A stretch of 64,000 nucleotides of DNA from Nitrosopumilus sp. (GTDB taxonomy: Archaea > Thermoproteota > Nitrososphaeria > Nitrososphaerales > Nitrosopumilaceae). A model generated the notes under the pieces. It was not told the origin of the DNA. It worked only from the letters and a program-made list of their open reading frames with translations, and searched no databases. Positions 1 to 64,000 of the stretch are shown in pieces (the stretch's first letter is position 1; each line of letters starts with the position of its first letter). A program made the translations under genes and the position numbers. The stretch covers positions 1,088,001 through 1,152,000 of the forward strand of contig OZ244651.1 in the NCBI GenBank assembly GCA_965218695.1, written 5' to 3'.

Positions 1-787
1 ACTCGTCTACGTTCAGGTGTGGCGCCTCCAGCACGCGCTCCCTTACCGAATCGCGTTCCGGCGCCATGCGCCCGGCCTGCCTGATCTTGCCGCGGTAGGC
101 AGACGAGCGCGAGGTTACGTGCCCCAACGCGTCGCCGCCAAATTCTGCGGTCCTGGCATGCGACATGCCATTCATGTTCAGGGACGTCATGACCGCGTCA
201 AAGTTTGATGAACGGCGCGCGTGTTTTGCCGCGCCGGGAACCCTCCCGGAGACCTGTCTTTTGCACACGCGGCACCAGCGCCGCTTGATGACGTACCTGA
301 CGTTCTCCAACAGGACGCGCATGACAGTCACGATGCGATCGTACTCGGCAGTCACCCTCCCAGAGAGCCCGCCGCCGCAGTCGGGGCACTCCTTGCAGTC
401 GATCTCCTCGACGCGGTCCACGCGCTTTGGCCTGCAGTTGACGGTGGGTTTCTGCCCCTTGGGCCTGCCGGCGGCCTTCTTTCCCTGACCGGCCTTCTTC
501 TTGGGCGCGGGGACGCTGATCCCGTTTGCCTTGGCGTTGAGATCCCTGTTTGTCTTGGCGTACCTCTTGTTGTCCTCTGTGAGGGACGAGACGAGCGCCT
601 GCAGGCGCCCGGCCTCCTTCCAGTCTGCGCCCGACTCGCCTGCAATTTCGCAGGCTGCCTCCAGGATCTTGCGGGTTGGGCCTAGCACGTCGCCGAACAT
701 TTTTGCCCAGTGCAGGCAGCACCTGCACCCTGGTTCCATGCACGCCCCGGCATCCAGCGGGATTTGCGGCAAGGAGTGTTCGTGCAT
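1..787 (-). CDS. IS66-family transposase, partial (runs off window start)
   Basis: Not in ORF track. Manual translation from ATG 787 is open to base 2: basic GRPKGQK linker, CPDC...CRVC zinc ribbon, ending in LNVDE (start of the DDE core). Candidate GTAA-type end at 965 or 986. Confidence 0.85.
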   Translation of the reverse strand, partial: MHEHSLPQIPLDAGACMEPGCRCCLHWAKMFGDVLGPTRKILEAACEIAGESGADWKEAGRLQALVSSLTEDNKRYAKTNRDLNAKANGISVPAPKKKAGQGKKAAGRPKGQKPTVNCRPKRVDRVEEIDCKECPDCGGGLSGRVTAEYDRIVTVMRVLLENVRYVIKRRWCRVCKRQVSGRVPGAAKHARRSSNFDAVMTSLNMNGMSHARTAEFGGDALGHVTSRSSAYRGKIRQAGRMAPERDSVRERVLEAPHLNVDE

Positions 788-986
788 TGCCTTAAATTCC
801 TCCGCCTCCAAGCATGTTCGGCGTGCTGGTTCCTTCATTTCCAAAGATCGAAGGGACTGGCACCCACTCGTACTTGGATCGCGATGGTCTAACTTTGTCA
901 TCCCGAGTACGAAATTATTAGATTCATTCCCGGTACCATGGATGTCCGCTAGGCCATCCGGTTACTTCAAAAAGCGAAACAATTAC

Positions 987-2138
987 CCGGATTTGCAATT
1001 GGCCGTTTTTGAGCCGTTTTCATCCCGTGGCGCATGGCATCCGCTGGAACCGGAAACCGGTATTATGCCCCTGCCGGAGCCCTATGCTATCAGATTGTAG
1101 CAGATGCTTCTCAGGATGACCTGAAGCCTCTGCATGGGGAGCGTCTTTGCGGCCACGACGGAACCGAACCTCTCCTTCATGGACGAAAACACGGACTCGA
1201 CGAGGCTGCGCTGGTGGTACGCCTTCTCAAACCCTTCCTGATCTTGTCTGAACCAGCGGAGCATCTCTGCCCTGGGATTGAAGCCCTTTGCGGCATGGTT
1301 CTTGCGGGGCCATATCACCGGTTTTCTGCCGCTGTCGTAGATCATCTTGCAGTTGTCGCGTGCGTCATACGCCGAATCCAGCATGACGTGCCCGTTGCCG
1401 TCTGGCGTGCGGGCAAACATCTTTCTGAATATCGGCGAGTCGTGGGTGCGCCCGGGCGTCACCATGCAGGCGACGATCTTTCCGTGGGGGGCTACCAGTA
1501 TGTGCAGCTTGACGAACTGGCGCCTGGACACGATGCCCTTCTTGGCATCCTCCCAGTCGGCATAGACGTTGATTGAGAATCCGGTCGCGTCCCCGAGGAG
1601 CGGACCGTGCGCGTCACTGCCTGCCTGTCCCAGGATCACTTCCGTCAGAATCTCCTGCTTTTCTGCCAACCTCTTGGCTGTCGCATGCAGGCACGATTTG
1701 GACGGAACGGCTTTTAAGCCGCAGACGTGCAGTGAACCTGGGTTGGCCTCGAGGTACGAGACGTGTTCCCGGTACGAGTTGCCGCGAAACTCCTTGTCCG
1801 CTAGGCAGACCAAGTATGAGATCTCGCGCCGGTCCTTGTCGGACTTGGGTTTGCAGATCTCGTACAGGGTGGTGGTAAGGGAACGGATGCCTTGAATCAC
1901 ACGCTTCCCCTCTCCACTTCTTCGTATCTCGTATTCCATGCTGTAGCCTTTCGGCCGTACCCATTTCTTCTTGCTTGCCTTGTCTTTGTCTTTCTTGTCT
2001 CTGTTCTTTGCCTTCCTCTTTTTCCTGTTGGAATTCATTAATTGTGGACAGGATCGGTGATCCAAAACTTTTCTGGCGTCTGACGCTAATGATCTTTAAG
2101 CGTAACGCTATTTTTTTGAGGAAGATGTGGACAACGCC
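987..2138 (-). mobile_element. IS5/IS4-like element, copy 1; one end interrupted by the IS66
   Basis: End GTGGACAACGCC at 2127-2138 is identical to that of the 41543-42777 copy; similarity to that copy stops near 987. Confidence 0.8.
1082..2065 (-). CDS. DDE transposase (IS5/IS4 superfamily)
   Basis: Motifs DATG, KLHILV, DSAYD, YHQRSLVESVFSSMK. Confidence 0.9.
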   Translation of the reverse strand: MDHRSCPQLMNSNRKKRKAKNRDKKDKDKASKKKWVRPKGYSMEYEIRRSGEGKRVIQGIRSLTTTLYEICKPKSDKDRREISYLVCLADKEFRGNSYREHVSYLEANPGSLHVCGLKAVPSKSCLHATAKRLAEKQEILTEVILGQAGSDAHGPLLGDATGFSINVYADWEDAKKGIVSRRQFVKLHILVAPHGKIVACMVTPGRTHDSPIFRKMFARTPDGNGHVMLDSAYDARDNCKMIYDSGRKPVIWPRKNHAAKGFNPRAEMLRWFRQDQEGFEKAYHQRSLVESVFSSMKERFGSVVAAKTLPMQRLQVILRSICYNLIA

Positions 2139-2222
2139 GATGGGCCTTTCATCATGTTTTTTATATTTGGTACCATGTGCGGGCGGTACGGACGAGTCCA
2201 TACACCGGCATTCCTCGTATCT

Positions 2223-2558
2223 TTAAATGGCAAAATGCAGAATGTAAAATACCGGTACCTGTACTCTCGGGACTAATGGGAGGCAATGCCTGTTGGAACT
2301 CGGGATCAATTGGGTACCGTTTATTTTATCGGCTCTGTTCAAATATGGTGATCTCGCTTTAGAGCAGTTCATTCTGCAAGATTCTGGAGAACAGCAAATC
2401 TCATTTTTGAACAGTAATTCCCTGATCACCATATTTGAAGAGCCACGGCGTGCTTTCGTCTGGAATTGATCAATTATGGAAACAAAAAAACGTGCTGTTC
2501 CACACGAATTTATGATCTTCGCTATATGTTTTTCAAAATCAGGTTCAAGGTATACCAC
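2223..2558 (-). CDS. Hypothetical protein, possibly degenerate
   Basis: AT-rich 111-aa ORF divergent from the gene at 2605; no recognised motif. Confidence 0.25.
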   Translation of the reverse strand: MVYLEPDFEKHIAKIINSCGTARFFVSIIDQFQTKARRGSSNMVIRELLFKNEICCSPESCRMNCSKARSPYLNRADKINGTQLIPSSNRHCLPLVPRVQVPVFYILHFAI

Positions 2559-2663
2559 AAACCAATATCAATTGATTAATAACGCTTGTGTGTTGCAAAA
2601 CACAATGACTACAAAAAACGCAAAAACTATGCTGTTTGGATCCTTGCTGGCAATCTTAGCACT

Positions 2664-2768
2664 GTCACTTGGTGGTATTAATTTTGCACAAGTACAAGAA
2701 ACGATGGATGTGCCAACCAACGGCAACGGCGGGTCACTTGGTGGTATTAATTTTGCACAAGTACAAGA
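2664..2768 (+). repeat. 36-bp direct repeat encoding SLGGINFAQVQE twice
   Basis: GTCACTTGGTGGTATTAATTTTGCACAAGTACAAGA at 2664 and 2733. Confidence 0.9.
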
Positions 2769-2890
2769 GTTGACAGCGGAGCAAGAAGCACAAATCGATG
2801 AGACTGGAAAACAAATAGTCCAGCTACAGCAAGATAATATCAAGTATGAACAACTGCCAGACACACCCGAAAAGGCCGAACTCATATCTA

Positions 2891-3992
2891 TAGTGGCGAT
2901 CAAAAGTTCTTGCAAAATAATTCGGCTTTTCTGTTAAAGAATTTGATCAAATCCAGATTGAATCTCGCAGTTCGATAGTACTGGGAGACGGCACTGTGCA
3001 TGTCCAAGAAGGTTTTGTAGTATTCTGAAACAAGCAGGTTCCGTTTTCCCTGGTGCCAGCATTCTTCCACGGCGTTGAGATACGGTGAGCCTTTTGGCAG
3101 GTATATGATCCTGATGTTCTTGTTCTCGCGCAGCAGCGTCCGGACGGCTTTTGCGCGGTGCGGGGACGCCCTGTCCACCAGGACGGCAACCTTCCCAAAA
3201 TGCCTCTGCATGGCCTTGAGATAAGCAACAAAAGTGGGCGCGTTAAACCCGCTGGCAGTCCTGAAGAACTGCCTGCCATCCATTGTAATTGAACCGTACG
3301 CGGTAATTCTTTTGTGGCTTCCAGTGTATGGCACGGTTATTGGCACCCCCACGGGGGACCAATACTTGCGGCCAGATTTTACGTCGTGTATGAAGAACGC
3401 CTCGTCTTGCACGGCCAGGACAAAACCGTCTTTTTCTAGGCGTGAAATTCTCTTTTTGAGGCGATATTGCCAGCTTTTTACGGCTGCCTTGGTGGCCCTG
3501 TTGATGTGGATCCTTTGCGACCCCTTGGGGGACAGACCGTATTTTTGCATGATTTTCCTGATGTTCGTCCTGTGCATCTTTGTTCCCGTCTCCCTGTGTA
3601 TGACCTGTTGCAGTTCGGCAGGAGTGGTCTTGAACCGGTCTACCTTGTCCAGTATGCCGTCCATTGCTTCAGGTGAAATCTTGGGCGGCCTGCCGGATCT
3701 GGGAAGATCCCGGAGGCCTTGTAGACCTCCATTCTCGAAGCGTTCCAGCCAGTTGCGTACCCACCTGGGACATCGCAGAAGATTGACGGCCGCATCATCT
3801 ATGCTCATTTTACGAAAATGTACCATGTGTACTGCAAGCATTCTGGCTCCCACCCTGAGGTCCTTTTCTTTTTTGTATGCTACTTCGAGTTCTTCCCGTG
3901 TTACTTTGATCATGCCGCGTTAGGCGACCGGCTGATCTACATAGTTTTCGGTCTGAGGTGCTGAACTTGGAACGAACTTTCACTTTTCACTA
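2891..3992 (-). mobile_element. IS630-family element
   Basis: Ends TAGTG...CACTA flanked by TA on both sides (2889-2890, 3993-3994). Confidence 0.9.
2900..3913 (-). CDS. IS630 transposase
   Basis: HTH region with DLPRSGRP; QDEA, VDRASPH and YLPKGSPYLNAVE catalytic motifs. Confidence 0.93.
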   Translation of the reverse strand: MIKVTREELEVAYKKEKDLRVGARMLAVHMVHFRKMSIDDAAVNLLRCPRWVRNWLERFENGGLQGLRDLPRSGRPPKISPEAMDGILDKVDRFKTTPAELQQVIHRETGTKMHRTNIRKIMQKYGLSPKGSQRIHINRATKAAVKSWQYRLKKRISRLEKDGFVLAVQDEAFFIHDVKSGRKYWSPVGVPITVPYTGSHKRITAYGSITMDGRQFFRTASGFNAPTFVAYLKAMQRHFGKVAVLVDRASPHRAKAVRTLLRENKNIRIIYLPKGSPYLNAVEECWHQGKRNLLVSEYYKTFLDMHSAVSQYYRTARFNLDLIKFFNRKAELFCKNF

Positions 3993-4027
3993 TAGAAATC
4001 TTGATAGAATAGATGGATTGTTTGCAC

Positions 4028-5553
4028 GTAAGTGTTCACGTCGTGCCTAATTCAGTTCACTCTTGGGTAAATTTTGTGCAAACCACAGATCCAAATAGGA
4101 TGGTAATCCAAACCCGATGTGAAAAGCCAGGCTGAACTCAAAAAGATGTACACGGATCTCAAGACTGAGAACATCAAGCTCAAGCAGACGATTGAGATGC
4201 AAGGGCAGATAATTGAGGAATTGAATCTGGCAGTTGCTGATCTTAAGCGCAGGCTGGTGCGGCATGACAATTACAACACCCCGTCATCACAAAAAAGGGG
4301 GCCCGGATGGCCTGACACAAAGGGAAAAGGCGACGAAAAGAATGCCTACAATAAATCCACAAAAGCCTCCCGGGATCAAAAGGACCGCGTGGATGCGGCC
4401 GGCAGCGGGAAGTCGCGCGGGGGGCAAAAAGGCCACATGGGCCGCACCCGCAAGCCAAAACCCACCGAGTTTGAGGAACACACCCCGGAGGCCTGCCCCG
4501 AATGCGGCTCGGGTAGCCTTTCCATAGTGCAGTCAGAAAAACGCGACATTACCAGGGTGGAGCGCACGATAAAGGTCATCACCACGCGCCACACCATAAA
4601 CACGTGTCGCTGCTCCTGCGGTCTGGTGGACATCAAGCCCGAGACCGGCCTTCCAGACAAGGGCAGCTACGATCCGAGCATAACGACTGATGTTGCAGAC
4701 GATTACGTGTGTCGCATGCCGTTTAGGATGATCGCAGACCGCATGTCGCGGTACGGAATTACACTCTCCTCGGGCACGGCGCACAACATAATGCGCAGGC
4801 TGGGAACGTCGCTGGGCGCCCCTGCGGCAGCCATTGCCGCCATGATACGCAAGGCCAAGATACTGCACGCCGACGAGACATCGATTCACCTAAACGGCCG
4901 CAACGTCTGGGTGTGGATACTGCACGATCCGCTGACCGGGCACGCGCTGTACGTGATACGGGACAGCCGGGGGGCAAAGGTTCTGAAAGAAGCGCTTGGG
5001 GGTTGGGACGGCACGTTAGTGTGCGACGGCTGGACGGCGTACGGAAAATACCGCGTCCAGCGCTGCTGGTCGCACATAATACGCGAGGCCAGGGACATCT
5101 GCAACCGCAATCCGGACTGCCCAGGCGCGCGCAACGTCCTGAAGCACCTGCGCATAATCTATGATTATGCCAGAAGGGCAAGCAGGAAACGCTCGCGCTC
5201 TCTCCGGGACAACGCGTCTGCCATGCTGACGTCATGCATCGAAAAGATCGTTGCAAGGTACGCCGACGATCCAATATTGGAAAAATTCATGGTCAAGATC
5301 AGCAATGCTGGCAGCGACCTGTTCCGGTTCGTGCTGAACCCAAAGATCCCGCCTACAAACAATGCTGCAGAACGCGGGTTGCGCGAGATAGTCGTGCACA
5401 GAAAAATACGGGGCAGCATAAGGGCAGAGGAGACGATGACGTGGATGGCGAATTTCTTTTCATGTGTAATGACATGGAAAAACAAGAAATTGGATTACTT
5501 GGCGGAGATTGCAAAATACGCCTAAAAATGAGTTAAACCACGTGAACACTTAC
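4028..5553 (+). mobile_element. IS66-family (single-ORF, ISBst12-like) element, copy 1
   Basis: TIR GTAAGTGTTCACG / CGTGAACACTTAC; no TSD; inverted copy at 35497-37022 encodes an identical protein. Confidence 0.95.
4119..5525 (+). CDS. IS66 transposase
   Basis: Coiled coil, GGQKGH, CPEC zinc ribbon, HADET, CDG, QRCWSH, TNNAAERGLR. Confidence 0.95.
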   Translation: MKSQAELKKMYTDLKTENIKLKQTIEMQGQIIEELNLAVADLKRRLVRHDNYNTPSSQKRGPGWPDTKGKGDEKNAYNKSTKASRDQKDRVDAAGSGKSRGGQKGHMGRTRKPKPTEFEEHTPEACPECGSGSLSIVQSEKRDITRVERTIKVITTRHTINTCRCSCGLVDIKPETGLPDKGSYDPSITTDVADDYVCRMPFRMIADRMSRYGITLSSGTAHNIMRRLGTSLGAPAAAIAAMIRKAKILHADETSIHLNGRNVWVWILHDPLTGHALYVIRDSRGAKVLKEALGGWDGTLVCDGWTAYGKYRVQRCWSHIIREARDICNRNPDCPGARNVLKHLRIIYDYARRASRKRSRSLRDNASAMLTSCIEKIVARYADDPILEKFMVKISNAGSDLFRFVLNPKIPPTNNAAERGLREIVVHRKIRGSIRAEETMTWMANFFSCVMTWKNKKLDYLAEIAKYA

Positions 5554-5760
5554 GTTATTTTTAATTAATAATCCGGCAGCTATGTTTCGTTTTTAAATTC
5601 CGGGTATTCTGCCAGAAACGCCTCGATCCAGTCATCATGCAAGCCATCTGTCGAGTAAAGCCATGCCTCAATGTCCTCTTCTTCCTCCAATAGAAAATAT
5701 GCGTAATCCGGAACTTTTTCAAACTCCGCGCTGACATGTTAGCCCTGCTGTCAAAAATTT

Positions 5761-7074
5761 ATGATCCATCCAATTAAAACCAGAATATGCCGGTTCATAC
5801 TGTTGTCGAATCAGGAAACAAGTGACCTGCAAAAAGAGAACAAGGCTCTCAGATACATGATCAAGCGCCAGGACGCTGACATCAAGCGCCAGGACGCTGA
5901 CATCAAGCGCCAGGACGCTGACATCAAGCGCTTGGAGGCAGCCGCCAAGCACGAGCAAAGCCTGTGGAGCACGCGGGACGGCTCCGAGTCCGGAGCCGCA
6001 GGGGAGCCCGCCCTGCTGCACCGCGTGGAGGTGTTTGACGACGTCATCGGCGTCGGGAAGAAGCTTCATGACGCGACGCTGAAGGGCAGGGGGCAATTCC
6101 AGTACATACTTGACAGGGCCGAGGCATGGATAAGACAAAGCGGCAAATCCCCGCTCTTCAGGAACGACGAGACGAGGGCGTCGGATCCCGGGAACCGCTG
6201 CAAGCTGTACCCAAGGCACGCGCTACTCATGTCACTGATGTACAAAAAGGGCAACCCCACGCAGGGCGCGCTTGCGGCATTCTTTGGAATAGACCAGGCG
6301 ACCGTGTCCAGGTACATCGACGTCATGGACGCGGTACTCGAGGCGGCGCTGCCCACTGCTGCCAACATATCAAAGGAGATAGCAGGCACGGAGACAAAAG
6401 AGGATCTCAAAAAAATAATTTCCGGGCCTGACGGGGGCATCATGATGATCGACGGCACGCACTGCCCCATACAGAGGCCGGACGAAAAACAGATGAGGAG
6501 CATGATGTATTCGGGCAAGAAGAAGAAATTCACGCTCAACACCACAGTCTGCATAAATGAAAACGGGGTGATAGTCGCCATATCCGGCAGCACCGTGGGA
6601 TCCGTCCACGACATCACGCTGCTCAGGGAGAGCCCGCTGCCGTTTGGAAAATGGTGGGACCGCATGTGCGACGAGGACACCCCCGAAGAGGACAGGATCC
6701 ACACCCTTACTGACCGCGGCTACAAGGGAATCGCAAAGGATCTGCCCGGCACAAACACCCTGCAGCCGCACAAGAAGACCAAGAACCACAAGCGCTTTAC
6801 AAAGGAGGAAAAGGAGCACAACCACGCCGTCAACTCGGCCAGGGTAAAGGTGGAGCACTCCATCGGCAGGCTGAAGCGGTACGGCCGGCTTACCGCGCCA
6901 TACAAGGGAAAGATTGGCGACTTTAACAGGGAATTTAACATAATAACCGGACTCGTAAACCTGGACCTCCTGTGGAACCAGATGAAGAAAGGACCTCCTT
7001 CAGGTAGCACGCTGGGGCCGGTAATAAACTGGGAAGAGGCAAACGTCCCCGGCAGCGCCGTTTCAAACAATTAA
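5761..7074 (+). CDS. DDE_Tnp_4-like transposase (start uncertain)
   Basis: HTH FGIDQATVSR; IDGT, YSGKKK, HD, DRGY, RVKVEHSIGRLK. Confidence 0.9.
   Translation: MIHPIKTRICRFILLSNQETSDLQKENKALRYMIKRQDADIKRQDADIKRQDADIKRLEAAAKHEQSLWSTRDGSESGAAGEPALLHRVEVFDDVIGVGKKLHDATLKGRGQFQYILDRAEAWIRQSGKSPLFRNDETRASDPGNRCKLYPRHALLMSLMYKKGNPTQGALAAFFGIDQATVSRYIDVMDAVLEAALPTAANISKEIAGTETKEDLKKIISGPDGGIMMIDGTHCPIQRPDEKQMRSMMYSGKKKKFTLNTTVCINENGVIVAISGSTVGSVHDITLLRESPLPFGKWWDRMCDEDTPEEDRIHTLTDRGYKGIAKDLPGTNTLQPHKKTKNHKRFTKEEKEHNHAVNSARVKVEHSIGRLKRYGRLTAPYKGKIGDFNREFNIITGLVNLDLLWNQMKKGPPSGSTLGPVINWEEANVPGSAVSNN
5860..5930 (+). repeat. 21-bp in-frame tandem repeat, ~3.5 copies (IKRQDAD)
   Basis: ATCAAGCGCCAGGACGCTGAC repeated perfectly. 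Confidence 0.95.
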
Positions 7075-7260
7075 TTCCGTGCACATCGTGGTGCTGCAAG
7101 GTTGCGCACGTTATTTTGTATTTCTGGCAGGACAGGATCCCCACATGGCTAACATGGCGAGAATTAAATCAGAATTTTTAATATTTTCTGGGTTTTTCTG
7201 GTTTAACCCAACGAAATGGAGGGATTACGCATGGCTTCTAATATGTGTTCCCTGATGAGT

Positions 7261-8473
7261 GGGTGTGTCCTAGTAATAAAAAATGCCATTTCATGTGCCA
7301 AGATGCCAAAGACATGATTGGTGCCAGAACCCGTCGACGCCAACAGTGCCGCACCGTCAATCTTTCACAACCCATAAAATCCCCCAAATCCAAGACACGG
7401 TGCGGAGGCTCCGCTAGGAAGCGCGTGGTGAAACGCGCCAGCTATGCTGCAAGTGTCGCGATTTGATCCTGTGTGAGCCTGCCGTCTTTTGCCTGCAATC
7501 TGGCCACGAGCTCGACGTTGTAGCACATGACACGGATCGCAGTCTCCCTTGTCCGGTTCTCGTGTTTTCGGCACCTGGTGCTGTCCCCGTACATCTTCTT
7601 GAGGGCTGCAAAGACTGCCTCGATGATGCTGCGCTGGTGGTATTCCGAGTCAAACCTGTCCCGTTCATCCATGTACAGGCTTACCATCTCGCGCCACGAC
7701 TGGCTTCCCCTGGCGTTGCGTATGGTGTTGGATTTTGGCTTGATGCGGGGCACCATTCCCATCGCAGATATCATGTTGCACATGAGCCTTGCCAGGTATG
7801 CAGAATCCAGGCAAAAGTCGCCGGTGCCCCGGCCTAACCTGCCGAGCATCGCGTACAGCCCGTTTATGTCTGCCACTGCGCTGTCAGTCACCATGCAGTC
7901 GATTATCACCCTGGTGCGGATATCCACGATTGCGTGCAGTTTGACCCATCCCTTTCTGGTACGAAAACTGTCGGTTCTGACGTCAAACCACCTGACAAAC
8001 CGCAGGTACGAGTATCCGGTACCGTCTGCTGCCAGGGAGCCTGCCTCCACCTCCCTGATGGCAATCCGGTGTGCCTCTGCCAGGTACCATTCCGGGATCA
8101 GGCCGTAGGCGCGTGCTATCGTGCTCTTGGAGGGAATTTTCTCTAGGCCCATCTTGGCTGCCATGGCGCTATTGTTTCGGAGGATGCCGACCATCTTACG
8201 GTAGGTCGTGCGCTGTGCCTCAAGCATGATGCAGACAGCTGCCATGGCGCCAGGCGGGTATGCCGTCATGCCGCCCAGGCCGGGCCTGACGGCGTACGGA
8301 TCCCCAAGATTCTTGATTATTCCCAGCACGGTATTCAGCATGAGGCCCGACAGGTACTGCTGAACCAAATCGTACTGTCGTTGGTCGCGTTTCTTTGTAG
8401 TCATTAGGCGATGCCGTGATCCGCCGATCCATATCTTTTGTCATCCGGGGGTATATGCCTCTAGGACACACCC
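7261..8473 (-). mobile_element. IS5/IS4-like element, copy 1
   Basis: TIR GGGTGTGTCCTAG; 9-bp TSD CTGATGAGT (7252-7260, 8474-8482). Confidence 0.95.
7442..8404 (-). CDS. DDE transposase (IS5/IS4 superfamily)
   Basis: DGTG, KLHAIVD, DSAY, YHQRSIIEAVFAALK. Confidence 0.92.
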   Translation of the reverse strand: MTTKKRDQRQYDLVQQYLSGLMLNTVLGIIKNLGDPYAVRPGLGGMTAYPPGAMAAVCIMLEAQRTTYRKMVGILRNNSAMAAKMGLEKIPSKSTIARAYGLIPEWYLAEAHRIAIREVEAGSLAADGTGYSYLRFVRWFDVRTDSFRTRKGWVKLHAIVDIRTRVIIDCMVTDSAVADINGLYAMLGRLGRGTGDFCLDSAYLARLMCNMISAMGMVPRIKPKSNTIRNARGSQSWREMVSLYMDERDRFDSEYHQRSIIEAVFAALKKMYGDSTRCRKHENRTRETAIRVMCYNVELVARLQAKDGRLTQDQIATLAA

Positions 8474-9481
8474 CTGATGAGTTCTGCAAAATCCTCCATC
8501 GGGGGACCCATCGCTACAAAGTCTATTTCATCTGAAATATCCGTGCCGGAAAAAATTTTGTAAAACGTGATAAAATCGTGATCAGGGTTTAGTACCTGAT
8601 GTTTTAGAAACTCCAGCTGTAATTGCCTTGCCTCCTCAATGCTCATGGCATCTAGTCGATAGTACTCAATCAATACGTTATTCAAATTATATGGCGTATC
8701 GCCCTGCTCGGGCAGTGATAGGGTGTTTCCAAATTTATCAATTTGTGGCGTGAAGGACAATCGTTCCAAGGAATCAGGGCGGTAGTGATCAAAGGTGGCT
8801 GTGTCATTGGTGACGCTAAATGCAAAAAATCCCCCATATCCGGCAACCCAAATGCGCACTGGGTTGACCAGGTGGAATGTTGGCTCGTTTACAACCGCGG
8901 TAAGGATTGATGTGTGGGGTTGGTCGTTTCCAAAGGATATTGTCTTTTCGCCGCGATAGTGCACAACCTTGTGCTTGTCCGGACTGCCGGTTATCTCAAA
9001 CCCATCCGAAAGTATCTCCAGTTCTTCGGGAAATTCAACGCTCATAATTGGCGCATCGCATTCCGGGTAATATTCTGTTATCTGGTATCCGTACATGTTG
9101 GAATCAGAATTATCCAGTCCGTATTTGTCGAGGATTTCCACCATCTGATCGAGTATTGCGTCCAGATCGGCCGATTCCGCTCCGATCAGGGTCGAATGAT
9201 CGCCGTTTGCATCCCCTAGCGGTGGAAGGTATTCGTCACGCAGATTTTGCATTGTCCTCTTGTCGTCTTCGGACATCACATCCCAATTTGGGTTTGGCAC
9301 CTTCCAGCTGTATGTAAGCACGATGTCGAACGGATCCCCCACCTTTACTTGCTCTGGAACTTCAAATGTGGCGTACAGCGCGTTGTTTGAGCACGGATCC
9401 CCGAGATAATGGTAAGGAGGGGGGAGTATGGCCTTGTCCCTGTGTGTTGCCAGGCGCGACGGAAACCATTCGTCATTGAAG

Positions 9482-11628
9482 GTAAGAGGTCGCCTTTGCG
9501 AAGCGATTCCGTGCCTGATCTGCCCCGATTAATTACCAACTGAGCTACGTTTTCGGCCGTAAATGCCCATTTAATTGGCATTATTTCAGGTTTTTTCCGG
9601 GAGGGTCAGACTGAGCTACGTTTTGGCCGATCCGGTGATCGGGTTTGCGAAGTGGCCTTTTTTGAAGCGGCCGGGCGGTGAATTGTGCCGGGATCAGGCG
9701 AGGTTATGCCAGGCTGCCGGCGCGACGGGTCTGCATGGAACAGTCAGGGAGTGGATTTTGCAGGATTTATGCAGTTGCTGCTGCTCCTGTCGGAATTTTT
9801 TCGACAAGACCGTGCATATAGTCAACCAAAAAGTCATGCGGGTTGACTCCGCGCCTCCTGCACGTCTCGCGGACGGTGGCCAGGACGGCGTGGTTGTATG
9901 CGCCGGCAAGGCTCTTGCTGCCGCCTGAGACCTTCCGGGATGCGACGCTGGGCCGCAGGGGGCGCTCGGCATCGTTGTTATGGCACTTTGTGTTGAGGCG
10001 GATGAATGGGAACAGGTGGGTGATCTCGCGCCGCAGCCGCTTGACAAACCGCTTGCAGTGGGCGTCTGTATACTCGCCGGAGATCAGGCGCCTCACCCTG
10101 GCCAATAGGTTGCGCACCTTGAGGTTTCGCGTGGCCTCGTCGTCGTCCGGGTCGAGTCCCTTCTCCGGGAACCAGGAATCGGTGATTATCCCCTTCAGGG
10201 CCTTGGCGAACTTTTTGAATTCGGGCCCGGGGTTCTTCATGGTCAGGGTGCGGAGGATCTCGCGGAGGTAGTGGTAGTGGCACTTTTGGTGGGTCCTGCC
10301 GATGCGGTTCCACGCAGCGTGTGAATCAGAGGTGACGTGGCCGCCGTACCCTCCAAGCAGGGTCTCCAGCACGTCTCCTCCCCGGCTCTTGTCCACGTAA
10401 AAGACAGTCGAGTTGTCACCGACTAGTATCCACAGCCAGTACAGTATCCCGGCTACCCTCCAGCTGGTCTCGTCGCCAAAGACATGCCCTGAGAAGAATA
10501 TATCCTCGAGCATCTCCTCGTAGAGCGGGTGGAGGGATCCCGTAACGGCATCCACGTGGCTGATGACTGTCGACTTGGCAAGGCCTGCGTGGTAGATTAT
10601 GTTGATCAGCTTGCGGATGGGTTCGTAGGGAATGTTGTACATCCTCATCGTCGTCTCAAGGCACGTCAGGCTGGCGCCGAACCGCCCCCCTGGGACGACC
10701 CCTGGGATCTCGGGGGCAAACTGCCTGCCGCATTCCCCGCAGTACCTGCGGACGACGGTATACTGGATGCCGGTCAGCTTCCCGTCGATGATCTCCTCGA
10801 CTACCCGGATGGTCACCTCGGTGGGCTCCTTCGAGAGGGCATGGCCGTGCGGGCAGGCGGGCATGTCGACTAGCTTTTTTTCGGATATCGGGGGAGGATC
10901 ACGGCCGGTGCGCAGGCAGACGACCTTCCTGAACGGGTCCGGCGCAGGCCCTGGTGATTCCCGGAGCCGCTTCTGGGAGCGGCGGCTTTTGATGCCCAGA
11001 TTCTCGGCTGCCAGCGCCGAGTTGGCCGCGCGCGCCTCCCTTAACTGAGAGGCATGCTCTGATGCCTGCCGTTCCAGGCGGGCTATCCTGTCCATGACTG
11101 CCTGCGAGACGTCGCATCCCTGCAGGAGGGCGGCATTCTCTGCCCTCAGTTTCTCTATCTCGGAGTCCTTTTGCACATTCTCTTCTTCCAGCAGTTTGAT
11201 CCTGGCATCCATCTCCGTCAGCATCGCGTGTTCCCCTGAGAAGGCCTCTGCCTCCTCCTTCAGCTGCTCGATGTCTTTTCTCAGTGCCATGCTCTCCTCG
11301 TCCTTGGATTTGAGCATGTCCAAGACGGATTCGAAGAGGGACTTGGTGTCGGTTACGGAGTTCCAGTCAATCTTTTCCAAGTCGATTACAGGCACCACGC
11401 CATAACACGGGAAGGCATGATCCATAAAGCTTTTGGGCACGCAGCGCCTGCCGGAAAATGCGGCGCAAAAGATCCAACCGGAAGAGCCTTGATCCGAAAA
11501 CCGCCCTGCCTGAGGACCGTGTTGATAACGTGCAATTAATCGGGTATTTATGGTCAAAAACGTAGCTCAGTTGGTAATTAATCGGAACAGATCAGGCACG
11601 GAATCGCTTCGCAAAGGCGACCTCTTAC
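9482..11628 (-). mobile_element. IS66-family element with unusually long TIRs
   Basis: About 72-bp near-perfect TIRs starting GTAAGAGGTCGCC (2 mismatches); no TSD. Confidence 0.92.
9767..11425 (-). CDS. IS66 transposase (ORF track start 11557 lies in the TIR; true start uncertain)
   Basis: Long coiled coil, CPH..CGEC, GDETSW, SD, QKCHYH, NNDAERPLR. Confidence 0.9.
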   Translation of the reverse strand: MDHAFPCYGVVPVIDLEKIDWNSVTDTKSLFESVLDMLKSKDEESMALRKDIEQLKEEAEAFSGEHAMLTEMDARIKLLEEENVQKDSEIEKLRAENAALLQGCDVSQAVMDRIARLERQASEHASQLREARAANSALAAENLGIKSRRSQKRLRESPGPAPDPFRKVVCLRTGRDPPPISEKKLVDMPACPHGHALSKEPTEVTIRVVEEIIDGKLTGIQYTVVRRYCGECGRQFAPEIPGVVPGGRFGASLTCLETTMRMYNIPYEPIRKLINIIYHAGLAKSTVISHVDAVTGSLHPLYEEMLEDIFFSGHVFGDETSWRVAGILYWLWILVGDNSTVFYVDKSRGGDVLETLLGGYGGHVTSDSHAAWNRIGRTHQKCHYHYLREILRTLTMKNPGPEFKKFAKALKGIITDSWFPEKGLDPDDDEATRNLKVRNLLARVRRLISGEYTDAHCKRFVKRLRREITHLFPFIRLNTKCHNNDAERPLRPSVASRKVSGGSKSLAGAYNHAVLATVRETCRRRGVNPHDFLVDYMHGLVEKIPTGAAATA

Positions 11629-11629
11629 C

Positions 11630-12523
11630 ATACAGGACACTGTAGGCCTTGATGCGGATCTTCTGGGGCAGGAAGCATCACCGAAAAACTTCCAGGCAAC
11701 CACCGCAGAACGCCTGCGGGTATTGGCAGGTGACGGCGACTCTAGCAAGGTGACAGACGCACTTGAGCACGAATCCGATCTGATGCCAACAGCCTCCTCC
11801 CCGTTCAACGAAATCAGCCGCCACATCAGGAAGACCGGGATTATGAGAATGGAAGAGTTTCCCATGGGCAGGAGGGCCGGAAAGGTGGGCGAGGGAAGGA
11901 AAATTGTCTTGGCATACGTGCGGGAAGGGCCGCGACGGGCGTTTTATGCCGTCATATTCGACTATTCTACCAAAACGGCCGAGGTGGCAGACGACATGGA
12001 GGCAATCAGGATTGTAAGGTGCGGGGAAGACGAAGAACCGTACCTTCCCATGGACTCCGTCAACGGGAGAGAGTCTTTTGGGAGGCTGATGGAGATAGAC
12101 GGGATCGCGCGCGAGGCTATCGGCAGGCGCAACAGCGAGGACGAAAAGATGGCCGCCAAGCTCCGCTCAAAGCCCAAGAAGAGCGAGAGGACGATAGAGC
12201 ATTTCCGCGAGGTGATGGATGGGGCGATCGACGACGGAAACCTTACGGAGCATGATGCAGAAGAGGCCGATTCCATATTGGATTCTGCGGACCTGCGGCA
12301 ATGGGGTGACTACATCGAGAGGCTGCTTGACGAGTGCGATACAGGATCGGATGTGCGGAGAGCCATAAACGAGTTGAAGAAGATCGGCAAGGAGATGGCG
12401 GCAAGGGACAAGGAAGATGCGCGTGCGACGACGGATCCCGGCAGACTGATTCTGGTCGGCGCGCTCTTTGTCACGGCATCCGACGAGGCGCGAACCGATC
12501 TGGAACAGTTCGAACAGTTCTAA
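11630..12523 (+). pseudogene. 5'-truncated C-terminal part of a large protein, probably SNF2-type helicase associated
   Basis: Frame is open from the IS66 end with no start (IQDTVGLDADLLGQE...). Resemblance to helicase C-termini is from memory only. Confidence 0.45.
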
Positions 12524-12636
12524 TTTGGAATTTTTATGGGCAGTCAATACCTGCATGACAATACACACCAAAAGATACCCGAGACTGACGTTGCCTACAG
12601 ACCAACAGTCTTATTTTACAAAATCCTAGGCCGGGC

Positions 12637-13311
12637 ATGGATGATCCGGATAACAGGATGCTCAGGTTTGAAGAATACTACAGGTATTTGGAATGGCCAT
12701 TCAACGAGATCACTAGAATAATCCCCTTGGAAAACCACCCAGACACGTTTTCGCCTCGTCTGTATGAAATCCTGCAAAGTACATGCAGTCAGGTTGAGGG
12801 AATCGTGAGAATCATGCATGAGGCGTGCTTTTCTAAAAGCGACAAGGTCGCCGCTGCCCTGTATGCCGATCTGGATCATGAAGGTGTGCTGAGTAACCAG
12901 AAAGTGGCCTTTAGGACGCGTACGGAATGGAATGCGATAAAGCCATTTTCGTGCGACTTTGCATGCATTCACCACTATGGGCATGACGATCCTCACATGA
13001 ATCCCCGTTGTGGAAAAATGCCGAAATGGTGGACGGCATACAATGATTCAAAACATCGCCTGCCGGATGGATACGTATCCGGTAGTGTGGGGAATGCCTA
13101 CCTTGCATTGGCAGGTTTGTATGTACTGCATGTCATGATGTACCAACTCCCGAGGAATCCGGATGGCTTCCTAAGGAAAGATTCTTGGAAGATGCGTACG
13201 ATGCCTGTAGTCCATGATGGGCACAGGAACACATTTCATGAATGGGGGGTGCTGGAACCAAGGTCGGACATGTTTTTGTCGTTGGGCATGCTTGTTCCAA
13301 AACAAATCTAA
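12637..13311 (+). CDS. Hypothetical protein, possible HEPN-like RNase
   Basis: 224-aa ORF with TFSPRLYEILQSTCSQVE and WWTAYNDSKH (NxxKH) motifs. Confidence 0.6.
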   Translation: MDDPDNRMLRFEEYYRYLEWPFNEITRIIPLENHPDTFSPRLYEILQSTCSQVEGIVRIMHEACFSKSDKVAAALYADLDHEGVLSNQKVAFRTRTEWNAIKPFSCDFACIHHYGHDDPHMNPRCGKMPKWWTAYNDSKHRLPDGYVSGSVGNAYLALAGLYVLHVMMYQLPRNPDGFLRKDSWKMRTMPVVHDGHRNTFHEWGVLEPRSDMFLSLGMLVPKQI

Positions 13312-13617
13312 ACCCGCTATTGCAGTATGCTTGAAGATATCAGCGGTGTCATGCGGCTTGATCTACTGATTCTGTAGGGTGCTTCATTTGTATGCCCGCC
13401 TCATGATTCATGGTTATGTTGATGATTGTCCTAGTTGGGTCGCCTCTACTCGCCTCTACTCGCTCCGGCGATAATCAGTCAAGTGGTGTAGTCGGTCAAG
13501 TTGTTGTTGACGGTTTTTTGGTGTGTCCGTGTGTCTTGTGGCGGCGTCCGGGTAACGGTTCGTCCCCCTAGATTGTTGCCCCTTTGAATCATTGCCCCTT
13601 CAAGACATGAAGTAATA

Positions 13618-13742
13618 TCGGCGAAGCCGAATTGATATAGAACCGCCGATGGCGGTTCGTGTATAGAATTCCGTTACGGAATTCTTGTATCGTCGAATCC
13701 AATGGATTCGACATGGATAGAACCCCGTTACGGGGTTCTTGT
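13618..13742. repeat. Array of five phased hairpins with 3-nt loops
   Basis: TCGGC-GAA-GCCGA; GAACCGCC-GAT-GGCGGTTC; AGAATTCCG-TTA-CGGAATTCT; GTCGAATCC-AAT-GGATTCGAC; AGAACCCCG-TTA-CGGGGTTCT. Loop centres 13624, 13649, 13675, 13702, 13729. Confidence 0.9.
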
Positions 13743-14362
13743 GAACATGATTAGCCCCCTCTCTCTTGTCCATGTCATGTCATGTCGTCGTGATATCGTC
13801 CAGTGTTGATACTGCTGATGGTATCATCGTTAACCGCCGGAGCCTAAGGGCGGAGGCGGTCTTACGTTGCCGGCGTCTGCCAATTAAAACTCGAGTGGTG
13901 GGTGGGTATTCCCTGAATGGGATTCTGGAAATGGGACGTTTGGGAGCCTCACTGGGGTTCCTCAGTTGTGAAGAGGCTGTTTCCTACCTTCCATCCCTCC
14001 ACTGCCCCATAGTTCCGGTTTGTTCTGACCAATTCATCCCTTCGGAGCCAATAGGGTCAGACCTATACTGTTCCACCATGAACCAATCAACCGTACCATC
14101 GTAGAATTCGGAAGCCGTTCCACCATAGAACCAATCCACCATACAAACAGGGCACAACGTCAGGATACAACTCCAACAGAGTCGATCATGATACTACTAC
14201 ATACCCCCGCCCGCTTGTTAGGCTGTCACCAGGTCTTATCCATCTGGACTTTCAAAGACCGGGTCCGAGGGATCTAGCTTGGTTGATCCTTCGGGGCTTC
14301 AGACTTTGGGAATTGGTCTAATTGATGTCTTCAATAATGTAAAGTCGTAAACACGTCAAGTC

Positions 14363-14446
14363 CCCCTACCTTCCAAGACATGAACGAGTCCCCTACCTTC
14401 CAAGACATGAACGAGTCCCCTACCTTCCAAGACATGAACGAGTCCC
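14363..14446 (+). repeat. 27-bp tandem repeat x3 (iteron-like)
   Basis: CCCCTACCTTCCAAGACATGAACGAGT, three perfect copies. Confidence 0.95.
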
Positions 14447-14848
14447 ATGGATATATGTCAAGTTTAAGACCAGTCAAGCCAGTTGGAAGTCGGTTATGAC
14501 AGTGGATGAAGCCAAAGGGAGGGTCAAGCTAGGCCATGTGGGAAAACCCCTTAGACCAAGTCCAAAGATGCCAAAACGTTGCCAAAACATGTCTGAGACA
14601 ACGTGATCTACAGAGAATGAACCAGAGGCCAGACTTTCCGTGTGGGGTGTCAGCCGCGTATGGTAACGCCACCAAGAGACCAAACCCGAACCGTGTGAGC
14701 CGGGGATTCTACCGTGGGACAAAAGCCGAGTAATCACCACTGACTGAAGACTGGTCTCCCTGTAGACGTATGGGCGGGCGAGAGGGGACCAGAAGGTATC
14801 CGGTTCATCCTGGGACAACGTGAATGATTATGTCGGTACGGCGATCAC

Positions 14849-15040
14849 ATGACAACCAATGGCGGACAGAACCGGGGACGTCATTCCGGATGGGCTGGAA
14901 GAATTGACTGTCGGTACTGGGTAAACGGAACAGACTTCTGGACTGTGTATTGGTCAGATGCCGAGGGGTTCGAGTATTGGCCGGAACCAGACGTGCTGGT
15001 AATGCTGGAAATGATGGACGCTTTTGCCATGACAAAATAA
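14849..15040 (+). CDS. Small hypothetical protein
   Basis: 63-aa Trp/Tyr-rich ORF with ATG start; no known motif. Confidence 0.3.
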   Translation: MTTNGGQNRGRHSGWAGRIDCRYWVNGTDFWTVYWSDAEGFEYWPEPDVLVMLEMMDAFAMTK

Positions 15041-15155
15041 CGGAGGACTGGGAAATCTGACTGCCAAAAGCTGAGAAACTGGGGGAAATGGGTAAAATAG
15101 TATATTGCGAATCAGGTATTTGTGACATAGGTAGCATAGGTAGCATCGGAAGACG

Positions 15156-16229
15156 TGTATTATACGGAAATTATGTCCGCTAGTCATTGGTATCCTCCTC
15201 CATCCAATTTGGATTCTCATTTCTGATCTCCTCGGTCGCCTTTTTGGTGTGGAATGCCATGAGTGGAGTCTCGCGGTTGGCAATGTCCAGCGAAAAGTGC
15301 AGGCGACTCTCGTTATAATATTCGATGTACTCTGCCAAGCTCCTGCGGTGACATATCTCATCTTCAAGCGTCCTGTGAAACCGCTCAAGCTTGCCGTTGG
15401 TCTGGGGGTGGTACGGTCTGGAGTTTATCAGCCCTATGCTCAGGTCCAGCAGCTCTGCCTCAAAGATGGTGGGCTGCCATGATCCGGAAGGTGCTTTCAT
15501 TCTCTTGCCGTCCTTCCCCTTCACGTACCTGCCTGCAGCGCCCACAAAGCATGAGCCGTTATCTGACAGGATGGTGGCAGGAACGCCGAACTGCCTTACT
15601 GCGTCCCGGAGAACCTTCACAACGTTCTCAGACGTGGCCTCAGTAAACAGACCCACCCCGGTCACGCATCTTGACGCGTCGTCCAGAAAGGTCACCAGAT
15701 TGAGCTCTTTCATGCGTGGATCCTTCATGACATGCCAGTCCGTGTGCCACATGGAGTTGGAATGCCTTCGTTCGTAGCGAACCCACTTCCGTTTTTTGGA
15801 CTTTGCCACAGACGAAACCACCAGGCCGTTCTCCTTCATTATCCGGTATACCCTTTGGTAACTTATATCATGATTCACCTGCAGGTTCATGGCAGTGCGC
15901 AGCACGCCTTGCGGTTCCCGTCTACATTCAGCCAGCACAAGTCGTACTTCCTCCGGGGATGGTGGCCGTGCAGGCCTGCCGGGGCGCTGCGGGACGTGCG
16001 GAGTGCCAGCAGCACGAAATACAGTCCACAGCCTGCGGACGTGTCTTGGCGTCACGCCGATCTCCGCTGCCACTTCCGTCGCGCCTCTGCCCTTGTCAAG
16101 CTGTGTCATCGCGTACCTGATGGACTTTGCTGTCAACCGTTTTACCATCGTTTTTCTTGATCGATAAAGGGCAAAGTAATCCTTTACGTAACGCTTAATC
16201 TTAGGCGGACCTAATTTTCGTACAACAGA
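15156..16229 (-). mobile_element. IS481-family element
   Basis: Imperfect TIRs; flanking direct repeat AGCATCGGAAGACG (15142-15155, 16231-16244). Confidence 0.85.
15180..16148 (-). CDS. IS481 transposase (rve core)
   Basis: WHTD, LDDASR, SDNG, PYHPQTNGKLERFH, YNESRLH; start taken at MVKRLT inside the TIRs. Confidence 0.93.
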   Translation of the reverse strand: MVKRLTAKSIRYAMTQLDKGRGATEVAAEIGVTPRHVRRLWTVFRAAGTPHVPQRPGRPARPPSPEEVRLVLAECRREPQGVLRTAMNLQVNHDISYQRVYRIMKENGLVVSSVAKSKKRKWVRYERRHSNSMWHTDWHVMKDPRMKELNLVTFLDDASRCVTGVGLFTEATSENVVKVLRDAVRQFGVPATILSDNGSCFVGAAGRYVKGKDGKRMKAPSGSWQPTIFEAELLDLSIGLINSRPYHPQTNGKLERFHRTLEDEICHRRSLAEYIEYYNESRLHFSLDIANRETPLMAFHTKKATEEIRNENPNWMEEDTND

Positions 16230-16280
16230 GAGCATCGGAAGACGCACAATGTTCTTAAACTCTGAACAGGAACACGCGGC

Positions 16281-17054
16281 ATGGAAGAGACAACGTGGAT
16301 AATGACAGCATTGCAGGTCAAATCGACCATATACGTTGGCATACCGAAGAAGGCTGCAAAGCAGATGGGTATTGAAAAGGGATCAAAGGTGCACGTGAGG
16401 ATGGATGAAGACGGGTTGTACATGGACAAGCAGGAAAATATGGAAACGATCAAGGCAAGAATCCGGGAGCAGTTGAAAAAGGAGATGGAAAAGGACGAAA
16501 GGATACGGGATCTGGAAAAGATAGGCTACATGAGAAACAGGGACGAGAAGCGGCGGTGGAACGACATGCTGGCAGAGGCGGCGGTGCTGATGGAGAAGAA
16601 GAACAGGACAAAACAGGAAGACGAAAGGCTCAAAGACCTTAACGACGAGCTAACCAAGGACATGGAAAGGGTGGAAGATTTGGGAGAGATGATGACCAAG
16701 CACAACTTGGTGCTGGCAGAAGCTAGGCGGCGGACGGGAAAGGCACAAGAGACGATTACGCCGAAACCGCAGGCAATGCAAGAGACGATCAAGCCGAAGC
16801 TGCAGGCTATGCCTGCGGGTACCATAATGCCAGAAATGGAAGACGGCCCCGCGTGGCAGCGGCCGGTCAAGATCAAGGGGAACCAGACGCGGATGGATGC
16901 GATACTGGACGAGTCGTGTGGATTGTCAGACAAAATGTACACGATTGGCAGGAAGACCCCGATAACGGAATACGAGAAAAAAAGACATGCGTGGTTGCTG
17001 GAACAACTGGATATAGAGGACGGGAAAGAAAAGGCTAGAAGAGGGTTCCTCTGA
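16281..17054 (+). CDS. AbrB/SpoVT-like N-terminal domain plus coiled-coil protein
   Basis: STIYVGIPKKAAKQMGIEKGSKVHV pattern followed by E/K/R-rich helix. Confidence 0.7.
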   Translation: MEETTWIMTALQVKSTIYVGIPKKAAKQMGIEKGSKVHVRMDEDGLYMDKQENMETIKARIREQLKKEMEKDERIRDLEKIGYMRNRDEKRRWNDMLAEAAVLMEKKNRTKQEDERLKDLNDELTKDMERVEDLGEMMTKHNLVLAEARRRTGKAQETITPKPQAMQETIKPKLQAMPAGTIMPEMEDGPAWQRPVKIKGNQTRMDAILDESCGLSDKMYTIGRKTPITEYEKKRHAWLLEQLDIEDGKEKARRGFL

Positions 17055-17197
17055 ATTCCATTTTTTTGCCAATATGTCGCGGCGACAGGCCGCGCGCGTG
17101 ACGGGATCTGCATAAAATCTGTTCCGGGTAGGTCGTCATCCACAGGAATGCGTGGCAATAACATGTGAATTCAGGTTACGTTTTCAGCAAGGCGTAC

Positions 17198-18844
17198 TCA
17201 GTCTGATCTGGACGGCAGGTCGTGGCCATCTGACCAGTCGTCTTCTGTCTCGTCCAGCGCGGTCCTGATCTCGTACTCGGACGGCGCGTCTGACTTTGCG
17301 CCGCTTTTCAGGTGTTCTATCGTCTTTTTGAGGTCGTTTATCTGCCTGTTCTTTGAGGCCCTGACCTCTTCCATGTTCGTCTCGTAGTGTTCCTTCAGGC
17401 TTTCCAGCAGCGCTGCCAGTTTGCCGATGTCCTCCTTGACGGCCTGTCTCACGTCCCTCTCGGAGTCCCTGATGCGGCTTTCCATGTCAAGGGCAGACGC
17501 GGTCAGTTTTTCCATTCGGGCTACCTTTTCCTCGAGCAGCCGTACCCTGTCGTCTTTTTTGCCTGCCATGCTTGCGGACTTTTCCATCCTGGCCACCTTG
17601 GCCTCTAACAGCGTTATCTCGTCGTCCTTCCCGTCCCTGTGCCCGGATTTTTCCATCCCGATTACCTTTTCTTCAAGCTGCCTTATGCGGGCGTCCTTGT
17701 CAGACTCGAGCTTTTGGATGTTCTCGGACATGCGCTTGGTGGACTGCTTGAGTCTGGGAATATCGCTTATCGTCAGGTCCGGCACTATTGCCACGTACTC
17801 GCGCGCAAGCTCCAGCGCGGTGGTCTTGAAGTAGTTTTTGTCAAGCGGCACCAGCCCCCTGTGGCCCATCATGAACTCCTTTTTTATCAGAGACGCCAAC
17901 GGCGAGTCCTGGGACAGCGCCTCCTTGCACGTCTTGTTCCAGAATCGGCGGAACCCGTTCATGAGCGGGACATCGAACCTCCTTGCCTGTTTTGCCCTGC
18001 CCCCGCGCAGCCCGGCACGCGCCGCCGTCTTGTCGAGCAGCTGCCCGAGGACCTTGTATGACGCCCTTTTGGGCGGGCCCTTCTTGATCAGGAACACCGG
18101 ATCCTTCGGGTCCGGCATGCGCCCCATCCTCTCGGCCCACGCGCGGCCGTACTCCCGCAGGGCGTCGTACGCCTCCGGCGTTATGAACGTGACGTAGCTC
18201 TCAGCCGACCCCCGGTACACCTCCAGCATGGCGCACGCGATATCGTGGCCTTCTGCCCCCGGATCCAGCAGGAGCCTGTCGCCTGCACGGTACACGGGAG
18301 TTAAGTCGCGCCACTCCATGTCCAGCCCTCCTGCCCGCATGCCGGAGCTTGCCAGAACCAGCACCACGGCCCGCTCCATGCTGTCGCGCGAGTGCGTGAC
18401 CATCGCGCCGATCTCCTCCCTGGTCCATCCGCGCGATGCGGCCACGTTGTCAAGCTCGGGGTACGTGGCGTAGATCCTCTTCCACGGGATCGCCACGTCT
18501 GTCATGTCGAAGAGTTTCTTGACCGGCTTGAAGTAGTTGGCAAACGACGCCGGGTTGAGGTAGTCCGGGTCGTCGTGCTCAAGGACGGTCCTCTCCCGGA
18601 TCTTCCTGGACAGGTTCAGCAGCAGGTCGCGCGTCCACTCCGGCTCCTCCCTGCCGTGCCGGACCAGCTGCACCACGCGCTCCTCGAAGGTCCCCTCGAG
18701 TATCTCCTCGAGGAACTCGCACACTATCTTGCGCAGCGTCCTGGTATACTTTTCCCGCGTTGCCTCGGTCCTTATGCCCTGCGTGAACAGGTCCAGCGGA
18801 TTCGCGTCCCCCGTCCTGACGATCTCGTCTTTTGCCAACTTCAT
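17198..18844 (-). CDS. Tyrosine recombinase/integrase with C-terminal coiled-coil repeats
   Basis: SSGMRAGGL (catalytic R), NGFRRF, MMGH, YF motifs; starts 45 bp downstream of tRNA-Lys. Confidence 0.88.
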   Translation of the reverse strand: MKLAKDEIVRTGDANPLDLFTQGIRTEATREKYTRTLRKIVCEFLEEILEGTFEERVVQLVRHGREEPEWTRDLLLNLSRKIRERTVLEHDDPDYLNPASFANYFKPVKKLFDMTDVAIPWKRIYATYPELDNVAASRGWTREEIGAMVTHSRDSMERAVVLVLASSGMRAGGLDMEWRDLTPVYRAGDRLLLDPGAEGHDIACAMLEVYRGSAESYVTFITPEAYDALREYGRAWAERMGRMPDPKDPVFLIKKGPPKRASYKVLGQLLDKTAARAGLRGGRAKQARRFDVPLMNGFRRFWNKTCKEALSQDSPLASLIKKEFMMGHRGLVPLDKNYFKTTALELAREYVAIVPDLTISDIPRLKQSTKRMSENIQKLESDKDARIRQLEEKVIGMEKSGHRDGKDDEITLLEAKVARMEKSASMAGKKDDRVRLLEEKVARMEKLTASALDMESRIRDSERDVRQAVKEDIGKLAALLESLKEHYETNMEEVRASKNRQINDLKKTIEHLKSGAKSDAPSEYEIRTALDETEDDWSDGHDLPSRSD

Positions 18845-18888
18845 GCATTCATATGCGTGTGGAACCTATAAAAGCATCGTTAATAACG

Positions 18889-18962
18889 CGGGTCTAAAGG
18901 GATTCGAACCCTTGACAGCCGGATTAAAAGTCCGGTGCGCTACCTGGCTGCGCCATAGACCC
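18889..18962 (-). tRNA. tRNA-Lys(TTT)
   Basis: GGGTCTA/TAGACCC acceptor stem, CCGGA-CTTTTAA-TCCGG anticodon arm, TTCGAAT T-loop. Confidence 0.95.
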
Positions 18963-18997
18963 CAGCCTCAAATGTCTGGTGCGTATAATTTAGTCCT

Positions 18998-19129
18998 TTA
19001 CCAGATCTTGGTACGTCTCGACTCGTCGTGCAATTTCTCCCACTCGAACGCACACGAGATCTGCATGTCTCGCCATGCATCAGTCCTGTCTATACGCCTG
19101 TTGCCTTGTGTGCGTGGAATTGATTCCAT
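18998..19129 (-). CDS. Small hypothetical protein
   Basis: 43-aa ORF (DAWRDMQISCAFEWEKLH) upstream of tRNA-Lys. Confidence 0.3.
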   Translation of the reverse strand: MESIPRTQGNRRIDRTDAWRDMQISCAFEWEKLHDESRRTKIW

Positions 19130-19344
19130 GTTGTTATTGTGAATCGGGGGTGTTGCCCAAACCTGAGATCTTGAGGGATCAATCGGTCTGTTTTGTTCGT
19201 TGCACAAAGTCATTTTGGTTTACAGGTCATCATCATCATCATCATCATCATCATCGGCTGGTCATTAAGCGCGGTGTGGTTTCTTGACCCGAATGTGGAC
19301 AACACCATGTGCAGATGCGTACGCACGGCGTAACCAGAACACGT

Positions 19345-20877
19345 GTATGAATTCACCTGTCCTTCCTGTCACAAAAAAATGATCATACTGATCCATATGC
19401 TGGTAATACACATCCCTGTCCATGGGGAACCCACGGCACATGAACAGGGAACAGCTGGAGAGGGAACTGGCTGAGGAAAGGAAGAAAAATGCCATGCTCG
19501 AGTCCAAGATTGAAGAGGTGCTTGCCAAGATCGAACGTCTTGAAAGGGCCTTGGGGTACAGCGAGCGCATCATGACATACTATACAAACCCCAACACGCC
19601 GCCCTCATCTGAATCCCTGGAATGGAAGGCCCAGAAGAGGGAGCGGGCAAAAAAACAGGAAAAGGGAGACAAAGCCAAGCGCGGGGGAAGAGATGGACAC
19701 GTGGGGGCGTCGCGCCCCCGCGACCCGGAAAGGACCGTATCCCACAGGTTCGGGCGCAGGAAGTCGGGCAGGAGACGGGTGCCGGTACTCCCGGAATGCG
19801 GGTGCGGCGGCGGCCGGATGGCGATTGGCAGTCCGCGCGTGCGGGACATCACGGACATCATGGTGACTGCGTGCGAGACGCGGCACCGCGTGGAGACTGC
19901 AATATGCGGCTCATGCGGCCGCAGGGAAGATGCCCCAAACGACCTGCCGCGGCGGGGCAACTTCGGCAAGGGACTGGTCGGGCTCGTCTCAGAACTGCGC
20001 GCGGCACGGGTGCCGCTCAAGGGAATCTCGGTCGCGGTGCGCTCCATAACGGACATTGAGCTTGCAGGATCCACTGTCAACAACATCATGGCGCGCGTCG
20101 GGGACGCCTCGGGCCACGAGGCAGGCAGGATCCTCGGGGAAGTGGAGGCTTCTGACTGTGCCGGGTTTGACGAGACCAGCTGGCGAAACGACGGCCAGAG
20201 GGTGCACGCAAACGTGGCACAGTCGGGCAAAAATATCGCAATAAACATCAGCCAGAGCAGGGCCACGCTCATGCTCGATGCCATGGACAAATTTGACGGG
20301 GTGGCGATAACTGACGGGTACAACGGGTATGACAGGTTTGACAAGGGCGGCATGCACCAGTCGTGCTGGGCGCACGACCTCCGGCAGACAAGACACCTGG
20401 CAGAAAAATACTGTGCCGTGCCTCCCAAGACCAAACGCGTCCGGCGGCGGCGGCAGCTCCACGAGGACCACAAGTGGGTGTTTGAGAGGGCAAAACTGCT
20501 GGCCGCGCAGGAGGCGCACTCGCTACAGCTGCGGCATACGATGAACCGCACCATGCAGGACGTGCTTGACCGGTACCGCGATGCCGGTGGTGGTAACGAT
20601 GACGACATGCAAAAGGTGCTGGACAAGCTCGAGAGGCACCTGCACCGCATGTTTGCGTTCCTGGAGCATCCCGGCGTCGAGCCTACAAACAACGCCAGCG
20701 AGAGGGCGCTGCGCTACCTGGTGGTGTTCCGCAAGATAAGCGGGCAGACCAAGGGTGGGCCCAAGTCCATGAAGCGTCTTGCAGATTTTGTTACATGCGT
20801 CCTCACGTGGAGGGCACATGGCAAGAGCGTGGCCGAAGAAGTTGGTCGACTGATATAAGGGGCAGGTGAACTCATAC
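19345..20877 (+). mobile_element. IS66-family element
   Basis: TIR GTATGAATTCACCTG / CAGGTGAACTCATAC; 8-bp TSD GAACACGT. Confidence 0.95.
19422..20858 (+). CDS. IS66 transposase
   Basis: NTPPS, zinc-ribbon cysteines, FDETSW, TDG, QSCWAH, TNNASERALR. Confidence 0.95.
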   Translation: MGNPRHMNREQLERELAEERKKNAMLESKIEEVLAKIERLERALGYSERIMTYYTNPNTPPSSESLEWKAQKRERAKKQEKGDKAKRGGRDGHVGASRPRDPERTVSHRFGRRKSGRRRVPVLPECGCGGGRMAIGSPRVRDITDIMVTACETRHRVETAICGSCGRREDAPNDLPRRGNFGKGLVGLVSELRAARVPLKGISVAVRSITDIELAGSTVNNIMARVGDASGHEAGRILGEVEASDCAGFDETSWRNDGQRVHANVAQSGKNIAINISQSRATLMLDAMDKFDGVAITDGYNGYDRFDKGGMHQSCWAHDLRQTRHLAEKYCAVPPKTKRVRRRRQLHEDHKWVFERAKLLAAQEAHSLQLRHTMNRTMQDVLDRYRDAGGGNDDDMQKVLDKLERHLHRMFAFLEHPGVEPTNNASERALRYLVVFRKISGQTKGGPKSMKRLADFVTCVLTWRAHGKSVAEEVGRLI

Positions 20878-20924
20878 GAACACGTCAGATATAAACATAA
20901 ATCCGATAATGTGCTATCTGTTGC

Positions 20925-21188
20925 ATGAGCAGGTATTTGAGCAGGGCCATAAAGGGAGCCGGCAAGGCACTGGAGAAAGGGGTCAAGGCTACAGACAACC
21001 TGATTGACGGGCCAGTTACCAACGGCGTGAATAAGACAACGAATAAGGTGTCCAAGAACATTGCAGGCAACATGCCATCCCCGGAACGGCAGCAAGATGA
21101 TCCGTTGACCGTGTTACAGAGGAGATACGCCAACGGAGAGATAACCCGGGAAGAATTCCTAGAGATGAAGAAGGATCTCGGACTCTGA
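20925..21188 (+). CDS. SHOCT-domain protein
   Basis: C-terminal DPLTVLQRRYANGEITREEFLEMKKDL. Confidence 0.85.
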   Translation: MSRYLSRAIKGAGKALEKGVKATDNLIDGPVTNGVNKTTNKVSKNIAGNMPSPERQQDDPLTVLQRRYANGEITREEFLEMKKDLGL

Positions 21189-21316
21189 ATGTTATCGCTG
21201 TGGCAGGTTCTGTGTAATCTTCGGGAGGTAGAATCGGACTGGTCAACAAAAACGATTTAAGGCAGTCTATGAACAGACTCAATAGCATCCCTAAATTTTC
21301 AGATCCATACTACAAG

Positions 21317-21574
21317 CTACTCGTTATTTTCTGGATGTCTCACAGATCGCCTTCCAACGAAGAACAGCACGAACATCAGTCCCAACATGAAAACAAATAT
21401 TCCCATCATTGGAGCGATCGCGTACTCTGCAATATTCCTCTGTAAGACGTTTGTGCTTCCTGAATATAGTACGGCAAACATAATCAAAGACCAAAATAGA
21501 CCAACTAACAGAACAGATACGCTGATTCCCATTCCTAGCTTACTTTTGATTCCCACGATTCTTCCGTACTTCAT
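21317..21574 (-). CDS. Small two-TM membrane protein (transposon cargo)
   Basis: Two hydrophobic segments in 85 aa. Confidence 0.7.
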   Translation of the reverse strand: MKYGRIVGIKSKLGMGISVSVLLVGLFWSLIMFAVLYSGSTNVLQRNIAEYAIAPMMGIFVFMLGLMFVLFFVGRRSVRHPENNE

Positions 21575-21683
21575 GTAGTAATAAGTTCTGTGATTGTGGG
21601 TTCTGTCGAGTTAATGAGAGCCAATCTAGAAATTTTATCGAGTTATAGAAACCTACTTTACAAAACTTAAACACTCTATAAAG

Positions 21684-21766
21684 TCCCGGGAGAGGGACTT
21701 GAACCCTCACATGCGGCGAGCATATTCATGTTTAAGATGAACGCCATACCATTAGGCTACCCCGGG
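21684..21766 (-). tRNA. tRNA-Leu(TAA), atypical, transposon-borne
   Basis: CCCGGGG/TCCCGGG acceptor plus A73; GCC-TAATGGTAT-GGC D-arm; TTCAT-CTTAAAC-ATGAA anticodon arm; long variable arm; GAGGG-TTCAAGT-CCCTC T-arm. Confidence 0.85.
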
Positions 21767-21860
21767 TTAAAACGGTTAAATAGTCTATTAGTATAAGATT
21801 GTATGGTTACGATTAAGGTGATGCGGCGAGCATACAGTAACCCTTTTTTCTCTCATATAA

Positions 21861-22985
21861 TTACACAAAGTTTCCTTTGTATAGACTCGCATTCTGAATC
21901 AACGTAATCCACTTGTTCCTACCATCCACTTCAATGAGTGAAGCTTCTGCCGGAGTCATGCCGTCAATCCCAGAGTGCTTCTTGGTAAAGTTATAGTAGA
22001 TTCTCATCCCATCCAAAACTGCCGTATCTATCTTCTTCAAACCTCTAAACACCTTCTCACGATCCCTGATTTCACCATTCAGACGCTCCATCTTGTTATT
22101 ATTGTCGCGATCCCTTTTCCCTGCAAGATGTATGTGCCTTACGTGGTTTGTTCCCTTACCAAAGACCTTCTTGCTTGACTTCATATAAGCCGGGAGTCCG
22201 TCAGTGATGAAATTCTTTGGAGCCTTCCCTGCCTGCCTTTTCGTCATGGATAGAAGAGAATCAGCGTTATGTTGGAACTTATTGTCTGCCAAATCTGAAG
22301 CCAACCAGTATCGCGTATCATCATCCATACTAGCAAACAGGTAGCATTGAGTACCGTTGATCTTTACCCACACTTCATCAGCACGAAACCAATCCCCCAC
22401 TCTTGGAACTACTCCATTGAGGTATTGTGCAGTCATACGGGAATAGTCTGAAACCCAATTGTATATCGTCTTGAATGAGACATCAATCCCCATCATCTCG
22501 TAGTGGTCGGCGATGTCCCTTACGCTCATTCCAGTATAGTACATTTGAAGTGCGCCAGTAATAATTAATTCATCAAACTGTCTCTTTTCGAACCCAAAGT
22601 TTGCGGTAAATTTCTTTTGACAGTCTTTACATCTGTACATTTGAACCCTACCTTTCTTGGTATTCCTCGTGCCTTCTTTCCTTATTCTGCCAGAGTCACA
22701 ATACTTGCAGACTGGTATCTTGGATCGTTCAATGATTCGGACTGGCTCATTTGCATAACACTTCTTCTGTTTAATGAGTTCGAGTGTAATGTGGATGTGT
22801 TTGCAGTCTGCGTTTCTGGTAGAATGGTCTGGACATGAACATATCAGACCATTTTTAGTTTCCTTGACCTCATAGAAATTTTCAGGATCGGTTTGAGATC
22901 GGATTTTGAATGTACCTATTCCTATTTGAGATCCGAATCCCGGCGATTCCATCATCTGTTTCGATCTCTCTTTTCTTTGGCTCAT
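21861..22985 (-). CDS. IS6-family DDE transposase with N-terminal SWIM and zinc-ribbon domains
   Basis: CSCPDH...CKHI, CKYC...CKDC, TIYNWV HTH, ADEVWV, ITDG, NNKMERLN. Confidence 0.92.
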   Translation of the reverse strand: MSQRKERSKQMMESPGFGSQIGIGTFKIRSQTDPENFYEVKETKNGLICSCPDHSTRNADCKHIHITLELIKQKKCYANEPVRIIERSKIPVCKYCDSGRIRKEGTRNTKKGRVQMYRCKDCQKKFTANFGFEKRQFDELIITGALQMYYTGMSVRDIADHYEMMGIDVSFKTIYNWVSDYSRMTAQYLNGVVPRVGDWFRADEVWVKINGTQCYLFASMDDDTRYWLASDLADNKFQHNADSLLSMTKRQAGKAPKNFITDGLPAYMKSSKKVFGKGTNHVRHIHLAGKRDRDNNNKMERLNGEIRDREKVFRGLKKIDTAVLDGMRIYYNFTKKHSGIDGMTPAEASLIEVDGRNKWITLIQNASLYKGNFV

Positions 22986-22990
22986 GTTAT

Positions 22991-23110
22991 AGGTTATATG
23001 TTAGGTTATATAAGTGTTAGGTTATTATTCAGGTTATCTTAAAGGTTATCATTCATTCCATTAGGTTAACCAATAGGTTATTATAGTGGTAGGGTTATAA
23101 AATAGGTTAT
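22991..23110. promoter_or_regulatory. Divergent promoter with nine (A/G)GGTTA(T) direct repeats
   Basis: Boxes at 22991, 23003, 23019, 23031, 23043, 23063, 23075, 23092, 23104. Confidence 0.75.
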
Positions 23111-23285
23111 GAGTGAACAAACTAATTTGGTTTTTGCCAATCAAAGCGGTTCTCTTCGAACTACCGTACCATCCCATATTATAAAACAGTTCAAGTTGAA
23201 GAATGGGGACAAGATGGAATGGGAATTGGTGGTAGAGAATAACGCTTTGAAGATTGTACTTAAACCAGTAAAGAAAGAATCTTGA
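23109..23285 (+). CDS. AbrB/MazE/SpoVT-family DNA-binding protein (58 aa, below ORF-track cutoff)
   Basis: MSEQTNLVFANQSGSLRTTVPSHIIKQFKLKNGDKMEWEL... matches the SLRTTVP..I...L..GD...W pattern. Confidence 0.85.
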   Translation: MSEQTNLVFANQSGSLRTTVPSHIIKQFKLKNGDKMEWELVVENNALKIVLKPVKKES

Positions 23286-23421
23286 TTCATGGGGATTATA
23301 TACGTGGATTACATTAACACAAAGGATGCCATGTACGTACTTTTGGATGTTTTACCACTTAAGAATACATAGAATTGCAAAACGATAGGATTTTATGGAG
23401 ATATGAATAGACATCAACGAT

Positions 23422-23787
23422 ATGGGCATGATAAAGAAGATCGTGATTATCATAATAACAATCAATGTGATAGGAGCTGTCATATTCCTCGGTTTGTTGT
23501 TTGGAATGGAAGATAGATCCGATCAAATTACAGACGTGGGAACCAGTATCTTGAACAATAAGATAGCCATGTGGGAATTGCAGTTAGAAGAATGTGAGAC
23601 AATACAGACCCAGACAGAATTTACAGAATTCCAAACCGACACGCAAGAGCTTGAACGCTTGACTGATGCTGATGTTGGAGATCATCCCACAAGCATGACA
23701 CTTGAGATACTTGACAAGTTGAGTAAATCTCAAACAGACGTGTATTCATGCACAGCCTCCAAACAAGTACAATTTGGGATTCCATGA
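23422..23787 (+). CDS. Membrane-anchored hypothetical protein (transposon cargo)
   Basis: N-terminal TM segment, acidic helical remainder with two Cys. Confidence 0.7.
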   Translation: MGMIKKIVIIIITINVIGAVIFLGLLFGMEDRSDQITDVGTSILNNKIAMWELQLEECETIQTQTEFTEFQTDTQELERLTDADVGDHPTSMTLEILDKLSKSQTDVYSCTASKQVQFGIP

Positions 23788-24023
23788 TTCCAAACTGCTA
23801 ATTTTTTGATTCAATCCAATAAAAAATAGGGATTGCGGTATAAAGTCGGGCTTGTGAAGTGATTTTGATAACTAGATTTTACCTCCCGAAGATTACACAG
23901 AACCCTGTGGCATGTGGTTTTTTGACTAGCCCGCACAAATGTACTGCATGCAAGTTGAGCCGTCTACTGCAAGGCAGCCGTGACAGAAACTTTTAATCAG
24001 GTAATGTGGCCCAGATTATTTGT

Positions 24024-24101
24024 GCCCTTGTAGTATAGCCCGGTCTAGAATTCGGCCCTGTCACGGCTGAGACGCGTGTTCAAATCCCGCCGAGGGCGCC
24101 A
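24024..24101 (+). tRNA. tRNA-Asp(GTC)
   Basis: GCCCTTG/CGAGGGC acceptor, CTGTCAC anticodon loop, encoded CCA. Confidence 0.95.
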
Positions 24102-24290
24102 TTAATCCTATTTCATGCGCAATGTGGCTGCCGAACCACTACTCCCACATGCATGGTGGCTGCCGGTCTGTCAGGAATGCACAGTAAAAGGTTAGGTTCG
24201 CTGTCTGTTGACCTCAAAATCCAGTCGTGAACCTAACCAGTTACGAATGCACATAGAAGAATATTAAAATTCAGGGTATTCAAGCTACCT

Positions 24291-24920
24291 TTGATGTCTG
24301 AAAAAGCAGAGGCTGTGCCGGCAGAAGACGCTGTAGCCGATGCGCCTGTTGCCGCAGAGAACCCGGCAAAGATCCTTGAGGATGCAGAGGCTGCGCTAAA
24401 GGCGGCAATGGCAAGGGTGGAAGAGGCCAAGGCCAAGGCCAAGGCTGCTTCCGAGGCCGAATACAAGGCAATTGCAGCTGCAGTTAAGACAAGCGCTGCA
24501 AAGAAGGTCGCTTATACCTTTAAGAGGCAGGGCGAGGAGATATTCAGACGCGACATGGACGAGCCCGAGTTCTTCCTGGACAAGAAGAACAGGCTCCCAA
24601 GACCGATCCTCACTGCAGAGCAGCAGGAGTCACTTACGAGAAAGGCAGAGATCCCCATAGACAACACTCCCAAGTATGTCCCCCAGCATGTCCTGAGCCC
24701 GGAGTTTGGCGGCCTTTCAAACTATGAGCGTGGAGTGGACTCTTTCCTGGTCGAGGCAAAGGAGGATCTTCAAAGGCTGAAGAATGATCCGGATGCGACC
24801 CCAAGACAGATCCAGGACGCAAAGGACAAGATAATCTATCTGCGATCCCTGCATGAGAATTATTTCATAGGAATGAACGTCTTTCGAACCGCAAAGGGCG
24901 GACGGGACAGGATCCAGTAG
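24291..24920 (+). CDS. Hypothetical protein with Ala/Glu/Lys-rich N-terminus
   Basis: Host-like codon usage; overlaps the next gene's start. Confidence 0.8.
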   Translation: MMSEKAEAVPAEDAVADAPVAAENPAKILEDAEAALKAAMARVEEAKAKAKAASEAEYKAIAAAVKTSAAKKVAYTFKRQGEEIFRRDMDEPEFFLDKKNRLPRPILTAEQQESLTRKAEIPIDNTPKYVPQHVLSPEFGGLSNYERGVDSFLVEAKEDLQRLKNDPDATPRQIQDAKDKIIYLRSLHENYFIGMNVFRTAKGGRDRIQ

Positions 24921-26011
24921 TGGGTGGTGATGGTTTGAGCCAGATCAGTTTTGATGTAATGAACGCCCGGGTTACCTTCAAGAACGTTCCCCTGCACACG
25001 CTCTCAAAGTTCATATTCAAGGACATTGATGCGGCGTACCAGGAGTTCAGGAAGATTCCGGGAGTGGACGAATGCATCATCATTCAGACTGCAAGCAGGG
25101 TTGAGATATTTACAGTCAGCAACGTCGTGACTGAAGACTCTCCTGATGCAAGACGCAAGGAGGGAAAGGGTCTGATACTGAACAGGATCAAGGACGCCTG
25201 GGTCTCCCTGTCCACGCTGGAGCAGATTGACACCGATCACTTTGATCAGACCCTTGAGGTGTACAAGGGTGATGACGTATACCTGTACCTGCTCCGTCTT
25301 GCAACAGGTCTGGACTCTGTCGTTATCGGAAAGATGGAGGTATACGCGGAGATTATCGAGTCCCTGGTCAAGGCAAAGGCTACAGGCGTCGCCGGAAGGA
25401 TACTCAACAAGCTATTTACGGATGTGATCCGACTGGCAACCAGCATCCGAGAGAACACCGGAATCGGCAAGGACGTGGTGTCACTTGGCGATGTTGCAAT
25501 CCGGTTAGTCGATGAGAAGGCCGGCCTGGACTCAAAGAAGAAGGTGTTGCTGATAGGCACCGGGGAGCCTGCTGCCATGGTCGCAAAGACGCTCAACAAG
25601 AAGAGAATCTCGTTTGACGTGACAAGCAGAACCCTCGAACGGGCAACCGGATTCAGCAGTATACTTGGCGGAGAGCCAGTCGACTTTGCAGCTGTCATGG
25701 CCGACTTTGAAAAATACGACATAGTGCTTGTCGCCACGACTGCCGACTACTTCCTGATTACCCCTGACACCGTCCATCTGGCACTCGAGGAGAAGAAGAA
25801 GGGCACCTTGATACTGGACCTGTCTGATCCAAGGACAGTCGACGAGGGGATTACGGCATTTCCCGGCCTCAAGCTGCTCTTCCGGGATCAGATATTTGAG
25901 ATCTACGAGGAGAGTGCCAGAGTCCATAAGGTACTGGTTCCTGCAGTCGAGAAGATCATAGACAAGGAACTGCCGATACTGTCTGCTAGAATGAAGATGC
26001 CTGATGCCTAG
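24920..26011 (+). CDS. hemA: Glutamyl-tRNA reductase-like protein lacking the catalytic Cys
   Basis: HemA-like motifs (QTASRVE, LATGLDS, IGTGE, DLSDPRTVD); TASR replaces TCNR. Confidence 0.8.
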   Translation: MGGDGLSQISFDVMNARVTFKNVPLHTLSKFIFKDIDAAYQEFRKIPGVDECIIIQTASRVEIFTVSNVVTEDSPDARRKEGKGLILNRIKDAWVSLSTLEQIDTDHFDQTLEVYKGDDVYLYLLRLATGLDSVVIGKMEVYAEIIESLVKAKATGVAGRILNKLFTDVIRLATSIRENTGIGKDVVSLGDVAIRLVDEKAGLDSKKKVLLIGTGEPAAMVAKTLNKKRISFDVTSRTLERATGFSSILGGEPVDFAAVMADFEKYDIVLVATTADYFLITPDTVHLALEEKKKGTLILDLSDPRTVDEGITAFPGLKLLFRDQIFEIYEESARVHKVLVPAVEKIIDKELPILSARMKMPDA

Positions 26012-26175
26012 ATGCCCTGCTTTCTCATGACAAACTGCATGACTGCCTCTGCGGAGTATTCTATTCCGTGCTCCTCTTCCATGTGTGTCCTAAATTCCTC
26101 CACTATCTCCTCTACATTCCCCTGTGTTACAAAGTCGCATTCGAAGCCGTAGTCAATGCACGCAAGTGCTGTCAT
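26008..26175 (-). CDS. DUF1059-like small metal-binding protein
   Basis: LACIDYGFECDF...HMEEEHG. Confidence 0.8.
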   Translation of the reverse strand: MTALACIDYGFECDFVTQGNVEEIVEEFRTHMEEEHGIEYSAEAVMQFVMRKQGI

Positions 26176-26345
26176 GATTCTGTAGAGATGCCCCTGAATA
26201 TAAAAATTCATATCCACATTTGATGCTGGCGCAGTCGCCATCCCTGCACGTCTGTTTGCGTTCTGTCCGATGCGGAGTCAGATTGCACATGCCGATTCGG
26301 CACTTGGCGTCTGCGTTGTGGATGCGGCGGCATCTCCGGGTCCGT

Positions 26346-27188
26346 CTATCCGTAGGACTCGTACTTGATTGAATAGTTTCCATCGGCATCCTTTTCGTGT
26401 TCTGTGATGAACCCGGCTGAGCCGATTGACTCTATGACCCCGTCAATGGTTCCCTGGTACCCGCAGATGTAGATGATCGTATTCTGTGGGGTGATCTTCT
26501 CGCCTACCATCTCGTCGACTGGTGACATTCCAGTCTTCTTGTTTGGCTTGAAGAATGACTCCACCCTGCCCACGTGGCCGCTCCATGACCTGTTGAAGAA
26601 CTCCTTTGGCCTGCTGATTGCAGCCCTGTATTTGAAGTCCCACTGGTCCCTTCCCCTGGCCTCGCTTTCTATCTCCAGGTCAGTCAGGAAGCGCTTGTAG
26701 CTGAGCTCGTCTACATAGCTTGCGCCGTGCAGCACGATGATCTCTCTTTTGTCGTTGGTGTCGTGCAGGTGCTTTGCAAAGGCGATAAACGGTGCCAGTC
26801 CGGTACCTCCGCCAACACAGATTATCCTTCTGGTGTCTGCTGAGCCGTCTGGCAGCGCCTGGCTTATCTGCAGCGCAGCGCCGGTAGGATCCCCAATGTC
26901 CACCATATCGCCCACGCTTGAATAGAACAGCTCCGTGGTGACGCGGCCCGGGAGCGGCTTTCTAACCCACCTTATTACAAACTCATAGTAGTCTCTGTTC
27001 TCCGGGTGTGACGCAATGGAGTATGCCCTTCTGACGATCTTCTTTTCTCTGGGTATTGGAACGCCGATCGTCAGAAACTGGCCAGTCCTGTACTTTGGCA
27101 TCCCCGTTACCGGAGTCAGTCGTATGATGACCAAGTCTTCCTTTAGCAGCTCCACGTAGGTAATCCTGGCCTTTGTCTCTTTTACCAT
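26346..27188 (-). CDS. Ferredoxin-NADP(+) reductase (FNR family)
   Basis: RAYSIAS, GGTGLAPF, YICG, C-terminal ESYG. Confidence 0.9.
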   Translation of the reverse strand: MVKETKARITYVELLKEDLVIIRLTPVTGMPKYRTGQFLTIGVPIPREKKIVRRAYSIASHPENRDYYEFVIRWVRKPLPGRVTTELFYSSVGDMVDIGDPTGAALQISQALPDGSADTRRIICVGGGTGLAPFIAFAKHLHDTNDKREIIVLHGASYVDELSYKRFLTDLEIESEARGRDQWDFKYRAAISRPKEFFNRSWSGHVGRVESFFKPNKKTGMSPVDEMVGEKITPQNTIIYICGYQGTIDGVIESIGSAGFITEHEKDADGNYSIKYESYG

Positions 27189-27255
27189 ACAAACGGTAAT
27201 TCCCAGCTTTGGTTAAATGTATTTCTTTTAGGGAGTGTGTTTACGGCGATGCCTG

Positions 27256-28089
27256 TCACCTGGCACCGGACCGACTGCTGTCACCCGGCGCAGCGCCGTT
27301 GATCTGCGACATTATCTCGTCGAGAATGCCGTTGTTGGCAGCGGCAATGAATGAGATTCTTGTGTCGTAGCCCAGATCCGCATCCAGCAGATTCAGGTTT
27401 CCGTCCAGCATGAGGCCGCCTGCCTCCTTTACCAGCAGGTATCCTGCGGCAATGTCCTGTATTCTGATCTTTGCCCTCAGGTCGATAAGTATGTCCATGC
27501 AGCCCCGCGCAACAAGCGCCATCTCGAGGGCGTTTGCACCAAAGTGCCTTGTGTGGTTGTTCTCAAATACGGGCTGCATCCTTTTCATCAGGTCTGTGGT
27601 GGCACCTGATGTGTTGAGTCCTACTATCCTGTAGACAGGTTTCTGGCTGCTGACGCTTATGCGTCTGCCGTCCAGGAATGCACCCTTTCCACTCGAGGCG
27701 CTGTACGTCTGCCCGTCGATCAGGTTCGTAACCACCCCCTCGGTAACCGATCTGAGGCTGTACTGCGTGGCAAACGCCAAGGAGCTGCAAAAGAACGGGA
27801 CGCCGTGCACCGCGTTGGCAGAGCCGTCTATCGCATCCATGATGACGTATCCTTTGGGATTCTCGGAGAGCTCTACCCTTCCGCACTCCTCGCCCAGGAC
27901 GACACACTCAAAGTCGACCTCCCTGAGGTAGTCCAGCACTGCCTTCTCTGCTACGATGTCTATGTTTCGAGATACGTCTCCTCCTGCGCCGACTCCAAAG
28001 TCCCCTGCAGCCCTGCCGGTGCCTGCCATCCCCTCCACGCCCTCAAAGATTCTCCTGGAGGCCTCCGTGAGGACACCTGCTGCATCCAT
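27256..28089 (-). CDS. Bifunctional fructose-1,6-bisphosphatase/inositol monophosphatase
   Basis: GAGGD, GEE, DAIDGSAN, DIAAG motifs. Confidence 0.9.
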   Translation of the reverse strand: MDAAGVLTEASRRIFEGVEGMAGTGRAAGDFGVGAGGDVSRNIDIVAEKAVLDYLREVDFECVVLGEECGRVELSENPKGYVIMDAIDGSANAVHGVPFFCSSLAFATQYSLRSVTEGVVTNLIDGQTYSASSGKGAFLDGRRISVSSQKPVYRIVGLNTSGATTDLMKRMQPVFENNHTRHFGANALEMALVARGCMDILIDLRAKIRIQDIAAGYLLVKEAGGLMLDGNLNLLDADLGYDTRISFIAAANNGILDEIMSQINGAAPGDSSRSGAR

Positions 28090-28185
28090 GGGGGATGATC
28101 GGGATGTTCGTAATTTAAGTGAAGGATTGGCCCGAACATGCTGCGCACATTGAAGGCATAAATACCAAAAAACAGGCCCTAATTT

Positions 28186-29301
28186 GTGAGTGGCAAGGAT
28201 CAGTCAGTGGTGGGCAAGGACGCGCTGATGAGCACTAGGCCTGGCAAGCAGATCCTCAAACAGGGACTGTTCAAGTCCAAGGGGTTCAAGATGTTCAAGC
28301 GGTACAGGGAGGAGACAGAAGCCGGGTTTCCGGATTTTGCACAAAGGTTTGCACGGGATCTTCACGGCCTGATAATCTCAGATGGGGATCCGGCTGCGAC
28401 CCAGCAGGCCTTTGGAGACGAGGTAGAGTCCTCTGAGATGATACTTGAGACATCCAAGATCGGCCAGATACGATCCAGTCTGGAAAAACCCGAGGTACTC
28501 ATGGACAGGGTTCTCCGCATACTGAACTCGAACTTTGTCAAGATGACCTTTCCCGTATTCAACGCACTCTTTGATGCAGCATCAGAATACACACAAAAGG
28601 ACTACCCCGGCCTGAAGCGCGACATCGTGGAGGGGCACATACTGGCAATCGATCTCAGTGAGCCCATGGACAGGATAGTCGACAAGGACGAGGATCTGGA
28701 GTTTCTTGATGACTACAAACTGATGAACCCGTACATTCTGAGGCTTGCCCGCGACAAGATATCTAGGGGCGGCAGTAAAGTTCTTGAGGAGTTTGAGCGG
28801 GGGTTCAAGGATGCCAGGATAGGGCAGGATCTTGATGAGCGGCTCAAGTCAAAACCTGCCGAGATCACCGAAGAGGAGATGACGCTATCCTACAAAAAGT
28901 ACCGGGCCGTCATGGGCACTGCCGGCAGGAACATGGCACTGGCGCAGAGGCCGTTAGGGGAGATATTCTATCTGGGAATGGCAAGGGCAGCAGAGGGCGT
29001 CGGGTGCGGCAACGAGATGGAGGACTCGATGAAGAACGGCTTTGTAAAGATTCCGTCATGGCCGTTATACTATTCCCTGCTTGCAGGCGATGTCAGAAAG
29101 GGCTTTGATCTGACCTTGGAGAAGAGCAGCCTGTACCTGCAGGATGCAAGGCTTGCAATCGGTCTGCTGCCGGATGACTTTACACACCGCGAGTTTCTGG
29201 AGTTTCTGTTCCTGACAGTCGAGCACTACAACCACTACTGGCACGACCAGCTGAAAAAGTCAAACAGCTGGTCTGCATTCGAGTCCTCGCTTCCGGGGTG
29301 A
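28186..29301 (+). CDS. Conserved hypothetical protein
   Basis: 371-aa ORF with host codon usage, operonic with rfcL. Confidence 0.85.
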   Translation: MSGKDQSVVGKDALMSTRPGKQILKQGLFKSKGFKMFKRYREETEAGFPDFAQRFARDLHGLIISDGDPAATQQAFGDEVESSEMILETSKIGQIRSSLEKPEVLMDRVLRILNSNFVKMTFPVFNALFDAASEYTQKDYPGLKRDIVEGHILAIDLSEPMDRIVDKDEDLEFLDDYKLMNPYILRLARDKISRGGSKVLEEFERGFKDARIGQDLDERLKSKPAEITEEEMTLSYKKYRAVMGTAGRNMALAQRPLGEIFYLGMARAAEGVGCGNEMEDSMKNGFVKIPSWPLYYSLLAGDVRKGFDLTLEKSSLYLQDARLAIGLLPDDFTHREFLEFLFLTVEHYNHYWHDQLKKSNSWSAFESSLPG

Positions 29302-29308
29302 TGCGCAG

Positions 29309-30472
29309 TTGATGTGGTCTGAGAAGTACCGGCCTTTGGCCGTCTGCGATATGGTGGGAAACGAGGAGTCGCGGGCGGCAGTCATGGAGTGGTTTGCCAA
29401 ATGGAGAAAAGGCGCAAAACCGCTCCTTCTGACAGGCCCACCCGGGGTGGGCAAGACAACCCTGGCATACATTGCGGCAGGACAGTTCGGGTATGACATG
29501 TTGGGCCTCAACGCAAGCGATACTAGGAGCAAGTCCAAGATCAACGAGATTCTGGGTCCTGCGCTGGGAAACGCAAGCGTCATGGGATCCCCGATGATCT
29601 TCATCGACGAGGTTGACGGGATACACGGGCGGGGCGACTACGGGGGGGCTGCAGCCCTTGCAGCGATACTCAAGGTGCCGACTGTTCCGATAGTGCTTGC
29701 AGCAAACGACATAACCTCAGACAAGATGAAGGGGATCTGCAAGGCCTCTGTAATAGTACAGTTCAAGAAGATCCCGCCACGTCTCCTCCGGATGTACCTT
29801 GAAGATATACTGAAGAGAGAGAATGCAGCGCTGAGTCCCGGCTCCCTGATAAAGACAATCAGCAGGTCCGGCGGGGACATACGCTCAATGATCAACCTTG
29901 CACAATCCATGGCAACCGGATTCAGTCCGCCTGTCGAGTCGCCCACAGGCCGCATATCCCCCGAGGCTGCCATCAACGCGTTCTTCAAGGCCGAGACTGC
30001 AAGGGAGGCAGAAGGTATCCTGTACATGATGGACGGCGACCCCAGAACAAAGATCGGCGCATTCTACTCCAGCATAATATCAAGCAAGCTTGACGGCCCG
30101 GCCCTTGCGCACCATCTGGACGTGATATCGCAGGCAGACATGCTGTACGGGAGGATTCTCCGCACCCAGAACTGGAGGCTTCTCCGGTATCTCAACGGCA
30201 TACTGATAAGACTGTACGTCAATGATCCCAGAATCAGATACTCGCGGTACAGCATCCCGTGGCCACTGCTCAACAGGATCCGGTGGGACGGTGCCAAGAT
30301 AAGACCGCTTTCGCTACTGATGGCAAAAAGCCTGCACATGTCTGCCAGCGCGTTTGTAACGATATCCATGCCGTACATGCTGCACTGCCTGAAGAACGGA
30401 TCCATGGAACCTGGCCCCGGACTGGAGGAGTTTGGGGAGATAATCAAAAAGGAGGCAGGAAAGGCACGATGA
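29309..30472 (+). CDS. rfcL: Replication factor C large subunit
   Basis: WSEKYRP, GPPGVGKT, LNASD, DEVD, GDIRSMIN. Confidence 0.92.
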   Translation: MMWSEKYRPLAVCDMVGNEESRAAVMEWFAKWRKGAKPLLLTGPPGVGKTTLAYIAAGQFGYDMLGLNASDTRSKSKINEILGPALGNASVMGSPMIFIDEVDGIHGRGDYGGAAALAAILKVPTVPIVLAANDITSDKMKGICKASVIVQFKKIPPRLLRMYLEDILKRENAALSPGSLIKTISRSGGDIRSMINLAQSMATGFSPPVESPTGRISPEAAINAFFKAETAREAEGILYMMDGDPRTKIGAFYSSIISSKLDGPALAHHLDVISQADMLYGRILRTQNWRLLRYLNGILIRLYVNDPRIRYSRYSIPWPLLNRIRWDGAKIRPLSLLMAKSLHMSASAFVTISMPYMLHCLKNGSMEPGPGLEEFGEIIKKEAGKAR

Positions 30473-30804
30473 GTTGGAGGAAGATGCCCATGAGGTACCC
30501 AGGCACCTGCATAGTCTGCAAGGAGAAGATCCAGGTAAACGAGATGGGACTGTGGGCAAAAGGGCTGGGAGTCAAGCACGAAAGATGCGCCGAGGCTGCA
30601 GGACTGGACTGCATCATATGCGGCGGCCCTGCAGGGTGTCCGGAGTGCGAGTTTGCAGACGAGTGCGACATACAGAACGTATCCCCGTTCTGCATCTGCG
30701 ACAGGTGCAGCCAGCAGGGCAGCAGCCCGCTGGCCTCATACCAGAGCGCCTCAAACAAAAAGTTCCGGATTCTTGGCACTGAGAATGCACCCTCCTCCAA
30801 TTGA
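30469..30804 (+). CDS. Cys-rich putative zinc-binding protein
   Basis: Start at MSWRK (ATGA overlap with rfcL stop); multiple CxxC. Confidence 0.8.
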   Translation: MSWRKMPMRYPGTCIVCKEKIQVNEMGLWAKGLGVKHERCAEAAGLDCIICGGPAGCPECEFADECDIQNVSPFCICDRCSQQGSSPLASYQSASNKKFRILGTENAPSSN

Positions 30805-31017
30805 CATGCGATCGGCCGTCCCAAAAATAGATGATTCTGCAGCGTCATGTATTGCAGGTGCAGTTCCTAGATGCAGATCATTCGAGGCATATGGTGGCAA
30901 ACCATCCCGATGATTACCAATGGAATACCAAACCCTGACGCGGTGTTCTGATTTTGGGCGATCTGGCGATTCCAGTAAATTAAATTAATATAACAACCTG
31001 ATCCTTGAATCACAGTC

Positions 31018-32565
31018 ATGCATTCAGAAAAGATTGATGAGTATCTCAGACACAAGAATACTGCGCTCCAGGGCGGCGGCCAGGACAGGATCAGGGCCCA
31101 GCACGAGAAGGGCAAGCTGACTGCCCGCGAAAGAATCGATCTGCTGCTTGACGAGGGCACGTTTACAGAAGTCGACCCGATGACCACCCATCACTACCAC
31201 GAGTATGACATGCAGAAGAAAAAGTTCTTCACCGACGGCGTTGTGGGCGGGTACGGAGACATCGGCGGAAGGCAGGTGTTTGTATTTGCATATGACTTTA
31301 CGGTTCTTGGCGGAACGCTTAGTCATATGGGCGCCAAAAAGATTACCAAACTTATGGATCATGCACTCAGGACAGGATGCCCAATAATCGGCATAATGGA
31401 TTCCGGCGGCGCACGAATCCAGGAAGGCATCATGAGCCTTGACGGGTTTGCAGACATATTCTATCACAACCAGCTTGCCTCCGGGGTGGTCCCGCAGATT
31501 ACTGCAAGCATTGGGCCCTCGGCCGGGGGTGCCGTATACTCGCCTGCCATGACTGACTTTGTGGTGATGGTGCAAAAGGCCGGAACGATGTTTGTCACCG
31601 GACCTGATGTGGTCAAGACGGTGCTTGGCGAGGAGATCTCCTTTGACGACCTTGGCGGGGCCATGACGCACGGCTCAAAGAGCGGCGTTGCGCACTTTGT
31701 TGCAGAAAACGAGTACGAATGCATGGACTACATCAAGAAACTCGTCTCATTTCTCCCGCAAAACAACGCCGAGGCGCCGCCCCGGACGGGCACCGACGAT
31801 GATCCCAACAGGATGGACCACAACCTTGCCAACATAATTCCTGAAAACCCGCTGCAGCCGTATGACATGAAGGAGATCATCAACTCGATAGTAGACGACC
31901 ACGACTTTTTCGAGGTACACGAGATGTTTGCCCCCAACATCGTAGTGGGGTATGGCAGGCTTGACGGAAGGGTGGTCGGAATAATTGCAAACCAGCCGAT
32001 GCATCTTGCAGGCTCCCTTGACATAGACTCCTCAAACAAGGCATCCCGGTTCATCAGGTTCTGTGACGCCTTCAACATACCGATAATCACGCTAGTCGAC
32101 ACTCCCGGATACATGCCCGGCTCCAACCAGGAGCACAACGGGATCATCCGGCACGGCAGCAAGCTGCTGTATGCGTACTGCGAGGCCACCGTTCCCCGCA
32201 TCACGCTGGTCGTCGGAAAGGCCTACGGCGGTGCGTACATCGCCATGGGCAGCAAGAACCTCAGAACCGACATAAACTATGCTTGGCCCACTGCAAGATG
32301 CGCCGTTCTGGGAGGGGAGGCTGCAGTCAAGATAATGTACAGAAAAGAGCTAAACGCAGCGGAGAATCCCGAATCCCTCAAGGGGCGTCTGATTGACGAG
32401 TTTGCAGAAAAGTTTGAGAACCCGTACGTTGCAGCATCGCATGGAACTGTGGACAACGTAATTGATCCTGCCGAGACCAGACCGATGCTCATCAAGGCCC
32501 TCAGAATGCTTGCAAACAAGCGCGAAAAACAGCTTCCGCGAAAGCACGGGAACATAAATCTGTGA
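31018..32565 (+). CDS. pccB: Acetyl/propionyl-CoA carboxylase, carboxyltransferase subunit
   Basis: LTARERI, DSGGARIQEG, VDTPG, KAYGGAY, KHGNINL. Confidence 0.95.
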   Translation: MHSEKIDEYLRHKNTALQGGGQDRIRAQHEKGKLTARERIDLLLDEGTFTEVDPMTTHHYHEYDMQKKKFFTDGVVGGYGDIGGRQVFVFAYDFTVLGGTLSHMGAKKITKLMDHALRTGCPIIGIMDSGGARIQEGIMSLDGFADIFYHNQLASGVVPQITASIGPSAGGAVYSPAMTDFVVMVQKAGTMFVTGPDVVKTVLGEEISFDDLGGAMTHGSKSGVAHFVAENEYECMDYIKKLVSFLPQNNAEAPPRTGTDDDPNRMDHNLANIIPENPLQPYDMKEIINSIVDDHDFFEVHEMFAPNIVVGYGRLDGRVVGIIANQPMHLAGSLDIDSSNKASRFIRFCDAFNIPIITLVDTPGYMPGSNQEHNGIIRHGSKLLYAYCEATVPRITLVVGKAYGGAYIAMGSKNLRTDINYAWPTARCAVLGGEAAVKIMYRKELNAAENPESLKGRLIDEFAEKFENPYVAASHGTVDNVIDPAETRPMLIKALRMLANKREKQLPRKHGNINL

Positions 32566-32571
32566 TGAATC

Positions 32572-34059
32572 ATGATTGAGAAGGTACTTATCGCAAACAG
32601 GGGGGAGATTGCGCTACGCGTCATCAGGACGTGCAAGGCTCTTGGCATCAAGACCGTGGCAGTGTACTCTGACGAGGATCGCAACTCGCTTCACGTAAAG
32701 CAGGCAAGCGAGGCATACCACATAGGGCCTGCAGCCCCTGCAAAGTCCTACCTGAACCAGCAGAAGATCCTCGAGGTGATCCTCTCGTCCGGGGCAGACG
32801 CGATCCATCCGGGATACGGCTTTCTGTCCGAGAATGACGACTTTGCAAGGCTGTGCGAGGGGAACAACATCAACTTTATCGGCCCGTCTGCTGACTCTAT
32901 GAATTTGTGCGGCGACAAGATGCGGTGCAAGGCAGCCATGCTCAAGGCCGATGTGCCGACAGTCCCGGGAAGCCCGGACCTGGTAGGTGACGCAGAGGAG
33001 GCAGCAGACATTGCAAACAAGATAGGATATCCCGTCCTTCTAAAGTCCGTGTACGGCGGAGGGGGCCGCGGAATCAGACTCGCGCGCAACGACGAGGAGC
33101 TGCGCCAGGGATACGATTCTGTCACAGGCGAGTCCATCGCGGCTGTGGGCAAGTCGGCAATACTTGTAGAAAAGTTCCTTGAAAAGACCAGGCACATAGA
33201 GTACCAGATGGCAAGGGACACCCACGGGAACACCGTCCACATCTTTGAGCGGGAGTGCTCCATCCAGAGGAGGAACCAGAAGCTGATCGAGCAGACCCCG
33301 TCCCCAATAGTAGATGATGAGACAAGGGAGCGCATAGGCCAGATAGTGTGCAATGCAGCCGATGCTGTAGACTATACCAATCTGGGTACCGCCGAGTTTC
33401 TGCGGGCAGACAACGGAGAGTTTTACTTTATAGAGATCAATGCTAGGCTGCAAGTGGAGCACCCGATCACCGAGTTTGTCTCCGGACTGGATTTAGTCAA
33501 GCTGCAGCTGGACATTGCAAACGGGGAGCCCATACCCTTCAAGCAGAGCGATCTCAAGATGAACGGCTATGCCATAGAGTGCAGAATCAATGCCGAGGAC
33601 ACGTTCCTTGAGTTTGCCCCTTCAACCGGGCCGGTACCAGACGTGACCATCCCTGCAGGACCAGGGGTAAGGTGCGATACCTACCTCTATCCCGGATGCA
33701 CGGTATCACCGTTTTATGATTCCCTGATGGCCAAGCTTGTCACGTGGGGGCAGACATTTGAGGAGTCAAGATCCCGGATGCTTGTGGCCCTCAACGACTT
33801 TTACGTTCAGGGCGTGGAGACATCGATTCCGCTCTACAAGACCATCATGGAATCTGAAGAGTACAAAAACGGCGATCTCTCTACTGACTTTCTCCAGAGG
33901 TACGGCATGATAGACAGGCTCTCCAAGGACATCAAAAAGGAGCGGGATGCAAAGAGCCAAGCAGCCCTTGCAGCTGCAATAATTCATTCTGAATACTTTA
34001 AGAGCCGGGTGCGCCAGGATTCGGATACAAGATCAAACTGGAGAAACAGGCTGGACTGA
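32572..34059 (+). CDS. accC: Biotin carboxylase subunit
   Basis: ANRGEIA, HPGYGFLSEN, GGGGRG, RLQVEH. Confidence 0.97.
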   Translation: MIEKVLIANRGEIALRVIRTCKALGIKTVAVYSDEDRNSLHVKQASEAYHIGPAAPAKSYLNQQKILEVILSSGADAIHPGYGFLSENDDFARLCEGNNINFIGPSADSMNLCGDKMRCKAAMLKADVPTVPGSPDLVGDAEEAADIANKIGYPVLLKSVYGGGGRGIRLARNDEELRQGYDSVTGESIAAVGKSAILVEKFLEKTRHIEYQMARDTHGNTVHIFERECSIQRRNQKLIEQTPSPIVDDETRERIGQIVCNAADAVDYTNLGTAEFLRADNGEFYFIEINARLQVEHPITEFVSGLDLVKLQLDIANGEPIPFKQSDLKMNGYAIECRINAEDTFLEFAPSTGPVPDVTIPAGPGVRCDTYLYPGCTVSPFYDSLMAKLVTWGQTFEESRSRMLVALNDFYVQGVETSIPLYKTIMESEEYKNGDLSTDFLQRYGMIDRLSKDIKKERDAKSQAALAAAIIHSEYFKSRVRQDSDTRSNWRNRLD

Positions 34060-34066
34060 TGGAACA

Positions 34067-34579
34067 ATGAAGTACAGAATACAAGACACCAAGAGATCAT
34101 TTGACGGCAAAATAACTGAGAACCTCGGAGGAGGAGACTATGCCATAAAAATAGACGACACGGAGCACCAGCTGAGGATACTGGATATGGACTCTAAGGG
34201 AATCGAGTTCATTCTGGATCAAAGATACCACAAGGCAAAGTACCTGGGAAACTCCACCAGCGAGATGAGTCTGGTGGTAGACAACACGCCCATTACAGTC
34301 AACATGCACGTCGACTTTGACGATATAGTCTACAAGAACTCCGGAGGAGCAAGCACTGCCAGCGCGCAGACCGGGCTTAAAAGCCAGATTCCAGGCAAGG
34401 TCGTCTCGATTGCGGTGGCCGAAGGGGATACGGTCCAGACAGGAGATACTGTCTGCACCCTGGAGTCCATGAAGATGCAGGTTGCAATCAAGGCGCACAA
34501 GTCAGGCGTGATAAGATCCCTGAAGATCAAGGACACTGCGACTGTTGCCAAGGGAGACGTCATTGCAGACATTGAATGA
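34067..34579 (+). CDS. accB: Biotin carboxyl carrier protein
   Basis: ESMKM biotinylation motif. Confidence 0.95.
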   Translation: MKYRIQDTKRSFDGKITENLGGGDYAIKIDDTEHQLRILDMDSKGIEFILDQRYHKAKYLGNSTSEMSLVVDNTPITVNMHVDFDDIVYKNSGGASTASAQTGLKSQIPGKVVSIAVAEGDTVQTGDTVCTLESMKMQVAIKAHKSGVIRSLKIKDTATVAKGDVIADIE

Positions 34580-34685
34580 TTCCTGCACAGGATTCGGGTC
34601 AAATTATGACACATGTGACTCAGGCTGCGCCTGATTCTGCATGCCGTCCTGTGTGTGAAATGAAAACATGTGGTTTGAAGCAGGG

Positions 34686-35150
34686 TTACCTTCTTAGAAA
34701 GTCCTTGATCTCCTCGTAGTCAGGTTCCTTCAGGGGGTTCTCTGAGACCCACTTGTACCCTATCTTCCCGTCCTCCGTGACGATAAACACGGAGCGCTTT
34801 GCAGCGTTGTAGTCCTTGATGTGGAGCAGATCCTTCATCAGTATACCATACTCTTTGATTGTCTTGCTGGTGTAGTCGCCTAGCAACGGAAAGTTGAAGC
34901 CGTTCTTTTCTGCAAACGCCTTGTTTGCAAACGGGCCGTCGTTGCTGATTGCGACCACCTGCGCGCCAAGGTCTGCAATCTCCTGCCAAGAGTCCCTGAA
35001 AGTACAGAGTTCAGTCTGGCATACCGGGGAGCTTGCCGCCACAATAAATGACAGGACCGTCTTCTTTCCCTTGAATTCGCCTAGTGTCCGCATCTTCAAT
35101 TCGGTGTCTGGAATCTCAAAGTCCGGGGCCGTATCTCCTATATCTAGCAT
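34686..35150 (-). CDS. Peroxiredoxin (AhpC/Bcp family)
   Basis: IGDTAPDF, SPVCQTELC, AKRSVFIV. Confidence 0.9.
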   Translation of the reverse strand: MLDIGDTAPDFEIPDTELKMRTLGEFKGKKTVLSFIVAASSPVCQTELCTFRDSWQEIADLGAQVVAISNDGPFANKAFAEKNGFNFPLLGDYTSKTIKEYGILMKDLLHIKDYNAAKRSVFIVTEDGKIGYKWVSENPLKEPDYEEIKDFLRR

Positions 35151-35496
35151 GGTCACTCCATTATGAGTGGGTTATAAAGCAGTTTAGAAAAGCCGGATCT
35201 GCTTTGTTGTCTGATGTTGCTACTGGCCTATGCGGGCGCTTCCCGGCTGGACTACTGCGCTGCGCTGCGCGCGCAGATTCATTCCTAGAATGTAATGGTG
35301 TTGGGCTGGTCACATCTGTAGTCTTTATTCTCTGAACCGGCGTGTCTGCAGACAGCATGACAGTGGCATCTTGGAGGCCATCCACATATGTCCAATCCAT
35401 CCCGCATCATGCCGAATACTGCAATCAAATCCGTCCGTGTCATGGCATATGGTATGCCCTACCCCTTCAATCTTGTCTTGATCCTACTGAATATTC

Positions 35497-37022
35497 GTAA
35501 GTGTTCACGTGGTTTAACTCATTTTTAGGCGTATTTTGCAATCTCCGCCAAGTAATCCAATTTCTTGTTTTTCCATGTCATTACACATGAAAAGAAATTC
35601 GCCATCCACGTCATCGTCTCCTCTGCCCTTATGCTGCCCCGTATTTTTCTGTGCACGACTATCTCGCGCAACCCGCGTTCTGCAGCATTGTTTGTAGGCG
35701 GGATCTTTGGGTTCAGCACGAACCGGAACAGGTCGCTGCCAGCATTGCTGATCTTGACCATGAATTTTTCCAATATTGGATCGTCGGCGTACCTTGCAAC
35801 GATCTTTTCGATGCATGACGTCAGCATGGCAGACGCGTTGTCCCGGAGAGAGCGCGAGCGTTTCCTGCTTGCCCTTCTGGCATAATCATAGATTATGCGC
35901 AGGTGCTTCAGGACGTTGCGCGCGCCTGGGCAGTCCGGATTGCGGTTGCAGATGTCCCTGGCCTCGCGTATTATGTGCGACCAGCAGCGCTGGACGCGGT
36001 ATTTTCCGTACGCCGTCCAGCCGTCGCACACTAACGTGCCGTCCCAACCCCCAAGCGCTTCTTTCAGAACCTTTGCCCCCCGGCTGTCCCGTATCACGTA
36101 CAGCGCGTGCCCGGTCAGCGGATCGTGCAGTATCCACACCCAGACGTTGCGGCCGTTTAGGTGAATCGATGTCTCGTCGGCGTGCAGTATCTTGGCCTTG
36201 CGTATCATGGCGGCAATGGCTGCCGCAGGGGCGCCCAGCGACGTTCCCAGCCTGCGCATTATGTTGTGCGCCGTGCCCGAGGAGAGTGTAATTCCGTACC
36301 GCGACATGCGGTCTGCGATCATCCTAAACGGCATGCGACACACGTAATCGTCTGCAACATCAGTCGTTATGCTCGGATCGTAGCTGCCCTTGTCTGGAAG
36401 GCCGGTCTCGGGCTTGATGTCCACCAGACCGCAGGAGCAGCGACACGTGTTTATGGTGTGGCGCGTGGTGATGACCTTTATCGTGCGCTCCACCCTGGTA
36501 ATGTCGCGTTTTTCTGACTGCACTATGGAAAGGCTACCCGAGCCGCATTCGGGGCAGGCCTCCGGGGTGTGTTCCTCAAACTCGGTGGGTTTTGGCTTGC
36601 GGGTGCGGCCCATGTGGCCTTTTTGCCCCCCGCGCGACTTCCCGCTGCCGGCCGCATCCACGCGGTCCTTTTGATCCCGGGAGGCTTTTGTGGATTTATT
36701 GTAGGCATTCTTTTCGTCGCCTTTTCCCTTTGTGTCAGGCCATCCGGGCCCCCTTTTTTGTGATGACGGGGTGTTGTAATTGTCATGCCGCACCAGCCTG
36801 CGCTTAAGATCAGCAACTGCCAGATTCAATTCCTCAATTATCTGCCCTTGCATCTCAATCGTCTGCTTGAGCTTGATGTTCTCAGTCTTGAGATCCGTGT
36901 ACATCTTTTTGAGTTCAGCCTGGCTTTTCACATCGGGTTTGGATTACCATCCTATTTGGATCTGTGGTTTGCACAAAATTTACCCAAGAGTGAACTGAAT
37001 TAGGCACGACGTGAACACTTAC
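35497..37022 (-). mobile_element. IS66-family element, copy 2
   Basis: Same TIRs as 4028-5553; 8-bp TSD GAATATTC. Confidence 0.97.
35525..36931 (-). CDS. IS66 transposase (identical to 4119-5525)
   Basis: Identical 468-aa translation. Confidence 0.95.
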   Translation of the reverse strand: MKSQAELKKMYTDLKTENIKLKQTIEMQGQIIEELNLAVADLKRRLVRHDNYNTPSSQKRGPGWPDTKGKGDEKNAYNKSTKASRDQKDRVDAAGSGKSRGGQKGHMGRTRKPKPTEFEEHTPEACPECGSGSLSIVQSEKRDITRVERTIKVITTRHTINTCRCSCGLVDIKPETGLPDKGSYDPSITTDVADDYVCRMPFRMIADRMSRYGITLSSGTAHNIMRRLGTSLGAPAAAIAAMIRKAKILHADETSIHLNGRNVWVWILHDPLTGHALYVIRDSRGAKVLKEALGGWDGTLVCDGWTAYGKYRVQRCWSHIIREARDICNRNPDCPGARNVLKHLRIIYDYARRASRKRSRSLRDNASAMLTSCIEKIVARYADDPILEKFMVKISNAGSDLFRFVLNPKIPPTNNAAERGLREIVVHRKIRGSIRAEETMTWMANFFSCVMTWKNKKLDYLAEIAKYA

Positions 37023-37717
37023 GAATATTCTTTCTGCCCACTTTACAGAGTCGTGTGCATCTTTGGAATCCATCAGGTCTGGTTGATATTCAGATGCATT
37101 CTTTTTGTCTATTGGTGAAGTGAACTGTTTTTTATCTCCTGATATTCTTGCGGGGTAAATATTCCTCGAACAAGTGATAACACCTCTACATGATCATCGG
37201 ATGCACGTTTTCCTTTGTATGCTGTAGTTAATGCATCCAGTGCGTTAATTGCGCTGTGTATGGCGTTTGTTACTGCACTGTTGTACTTTGCACTCCGCAA
37301 CGCAATATTGGCTGTTTCCAAAAACTCCTCAGATTTTATGATGTATCTAGACGCTTTTTTGGATCCACGTTTCTTGTCATTTTAAAATAGACTCCAGACT
37401 CTTTCCGCATATTGCTATGTGACTGTCTAAAATTGAATGTACGAGCTCGCTTTTTCTTTTTGACTTGAGCTTGGCCTCAGAGAATATTAATGGCGAAACC
37501 TTGCTGTGAAATTTTACAAATATCTCTTGGTTTGCGTTTGATACGCTCACGATCGCATCATCAAAGTCGTTTGATACGATAAAAACATCAATATCACTGC
37601 CTTCCTTTTCCTGTCCTCTTGACGCACTTCCAAAAACTACCGCCGAGATAATTTTTTTTGTACTGAGATATTTTTTGAGATCTGAAACTACCTGCTCAAA
37701 AGTCTTAGCCTCATTCA

Positions 37718-38930
37718 GGGTGTGTCCTAGAGAGATATACTCTAGGATGACAAAAGATATGGATCGGCGGATCACGGCATCGCCTAATGACTACAAAGAA
37801 ACGCGACCAACGACAGTACGATCTGGTTCAGCAGTACATGCCGGGCCTCATGCTGAATACCGTGCTGGGGATAATCAAAGAGCTTGGGGATCCGTACGCC
37901 GTCTGGCCCGGCTTGGGCGGCATGACGGCATACCCGCCTGGCGCCATGGCAGCTGTCTGCATCATGCTTGAGGCACAGCGCACGACCTACCGTAAGATGG
38001 TCGGCATCCTCCGAAACAATAGCGCCATGGCAGCCAAGATGGGCCTAGAGAAAATTCCCTCCAAGAGCACGATAGCACGCGCCTACGGCCTGATCCCGGA
38101 ATGGTACCTGGCAGAGGCACACCGGATTGCCATCAGGGAGGTGGAGGCAGGCTCCCTGGCAGCAGACGGTACCGGATACTCGTACCTGCGGTTTGTCAGG
38201 TGGTTTGACGTCAGGACCGACAGTTTTCGTACCAGAAAGGGATGGGTCAAACTGCACGCAATCGTGGGCATACGCACCAGGGTGATAATCGACTGCATGG
38301 CAACTGACAGCGCAGTGGCAGACATAAACGGGCTGTACGCGATGCTCGGCAGGTTAGGCCGGGGCACCGGCGACTTTTGCCTGGATTCTGCATACCTGGC
38401 AAGGCTAATGTGCAACATGATATCTGCGATGGGAATGGTGCCCCGCATCAAGCCAAAATCCAACACCATACGCAACGCCAGGGGAAGCCAGTCGTGGCGC
38501 GAGATGGTAAGCCTGTACATGGATGAACGGGACAGGTTTGACTCGGAATACCACCAGCGCAGCATCATCGAGGCAGTCTTTGCCGCCCTCAAGAAGATGT
38601 ACGGGGACAGCACCAGGTGCCGAAAACACGAGAACCGGACAAGGGAGACTGCGATCCGTGTCATGTGCTACAACGTCGAGCTCGTGGCCAGATTGCAGGC
38701 AAAAGACGGCAGGCTCACACAGGATCAAATCGCGACACTTGCAGCGTAACCGGCGCGTCTTGACACGCGCCTCCTAGCGGAGCCTCCGCACAGTGTCTTG
38801 AATTTGGGGGATTTTATGGGTTGTGAAAGATTGACGGTGCGGCACTGTTGGTGTCGACGGGTTCTGGCACCAATCATGTCTTTGGCATCTTGGCACATGA
38901 AATGGCATTTTTTATTACTAGAACACACCC
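37718..38930 (+). mobile_element. IS5/IS4-like element, copy 2 of 7261-8473
   Basis: TIR GGGTGTGT(C/T)CTAG; 9-bp TSD CCTCATTCA. Confidence 0.95.
37787..38749 (+). CDS. DDE transposase
   Basis: Near-identical to 7442-8404. Confidence 0.92.
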   Translation: MTTKKRDQRQYDLVQQYMPGLMLNTVLGIIKELGDPYAVWPGLGGMTAYPPGAMAAVCIMLEAQRTTYRKMVGILRNNSAMAAKMGLEKIPSKSTIARAYGLIPEWYLAEAHRIAIREVEAGSLAADGTGYSYLRFVRWFDVRTDSFRTRKGWVKLHAIVGIRTRVIIDCMATDSAVADINGLYAMLGRLGRGTGDFCLDSAYLARLMCNMISAMGMVPRIKPKSNTIRNARGSQSWREMVSLYMDERDRFDSEYHQRSIIEAVFAALKKMYGDSTRCRKHENRTRETAIRVMCYNVELVARLQAKDGRLTQDQIATLAA

Positions 38931-39037
38931 CCTCATTCATGAACATTGGCTCTATGATTTTTTAGGACATGGCTCTTTTCGTTTAGCATTATTTGGTGTG
39001 ACTGCCCCACCGGTTGAATATGCACAACACCAAATAG

Positions 39038-39238
39038 CTACGGCACACATGTAGTACAAAAAATACCCATCGGTTCGGCCTTGTTCTGGCCGCAATCGGC
39101 ACACCAATTGGCTTTGCCGCAGCCATCACACACCTTCAAAATGTCGTTTTGGCGTTCGCCTTTGCAGTGGGCGCATGTTCTCACATGCAACTGGATTTGA
39201 GAATCTAATAAACGCCAAGTTTGCGCTTTTAATGTCAT
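39038..39238 (-). CDS. Small Cys-rich protein
   Basis: Four CxxC motifs in 66 aa. Confidence 0.45.
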   Translation of the reverse strand: MTLKAQTWRLLDSQIQLHVRTCAHCKGERQNDILKVCDGCGKANWCADCGQNKAEPMGIFCTTCVP

Positions 39239-39642
39239 CGTAGTGGATATGGCATGTAATTATATAGCAATTGATGACAGCTTGCGGCATGCCATTGAGT
39301 GACATGTCGTGATCCTGACACCCGGCACAACTCTAAAATCGACTTGGCATCCGCGGGGCGGCAAGGCATGCGCCCCATCGCTTCAGGAGGGCAGCGGCTC
39401 AATGATGCAAACGGCACACCCACGTACACGCGTTAGACCATGATTGTGCGGGATCGGCAAGAATGGATCCCTGCCGGTAATGGAAAAGTCCTACTTTTCA
39501 GATAATGGATTAAATTGCCAGGCGGGCCTCGGACCTGGCGTGAAACCTGTATGACGCAAAGTTGCCAAACAGGGCGTGTCATTCAAAGGCATGCCGCAAG
39601 CTATTATCAATTACTAAATAATTACACGCTACACCCTAGACA

Positions 39643-40341
39643 ATGACAATGATAAACGCAGAAATACCACAAATGTTTCGCTCTGTAGACATGAATGGGG
39701 TAATTGTAGATTGTGGCCAGAGATATCTGGACAAACTCGGATACGCCAGGGACGAGGTCATCGGCACGCCGTTTTTTGATCACACGCCACCAAAAGCTCG
39801 CAAAGAACTAAAAGCGTCGTTTGCCGCATGGATAAAGAACCACAAGACGAACATTGCCAAAAGAATACAACTGGAGGCAAAAAATGGCAGAACCATTGAC
39901 GTAATACTCACCGTACACAACAGATATGAAAATGACCAGATAGTTGGAAGGGACGCAACCATGCACGAAGTTTCAGACATCAAGAGGCTTCAGGATGCAT
40001 ACAATGTTGGCTCCAGGTACAACTACGAAGATCACAACATCATGCGTAGATCTATAGACTACATTGGTATTATAGTAGACTGTAATCAGTCGTACTTGGA
40101 CAAACTTGGATACACCAGAGATGAGGTTATCGGAATCAGTCTGTACGAGCATACAGCAGTTAGAAGCAAGGGTCACCTGAACGCAAACATGGAGAACTGG
40201 AGAGCAGGACACCGCTACGAGTCCAGGATACACATGTTAAGAAAGGATGGCAGCGAGTTTCCAGTTGATCTTGTATCTACTGACGAAACTGACGGTGCAG
40301 GCCACCTACTAGGTAGAACGGTATCGCTCACACCAGTATAG
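39643..40341 (+). CDS. Stand-alone tandem PAS-domain protein
   Basis: Internal repeat G.IVDC.Q.YLDKLGY.RDEVIG; RKDGSEFPV PAC motif. Confidence 0.88.
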   Translation: MTMINAEIPQMFRSVDMNGVIVDCGQRYLDKLGYARDEVIGTPFFDHTPPKARKELKASFAAWIKNHKTNIAKRIQLEAKNGRTIDVILTVHNRYENDQIVGRDATMHEVSDIKRLQDAYNVGSRYNYEDHNIMRRSIDYIGIIVDCNQSYLDKLGYTRDEVIGISLYEHTAVRSKGHLNANMENWRAGHRYESRIHMLRKDGSEFPVDLVSTDETDGAGHLLGRTVSLTPV

Positions 40342-40403
40342 ACCCACACCAGTATAGACCCACACCCCCCTTTTCTTTTTTTTGTCGTGTACACCGTCCG
40401 TCC

Positions 40404-41534
40404 TAGCGTGTTGCATAATTCAACTCAGTCACCCAAGACTTGTACCGGATTCGCCTATCCGACTCTACATTGCCCCTGCTCCCATGTCTATCAGTCTGTT
40501 GTAGGTGGCCACTTTGAGGTTGACCTCCTGGATCATGTTCTTCCATTTCAATGAGTACAGGTGTTCCCCGAACATTCTCTTGAATGCAGAAAACACAATC
40601 TCCACAATCCATCTCTTGCCGTATCCGACTCGAGTCTTCCACTCATCTTGGTTGCTTTTCTTCTCCTCGTCGGGCAGCCATTTCACCCGATTGGGATCAG
40701 AGCCGCCAAACTGGTCCCGGACTGCCATGCCCCACACGTCGCCTGCGCCCTTTCCTTTCGGGGTGGAGCTTACCTTGAGCTTGATGAGCGGGGTCACGTT
40801 GCGCTCCCTGCATGCCTTTAGGTTGTCCCGAGAGGCGTAAGCGCCATCGCCATACGCAGAACATTTTGCGGGACTGTCGGCATGGCCGGGTTCTGATGCC
40901 GGGCCCACGCAGTTCTCCAGGGCGTCATCAAGCAGCGGAACGAACATGGGAGAATCCCCCGTCCGATCATCGGTGACACGGACTGCCAGTATCTTTTTTG
41001 TATCCACGTCAACCAGAATGTGCATCTTTACAAACCCGCGTCTTACCTTCCACTTTTGCCGTATCCACTCCCCCCTGTTGTGCTGCTTGAGGCCTGTAGA
41101 GTCTACTGCAAGCCTGATTGCAGCGCCCTTGCTGCCGGTGACCGTGATGATTCTGCCATTCCTCTGGACATCCAGCGACTGGATCCTTCTGAAGATGGTG
41201 GTATAGTGGGGCACTTGCTCCTCCCTGAGCACCTCCCGGATCATGCACATCAGGTTCCTGTAGGGGATGTGGATCATCGATTTTACTGCTGCCAGGGAGG
41301 CAAAGAACGAGTCTGCATACTGGAAAGGAGCCCCGACCTTGTGACGGTTGGCCTTTTTGACCTCGACGCATCTCTCCGGGTCATCGTGAATAATTAATGC
41401 CTGGCCGCGCCTGATGTATTTTTCGTTGTCCGTCTTCAATCCGACACTCTAGGATCCACTGATCTTTAGCTTTTTCGGTCTAGAACACAGTCAACATCAC
41501 TCACTGCAACTAGGCGTAATTATGCAACACGCTA
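40404..41534 (-). mobile_element. IS5-family (IS903-like) element
   Basis: TIR TAGCGTGTTGCATAATT; 8-bp TSD GTCCGTCC. Confidence 0.95.
40465..41439 (-). CDS. IS903-like transposase
   Basis: YIRRG, VDSTGLK, GEW, KMHILVD, GDGAY, YGKRWIVEIVFSAFK. Confidence 0.92.
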   Translation of the reverse strand: MKTDNEKYIRRGQALIIHDDPERCVEVKKANRHKVGAPFQYADSFFASLAAVKSMIHIPYRNLMCMIREVLREEQVPHYTTIFRRIQSLDVQRNGRIITVTGSKGAAIRLAVDSTGLKQHNRGEWIRQKWKVRRGFVKMHILVDVDTKKILAVRVTDDRTGDSPMFVPLLDDALENCVGPASEPGHADSPAKCSAYGDGAYASRDNLKACRERNVTPLIKLKVSSTPKGKGAGDVWGMAVRDQFGGSDPNRVKWLPDEEKKSNQDEWKTRVGYGKRWIVEIVFSAFKRMFGEHLYSLKWKNMIQEVNLKVATYNRLIDMGAGAM

Positions 41535-41542
41535 GTCCGTCC

Positions 41543-42777
41543 GGCGTTGTCCACCTTTTGATAATCCTGCTCTATTTCACACTATTTTTGGTTCATTTTG
41601 GCATCCCAAACCTGGACTCTGAAGGGGTTTCTGGTGTCGGCAGGCTTGCGGTTGGTCGTTTTTGAGCCGTTTTCATCTAGTGGTGCATGGCATCCGCTGG
41701 AACCGGAAACCGGCATTCTGCCCCTACCGGGACCCCTATGCTATCAGGTTGTAGCAGATGCTTCGCAGGATTATCTGGAGTCTCTGCATGGGAAACGTCT
41801 TTGCGGCCACGACGGAACCGAACCTCTCCTTCATGGATGAGAACACGGACTCGACAAGACTGCGCTGGTGGTACACCTTCTCGAACCCTTCCCGATCCCG
41901 CCTGAACCAGCGGAGCATCTCTGCCCTGGGATTGAAGCCCTTTGCGGTGTGGTTCTTGCGGGGCCAGATCACCGGTTTTCTGCCGCTGTCGTAGATCATC
42001 TTGCAGTTTGCGTGCGCGTCATACGCCGAATCCAGCATGACGTGCCCGTCGCCGTCTGGCGTGCGGGCAAACATCTTCCGGAATATCGGCGAGTCGTGGG
42101 CAAGTCCGGGCGTCACCATGCATGCGGCGATCCTTCCGTGCGGGGCTACCAGTATGTGCAGCTTGACGAACTGACGCCTGGGTATGATGCCCTTCTTGGC
42201 ATCCTCCCAGTCGGCGTAGATGTTGATGGAAAATCCGCTTGCGTCCCCAAGGAGCGGACCGTGAGCGTCACTCCCTGCCTGTCCCAGGATCACTTCCATC
42301 AGAATCTTCTGCTTTTCTGCCAGCCTCTTGGCTGCCGCATGCAGGCACGATTTGGACGGAACGGCTTTTAAGCCGCAGACGTGCAGTGAACCTGGGTTTG
42401 CCTCGAGGTACGAGACGTGTTCCCGGTACGAGTTGCCGCGAAACTCCTTGTCCATGAGGCAGATCAAGTAGGAGATCATGCGCCGGTCCTTGTCGGACTT
42501 GGGCTTGCAGATCTCGTACAGGATGGTGGTAAGGGCGAGGATTCCGATTGACACTCGTTTCTCCTCCCCACTCCTTCGCATCTCGTATTTTTTGCTGTAG
42601 CCTTTCGGGCGCACCCATTTCTTCTTGTCTTCCTTGTCTCTGTTCTTTGCTTTCCTCTTTTTTCTATTGGAATTCATTAATTGTGGGCAGGATCGGTGAT
42701 CCAAAACTTTTCGGATGTCTGACGCTAATGATCTTTAAGCGTAACGCTGCTTTTTTGAGGAAGATGTGGACAACGCC
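41543..42777 (-). mobile_element. IS5/IS4-like element (complete relative of 987-2138)
   Basis: TIR GGCGTTGTCCAC; 10-bp TSD TAGTCCGTCC (41533-41542, 42778-42787). Confidence 0.95.
41736..42704 (-). CDS. DDE transposase
   Basis: Close paralog of 1082-2065. Confidence 0.92.
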   Translation of the reverse strand: MDHRSCPQLMNSNRKKRKAKNRDKEDKKKWVRPKGYSKKYEMRRSGEEKRVSIGILALTTILYEICKPKSDKDRRMISYLICLMDKEFRGNSYREHVSYLEANPGSLHVCGLKAVPSKSCLHAAAKRLAEKQKILMEVILGQAGSDAHGPLLGDASGFSINIYADWEDAKKGIIPRRQFVKLHILVAPHGRIAACMVTPGLAHDSPIFRKMFARTPDGDGHVMLDSAYDAHANCKMIYDSGRKPVIWPRKNHTAKGFNPRAEMLRWFRRDREGFEKVYHQRSLVESVFSSMKERFGSVVAAKTFPMQRLQIILRSICYNLIA

Positions 42778-42793
42778 TAGTCCGTCCCATACC

Positions 42794-42802
42794 TTTTTAT
42801 AC
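42794..42802 (+). promoter_or_regulatory. Putative TATA box of the nuo operon
   Basis: TTTTTATAC about 25-30 bp upstream of the nuoA start. Confidence 0.5.
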
Positions 42803-42825
42803 AAAAATCAGGGTCAGAAGCTAAA

Positions 42826-43200
42826 TTGGTTGGAGAACTGGCCGGAAACTACAGTACAGTGGTGTTGATGTTTGGATTTGCCGTAGTGGCAATGGCACCT
42901 GCGCTACTAGTGTCCCGGATGCTCTCCCCCAGAAAACGCAGCAACCCTGTAAAGTTTCTGCCCATGGAGTGCGGCCAGGTACCGTCCGGTGCAGGACGAA
43001 CCCATTTTATGATGCAGTATTATCCTTACATCCTCATGTTTGTAGTCTTTGATGTCATGGCAATATTCCTGTATGCGTGGGGCAGCGCACTCTTGGAACT
43101 CCCCAAGAGCGCAACCTTGCCGATGATCGGTTTCCTTGGAATTATGTTTGGAGCCATGGCTTTTGCTCTGTACCAGTCCGGAAGGAGAAGGATATGGTAG
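42826..43200 (+). CDS. nuoA: Complex I subunit A
   Basis: ECG, FVVFDV, three TM segments. Confidence 0.93.
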   Translation: MVGELAGNYSTVVLMFGFAVVAMAPALLVSRMLSPRKRSNPVKFLPMECGQVPSGAGRTHFMMQYYPYILMFVVFDVMAIFLYAWGSALLELPKSATLPMIGFLGIMFGAMAFALYQSGRRRIW

Positions 43201-43240
43201 TTTTTTATATTGAACACGGCTATGGGAGTGTGAGGTAAGA

Positions 43241-43765
43241 TTGCTTAAGGATCTAATAACCCCTGAGAACGCAAACGTCTTTGTTGGCAAGCTGGGAGAT
43301 ATTCTGGAAAGGGTCATAGACAAGCCACTGGGCTATGCCATCAACTGGGGCCGTATCTGGTCACTCTGGCCGGTACACATCGAGACTGCTTGCTGTAGCG
43401 TGGAGTTTGGCGCAGCATCAAGTCCAAGGTATGATGTGGAACGGTTTGGGATAATTGAGGCGTTTGGTTCGCTCAGGCAGTGCGATCTGGTAGTAGTTCA
43501 GGGAACCATCACAAGAAAGATGGCACCCCGTCTAAGGCTTGTGTATGATCAAATGCCTGAGCCAAAGTATGTCATTGCCATGGGGGCATGCGCAATTACT
43601 GGCGGACTGTACTTTGACTCGTATAACGTCCTGCCAGGAATCGATGGCGTGATTCCAGTAGATGTCTATGTTCCTGGTTGTCCTCCAAGACCCGAGACTC
43701 TCATCCAGGGATGCATCCTGTTGCAGGAGAAGATCAAGAGGATGAAGGCCAGAAAGTATGTCTAG
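43241..43765 (+). CDS. nuoB: Complex I subunit B
   Basis: TACCSVE, GAC, PGCPPRPE. Confidence 0.96.
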   Translation: MLKDLITPENANVFVGKLGDILERVIDKPLGYAINWGRIWSLWPVHIETACCSVEFGAASSPRYDVERFGIIEAFGSLRQCDLVVVQGTITRKMAPRLRLVYDQMPEPKYVIAMGACAITGGLYFDSYNVLPGIDGVIPVDVYVPGCPPRPETLIQGCILLQEKIKRMKARKYV

Positions 43766-43984
43766 TTTTCAGACCGTCTGTTTTACTCCATAACCTATTC
43801 TGGCATCCTGCAAGGAAGACTGTAGGTACCTGCTATATCCCAGTCTGATTGAGACAAATCATGGATTCTGAATCTACCTGGTATCCCAAAATGGATACTT
43901 CCTGTCCTGTGCAACGTAATCTACATCCGTATACCAACATCTAAAATAAAGGCTAAAATGTATGAAGGCTAGGAGATTTGTGTA

Positions 43985-44854
43985 ATGGGTTCTGATTCTG
44001 AACGATCCGTAGAGACAAAGACTGAAGATACTCCCATGGATGCACCAACCAAGCCCAAACCCAAACCTGCACCCAAGCCCACACCAAAAGCCGGTGCTGA
44101 AAAGACAGAAACTAAACCAGAACCAGCACCAACCAAACCCACTCCAAAAGCAAGTACTGTAAAGCCAGCAGCCAAGCCTGCAGCAGCCAAGCCCGCACCG
44201 CCTGCCAGACCTGCAGCAGCCAAGCCTGCACCGCCTGCCAGACCTGCAGCAGCCAAGCCTGCAGCAGCCAAGCCCGCACCGCCTGCCAGACCTGGAACAG
44301 CCAGACCCAGACCGCCTGCCAGACCTGGAGCAAAGAAGCCCGTACCCAAGGCGGCCCCGCCTCCGGTATTTGAAACCGGCATATCTGCCAAACTGGTAGA
44401 AAAGTTCGGGGAGAAGGTCAGTGTCACGTTTGTACGCAAGGACAGGGTCGGAATACGTGCCGGTAAGGACGACGTTCATCAGGTTGCTGAGTTTATTCGT
44501 GACGAATTAAACTACGATCATGTAGAGTCAGTCTCAGGAGTGGACTATCCTCAGGACAAAGAGATTGAGGTTGTTTATCATCTGGGATCTTACACTGACC
44601 CCGAACTGGAAAGGCAGATTCTTGAACTGTCCACCAGGGCGCAGAGGGAGGAGGATCCCATACCTGGCAATGATGCCACGAGGATTCCAAGCCTCCGGGA
44701 TGTATTTTACAGTGTAGAGTTTCATGAAAGAGAGGTGTTTGAGATGTTTGGCGTCTATTTTGAGGGTCATCCTGATAACAGAAGATTGCTGCTGCCTGAG
44801 GACTGGGCGGACCTGCCTCCGCTCCGAAAGGACTTTGCGATAAAGGGGAGATAG
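43985..44854 (+). CDS. nuoC: Complex I subunit C with long P/A/K-rich N-terminal extension
   Basis: EREVFEMFGVYFEGHPD, PLRKDF. Confidence 0.93.
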   Translation: MGSDSERSVETKTEDTPMDAPTKPKPKPAPKPTPKAGAEKTETKPEPAPTKPTPKASTVKPAAKPAAAKPAPPARPAAAKPAPPARPAAAKPAAAKPAPPARPGTARPRPPARPGAKKPVPKAAPPPVFETGISAKLVEKFGEKVSVTFVRKDRVGIRAGKDDVHQVAEFIRDELNYDHVESVSGVDYPQDKEIEVVYHLGSYTDPELERQILELSTRAQREEDPIPGNDATRIPSLRDVFYSVEFHEREVFEMFGVYFEGHPDNRRLLLPEDWADLPPLRKDFAIKGR

Positions 44855-44858
44855 TGGT

Positions 44859-45992
44859 ATGAGCGTAGAACTTCCACCTGGGCTAGCACTCAAGAAAGTC
44901 GATGAGAGGATAATGACCCTCAACGTCGGGCCTCAACATCCGGGCTCGGGTCACATGAGGATAGTGGTGCAGATAGACGGCGACTACATAGTTGCATGCG
45001 ACCCTGATCCAGGCTACGTGCACCGCGGGGAGGAGAAGATGGCAGAGTACCGCAACTACATCACAAACATTCCGCATCTGGAGAGGCCCGTAATTCATGA
45101 CTCGTGCAACGTCCTGTACCCGTATGTTCTGGGTGCAGAGGAGCTTTTAGGAATCGAGGTTCCAGAGCGCGCAAAATACGTCCGGGTGATAGCGTCCGAA
45201 CTGAACAGGTGCATCTACACCATGTACTGGCTTGCAATATACGGAATCTTCCTTGGACACTCCACCATGTTCATGTGGCCTGCCGGGGATCGTGAATTCC
45301 TGATAGATCTCATGGAGAAGATGACAGGTGCAAGGGTAACCCACGCACACTTTGTTCCAGGAGGCGTGCGAAACGACCTACCCCCAAACTTTGAGGATGT
45401 CTGTCTGCGCCAGGTCAACTACTTTGAAAAGCGCATACGGGAGTACTCTGCAATATTCTATGACAACCCGATCCTGGTATCTAGAACCAGGGATACTGGT
45501 GTGCTGTCTAGGCAGGATGCAATCCGGCTTGGAACCACGGGCTCCGTGCTCCGTGCAAGCGGCGTTGACTACGACCTGAGAAAAAAGGAGCCGTATGACG
45601 TTTATGACGAGCTGGACTTTCAGACCAACGTTATGAAGGAGGGTGATTCGTATGCCCGTTCCAAGGTTCCGTGGCTTGACATGCTGGAGAGCTGCCAGAT
45701 AATCCGTCAGGCGCTGCAAAAGATGCCCAAGTCAGGCTCCGTCCGTGTCAAGCTCAAGCCAAACCCCAAGGGTGTGGTCGGCTCGGTATACAAGCGCGTG
45801 GAGTCAGGCAGGGGCTCCCTGGGCTATTACATCGTCTCTGACGGAAAGCCAGAGCCGTACCGAGTCAAAATGAGCGTCGGCTCGTTTAGGAACCTTATAG
45901 CACTGCCGTACCTTCTCAAGGGAGAAAAGCTTGGCAACATGCCTGCTGTCTATTGGAGTCTCAACTACTGGCCTGTGGAGGCGGATCGATAA
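44859..45992 (+). CDS. nuoD: Complex I subunit D
   Basis: GPQHP, GYVHRGEEK, EADR terminus. Confidence 0.96.
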   Translation: MSVELPPGLALKKVDERIMTLNVGPQHPGSGHMRIVVQIDGDYIVACDPDPGYVHRGEEKMAEYRNYITNIPHLERPVIHDSCNVLYPYVLGAEELLGIEVPERAKYVRVIASELNRCIYTMYWLAIYGIFLGHSTMFMWPAGDREFLIDLMEKMTGARVTHAHFVPGGVRNDLPPNFEDVCLRQVNYFEKRIREYSAIFYDNPILVSRTRDTGVLSRQDAIRLGTTGSVLRASGVDYDLRKKEPYDVYDELDFQTNVMKEGDSYARSKVPWLDMLESCQIIRQALQKMPKSGSVRVKLKPNPKGVVGSVYKRVESGRGSLGYYIVSDGKPEPYRVKMSVGSFRNLIALPYLLKGEKLGNMPAVYWSLNYWPVEADR

Positions 45993-47290
45993 TGTCGGTA
46001 ATAGCACCCAAATTCAAACTCAGTGAGTTCCTAAAGTCGATAATCAGCGATGCATTCTGGGCGCTCTTCCTGATGGTGCTGGTGGGCGTCCCCGCAGTGA
46101 TGATGGTGCTCTTTTACATCGAGTTGCCGGTAATCGATGGCGAACTGCTTACGCCGTTCCTTGCATTCACATGGATAATAGATCCCACACGCACGCTCCC
46201 CTTGGTACACGCATTCATGTCCACTGACATGTTCCGGGTAATGGCATTTCCAGGGTTCGGGTTTGCCGCACTGATTGCTGCAGGAACCATATTTGTCGAA
46301 CGCAAGATGCTTGCAAAACTGCAGCTCCGTGTGGGGCCATTCTACTGCGGGAAATTTGAGGGAATACTGCAGCTGATGGGCGACGGACTGAAGCTGATAT
46401 CCAAGGAGATCATAATACCTGCCAAGGCCGACAAGCCGATATTCTGGGCCGCCCCCGTAATCTTTGTAGCCACAGCAGCTGCATTTGTCGCACTGATTCC
46501 TGTCGCACCCGGCTGGGTGGTGGCAGATGTGGACATGGGGCTGATTGCAGTCTTTGCAGTAATTGGATTCTTCCCCATAATCACTGTCCTGTCTGCCTGG
46601 TCGGCAAACAGCAAATTCCCTTTCATCGGAGGCATACGGGCACTCTTCCAGATGGTGTCCTTTGAGATTCCGCTGATCCTCTCGCTTCTGGGCGTGGTGA
46701 TAATCACTGGAACCCTCAACCTCTCAGAGATTGCGGCAAGCCAGTCAATCGTGCCGTGGATAGTGTTCCTGCCGGTAGGGGCAATCGTGTTCTATATCAC
46801 GATGCTTGCAGAGCTGGAGAGAATTCCCTTTGATCTTCCCGAGGCAGAAAGCGAGATTGTAGCCGGGTGGCTTACAGAGTTCTCCGGAATGATGTACGGG
46901 TTGGTGCAGCTTGGAACGTACCTCAAACTGTACGCGTTTGCAGGACTGTTTGTGGTGCTGTTTCTGGGAGGCTGGAACGGGCCCATGGTGGTGCCTCCGT
47001 TCCCTGCAGAGATAATCACCGATGGGATAGAGCTCGGACCGGTATCTGCCCAGATTCCTGGACTGCCACTCTTCACACAGGACATGCTTAACGGAGCATT
47101 CTGGTTTGTCCTCAAGACCGTAGCCCTCATATTCTTCATACTCCTGCCAAGGGGCGTGTTCCCAAGGATCAGAATAGACATGCTGCTGAACTTGGGATGG
47201 ACCAAGCTCATCGGCCTTGCATTTGTCAACATCTTTATTGCACTGGGACTGCTTTACTCTGGAGTCCTAGGACCGGGAGGGTTACAATGA
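45992..47290 (+). CDS. nuoH: Complex I subunit H
   Basis: ERKMLAKLQLRVGP, PFDLPEAESE; start at MSVIAPK. Confidence 0.95.
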   Translation: MSVIAPKFKLSEFLKSIISDAFWALFLMVLVGVPAVMMVLFYIELPVIDGELLTPFLAFTWIIDPTRTLPLVHAFMSTDMFRVMAFPGFGFAALIAAGTIFVERKMLAKLQLRVGPFYCGKFEGILQLMGDGLKLISKEIIIPAKADKPIFWAAPVIFVATAAAFVALIPVAPGWVVADVDMGLIAVFAVIGFFPIITVLSAWSANSKFPFIGGIRALFQMVSFEIPLILSLLGVVIITGTLNLSEIAASQSIVPWIVFLPVGAIVFYITMLAELERIPFDLPEAESEIVAGWLTEFSGMMYGLVQLGTYLKLYAFAGLFVVLFLGGWNGPMVVPPFPAEIITDGIELGPVSAQIPGLPLFTQDMLNGAFWFVLKTVALIFFILLPRGVFPRIRIDMLLNLGWTKLIGLAFVNIFIALGLLYSGVLGPGGLQ

Positions 47291-47784
47291 ACACTGCAAC
47301 AGGAATTATCAAAGCGCTCAACTCTGGAATCAAGCATCTTGCCGTAAAGCGATTCACGCTCAGGTATCCAGAGGAGAAGCTAAAGTTTGTAGGTGATGGG
47401 TACCAGTATGATCCGTCCACCGGCGTGGGAATTGCAGGACTCAAGGGACGCCACATGCTGTTTCACGACCACTGCACCGGCTGCCAGCTGTGTTCCATTG
47501 CATGCGAAGGGGTTGCAGAGGCAATAGCAATGGTAAAGGTACCCGAAGAGCACAAGCATAACAAAAAGTCCATCATGCCCCAGATAGACTACGGCAAGTG
47601 CGTCTTCTGCGGTCTGTGTGTTGATGCATGCCCGTTTTACGCACTATACATGACAAATGATTACGAGTTGTCCTCATTTTCAAAGGAGGGTCTGATATAC
47701 ACTCCTGCCCAGCTTGCAGTAAAACCGTACGTAGCCCAGGACAGCGAGATTAAGATTACCGACAGGGGCGCTACGCATGGCTGA
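47287..47784 (+). CDS. nuoI: Complex I subunit I
   Basis: Two CxxCxxCxxxC motifs. Confidence 0.95.
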   Translation: MNTATGIIKALNSGIKHLAVKRFTLRYPEEKLKFVGDGYQYDPSTGVGIAGLKGRHMLFHDHCTGCQLCSIACEGVAEAIAMVKVPEEHKHNKKSIMPQIDYGKCVFCGLCVDACPFYALYMTNDYELSSFSKEGLIYTPAQLAVKPYVAQDSEIKITDRGATHG

Positions 47785-48289
47785 TGCCGTATTTCTGGCC
47801 CTGGCCGTAATCACGATAGGATCCGCAATTGCCGCCCTTGAACTGCGATCCCTGATATACGGCTCCATTGCCCTGATGGGCACGCTTGGCGGCATAGCCG
47901 GATTCTTCTTTCTTCTGGACTCGCCGTTTGTGGCCCTGTTCCAGATTGCCGTATACGTGGGATCCATTGCAGTGCTGATCCTCTTTACCGTTATGCTTGT
48001 CAAGAGGGAGCTCATATTCAAAAAGATAGAGGACAGCCGGAGAAAGTTTGCCGGAATTGCCCTGATGCTGGTGGTGATGGTGGCGCTGGGTGCTGTATTC
48101 CTGGATTCTGGAATCAAGTCAATAACTACTGATGAGGATCCGGTGGACTTTAGGGACATCGGCACTGACTTTGTAACCTACTACTGGCCTGCCCTGATAG
48201 TGATGGCCCTGATACTAACAGGCTCTGTCACGGGTGCGCTGGTTCTTGCCAAACGGGAGGATGTGGAGAATGGTCAGCGAGCTAGTTGA
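47777..48289 (+). CDS. nuoJ: Complex I subunit J
   Basis: QIAVYVGSIAVL. Confidence 0.93.
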   Translation: MADAVFLALAVITIGSAIAALELRSLIYGSIALMGTLGGIAGFFFLLDSPFVALFQIAVYVGSIAVLILFTVMLVKRELIFKKIEDSRRKFAGIALMLVVMVALGAVFLDSGIKSITTDEDPVDFRDIGTDFVTYYWPALIVMALILTGSVTGALVLAKREDVENGQRAS

Positions 48290-48575
48290 CTTTACACTGG
48301 TATCGGTGGCCCTCCTGGGCATCGGGATATACGGCCTTGCCGTAAAGCGCAACTTCATCAGGATGCTCTTTGCAGTCGAGATTATCATCAATTCTGCCAA
48401 CCTCAATCTCGTGGCCTTTGCAAGGTTCATCCCAGACAGCGGCGGACAGACGCTGGCGCTGTTCTCTATTGCCATTGCAGCTGCAGAAGTTGCAGTGGGC
48501 CTCTCGCTGATAATTGTGGCGTACCGCATGTACCACAACATAGACATTGCAGACTTTAGGAGCCTAAAGGGATAA
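48270..48575 (+). CDS. nuoK: Complex I subunit K
   Basis: AAAEVAVGL. Confidence 0.93.
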   Translation: MVSELVDFTLVSVALLGIGIYGLAVKRNFIRMLFAVEIIINSANLNLVAFARFIPDSGGQTLALFSIAIAAAEVAVGLSLIIVAYRMYHNIDIADFRSLKG

Positions 48576-50125
48576 TGGAGTATGCACTACTACAGGCAGT
48601 CTTCCTGCCGCTACTGTTATCCCCAGTGGCATACGTCATAGGAAAAAAGGCAGGCCCATCCCCTGCCATGTGGTTCACCTTTGCAATCCTGCTGTACGCC
48701 ACGGTTCTCGTGGTTAATGCGGCCCTATCTGGAACAGTCGAGGAGCACTATCCGTGGACCGAACAGTTTGGCGAGTTTGGATTCCTGCTTGACGGCTTGG
48801 CATCGCCCTTTGCAATAATCATATACGTGCTCTCCACGATACTGGTGCTGTACTCCAAGCCCTACATGATTCACAAGTTCCACGAACAGTACGAGGAGGA
48901 GCAGATCAGCGTATCGGCGGGTGGAACGCAGTCCCTTGTGGACTCCCCGTCCATCTCCGAGTACGTCAATGCCAAGTCCGGGCTCTACTTTGCCCTGTAT
49001 CTGGTGTTTGCCATGGGGATGCTCGGGACGGTCCTTTCTACAAACCTCATCGAGTTTTACATCTTCTTTGAGGTGATGCTGATTCCGGGTTTCTTCCTGG
49101 TGGCGCTGTGGGGTGACGGCCCAAGGCGGAAGATCGGCCTCATGTTCCTGTTCTGGACTCATGCAGGCGCCGTCGTGCTGCTTTTGGGCTTTCTGATGAT
49201 CGGCCTTACGATCGGCAGCTTTGACTTTGCAGACATCCAAGAGTCGGAGATCCCGCCTGACATTGTGCTGATATCTGCCGTGGCAATAATGATCGGACTG
49301 GGAGTCAAGCTTGCCGTGTTCATGTTCCACATATGGCTGCCGTACGTCCACGGCTCTGCGCCCACGCCGATCAGCGCGCTGCTTTCGCCTGCCATGATCG
49401 GAATCGGCGCCTACGGAATCTTTCGGCTTATTGTAGAGTTTCTGCCGGCCACGTTTGCCGAGTTATCCATATGGTTCCACATATGGGGCCTTGTCACCAT
49501 GATATACGGCGGCGCCATGGCCCTGATGCAAGACGACCTCAAGCGGCTCCTTGCGTACTCTAGCATCAGCCAGATGGGATACCTGCTGTTTGGAATCGGC
49601 TCCCTGTCTGCGCTGGGACTCGCAGGCGCCGAGATGATGTATGTCACCCACGGAATAGGAAAGGGCATCCTCTTCATGATGGCCGGAGTAATAATAGTCC
49701 GGGTCGGAACCCGCAGCATATCCAAGCTTGGCGGCCTTGCCGGAAAGATGCCAATCACTGCAGTCTGCGCAGTCATCGGGGCAATGACGATAATGGGCGT
49801 GCCGCCTACCAGCGGCTTCATGGGGGAGTGGGTGCTGTTTTATGGCGCCCTTGAGACTGCCATAAATGACGGCTCCACCATACGGGCAGTGACCTTTGGC
49901 CTGGGGCTGGTGGCCACGGTTCTTACAATGTCGTACATGCTGTGGATGCTCAAGCGCGTCTTCTTTGGAAAGACTCCCGAGCACCTTGAGAACGTCAAGG
50001 AGGGAAGCTGGTACATGACTGCGCCCATGATGGTGCTTGCAGGATTTACGATGGTTGTGGGGATCTACCCTGACATCTTTTACCAATCAATCATTCCGTA
50101 CATGAACGGGGTGCTGGGGGTCTAG
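48575..50125 (+). CDS. nuoM: Complex I subunit M
   Basis: FHIWLP, DLKRLLAYSSISQMG, GFMGE. Confidence 0.93.
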   Translation: MEYALLQAVFLPLLLSPVAYVIGKKAGPSPAMWFTFAILLYATVLVVNAALSGTVEEHYPWTEQFGEFGFLLDGLASPFAIIIYVLSTILVLYSKPYMIHKFHEQYEEEQISVSAGGTQSLVDSPSISEYVNAKSGLYFALYLVFAMGMLGTVLSTNLIEFYIFFEVMLIPGFFLVALWGDGPRRKIGLMFLFWTHAGAVVLLLGFLMIGLTIGSFDFADIQESEIPPDIVLISAVAIMIGLGVKLAVFMFHIWLPYVHGSAPTPISALLSPAMIGIGAYGIFRLIVEFLPATFAELSIWFHIWGLVTMIYGGAMALMQDDLKRLLAYSSISQMGYLLFGIGSLSALGLAGAEMMYVTHGIGKGILFMMAGVIIVRVGTRSISKLGGLAGKMPITAVCAVIGAMTIMGVPPTSGFMGEWVLFYGALETAINDGSTIRAVTFGLGLVATVLTMSYMLWMLKRVFFGKTPEHLENVKEGSWYMTAPMMVLAGFTMVVGIYPDIFYQSIIPYMNGVLGV

Positions 50126-50128
50126 GGT

Positions 50129-52216
50129 ATGGCAACTGAATCACTCGGTCTACCATTCGAGGCAGGGGCCCTCAGCGCGTGGCTTGTCTGGATCCTGCCG
50201 TTTGCAGCAGCCCTCATCATACCCGGCGTTGGCAAATTCTCCAAGCACGCGACAGGATACGTGGCAGTAGGGTTCGCCCTTATGAGTGCCCTGTCTGCAG
50301 CCTCGCTTCTCCCGATGGCACTAGAGGGCCACGAGGTGCACGATCAGATAATGTGGATCGAGACGATCGGCATCAATGGGGGCGTGCTTGCAGACCCGCT
50401 CTCCATAATCATGGCAAACGTGGTGGGGTGGATATCCTTCCTCATAATGATATACAGCACCGGATACATGAAGGGCGACCGGGACATCGTAAGGTTCTGG
50501 TTCTGGATGATGTTCTTTATAGGCTCCATGCAGCTCATAGTTCTCTCTGACAACCTCCTGCAGGTATTCTTCGGATGGGAGGGCGTGGGGCTTGCCTCGT
50601 ACGCCCTTATCAGCTTCTGGTACCGCGACAAGAAGAAGGATCACGTGGGACAGGAGGGCCGCACGGTCCTTGGCATGCTGGATTACTACTCCCCCACGCA
50701 CGCAGGCATGAAGGCCTTCATCATGACCAAGGTCGGCGATGTCATGATGATTGCAGGCATGCTCTTGATATTCCTCTTTGCAGGAACCTTCGGATTCCGG
50801 GAGCTGGTGGCAGATACTGCCTGGGCCACTACCATGTCCGCGCAGGGCCTGCTGGTTCCTGCATTCGTGCTGATCTTTGGAGGCGCCATCGGCAAGTCCG
50901 CGCAGTTCCCGCTAAACGAGTGGCTGCTTGAGGCCATGACCGGCCCGACTGCAGTCTCTGCGCTGATTCACGCAGCAACCATGGTAAAGGCAGGCGTCTT
51001 TCTGGTTGCCAGGATCGGCCCGATCGTCTTTGCGCTCGGTGCTGCAGGAATACTGGCAGACCAGTTCTTTGAGATCGTGGCCTGGGTGGGCGCAATTACC
51101 GCGCTGCTGCTGGCAACGCAGGGAATGGTCAACCCGGAGATCAAGAAGGTCCTTGCATACTCTACCGGCTCCCAGATAGGCTACATGATGCTTGCGCTCG
51201 GCGTTGCAGGCCTCTCACACCAGTATGTCGACGGATACACCGCCGGATTCTACCATCTCATATCGCATGCAATGTTCAAGGCCTCACTGTTCATGGCAGC
51301 CGGCTCCCTGCTGCACGTGGTCGGCTCCCGGTTCATGACTGACATGGGCGGGCTGCGCAAACAAATGAAGAAGACATACGCCTTCATGTGGGCAGCGGGC
51401 CTGGGGCTCATGGGGGCGCCGTTTATCACCACCGGATTCTGGAGCAAGGATGCAGTATTTGCAGCAGTGTACGAGTCCGGGACAGAGTGGGCCCTTCCGC
51501 TGTTTGCCATAGCAGTCGTTACGGCAGTAATCACGGCATTCTACACCACGCGAATGATAGGAATGGTATTCTTTGGAGAGAAGAGCCGCCACATCCAGAA
51601 GATGGAGGCAGACGGCCACCACGTGCACGAGGCATCCATGTCCATGTGGGTTCCGTACGGAATCCTTGCCGTGCTCACCATCGGAATAGGAATCATCGGC
51701 CTGTCTGCAGAGGAGGGACTCCACCACGTATTCGCCGAATACTTGGAGCACTACTTTGGCATCCATACCGAGCATGTAGCTGCCGCTGCCGGGGCATCGT
51801 CCTTCCTCCCAGAGTTCCTGCAGGGGCTCAACCCCGTAGCCTTGGGATCCTCGCTTGCCGCGTTTGCAACCGGCATCGGACTGGGATACATATTCTACAT
51901 AGGCAGGTGGGTTGATCCTGTCAGGTTTGTAAACTCCAACATCTTCTTCTACGCAATCCACAAGTTCCTCCTGAACAGGTGGTACCTCAACTCCATCATA
52001 TACTGGTGCTTTGTGGCAGCACCGCTGTGGCTGGCAAGGGGCGTATTCAGATACTTTGAAAAGACGGCCATCGACTACGGTATGAATGATGGATTCCAAA
52101 AGGCGGTCGGATGGAGTGCCAGGGTCGTACAGGGAAGCCAGACGGGAATATCACAGTCGTATCTATTCGTATTTGGGGCGGGACTGCTCTTTGTGGTCCT
52201 GATGTTGCTGGTGTAG
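50129..52216 (+). CDS. nuoL: Complex I subunit L
   Basis: GKSAQFP, AMTGPTAVSALIHAATMV. Confidence 0.95.
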   Translation: MATESLGLPFEAGALSAWLVWILPFAAALIIPGVGKFSKHATGYVAVGFALMSALSAASLLPMALEGHEVHDQIMWIETIGINGGVLADPLSIIMANVVGWISFLIMIYSTGYMKGDRDIVRFWFWMMFFIGSMQLIVLSDNLLQVFFGWEGVGLASYALISFWYRDKKKDHVGQEGRTVLGMLDYYSPTHAGMKAFIMTKVGDVMMIAGMLLIFLFAGTFGFRELVADTAWATTMSAQGLLVPAFVLIFGGAIGKSAQFPLNEWLLEAMTGPTAVSALIHAATMVKAGVFLVARIGPIVFALGAAGILADQFFEIVAWVGAITALLLATQGMVNPEIKKVLAYSTGSQIGYMMLALGVAGLSHQYVDGYTAGFYHLISHAMFKASLFMAAGSLLHVVGSRFMTDMGGLRKQMKKTYAFMWAAGLGLMGAPFITTGFWSKDAVFAAVYESGTEWALPLFAIAVVTAVITAFYTTRMIGMVFFGEKSRHIQKMEADGHHVHEASMSMWVPYGILAVLTIGIGIIGLSAEEGLHHVFAEYLEHYFGIHTEHVAAAAGASSFLPEFLQGLNPVALGSSLAAFATGIGLGYIFYIGRWVDPVRFVNSNIFFYAIHKFLLNRWYLNSIIYWCFVAAPLWLARGVFRYFEKTAIDYGMNDGFQKAVGWSARVVQGSQTGISQSYLFVFGAGLLFVVLMLLV

Positions 52217-52232
52217 GTGTGGGGGAGATGGA

Positions 52233-53717
52233 ATGCTAGAGACTACTTCAACGCCGCTGGTACTGATTGCCATTCTGGGAACCGTGGGCGTGATCCTTCC
52301 GATCATCAGCATTGCACGAAGGGAGCAGGGCTCCAACATGTTCTATGCTGCAATCGCCTTTGCAGCCCTCATAGTGTCCATGGCCTACGTCGGATACCAG
52401 TTTGTCAACGACGAGATATCCACGTCTGCGCTGTTCTCTGATGACGTGCTGGTAGATGACGCGTTTGGAGGATTCTTTGCAATTGCCATGCTGATAGTGG
52501 CGCTGTTCACCACAGTGGGCTCGTTCAACTACATGAGAAAGCACAACGCGCCTGCAGTCTACTACTCCCTGATACTGCTTGCCACAATCGGCATGGTACT
52601 GGTGGCGTACTCGACTGATCTCGTGATGCTGTTTGTCGCCTGGGAGCTGATGAGCATCCCCACGTACGTCCTGGTGGGCTTCATGAAGAAGAACCCGAGC
52701 TCAAACGAGGCGGCCCTCAAGTACTTCCTGTTTGGCGCACTCTCCTCTGCAATCATCGTATACGGAATCTCGATAGCGTACGGGCTGACTGGCACCACCA
52801 ACATAGGCCAGGTCATTGCCGGTTACTCTGCGCTGGATCCGTCGATGCTCCCGCTTGCGCTGCTCTCGGTGGGCCTGTTCATTGCAGGGTTCGGATTCAA
52901 GATGGGGTTGGTACCGTTCCACCAGTGGCTTCCAGACACCTACGAGGGGGCGCCGTCCCCGGTTACTGCGCTTCTTGCAGCAGCCACCAAGAAGGCAGGC
53001 TTTGCTGCGACAATCCGGGTGGTGGTTCTTGGAATGGTCGTGCTCAACCTGGACTGGACGCTTGCCCTGGGAATTCTTGCTATAATGACCATGACTGTCG
53101 GCAACGTTGCTGCGATCATGCAAAAGAACATCTCAAGAATGCTTGCCTACTCCAGCATAGCACACGCCGGATACATCCTGATAGGCCTGGCCGTGGCACC
53201 GCACAGCTCTTTGGGGCTGCAGGGATCCCTCTACCATATATTCAACCATGCGGTGATGAAGGGTGCGGCATTCATCGCGATAGCCGGAATCGTCACAACC
53301 CTTGCAGTGACGCACATCGACAAGCTCAAGGGCCTTGGACGGAGAATGCCTATAACTGCGCTGGGCTTGGTGATCGCCCTGTTTGCGCTGGCAGGAATCC
53401 CCCCGCTCTCGGGATTCTGGAGCAAGCTGATGCTGTTTGGCAGCGCGCTGGATGCAGGATCTGCAATCTGGTGGGCGCCGTGGCTTGCAATTGCAGGCGT
53501 GCTCAACAGCGCACTCTCCCTTGCATACTATGGCTGGCTTACAAGGAAGATGTACTTTGAAGGCGAGCAGGAAAAGAGGGTCGCAGAGCCGCGCTCCATA
53601 GTGGCAGTCATGATATTCTCGACCATATTCTTGGTGGGATTCGGCGTGTATCCTGAGCCGCTGATACAGTTCGTCGAGCTTGCCTCCCCCGTGGTGGGGA
53701 TGGCCGTGATGCCCTAG
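52233..53717 (+). CDS. nuoN: Complex I subunit N
   Basis: EAALKYF, PFHQWLPDTYEGAP, RMLAYSSIAHAG. Confidence 0.95.
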   Translation: MLETTSTPLVLIAILGTVGVILPIISIARREQGSNMFYAAIAFAALIVSMAYVGYQFVNDEISTSALFSDDVLVDDAFGGFFAIAMLIVALFTTVGSFNYMRKHNAPAVYYSLILLATIGMVLVAYSTDLVMLFVAWELMSIPTYVLVGFMKKNPSSNEAALKYFLFGALSSAIIVYGISIAYGLTGTTNIGQVIAGYSALDPSMLPLALLSVGLFIAGFGFKMGLVPFHQWLPDTYEGAPSPVTALLAAATKKAGFAATIRVVVLGMVVLNLDWTLALGILAIMTMTVGNVAAIMQKNISRMLAYSSIAHAGYILIGLAVAPHSSLGLQGSLYHIFNHAVMKGAAFIAIAGIVTTLAVTHIDKLKGLGRRMPITALGLVIALFALAGIPPLSGFWSKLMLFGSALDAGSAIWWAPWLAIAGVLNSALSLAYYGWLTRKMYFEGEQEKRVAEPRSIVAVMIFSTIFLVGFGVYPEPLIQFVELASPVVGMAVMP

Positions 53718-53897
53718 ACGTGCAGCGTCCCCGGTCCGGGTTTGGCAAAAACGTGCGGCAAGTGCCACGTGCGGTAGTGCAAAGACAAGACGCAAATGTG
53801 CGCCAAATTAAAGCGTGTTCTCCATGCCTGTGCGTGTCCGAACGGCCACGCAGCGGAGCTTCGGATTGAAACGAACCCCTAAATTGCTACTTGGTGC

Positions 53898-54533
53898 GTG
53901 TTGTACGTGCGTCTTGATCCCAAAATACCTTGCCTGATAATAATATCGCCAAATGCCGCATTTGTACGCATTAAAGACGGCAATGGCATGTATCTTGGAC
54001 AGGCAGTTGCGATATTCCTAGCCGGGGCGCTCTTCGGCACAGCCATCACGTCATCAGGTATCTTGTCCGTGCAATTGGATCTATCCAGCACACCCTATCT
54101 GTGGCGGCAGATAATGACGGCCCTGGCAAGTGGTGTGATCACGCCTGCGATAATTCACATTGCCGGAAAGAGACTTGGCGGCAACCAGTGCTGGAAAAAG
54201 ACGTTTGATGCAATCCTTCACATACATATTTTGTACATCCCGGTGGCAGTTGTGTTTGCCTTGGCCGGTGCATTCTGGTTGTATTACTCGACTCCCTTTG
54301 AATCATCTGGGCCAGTAATTGGACCACCATTCTTTTTCTACATGGACATTGTTCTGCACAATGCCATAGCAGCCTCACTTGGGATGTGGATCCTGATTGT
54401 GACTATAAAGGCAGTAAAGGTGGTAAACGCATTCGGAACGGCAAAGGCATTTGGGGTCGTCGTTGCGGCCATAGCCGCATCGTGGGCAGTCACCACCTTG
54501 TTTAGTGTTGGTACGGCCATAATCATGACCTGA
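53898..54533 (+). CDS. Yip1-like multi-pass membrane protein
   Basis: About five TM segments with RLGG and C-terminal KAFG pattern. Confidence 0.65.
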   Translation: MLYVRLDPKIPCLIIISPNAAFVRIKDGNGMYLGQAVAIFLAGALFGTAITSSGILSVQLDLSSTPYLWRQIMTALASGVITPAIIHIAGKRLGGNQCWKKTFDAILHIHILYIPVAVVFALAGAFWLYYSTPFESSGPVIGPPFFFYMDIVLHNAIAASLGMWILIVTIKAVKVVNAFGTAKAFGVVVAAIAASWAVTTLFSVGTAIIMT

Positions 54534-54665
54534 CAGTAACGGCGGATGTGGCGGCAGGGTCAGACTGGAGCAGGCGTGATCGTCGTGGGGGGGGAAGGCA
54601 ACCTGCAAACAGGCTTTGTCCCTTTTGGGGTACACGCAGTTGATGCATTGCTGCTGCCGTGCATC

Positions 54666-55532
54666 TCACATCTTGAATGATGTGAACTTTATCAAATTGT
54701 CCAGGTTCAACTTGGCGTCGCAGTCCGGTATTATTCTCAGCGCCGCCCTTGCCTTGTCAGAGTATTTCTTTAGCATCTCCTCCATCTTGTCAAAGACGTC
54801 CCTGGGATCCGAACTTCTCTTGATTAGCAGGTTGAAGAGCTTGTCCTCGTTCTTCCAGTCCAGCAGGTCGTCCCTTATCTGGTATGCGATGCCTATGTTC
54901 TTTCCGTACTCTGTCAGCGACTCTGTCTGCCTTGCGCTCCCGCCTGCAATTATCGAGCCGGTCCTTGCTGCAACCTCGAAGGCAGTCGCCGTCTTGTACT
55001 CGATAACCCTCAGGTAGTCGTCAAAGGTAACATCCTCGCTGGTCTCCAGCCTGCTTTCGATCATCTCGCCTTCGCTCATCAGCATGGCGGTGGTCGCCAG
55101 GTCCTTTGTGATTCTGGGATTGTCCAGCTTGGACGATATTGCCAGGATCAGCCCCAGTACAAAGTCCCCTGTCAGGACACTGGTGTTGTACCCGTACTTG
55201 ATGTGGAACGGATCCTTCTGTCTCCTCATGGTCTCGTTGTCGATTATGTCATCGTGTATGATGGACTCCATGTGCAGAAACTCCACTGCGCATGCTGCTG
55301 CAAGCGTGTTGTCATCTACCCTGCCTACGCACTCTGCTGCCAGAACCAGTATGACTGGCCTTATCCTCTTGCCGCCATCAAGGGAGTACCTTAAAGGCTC
55401 TATAAACTCGGATTCGGAATATGTGGCAAGCTCGTCTTCCAATGCCCTGTTTATTCTGTTGATGTATTCCCCGTGGGTTTCACGCAGCGGGTTAACCTCG
55501 ATATTTTTTCTGTTCAAGACAGCACTATTCAA
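54666..55532 (-). CDS. Polyprenyl diphosphate synthase
   Basis: GGKRIRP, HDDIID..RR, KTA, YQIRDD. Confidence 0.93.
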   Translation of the reverse strand: MNSAVLNRKNIEVNPLRETHGEYINRINRALEDELATYSESEFIEPLRYSLDGGKRIRPVILVLAAECVGRVDDNTLAAACAVEFLHMESIIHDDIIDNETMRRQKDPFHIKYGYNTSVLTGDFVLGLILAISSKLDNPRITKDLATTAMLMSEGEMIESRLETSEDVTFDDYLRVIEYKTATAFEVAARTGSIIAGGSARQTESLTEYGKNIGIAYQIRDDLLDWKNEDKLFNLLIKRSSDPRDVFDKMEEMLKKYSDKARAALRIIPDCDAKLNLDNLIKFTSFKM

Positions 55533-55559
55533 AAAACTCCGCTATTAGTAATTAAATCT

Positions 55560-55653
55560 TGGTGCTCCAGCCGGGACTTTCATCGAATGATTTTGAACCC
55601 GGGATCACTGCCTTGAAAGGGCAGTATGCTTGACCGGTCTACACCACTGGAAC
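55560..55653 (-). tRNA. tRNA-Glu(TTC) with ~15-nt intron in the T-loop
   Basis: GTTCCAG/CTGGAGC acceptor, CTTTCAA loop, T-loop TTCAA[AATCATTCGATGAAA]GT, encoded CCA. Confidence 0.9.
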
Positions 55654-55707
55654 CCAAGAGTATGATTACCTGATAACCATAAAATCTTTTGTAAATGGCA
55701 TCTGATG

Positions 55708-57151
55708 TGTATTGTCCCAAAAGTAGTTCACCCCCCACATGAGACTCGAGTCCCGGGTGGACATTCCCGATGAAGGACATCATCCACGGCGTGGCATCCC
55801 ACGTGAAATCCATGGGAAGTGCAGTCAGCATGACCATTACTGGAAACGGTGGTGTGTGGGTCCGTCAGAGAATACGCTCGGCGGTGTGGCGTCATATAGG
55901 AAGACGGAGAGTGCGAGTAATGAAAAAGCTGGATCAGGCCAAGGTCGAATGGATCATACGAGAGAAACGCAAGAATACGCGCAACAAGGAGATTGCTGCA
56001 AGCACGGGAGTGTCGGTCCGCTGGGTCCAAAAGCTGTGGAAGAGGTACAGAGACGAGGACAAAATCGCATATCCTGCCCCTATGGGCAGGCCCAAAAAGT
56101 GCGCGCCCGGACGACGGGATCATTCTGCGGTCCTCTCGGCGGCATCAAACGAGGTCCAAGGGGCAGCATCCTTGGAGCGCATCATAAAGTCGTTTGCCGG
56201 AATACATATCCCGCACAACACCCTGCACAAAATATTGAAGGATGCCGGTTTTGCAGACACACAGCCAAAGAAGAGCCAGCGCCGCAAGTGGATCCGCTAC
56301 GAGCGCGAGCACTCCAACTCGATGTGGCACACCGACTACAAGCAGCTTGACGACGGCAGGTGGTTCCTGTGCTACGAGGACGACGCCTCGCGCTTCGTGA
56401 CTGGCTTTGGGGTATTCCAGGAGGCGACCACCGAAAACGCCCTGAAGGTGCTTGACGAGGCCATAAAAAACCACGGCAAGCCGGCGTCAATCCTGACGGA
56501 CCGCGGCACCCAGTTCTATGCCACCGAGTCAGAGGCCAAGAAGAAGGGAGCCTCCAAGTTTGAGCAGAGGCTAGTTGAGCTTGACATCAAACACATCCTG
56601 GCCCGCGTGAGGCATCCGCAGACAAACGACAAGCTGGAACGCCTGCACGGGGAGATGCAACGCAAGATGCACCGCTTCGAGGCAGCATCATCATCTTCCA
56701 AGATCAGGCGCGGCGCGTCAAAGAATTCTCACGTGGGCGGGCCGTTTTGCGCCGCACCATCAAAGGATCCAGTGGAGCGTTTCATGGAGTGGTACAATCA
56801 CGACCGACCGCACATGTCCCTTGACTGGGACAACCTTGAGACACCGGCGCAGGCGTTTAAAAGAAAGATGTCCCCGGCTGGGGAGACGGTAGTGGACGGC
56901 CAGACAGGACAAGAGTACCGCGCAGAGTAGCAGCGATCCGACACGGTCAGGCCTCGTGCAATCTACAGGGGATACTGCGCATAATTTTTTGAAAAGATCT
57001 CATGCGTGGAGTGGAAATGAAGAAAATTCGTGATCCGGGCCGCAGGATCCGACGTAAGACAATTATGCAACGACCGGTAACATCAAACATGCAAGTACCT
57101 CCAAGTCTTGGAGGGGGGCGAACTACTTTCGGGATCCCACAAAATGGCATC
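55708..57151 (+). mobile_element. IS481-family element
   Basis: TGT...ACA ends, imperfect ~29-bp TIRs; 15-bp TSD AAATGGCATCTGATG. Confidence 0.93.
55920..56930 (+). CDS. IS481 transposase
   Basis: WHTD, EDDASR, TDRG, HPQTNDKLER, YNHDRPH; start at MKKLD. Confidence 0.92.
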   Translation: MKKLDQAKVEWIIREKRKNTRNKEIAASTGVSVRWVQKLWKRYRDEDKIAYPAPMGRPKKCAPGRRDHSAVLSAASNEVQGAASLERIIKSFAGIHIPHNTLHKILKDAGFADTQPKKSQRRKWIRYEREHSNSMWHTDYKQLDDGRWFLCYEDDASRFVTGFGVFQEATTENALKVLDEAIKNHGKPASILTDRGTQFYATESEAKKKGASKFEQRLVELDIKHILARVRHPQTNDKLERLHGEMQRKMHRFEAASSSSKIRRGASKNSHVGGPFCAAPSKDPVERFMEWYNHDRPHMSLDWDNLETPAQAFKRKMSPAGETVVDGQTGQEYRAE

Positions 57152-57318
57152 TGATGGCATGGCTCCGAAAGCGGTTCACCCACTGTCCCCGAGCAGGCCA
57201 TATTATGCCTAGGAATCCAAAAGGATCGGATGCGTGGCTGCTGCTGCTGCTGCAAATTCATCATGCAGCATCTTTCGTACCCTGCAAGAAATATTAATCA
57301 TCATTTGGGAGGTGTGTC

Positions 57319-58602
57319 ATGATGAGCAGGATTCTGCAGATTGGAGTGATAGCAGCAGCTGCCATCAGCGTGGTGGTTGTGGCGTATTTTGCACTTGGCA
57401 TCGACAGTAGCAGCGTGCCGACTGACGGGGACTCTACATCCGAGATTCGGGAACTGTCAGGCCAGATTCAAGTCGGTCTTCTTGCGCCAATCACCGGCGC
57501 CCTATCAGATGTTGGAGAAGAGTACCTTGCAATCACAAAACTTGCAGAGAGAGACGTCAACGAGTATCTTCAGGCGCAGGGCCATCCGTGGGCCATAAAC
57601 CTGATAATAGAGGATACCGAATCCCAGCCGGATGTTGCGCTTGAAAGGACCATGGATCTTTATGCACAGGGAATACGAGTCATTACAGGGCCTGTGGGAA
57701 GCGCCAACGTTAATGCCATCAAAAACTATGCAGACGCAAACGGCATGTTGGTTGTGTCGTGCTGCTCGTCTGCCTCGGCAGTTGCAGTACCAGACGACAA
57801 CGTCTACCGCCTGGCAACAGTAGACACCCACTACATAGGGATACTGGCAGAGGCTGCAAGGGGCCACGGAATGGATACCTTGATTCACGTCTATCGCGGA
57901 GATGTCTGGGGGGACGGCTTTGCAGCTTCGTTGCAGGATGGTTTTTCAGAACGCGGCGGCATTGTAAGCAACTGGATAAGGTACAACCCTAGCACTGCCA
58001 ACTTTACAGAGGTGGCCCGTCACTTGGATGGCATGGTGCAGGAGGCAATGAAGACAAATGAACCAGACAGGATCGGAGTGGTGCTTTCCGGCTACGGCGA
58101 GAGCATAGATATCATACGAGCCGCAGTGTCATACGAGATACTTGATGATGTGACATGGTTTGGTACGACATCTGTCCTCGGAGATGATAGAATTATCGAC
58201 GATCCAATTATTGAGGCCTTTGCAGATTCTGTGGGGTTGTACACTATTACACTGTCCATACCGGACAGCCCTGAGTACAGGCAGGTAGAGGCGGCCATGA
58301 TTGAGAGGCTGGGATATCCACCAGAGTCGTTTTTGTATGCAGCATATGATACGGTATGGGTTGTAGCCCTTACAATGCTTGATGCCCAGAGTACAGACGT
58401 CAATGACATGAAGGCAAGCATTGAAGACGCGGCCGGGGAGTACCAGGGAGTGATTGGCGAGATAAGGTTCGATGACGCAGGGGATCTGGCAGATGCCAAC
58501 TATGCGGTATGGAGCGTCTCTGAGGGCCAGTGGCACCTGAGCGGACAGTACATACCGTCAGAGGGATACGTGGTACTGGATGGTTCGGGGGACGTAGGAT
58601 GA
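57319..58602 (+). CDS. Membrane-anchored ABC substrate-binding protein (LivJ/type I)
   Basis: N-terminal TM, VGLLAPITGAL, EDT, AYD, IRFDDAGD. Confidence 0.88.
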   Translation: MMSRILQIGVIAAAAISVVVVAYFALGIDSSSVPTDGDSTSEIRELSGQIQVGLLAPITGALSDVGEEYLAITKLAERDVNEYLQAQGHPWAINLIIEDTESQPDVALERTMDLYAQGIRVITGPVGSANVNAIKNYADANGMLVVSCCSSASAVAVPDDNVYRLATVDTHYIGILAEAARGHGMDTLIHVYRGDVWGDGFAASLQDGFSERGGIVSNWIRYNPSTANFTEVARHLDGMVQEAMKTNEPDRIGVVLSGYGESIDIIRAAVSYEILDDVTWFGTTSVLGDDRIIDDPIIEAFADSVGLYTITLSIPDSPEYRQVEAAMIERLGYPPESFLYAAYDTVWVVALTMLDAQSTDVNDMKASIEDAAGEYQGVIGEIRFDDAGDLADANYAVWSVSEGQWHLSGQYIPSEGYVVLDGSGDVG

Positions 58603-58696
58603 CCCCGGACATGTTATGGTATCGTCTGTTTCCCATAATCCTATGGAATAGTGGTAAATTTCAGGACTGCACATGATAGTCTTTGGATGGGGTTGA

Positions 58697-58770
58697 TGGG
58701 CCCGAAGGGCTTCGATCCCTTGGCTCACCGGTTATGAGCCGGTTACTCTACCAAGCTGAGTTACGGGCCC
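58697..58770 (-). tRNA. tRNA with CAT anticodon, most likely Ile2
   Basis: CTCATAA loop; GGGCCCG acceptor is Ile-type, not the AGCGG initiator type. Confidence 0.85.
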
Positions 58771-58818
58771 CATGCAAATGAATTTTTCCTTGGATATAAA
58801 ATGTTGAGGTTTTAAAGA

Positions 58819-59463
58819 TCAGGCAGCCTGCTGGCAGTATTCCTCGTAACAGGCATCAAGCAGCATGTTCTGTGCCGAGATTGACTTGTCTGCAATTGCA
58901 ACCATGTCATCCTGGTTCGACGAGGACTCCTCAAGGACTCCACGCCACGATGCAGCATGCCTGATGTCCGCTTCTGTATGGAGCCTAAAGTATTTTGTTG
59001 CAGCATCGCTGGTAATTTCATAGAACTTTGCTAGGCCGTCAAGCTTTGTCTGGCTGATCTTTGGAATCTCTTTTTCAAAGGCGTACATTGCACATGCGCC
59101 GCCCTCAAAGGTGTCCATCAACCCGTTCAGATCAGAGACTGCCCTGCGGGTCTTTGGCAGTCCGTCATAGGATATGAGCTGGTCTTCTGGTATGCCAAGC
59201 TGGTCTGCAAAGGTGATCCACGGTCCTATGTGATCAGACTCCTCCTGCCTGCTCTCGACTAGTTCGGCTACAATGCCGTCTGGTGCATGCTCGATTATCG
59301 GCGTCATGAAGGAGGGAACGGCCTTGACCAACTGAAAGTACTCCTTGGAGTATCCTGCAAGAGAGTCCTGCGTTAGTTCTCCTGCAGACCACATCTCGTA
59401 GAATGGATGCTTTAGCAGGCTTCTCTCCTCGATCATCTCGTCGATTCTCTGAATAAAAGACAT
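58819..59463 (-). CDS. TenA/PqqC/CADD-family heme-oxygenase-like protein
   Basis: LLKHPFY, EE..H, FE, YF.LH.EAD..H di-metal ligands. Confidence 0.85.
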   Translation of the reverse strand: MSFIQRIDEMIEERSLLKHPFYEMWSAGELTQDSLAGYSKEYFQLVKAVPSFMTPIIEHAPDGIVAELVESRQEESDHIGPWITFADQLGIPEDQLISYDGLPKTRRAVSDLNGLMDTFEGGACAMYAFEKEIPKISQTKLDGLAKFYEITSDAATKYFRLHTEADIRHAASWRGVLEESSSNQDDMVAIADKSISAQNMLLDACYEEYCQQAA

Positions 59464-59721
59464 GTCTGGACTTTGGGCGCGCCAATAAAAAAATCTTCGG
59501 TTTATGGTGGCGTACTGAACGCACGATAACCCTGCCCACCCACCACCACGCGTGGCGGGATGACCCCTAATCATGCATGGCCGTCAAGACCCTCATGTTG
59601 AATGGAGCCATCCGAGCTATCCTGCTGCAAAAAACGATCCCAAAAACAGGGACTCACTCCAGACGCCGCCCTGAGGATTCCACAAAAGTTTTGGCAAAGG
59701 TAAAAACCTGCGTCCGGATGC

Positions 59722-59813
59722 GTACATACTCAGGTCCCCCTCAAACTCAGGCGTGAATATACGTAAAACAGTACATGTTTACGCCTAGACAATACCGGGA
59801 CCTGAGTATGTAC
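59722..59813. mobile_element. 92-bp MITE, IS66-like ends
   Basis: Perfect 17-bp TIR GTACATACTCAGGTCCC; 8-bp TSD CCGGATGC. Confidence 0.88.
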
Positions 59814-60089
59814 CCGGATGCATGTCGAATGTTATTATAATTATACTGTCAATCTAAATCTGTGAGAATCGACGCCCCCACCGCGTCTGGTATCCTGACG
59901 GTGTCTGTTCTATGTATCCTTGCCATATACATGGCCTCTGCGGGCCCCCCCACCGGTACTGATCTTTATGCTGATCCAAAACGTGTACGTATGCTCTCAT
60001 GCACAGATAACAGTCGGATGGCACACATGTAACCCCATCTCAGACATATTCTGCCCCTGAATGGAAATGACAACACGTACACACCACCC

Positions 60090-61316
60090 TCCCAGCTGGT
60101 CAGCGTCTCGTCGCTGATAACCTACGATGTCTTCGGGACGTACCTGAGCCCGTCTGCCACCGGCCGGCAGCTTATCCGGGCCTCCAGGCTCACGATACTG
60201 GTGTTTGGGATAGGCATGGGAATACTGGCATCTACGCTCTTCCAGTTCGGAGTCAGCCTGCAGTACGTCTATCTGCTGATGGGCATACTGATCGGTTCTG
60301 CCGTGGCGCCAATCTCGTTTTCCATACTCTGGCACAAGACAAACAGGTATGCTGCAACATCGGCAGCAATAGTGGGCCTGGTCTGCGGGGTTGTGGCATG
60401 GATTACGTCTGCAAACCTTGCCTCCGGCGAGATCACAATTGCCTCCACCGGAAGCCTGATTCCGTTGCTTGTGGGAAACATAACTGCCATAGTTACCAGC
60501 CTTGCAATTACCGTCATCGGCAGCATGGCCATTCCGGAGTCGTTTGACTTTCGCATCCTCAAACAGAAGATCCTGCTGGTCGATGACAAGGTGCGCTCGA
60601 TGCTAAAGCACGACACAGACGAACAGGTGCTGGCAAGGGCATCCAAGTTCTACAAGCGGGTAGGCTTTGGGGTGACAATATTCCTTGTGATAGTGTGGCC
60701 GATGTCGTTTTATCTTACCGAGTACGTCTTTACCGTCGAGTCGTTTACCGACTGGATAGTCCTTGTGGCGGTGTGGGCATTTGCAGCAGCAGCCGCAGTC
60801 GTGATACTGCCGTTTGTCGAGGCCAGGCAGAGCATCAGGATAATCATCACAAAGGCTGCCGACTCTGACATACAACGGGAGCCGGAGCAGGATCCGCCTG
60901 ACGCAGAGCCGGTGATGAAGATCCTGGTGCCTGTCGACGGCTCCTCAAGATCCCTCAACGCACTGAACAACGCAAACTACCTGTTCCGGGGCGCCGCATC
61001 TGTCAAGATATACCTGCTTCACGTCATAGAGTGGTCCGACGATGGCGAAAGCATCGACGATGATCTCAGCACACAGATACAGGACGAGGGCCGCGTGGTT
61101 CTCAGGAGCATCGTGGTGCCCAAACAGATCAACGACTATACCCGGATGGTCAAGCTTGGTGATCCCCCCACAAGGATAGCCGAACTTGCCGACAAGCTCG
61201 GGGTGGACCTGATTGCCATGGGGAGAAAGGGGCTGGGAAACACGGACAAAGACTACGGCCATGTCACGACGAAGGTCCTCAAGCTCACCTCAAAGCCGGT
61301 CATGCTGCTCAACTAG
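60090..61316 (+). pseudogene. 5'-truncated DUR3-like urea:sodium symporter fused to a USP domain
   Basis: Begins mid-protein (SQLVSVSSLITYDVF.TY..P.ATG); C-terminal KILVPVDGS...MGRKG...PV USP domain. Confidence 0.75.
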
Positions 61317-61421
61317 AATCGGCATTCAGGCGTCCTGGCCTGACGGCAGATATGCCTCTGGGAAGGATCGCATGGCGTGTGCATTCTCCGGCTCATCCAC
61401 CGGCAGCAGCAGCAGCATGGT

Positions 61422-62351
61422 TCAGTTCTTTCTCAGATCCGGAAACGGGGCTCCCCTGCACAACCTTCTGACATCTGCTGTAATCCCCAGAACCATATCT
61501 CTTACCTGTGATGCCCTACTCCCAAGTATCCTGACTAGCAGCCCTGCATCGTCCCTCATCCTGCTGACCCCGCCTTCATTTTCTGCATCCTGCGATATCC
61601 TGGAATGAATGATGCCCTCCAACTCCCGCACGTCACGTCTTGGGGCCAGTATGTAGACTGAGCCGACCGTGTCATGCTTCCCCATCACCCCGGGTGATTC
61701 CAGTCCCTGCACTGCCGGCTCCATGTTTGAGATGTCTAGAAACCTCCAGGCCCCCGACTGGTTCTGTGCAGCAGTCCTTAGATGGCACACGTCATACACG
61801 AAAGACTCCCCCATCGCAACCCTACCCGGCGCAAGCATCTCTGAGCAGACCAGTACTGCAGAGTCGTGCACGTTCAGGTCCACCCTCTGGTGGAACCTGG
61901 AGTTCCTGTACGGGATTATCTGATCCGGGACAAACTCCAGGTAGGCCCCACTCTCCAGCCTCATGTTGATCGTCTGTGCTGCCCAGTTGGCATTCATTCC
62001 GTATATTCTGGTGGCCCCCTGCGTTGTGATGTGCGCCATGGCATCCTTTCTCAGCGTAATGTCCATCCTGTGCCTGTCCCCCTGCAGGATGCCGCCTGAC
62101 GTGGACATGACGTACAGGTATGCCATGCCGGGACAGTGCAGGTCGTGGTACAGCGCCCTCTGCAGGTACATGGGGGGCTCTGAGAACTGTTCCCTGATGA
62201 CGGTCCTGTCCCCTGTGGCGTCGTCTTCAAGTATCACCCTGAGGTATCCGTTCCTTCCGGGCCCCACGATCCCGGGACGCCATGCCTCCGAGTCAAACTG
62301 CCTGATGCTGGCCGGAAGTACTGGTGGCGTGTAAAATTCCTGCCCCCTCAT
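61422..62351 (-). CDS. ureD: Urease accessory protein UreD
   Basis: SGGILQGD, TTQGATRIY, P.Q.IPY, PGRVAMGE. Confidence 0.92.
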   Translation of the reverse strand: MRGQEFYTPPVLPASIRQFDSEAWRPGIVGPGRNGYLRVILEDDATGDRTVIREQFSEPPMYLQRALYHDLHCPGMAYLYVMSTSGGILQGDRHRMDITLRKDAMAHITTQGATRIYGMNANWAAQTINMRLESGAYLEFVPDQIIPYRNSRFHQRVDLNVHDSAVLVCSEMLAPGRVAMGESFVYDVCHLRTAAQNQSGAWRFLDISNMEPAVQGLESPGVMGKHDTVGSVYILAPRRDVRELEGIIHSRISQDAENEGGVSRMRDDAGLLVRILGSRASQVRDMVLGITADVRRLCRGAPFPDLRKN

Positions 62352-62992
62352 GATGAAATCTTTGGTCCTGCGTCAAAGAGCACGTCGTGTATGATGTGCT
62401 CGGCCACGCTGCCGATTCCGTCGCCGGTCTTGCAGTTGACAAGCAGGGACGGCTTCTCCCCCCTGATGCGCCTGGCGTCATCCATCATGACATCCAGGCT
62501 GGCGCCTACCATGCCGGCCAGATCCGTCTTGTTGATTATCAAAAGATCGCAGCTGGTGATGCCAAGGCCGCCCTTCCTTGGATACTTGTCGCCGCCTGCA
62601 ACGTCTATGATGTACATGAAATAGTCTGCAAGGATGGGACTGAACGTGGTCGTTATGTTGTCCCCACCACTCTCTATGATGATCATGTCGATCTCGGGAT
62701 GCCTCTCCTCCATCTCCTCTATCACCGAGATGTTCATCGAGGGATCCTCCCTTATGGCAGTGTGCGGGCAGCCTCCTGTGGCCAGTCCTATGACAAGCTC
62801 CTCTGGCAGCAGCTCCTGCCTTGTTGCCAGGTTTGCCCTGATCCTGTCTGCATCCTCCTTGGATATGACATCATTGGAGATTATGCCTACCCTGTATCCG
62901 CGCCGTGCAAGCACCGGCACAACCATCTCTATTAACATGCTCTTGCCTGATCCTACCGGACCGCCTATTCCTATTCGGGGAACCCTGCCCAT
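62348..62992 (-). CDS. ureG: Urease accessory GTPase UreG
   Basis: GPVGSGKS, GGCPHTAIRED, ESGGDN, NKTD. Confidence 0.97.
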   Translation of the reverse strand: MGRVPRIGIGGPVGSGKSMLIEMVVPVLARRGYRVGIISNDVISKEDADRIRANLATRQELLPEELVIGLATGGCPHTAIREDPSMNISVIEEMEERHPEIDMIIIESGGDNITTTFSPILADYFMYIIDVAGGDKYPRKGGLGITSCDLLIINKTDLAGMVGASLDVMMDDARRIRGEKPSLLVNCKTGDGIGSVAEHIIHDVLFDAGPKISS

Positions 62993-63009
62993 TCAAGTAG
63001 ATCCAGACA

Positions 63010-63708
63010 TCATGTAATAAACATTTTAGCGTCTGTCTTCTCGTGCCGCATCTGGTTGATCTCGGTTTGTGGCGCAAACTGCCACACCTCTGAGACCGGC
63101 GCGTCTGCATACCTTCCTGCAGTCTCTGTGATTAGCGGCTTGAGCGAGTGGATGACCTCCTGGCCCTCGAGATGCTGGATCATTCCCAGGCGCAGCGAGG
63201 CACCCACATTTCCCGCTACAAAGCCGTACAGCAGCATGAGTACGGCCCTCTCCCCTCTGATTCCCAGGGCGTCACAGCACACCCCGAAGGAGACCGGATA
63301 CGTTCCGGTGAGCCTTCCCCCATTGATCTCTTCATTCCACCAATCCAGTATCTCCCCGTCTGCAAACCCGCCGACGCACCTTGCAAGCTGGTTGCCGGAT
63401 CTGGCAGAGGCCTCCCTGGTCTCCCTTATCATCCTGACAGACCCTGATATCTCATCGAGCTCCCTTATCCTGTCCCGGTCAGATGCCCCGGCAGCCTCGC
63501 ACGCGTTTGCAAGTATTACGCACTCGCACGGGCCCACCTGCTGCCTTATGCATGTCCTGTTGAACTCTGCAAGATCTTCTGCAGTGGTCACTGCCCCATC
63601 CAGAAACAGGCTCTCCAGCCCGTTTGAGGCTGCAAAGAGGCCAGTCGGGAACATAGAGTCTGTGATCTGCATCATGTCCAGCTCTGCTGCATGGTTATTC
63701 GTGTCCAT
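63010..63708 (-). CDS. ureF: Urease accessory protein UreF
   Basis: DSMFPTG.FA.S.GLE; C-terminal HE...KMFIT. Confidence 0.93.
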   Translation of the reverse strand: MDTNNHAAELDMMQITDSMFPTGLFAASNGLESLFLDGAVTTAEDLAEFNRTCIRQQVGPCECVILANACEAAGASDRDRIRELDEISGSVRMIRETREASARSGNQLARCVGGFADGEILDWWNEEINGGRLTGTYPVSFGVCCDALGIRGERAVLMLLYGFVAGNVGASLRLGMIQHLEGQEVIHSLKPLITETAGRYADAPVSEVWQFAPQTEINQMRHEKTDAKMFIT

Positions 63709-64000
63709 GGACGTCGGCTCCTGCATGCGGGATGAACACAATCTCCTCCTGCGACATTGTGATGTGGTCTGCCATGTCTGCAAAGATCTTCTGAAATGTC
63801 TCGAGTTCGGAATCTGCCTGGATGGGAAACGATATGGTGTCCCCTGATACGGCCACCGGCCTGTGCATGTTTCCTATCCTGTGTCCTATGAGCACGGCGG
63901 TACCTGCCTGCACGTCTCTGGCAGTTATGGAGATCACCTTCTCGGGCATCTGCTGGATCAGTATGGATCTGCCGCCGGCCTCGAAGATGTCCCCGTGGTG
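63695..64000 (-). CDS. ureE: Urease accessory protein UreE, partial
   Basis: GHRIGNMH motif and His-rich tail; runs off the window end. Confidence 0.9.
   Translation of the reverse strand, partial: HHGDIFEAGGRSILIQQMPEKVISITARDVQAGTAVLIGHRIGNMHRPVAVSGDTISFPIQADSELETFQKIFADMADHITMSQEEIVFIPHAGADVHGHE

Follow-up and report, generated by a model that had tools for sequence, protein, structure and literature searches.

Background

Few simple insertion sequences are as well studied as those of the IS6/IS26 family, which are regarded as single-gene units and transpose replicatively by way of cointegrates. Extra tRNA genes are known from phages, plasmids and integrative elements with a codon usage unlike that of their hosts, and for the tRNAs of these carriers either codon compensation or the evasion of tRNA-targeting defences has been proposed. 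Such carriers are large replicons or viruses, whereas here a single tRNA is carried by a DDE transposon of 2.7 kb.

In the part of the IS6/IS26 review considered here (PMC7986276), the elements are of 0.7–0.9 kb with a single gene and ends of 15–20 bp, the catalytic triad is followed by a basic residue (K/R) 7 positions past the E, one member is named with a passenger gene (ISDsp3), and the word tRNA is absent. Thaumarchaeal insertion sequences were described as abundant, DDE families included, and typically with 1 or 2 genes, while tRNA genes appear, in the portion of that study used here, as integration targets of other elements and not as IS cargo (Krupovic et al. 2019, PMC6563490). The allo-tRNAs, as presented in the sections used here of Mukai et al. 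2017 (PMC5389517), are Ser-like with a long variable arm and many non-Ser anticodons, UAU being the commonest and Leu and Arg anticodons also prominent; they lie near toxin-antitoxin and transposon-related genes, and some of them cause Ser to be incorporated at other codons in E. coli.

Structure of the element and its insertion site

We examined a window of 64 kb (the whole stretch of DNA that was analysed, 64,000 nucleotides) from the genome of an ammonia-oxidising archaeon, Nitrosopumilus sp., and identified at 21206-23904 an intact, recently inserted IS6-like DDE transposon, belonging to a cargo-carrying clade of Nitrosopumilaceae. This AT-rich insertion of 2,699 bp is present as one full copy in the 2.63-Mb host genome, and its features, numbered by position in the window, are as follows.

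21198..21205, no strand: left copy of the target site duplication (TSD), 8 bp, CTGTGGCA, directly outside the left end
21206..21235, plus: left terminal inverted repeat (TIR), 30 nt, starting GGTTCTGT, the same end motif as in relatives
21317..21574, minus: ORF of 85 aa with two hydrophobic segments (hydropathy)
21599..21623, plus: internal end-like sequence starting GGTTCTGT (exact 8-mer; repeat search)
21683..21766, minus: tRNA gene with anticodon UAA, intron-less, long variable arm, C1-G72, A73 (ARAGORN and Rfam)
21821..21834, minus: second copy of the tRNA variable-arm hairpin, exact over 14 nt, between the transposase stop and the tRNA
21861..22985, minus: transposase, 374 aa, with CxC..CxH, a CxxC..CxxC zinc ribbon and an IS6/IS240-type DDE domain
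22992..23110, plus: eight GGTTAT repeats, mostly at 12 nt spacing, in the divergent promoter region (repeat search)
23109..23285, plus: AbrB/SpoVT/MazE-fold protein, 58 aa, divergent from the transposase (PF04014)
23422..23787, plus: orphan ORF of 121 aa with one N-terminal hydrophobic segment
23875..23904, minus: right TIR, pairing with the left TIR, 97% complementary
23905..23912, no strand: right copy of the TSD, 8 bp, CTGTGGCA, directly outside the right end

The two 30-nt ends match at 29/30 positions, and an 18-position end pattern was matched in the 64-kb window by the two element ends only (0.02 matches expected; 2 matches reached in 0/100 shuffles). GC content is 0.34–0.45 within the element and 0.50–0.68 in the flanks. 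Ends, duplication and GC contrast thus agree with the initial annotation, which had drawn an AT-rich unit of this length between 30-bp TIRs and an exact 8-bp TSD.

The insertion point lies between a SHOCT-domain gene and a tRNA-Asp gene, where 8 bp were duplicated. The empty site, for which a search in related genomes had been proposed, was found uninterrupted in a congener (G002), with a single copy of the related CTGTAACA and without the tRNA. Both junctions are spanned with no differences by contigs of two sequencing runs, which are not independent support since both may come from the source sample. Taken together, the anatomy, the mobility and the status of the tRNA described below as cargo are in our judgement highly probable.

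The internal end-like sequence resembles, by eye, the left end of a related element (L021) at 20/25 positions. It is perhaps a remnant of a second left end, in which case the outer 393 bp would have been recruited later.

The two hydrophobic ORFs had been read as membrane genes. Their hydrophobic segments are evident, but both are ORFs without homologues and perhaps not genes. For the 85-aa ORF, only a weak holin-like match (E 0.005, below the cut-off) and no atlas match of at least 0.9 were found, and with no recognised homologue it is uncertain whether it is a real gene; for the 121-aa ORF, a search of 5.8 billion proteins, at near lengths, found no homologue.

The transposase and its affiliation with IS6/IS26

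Residues 200–325 of the transposase match PF13610 (DDE_Tnp_IS240) with 51 bits, against a cut-off of 27. The best NCBIfam match is transpos_IS6 (NF033587), whose alignment takes in profile positions 1–202 of 202; as its score of 116 bits is under the equivalog cut-off of 125, which indicates a divergent relative, we refer to the transposase as IS6-like. Among 24 aligned homologues, D203, D262, E300 and R307 are invariant, as are C49, C51, C61 and H63 of the CxC...CxH motif. The domain order first proposed, SWIM followed by zinc ribbon and DDE, stands for the zinc ribbon, the DDE domain and the CxC...CxH motif; a SWIM domain was not detected by Pfam even at E<=10.

The element shares with IS6/IS26, as outlined in the part of the review used here (PMC7986276), the IS240-type DDE domain, the GG tips followed by a CTGT motif, the 8-bp TSD and the basic residue 7 positions past the catalytic E (R307), and its N-terminal zinc-finger extension is like that of clade h in the same text. 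It differs from the elements described there in its length of 2,699 bp, its 30-nt ends, a divergent regulator gene, the tRNA and two more ORFs (PMC7986276). The element's clade, that of Nitrosopumilaceae, is not in the tree of that review (PMC7986276, as far as the part used here extends). The element comes from the same host phylum as the thaumarchaeal insertion sequences in the portion of Krupovic et al. used here (PMC6563490).

The AbrB-type gene and the GGTTAT repeats

The 58-aa protein matches PF04014 (MazE/AbrB/SpoVT) with 31.6 bits, against a cut-off of 24.7, and scores only under the cut-offs with the NCBIfam AbrB and antitoxin models. No toxin partner gene was found for it within the element. 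Its family (F10) is common to four relatives (L013, L039, L044 and L049). Of the 17 plus-strand GGTTAT occurrences in the whole window, 8 fall in 22992..23110, and L049, which also has the F10 protein, carries the same repeats (ATAACCT). The repeats are putative operators of the AbrB-type protein which, judging from the anatomy, would control the transposase by binding the eight phased repeats in the common promoter region. Self-regulation, as initially suggested, fits this arrangement of gene and repeats.

The tRNA gene within the element

The tRNA(UAA) gene first noticed within the unit was recovered by ARAGORN as tRNA-Leu(taa) at 21683-21766 on the minus strand, and it scores 57.6 bits with the Rfam tRNA model (gathering score 29; host tRNAs span 29.9–72.2). 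Its cloverleaf has 2 non-standard pairs only, with an acceptor stem of 7 bp, a T stem of 5 bp, a variable arm of 16 nt and A as discriminator. A TATA-like stretch lies ~23–30 nt upstream and the 3′ flank is T-rich. Judged by its Rfam score and cloverleaf, the tRNA looks functional.

Its amino acid identity is a separate matter. The synthetase identity rules applied to Thaumarchaeota are those of other archaea, and in work on Haloferax A73 together with a long variable arm is reportedly the identity of archaeal LeuRS; the element tRNA has both. On the other hand, it has C1-G72, C2-G71, C3-G70 and A73 in common with the host tRNA-Tyr, and it differs from the native tRNA-Leu in D-loop length, in the variable arm and at position 37, which is A and not G. 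A 27-nt block of variable arm plus T arm, common to all five host Leu tRNAs with at most 4 changes, is missing from it. Of the Leu(UAA) identity first assigned, anticodon, A73 and long variable arm therefore stand, but the Tyr-like acceptor end and the differences from native tRNA-Leu make its charging with Leu uncertain.

The host has its own tRNA-Leu(UAA) gene, with two introns, at G000:C1:113885-114005. When spliced in silico it is called as tRNA-Leu(taa) by ARAGORN, and it is kept over its full length in 21/26 genomes of the genus. Neither ARAGORN nor Rfam, run in the usual way, found a second UAA-anticodon tRNA in the host genome; as a matter of annotation practice, standard tRNA finders thus miss the real host gene yet call the transposon copy. 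A DNA match to the element tRNA was found in 0/400 other genomes of the order. The element tRNA is cargo: it lies in a mobile unit, is of a foreign type and gives the host a second gene with anticodon UAA in addition to the native copy. The initial annotation would have been contradicted by a sole host Leu(UAA) gene that is also present at the empty site; the native gene is elsewhere, and the G002 site is without the tRNA.

Related elements and their cargo

With the same GGTTCTGT ends and an 8/8 target duplication, 20 relatives of 1,855–5,424 bp were identified. They form an apparently so far undescribed Nitrosopumilaceae clade of IS6-like transposons, for which the premise of a ~0.8-kb single-gene insertion sequence fails, as 1.9–5.4 kb with cargo is normal here. 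The makeup of the cargo varies greatly and includes the small divergent gene, DNA methyltransferases, GmrSD with HNH, and Eco57I/MmeI-type restriction-modification enzymes.

Homologous elements were surveyed for tRNA genes, as had been proposed. These were found beside the transposase at 10/80 genome loci, which stem from 5 genomes, and in 3/20 of the relatives with perfect target duplications; among metagenome loci, many on short contigs, the count was 0/40. Two tRNA-bearing loci (L154 and L213) have transposases only 33–42% identical to that of the window. The relatives' tRNAs have a long variable arm and nine anticodons (CAG, UAU, UAA, AUC, ACG, UUC, UCU, CCU and GAU), and all 15/15 extra tRNAs compared have G1-C72 and G73, as in native tRNA-Ser, with non-Ser anticodons. 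All tertiary-contact nucleotides are retained, and the 7-bp acceptor and 5-bp T stems recur in 10 aligned relatives. Between L008 and L158 a compensatory change from G2-C71 to A2-U71 was observed, and stem mismatches were seen in some copies (L028 vs L160).

In the long variable arm, the Ser-like character and the many non-Ser anticodons, the relatives' tRNAs are similar to allo-tRNAs as far as described in the sections used here (PMC5389517). They differ in that allo-tRNAs are bacterial, with 8/4 or 9/3 acceptor/T stems, whereas those found here are 7/5, archaeal and inside defined transposons; the window tRNA, moreover, has A73 and not the Ser-type G73 (PMC5389517, same sections).

A second class of putative RNA gene was found in the relatives. 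A strict pattern, which demands boxes C, D′, C′ and D, spacers near 12 nt and a terminal stem, gave 2 matches when applied to 120 loci of relatives, against 0–1 per shuffled set in 10 sets. The two matches, in L039 and L014, share one position ahead of the transposase. By a looser test, C/D-box sRNA-like genes lie beside the transposase at 8/56 loci. Scores with Rfam sR1 are 36.9 and 26.2 bits, below its gathering score of 45, and a search for targets of the guides found none.

The RNA genes occupy two fixed slots, both at most 150 nt away from the transposase gene. The upstream slot is 42–55 nt before the transposase ATG, just ahead of a conserved TATA-like box, and holds a tRNA in L008, L009, L010 and L012 and C/D-like RNAs at the 8/56 loci. 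The other slot, between the transposase stop and the end, is used in the window, L028, L057, L152 and L154. The window, L055, L152 and L154 have the tRNA on the transposase strand; L028, L057 and L061 have it on the other one. In the transposase tree, 8/13 rows of the window's group carry an RNA gene, the group having a support of 90/88 and being drawn open. The IS6/IS26 family thus appears to have an archaeal branch with its own small, putative DNA-binding regulator and with cargo that includes tRNA genes and apparent guide RNAs, and small-RNA cargo is unusual for IS6-like elements.

Possible roles of the tRNA

The most likely functional reading of the element tRNA is UUA/UUG decoding. The tRNA would be transcribed from its own TATA-like promoter and then charged, and would serve as an extra intron-less decoder of UUA and UUG, codons rare in the host and common in the AT-rich element, which would aid the translation of AT-rich mobile genes in a host with a higher GC content. 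In 1,126 long host ORFs, TTA makes up 2.5% and TTG 10.1% of Leu codons (together 12.6%), compared with 21/46 in the element (4 TTA and 17 TTG), a comparison that the initial annotation had proposed. The in-frame TTA codons that it listed were all recovered, with 1 in the transposase (in 'DELII'), 2 in the 85-aa ORF and 1 in the 121-aa ORF. The host, which it called GC-rich, is only moderately so (52.8%) and already has a conserved Leu(UAA) gene.

We hold the decoder function only tentatively, at somewhat less than an even chance, and the whole explanation, a cargo transposon under AbrB control with a UUA/UUG-decoder tRNA, also falls short of an even chance. Several observations run against decoding: charging with Leu is uncertain, the element has 4 TTA codons only in a host with a conserved Leu(UAA), no homologues are known for the ORFs that would gain most, which are perhaps not genes, and tRNA cargo was found at 10/80 genome loci from 5 genomes but at 0/40 metagenome loci. 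As a general logic, UUA supply does not hold, since the nine anticodons and the Ser-like G73 of the relatives mean that it cannot explain the recurrent association with tRNAs. If the RNAs are functional, transposons of 2–5 kb would carry a capacity for decoding or mis-decoding across genomes that differ widely in base composition, which bears on the expression of AT-rich mobile DNA in GC-richer hosts and on the origin of the odd long-variable-arm tRNAs of metagenomes.

It is conceivable, though rather doubtful, that the clade systematically mobilises small stable-RNA genes, namely identity-mismatched long-variable-arm tRNAs and C/D-box guide RNAs. Its transposons would then spread modifiers of host translation (decoding, RNA methylation) or use the RNAs for self-control, and the window element, with a Tyr-like acceptor end and a Leu anticodon, would be one instance.

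The C/D-like genes in the same transposase-adjacent slot hint at an RNA-level role apart from decoding. Perhaps the small RNA gene, tRNA or C/D-box sRNA, serves the element as a promoter, terminator, insulator or processing module; being strongly transcribed, processed and stable, it would set transposase expression whatever the insertion context. The two fixed slots close to the transposase, two unrelated RNA classes in one slot and the 8/13 tree rows bearing such a gene speak for this role. However, the orientation of the tRNA varies among loci, which argues against simple co-transcription, the 13-row group is an open one, any cargo of such small elements is near the transposase, and the retention of all tertiary-contact nucleotides goes beyond the needs of a processing signal. 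We consider this role unlikely.

Still less probable is that the tRNA has a mismatched identity or acts as a decoy. It would be charged by a synthetase that ignores the anticodon (SerRS in the case of the G73 relatives, and here perhaps TyrRS or LeuRS) and bring about regulated mistranslation, or it would be a nuclease-resistant substitute or decoy against tRNA-cleaving toxins in conflicts of defence-carrying elements. The Ser-type G73 with non-Ser anticodons in 15/15 relatives' tRNAs, the tRNA-Tyr acceptor end with a Leu anticodon in the window, the restriction-modification and GmrSD cargo of relatives and the same pattern in bacterial allo-tRNAs (PMC5389517, sections used here) are in its favour, but a tRNA-cleaving toxin gene is absent in or beside the window element, A73 with a long variable arm suits ordinary Leu identity, and mistranslation would be costly for the host.

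It is similarly improbable that the tRNA is a neutral hitch-hiker or decaying gene with no function in the present host, captured by recruitment of a new distal end or by recombination between elements. The end-like sequence at 21599 suggests re-recruited ends, the relatives' cargo is highly variable, a close relative of the tRNA was found nowhere searched, and stem mismatches occur in some relatives' copies; but the intact cloverleaf scores highly with Rfam, tRNA cargo recurs at differing positions and in differing clades (L154, L213), and the change between L008 and L158 is compensatory. That the tRNA is the host's essential Leu(UAA) gene, lying by chance between two inverted repeats, is scarcely credible, for although the usual ARAGORN and Rfam runs show no further UAA-anticodon tRNA, the congener's empty site is without it, its sequence is in 0/400 genomes of the order, and the native two-intron gene is kept in 21/26 genomes of the genus.

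Structure of the element

The initial annotation had described a 2,699-bp unit with inverted ends and an exact 8-bp duplication, and this was confirmed by repeat pairing and by an end-motif scan, in which the 18-position version of the motif gave 2 matches in 64 kb, both of them ends of the element (expected number, 0.02). A looser scan (8-mer, at most 1 mismatch) gave many chance matches in AT-rich DNA and was set aside. GC content is 0.34–0.45 within the element vs 0.50–0.68 in the flanking DNA. The following features were identified:

21206-21235 and 23875-23904: terminal inverted repeats, 30 nt, 97% complementary
Immediately outside both inverted arms: target-site duplication, 8 bp, CTGTGGCA
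21683-21766, minus strand: tRNA gene, called Leu(taa) by ARAGORN; 57.6 bits with the Rfam tRNA model
21861-22985, minus strand: transposase ORF, 374 aa; PF13610 DDE_Tnp_IS240, 51 bits
120 nt separating the transposase and AbrB-type genes: GGTTAT repeats, n = 8, mostly 12 nt apart
23109-23285, plus strand: 58-aa ORF, divergent to the transposase; PF04014, MazE/AbrB/SpoVT fold, 31.6 bits
Within the element: 85-aa ORF with 2 hydrophobic segments
Within the element: 121-aa ORF with 1 hydrophobic segment

The IS6/IS240 DDE domain proposed for the transposase was found, but the SWIM domain proposed with it is backed by its motif only, as the Pfam search gave no detection. The NCBIfam IS6 model was the best match, over its whole profile length, with 116 bits, under the cut-off of 125. 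Similarly, the two supposed membrane genes exist as ORFs with hydrophobic segments, but no homologues of either were found among proteins of near length classes. The whole window has 17 plus-strand copies of GGTTAT, 8 of which form the intergenic array, through which the AbrB-type protein would repress the divergent promoters. Rfam reports the tRNA alone, and no C/D-like RNA was found inside the element by a loose box-and-stem test.

An end-like sequence at position 21599 agrees, as judged by eye, at 20 of 25 positions with the end type of L021, one of the related loci, which suggests that a new end was recruited later and brought in the outer 393 bp, including the 85-aa ORF. Whichever of the two ends is taken as the boundary, the inner or the outer, the tRNA gene is inside. 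The element is genuine and no artefact, being IS6-like with a regulator and cargo that includes a tRNA.

Descriptions of tRNA cargo in IS6-like elements were not found in the literature, although supplementary tables of the papers may list thaumarchaeal IS6 elements. The accessible part of an IS6 review (PMC7986276) names one passenger-carrying member and nowhere mentions a tRNA; that of a thaumarchaeal mobilome survey (Krupovic et al. 2019, PMC6563490) gives IS as having 1–2 genes, and in that of a 2026 archaeal IS survey the words "tRNA" and "passenger" are both absent.

Insertion in the host genome

The window corresponds to positions 1088001-1152000 of contig C1 in the host genome (G000; 2.63 Mb, 52.8% GC), which holds a single copy of the element and, elsewhere, just partial pieces of the transposase gene (69–79% identical). 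When the empty site was sought in relatives, as had been proposed, an uninterrupted one was detected in a congener (G002), where both flanks are contiguous around one copy of the near-identical target CTGTAACA, with neither the element nor the tRNA. Contigs of 2 public runs span both junctions without differences, although these runs may come from the source sample and so are not independent. Among contigs of four runs, possibly also from the source sample, no joint bypassing the element was found, and loose contig ends at 21225 and 23885 were other sequences having only the end repeat in common. A look-up of sequencing runs gave no RNA run that contains the element. We have shown a bounded, intact and recently inserted IS6-like cargo transposon, with a tRNA foreign to the host lineage.

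The native tRNA-Leu(UAA)

In standard scans of the host genome (ARAGORN, 41 genes, rising to 69 calls when introns are permitted; Rfam, 46 hits), the element's tRNA was the sole one with a UAA anticodon, an outcome that, taken alone, would have counted against the initial annotation by its own criterion. A block of 27 nt covering the variable arm and T-arm is common to all host Leu tRNAs, and a fuzzy search with it led to a fifth site:

G000:C1:113885-114005: native tRNA-Leu(UAA), 121 nt, with a D-arm intron of 21 nt and a second intron of 15 nt at 37/38

Spliced in silico, this gene is called tRNA-Leu(taa) by ARAGORN. Of 26 genomes from the genus, 21 have it conserved in full length together with its introns (91–100% identity). 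The possibility raised in the initial annotation, that the transposon holds the only Leu(UAA) gene of the host, is therefore ruled out by this conserved gene. Both ARAGORN and Rfam missed the two-intron gene in standard scans, so standard annotation would list a single Leu(UAA) gene, the one on the transposon.

The transposase family and its elements

Homologues of the transposase numbered 3,764 (E ≤ 1e-3) among 4,884 candidates; the closest one other than itself was 79% identical, and the named matches were "IS6 family transposase" of Nitrosopumilus. D203, D262, E300 and R307, together with two N-terminal metal-binding motifs, were invariant in 24 homologues, a profile of which had no match at E ≤ 1 to PDB chains of solved structures.

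Relatives of the transposase were present at 104 genome loci, of which 80 were fetched. The end motif is conserved among them. At 20 loci both ends could be paired and the 8-bp duplication is perfect, delimiting elements of 1,855–5,424 bp, while one further locus matched at 7 of 8 positions. In nearly all bounded elements a small ORF runs divergently to the transposase. It belongs to the AbrB-type family in 5 elements, including that of the window; among these, L049 shows the window's repeat at the corresponding position and L044 a repeat of its own. Other elements have unrelated small ORFs and other repeats. Cargo past the divergent ORF varies and includes N6/N4 and EcoRI-type DNA methyltransferases, a GmrSD+HNH nuclease and Eco57I/MmeI-type enzymes.

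RNA genes recurring in the family

Of the 80 fetched genome loci, 10 contain a tRNA gene with a long variable arm (85–88 nt), as detected with ARAGORN and with a covariance model trained on the hits, so that tRNA cargo does recur among homologous elements. Eight of them are no more than 150 nt away from the transposase gene (L008, L009, L010, L012, L028, L057, L055 and L061) and two abut another end repeat (L039 and L059); three are within perfectly duplicated elements (L009, L012 and L057). The 40 metagenome loci, many short ones among them, yielded no tRNA gene. The anticodons in the 80-locus set were CAG, UAU, UAA, AUC, ACG, UUC and UCU.

Four carrier genomes, picked for holding tRNA-bearing loci, were scanned whole and every long-arm hit was fetched. 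This gave 21 extras besides 32 native Ser/Leu genes and added the anticodons CCU and GAU. A transposase match was nearby in 13 of these 21 extras vs 1 of the 32 native genes. For extras found independently of the transposase, a match within 2.5 kb was present in 4/12 vs 1/32 native; in one of these four (L156) it is only a 26-residue transposase fragment. Two of the four, L154 and L213, adjoin transposases just 33–42% identical to that of the window. The other 8 of the 21 extras have no transposase nearby.

Each of the 15 extras that were compared shows G1-C72 and G73, like native tRNA-Ser, whereas native tRNA-Leu has A73. Between L008 and L158, the second pair has undergone a compensatory change (G2-C71 to A2-U71). 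Body similarity to native tRNAs did not discriminate (best Ser, 0.64–0.88; best Leu, 0.64–0.79), and among the identity features of the extras only position 73 and pair 1-72 are informative. The IS-rich Nitrosopumilus genomes G038–G041 contain 2–9 extra long-variable-arm tRNA genes apiece (loci L148, L149, L152, L154, L156, L158, L160, L161, L201, L211, L213 and L217), with non-Ser/non-Leu or duplicated Leu anticodons and discriminator G73, except for L213 (A73).

A second kind of candidate RNA gene occurs 42–55 nt ahead of the transposase ATG, the slot that the tRNA takes in other related transposons. In 8 of the 56 loci whose transposase N-terminus is complete, this slot contains C and D boxes plus a terminal stem of 4 bp or more:

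L039:3893-3948 and L014:3893-3951; also L017, L019, L023, L026, L031 and L057: C/D-box sRNA-like genes just upstream of the transposase gene

The strict C-12-D'-C'-12-D layout was found in L039 and L014, and 0–1 times in each of 10 shuffled sets. Rfam archaeal C/D families gave sub-threshold hits on these two (sR1, 36.9 and 26.2 bits vs 45). No guide targets were found: besides the RNA gene itself, the two 12-nt guides of L039 had only 1-mismatch matches, no commoner than with a reversed control. In a transposase tree of 46 rows, which leaves out nine broken-ORF loci (including L057, L017 and L031), the window falls in a group of 13 rows (support 90/88, not starred), 6 with a tRNA and 2 with a C/D-like RNA, vs 0 and 3 of the other 33 rows. 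The small RNA genes riding on this clade, for which five carrier genomes form the base, are the more interesting lead.

Possible roles of the tRNA

The element's tRNA lacks the 27-nt block of host Leu tRNAs and has a short D-loop and A37, vs G37 in native Leu tRNAs. No DNA relatives of window positions 21675-21840 were found in 400 other genomes of the order (E ≤ 1e-6), an exact 23-mer of the tRNA was absent from genomes of 185,579 species, and a gapped-pattern search in viral contigs had no match. Its variable-arm hairpin (14 nt, 21711-21724) has an exact second copy at 21821-21834. That copy falls in the gap separating the tRNA from the transposase stop, 55 nt upstream of the tRNA gene, and is part of a larger hairpin with a 6-bp stem. 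The discriminator is A73 and the first pairs are C1-G72, C2-G71 and C3-G70, an acceptor end identical to that of the intron-bearing host tRNA-Tyr, the only other host tRNA truly beginning with C. Judged on such features, the window's tRNA is an exception among the extra tRNAs of the family.

In line with the UUA decoder proposed in the initial annotation, the tRNA would be expressed from its own TATA-like box and add UUA/UUG decoding, the likeliest single role, though one that we put forward only tentatively. UUA and UUG together account for 12.6% of Leu codons in the host (TTA, 2.5%) and for 21 of 46 in the element. At the level of the family, a reason other than UUA/UUG decoding is favoured by the anticodon diversity and Ser-like frames of the relatives, by the Tyr type of acceptor end in the window's tRNA and by the occurrence of C/D-like RNAs where other elements have a tRNA. 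The tRNAs of relatives lie on the same strand just upstream of the transposase promoter, or downstream on either strand. In the window's tRNA, A73 with the long arm presumably fits LeuRS, and C1-G72 with A73 presumably fits TyrRS, by rules from other archaea. One candidate reason for the family is a part for the RNA gene in the element's own expression, which has a low probability; another, that such genes are tRNAs of mismatched identity or decoys in genetic conflicts, has a slightly lower one. That the tRNA is a neutral hitch-hiker is about as improbable as the latter.

Surroundings of the element and other tRNA calls

An IS66-family transposase gene (PF03050, 101 bits) is located at 19422-20858 on the plus strand, and the stretch 20700-20887, overlapping its 3′ end, occurs at 8 further genome sites with 95–100% identity; mobile elements therefore cluster in this region. 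At 20925-21188 on the plus strand, an ORF of 87 aa whose C-terminus carries a SHOCT domain stops 10 nt short of the insertion site, and on the other side the element is 119 nt upstream of tRNA-Asp(GUC) (24024-24101). tRNA-Lys(UUU) is present in two copies, at 18888-18962 on the minus strand and at G000:C2:4049-4122; C2 is a 21-kb contig that also has a transposase-related piece (C2:18285-18388).

A weak tRNA-model match (25.7 bits) at 55562-55653 on the minus strand, resembling a tRNA with anticodon UUC and a T-loop insertion of about 17 nt, may be the host tRNA-Glu(UUC), which is absent from standard scan output. With introns allowed, ARAGORN called "tRNA-Tyr" at 24 places in G000:C1 (for example, 31984-32860), each 871–877 nt long with an "intron" of 777–783 nt. 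The calls evidently reflect a repetitive element, about 0.88 kb in length, with ends that mimic tRNA halves, and they are most likely an artefact of its inverted ends.
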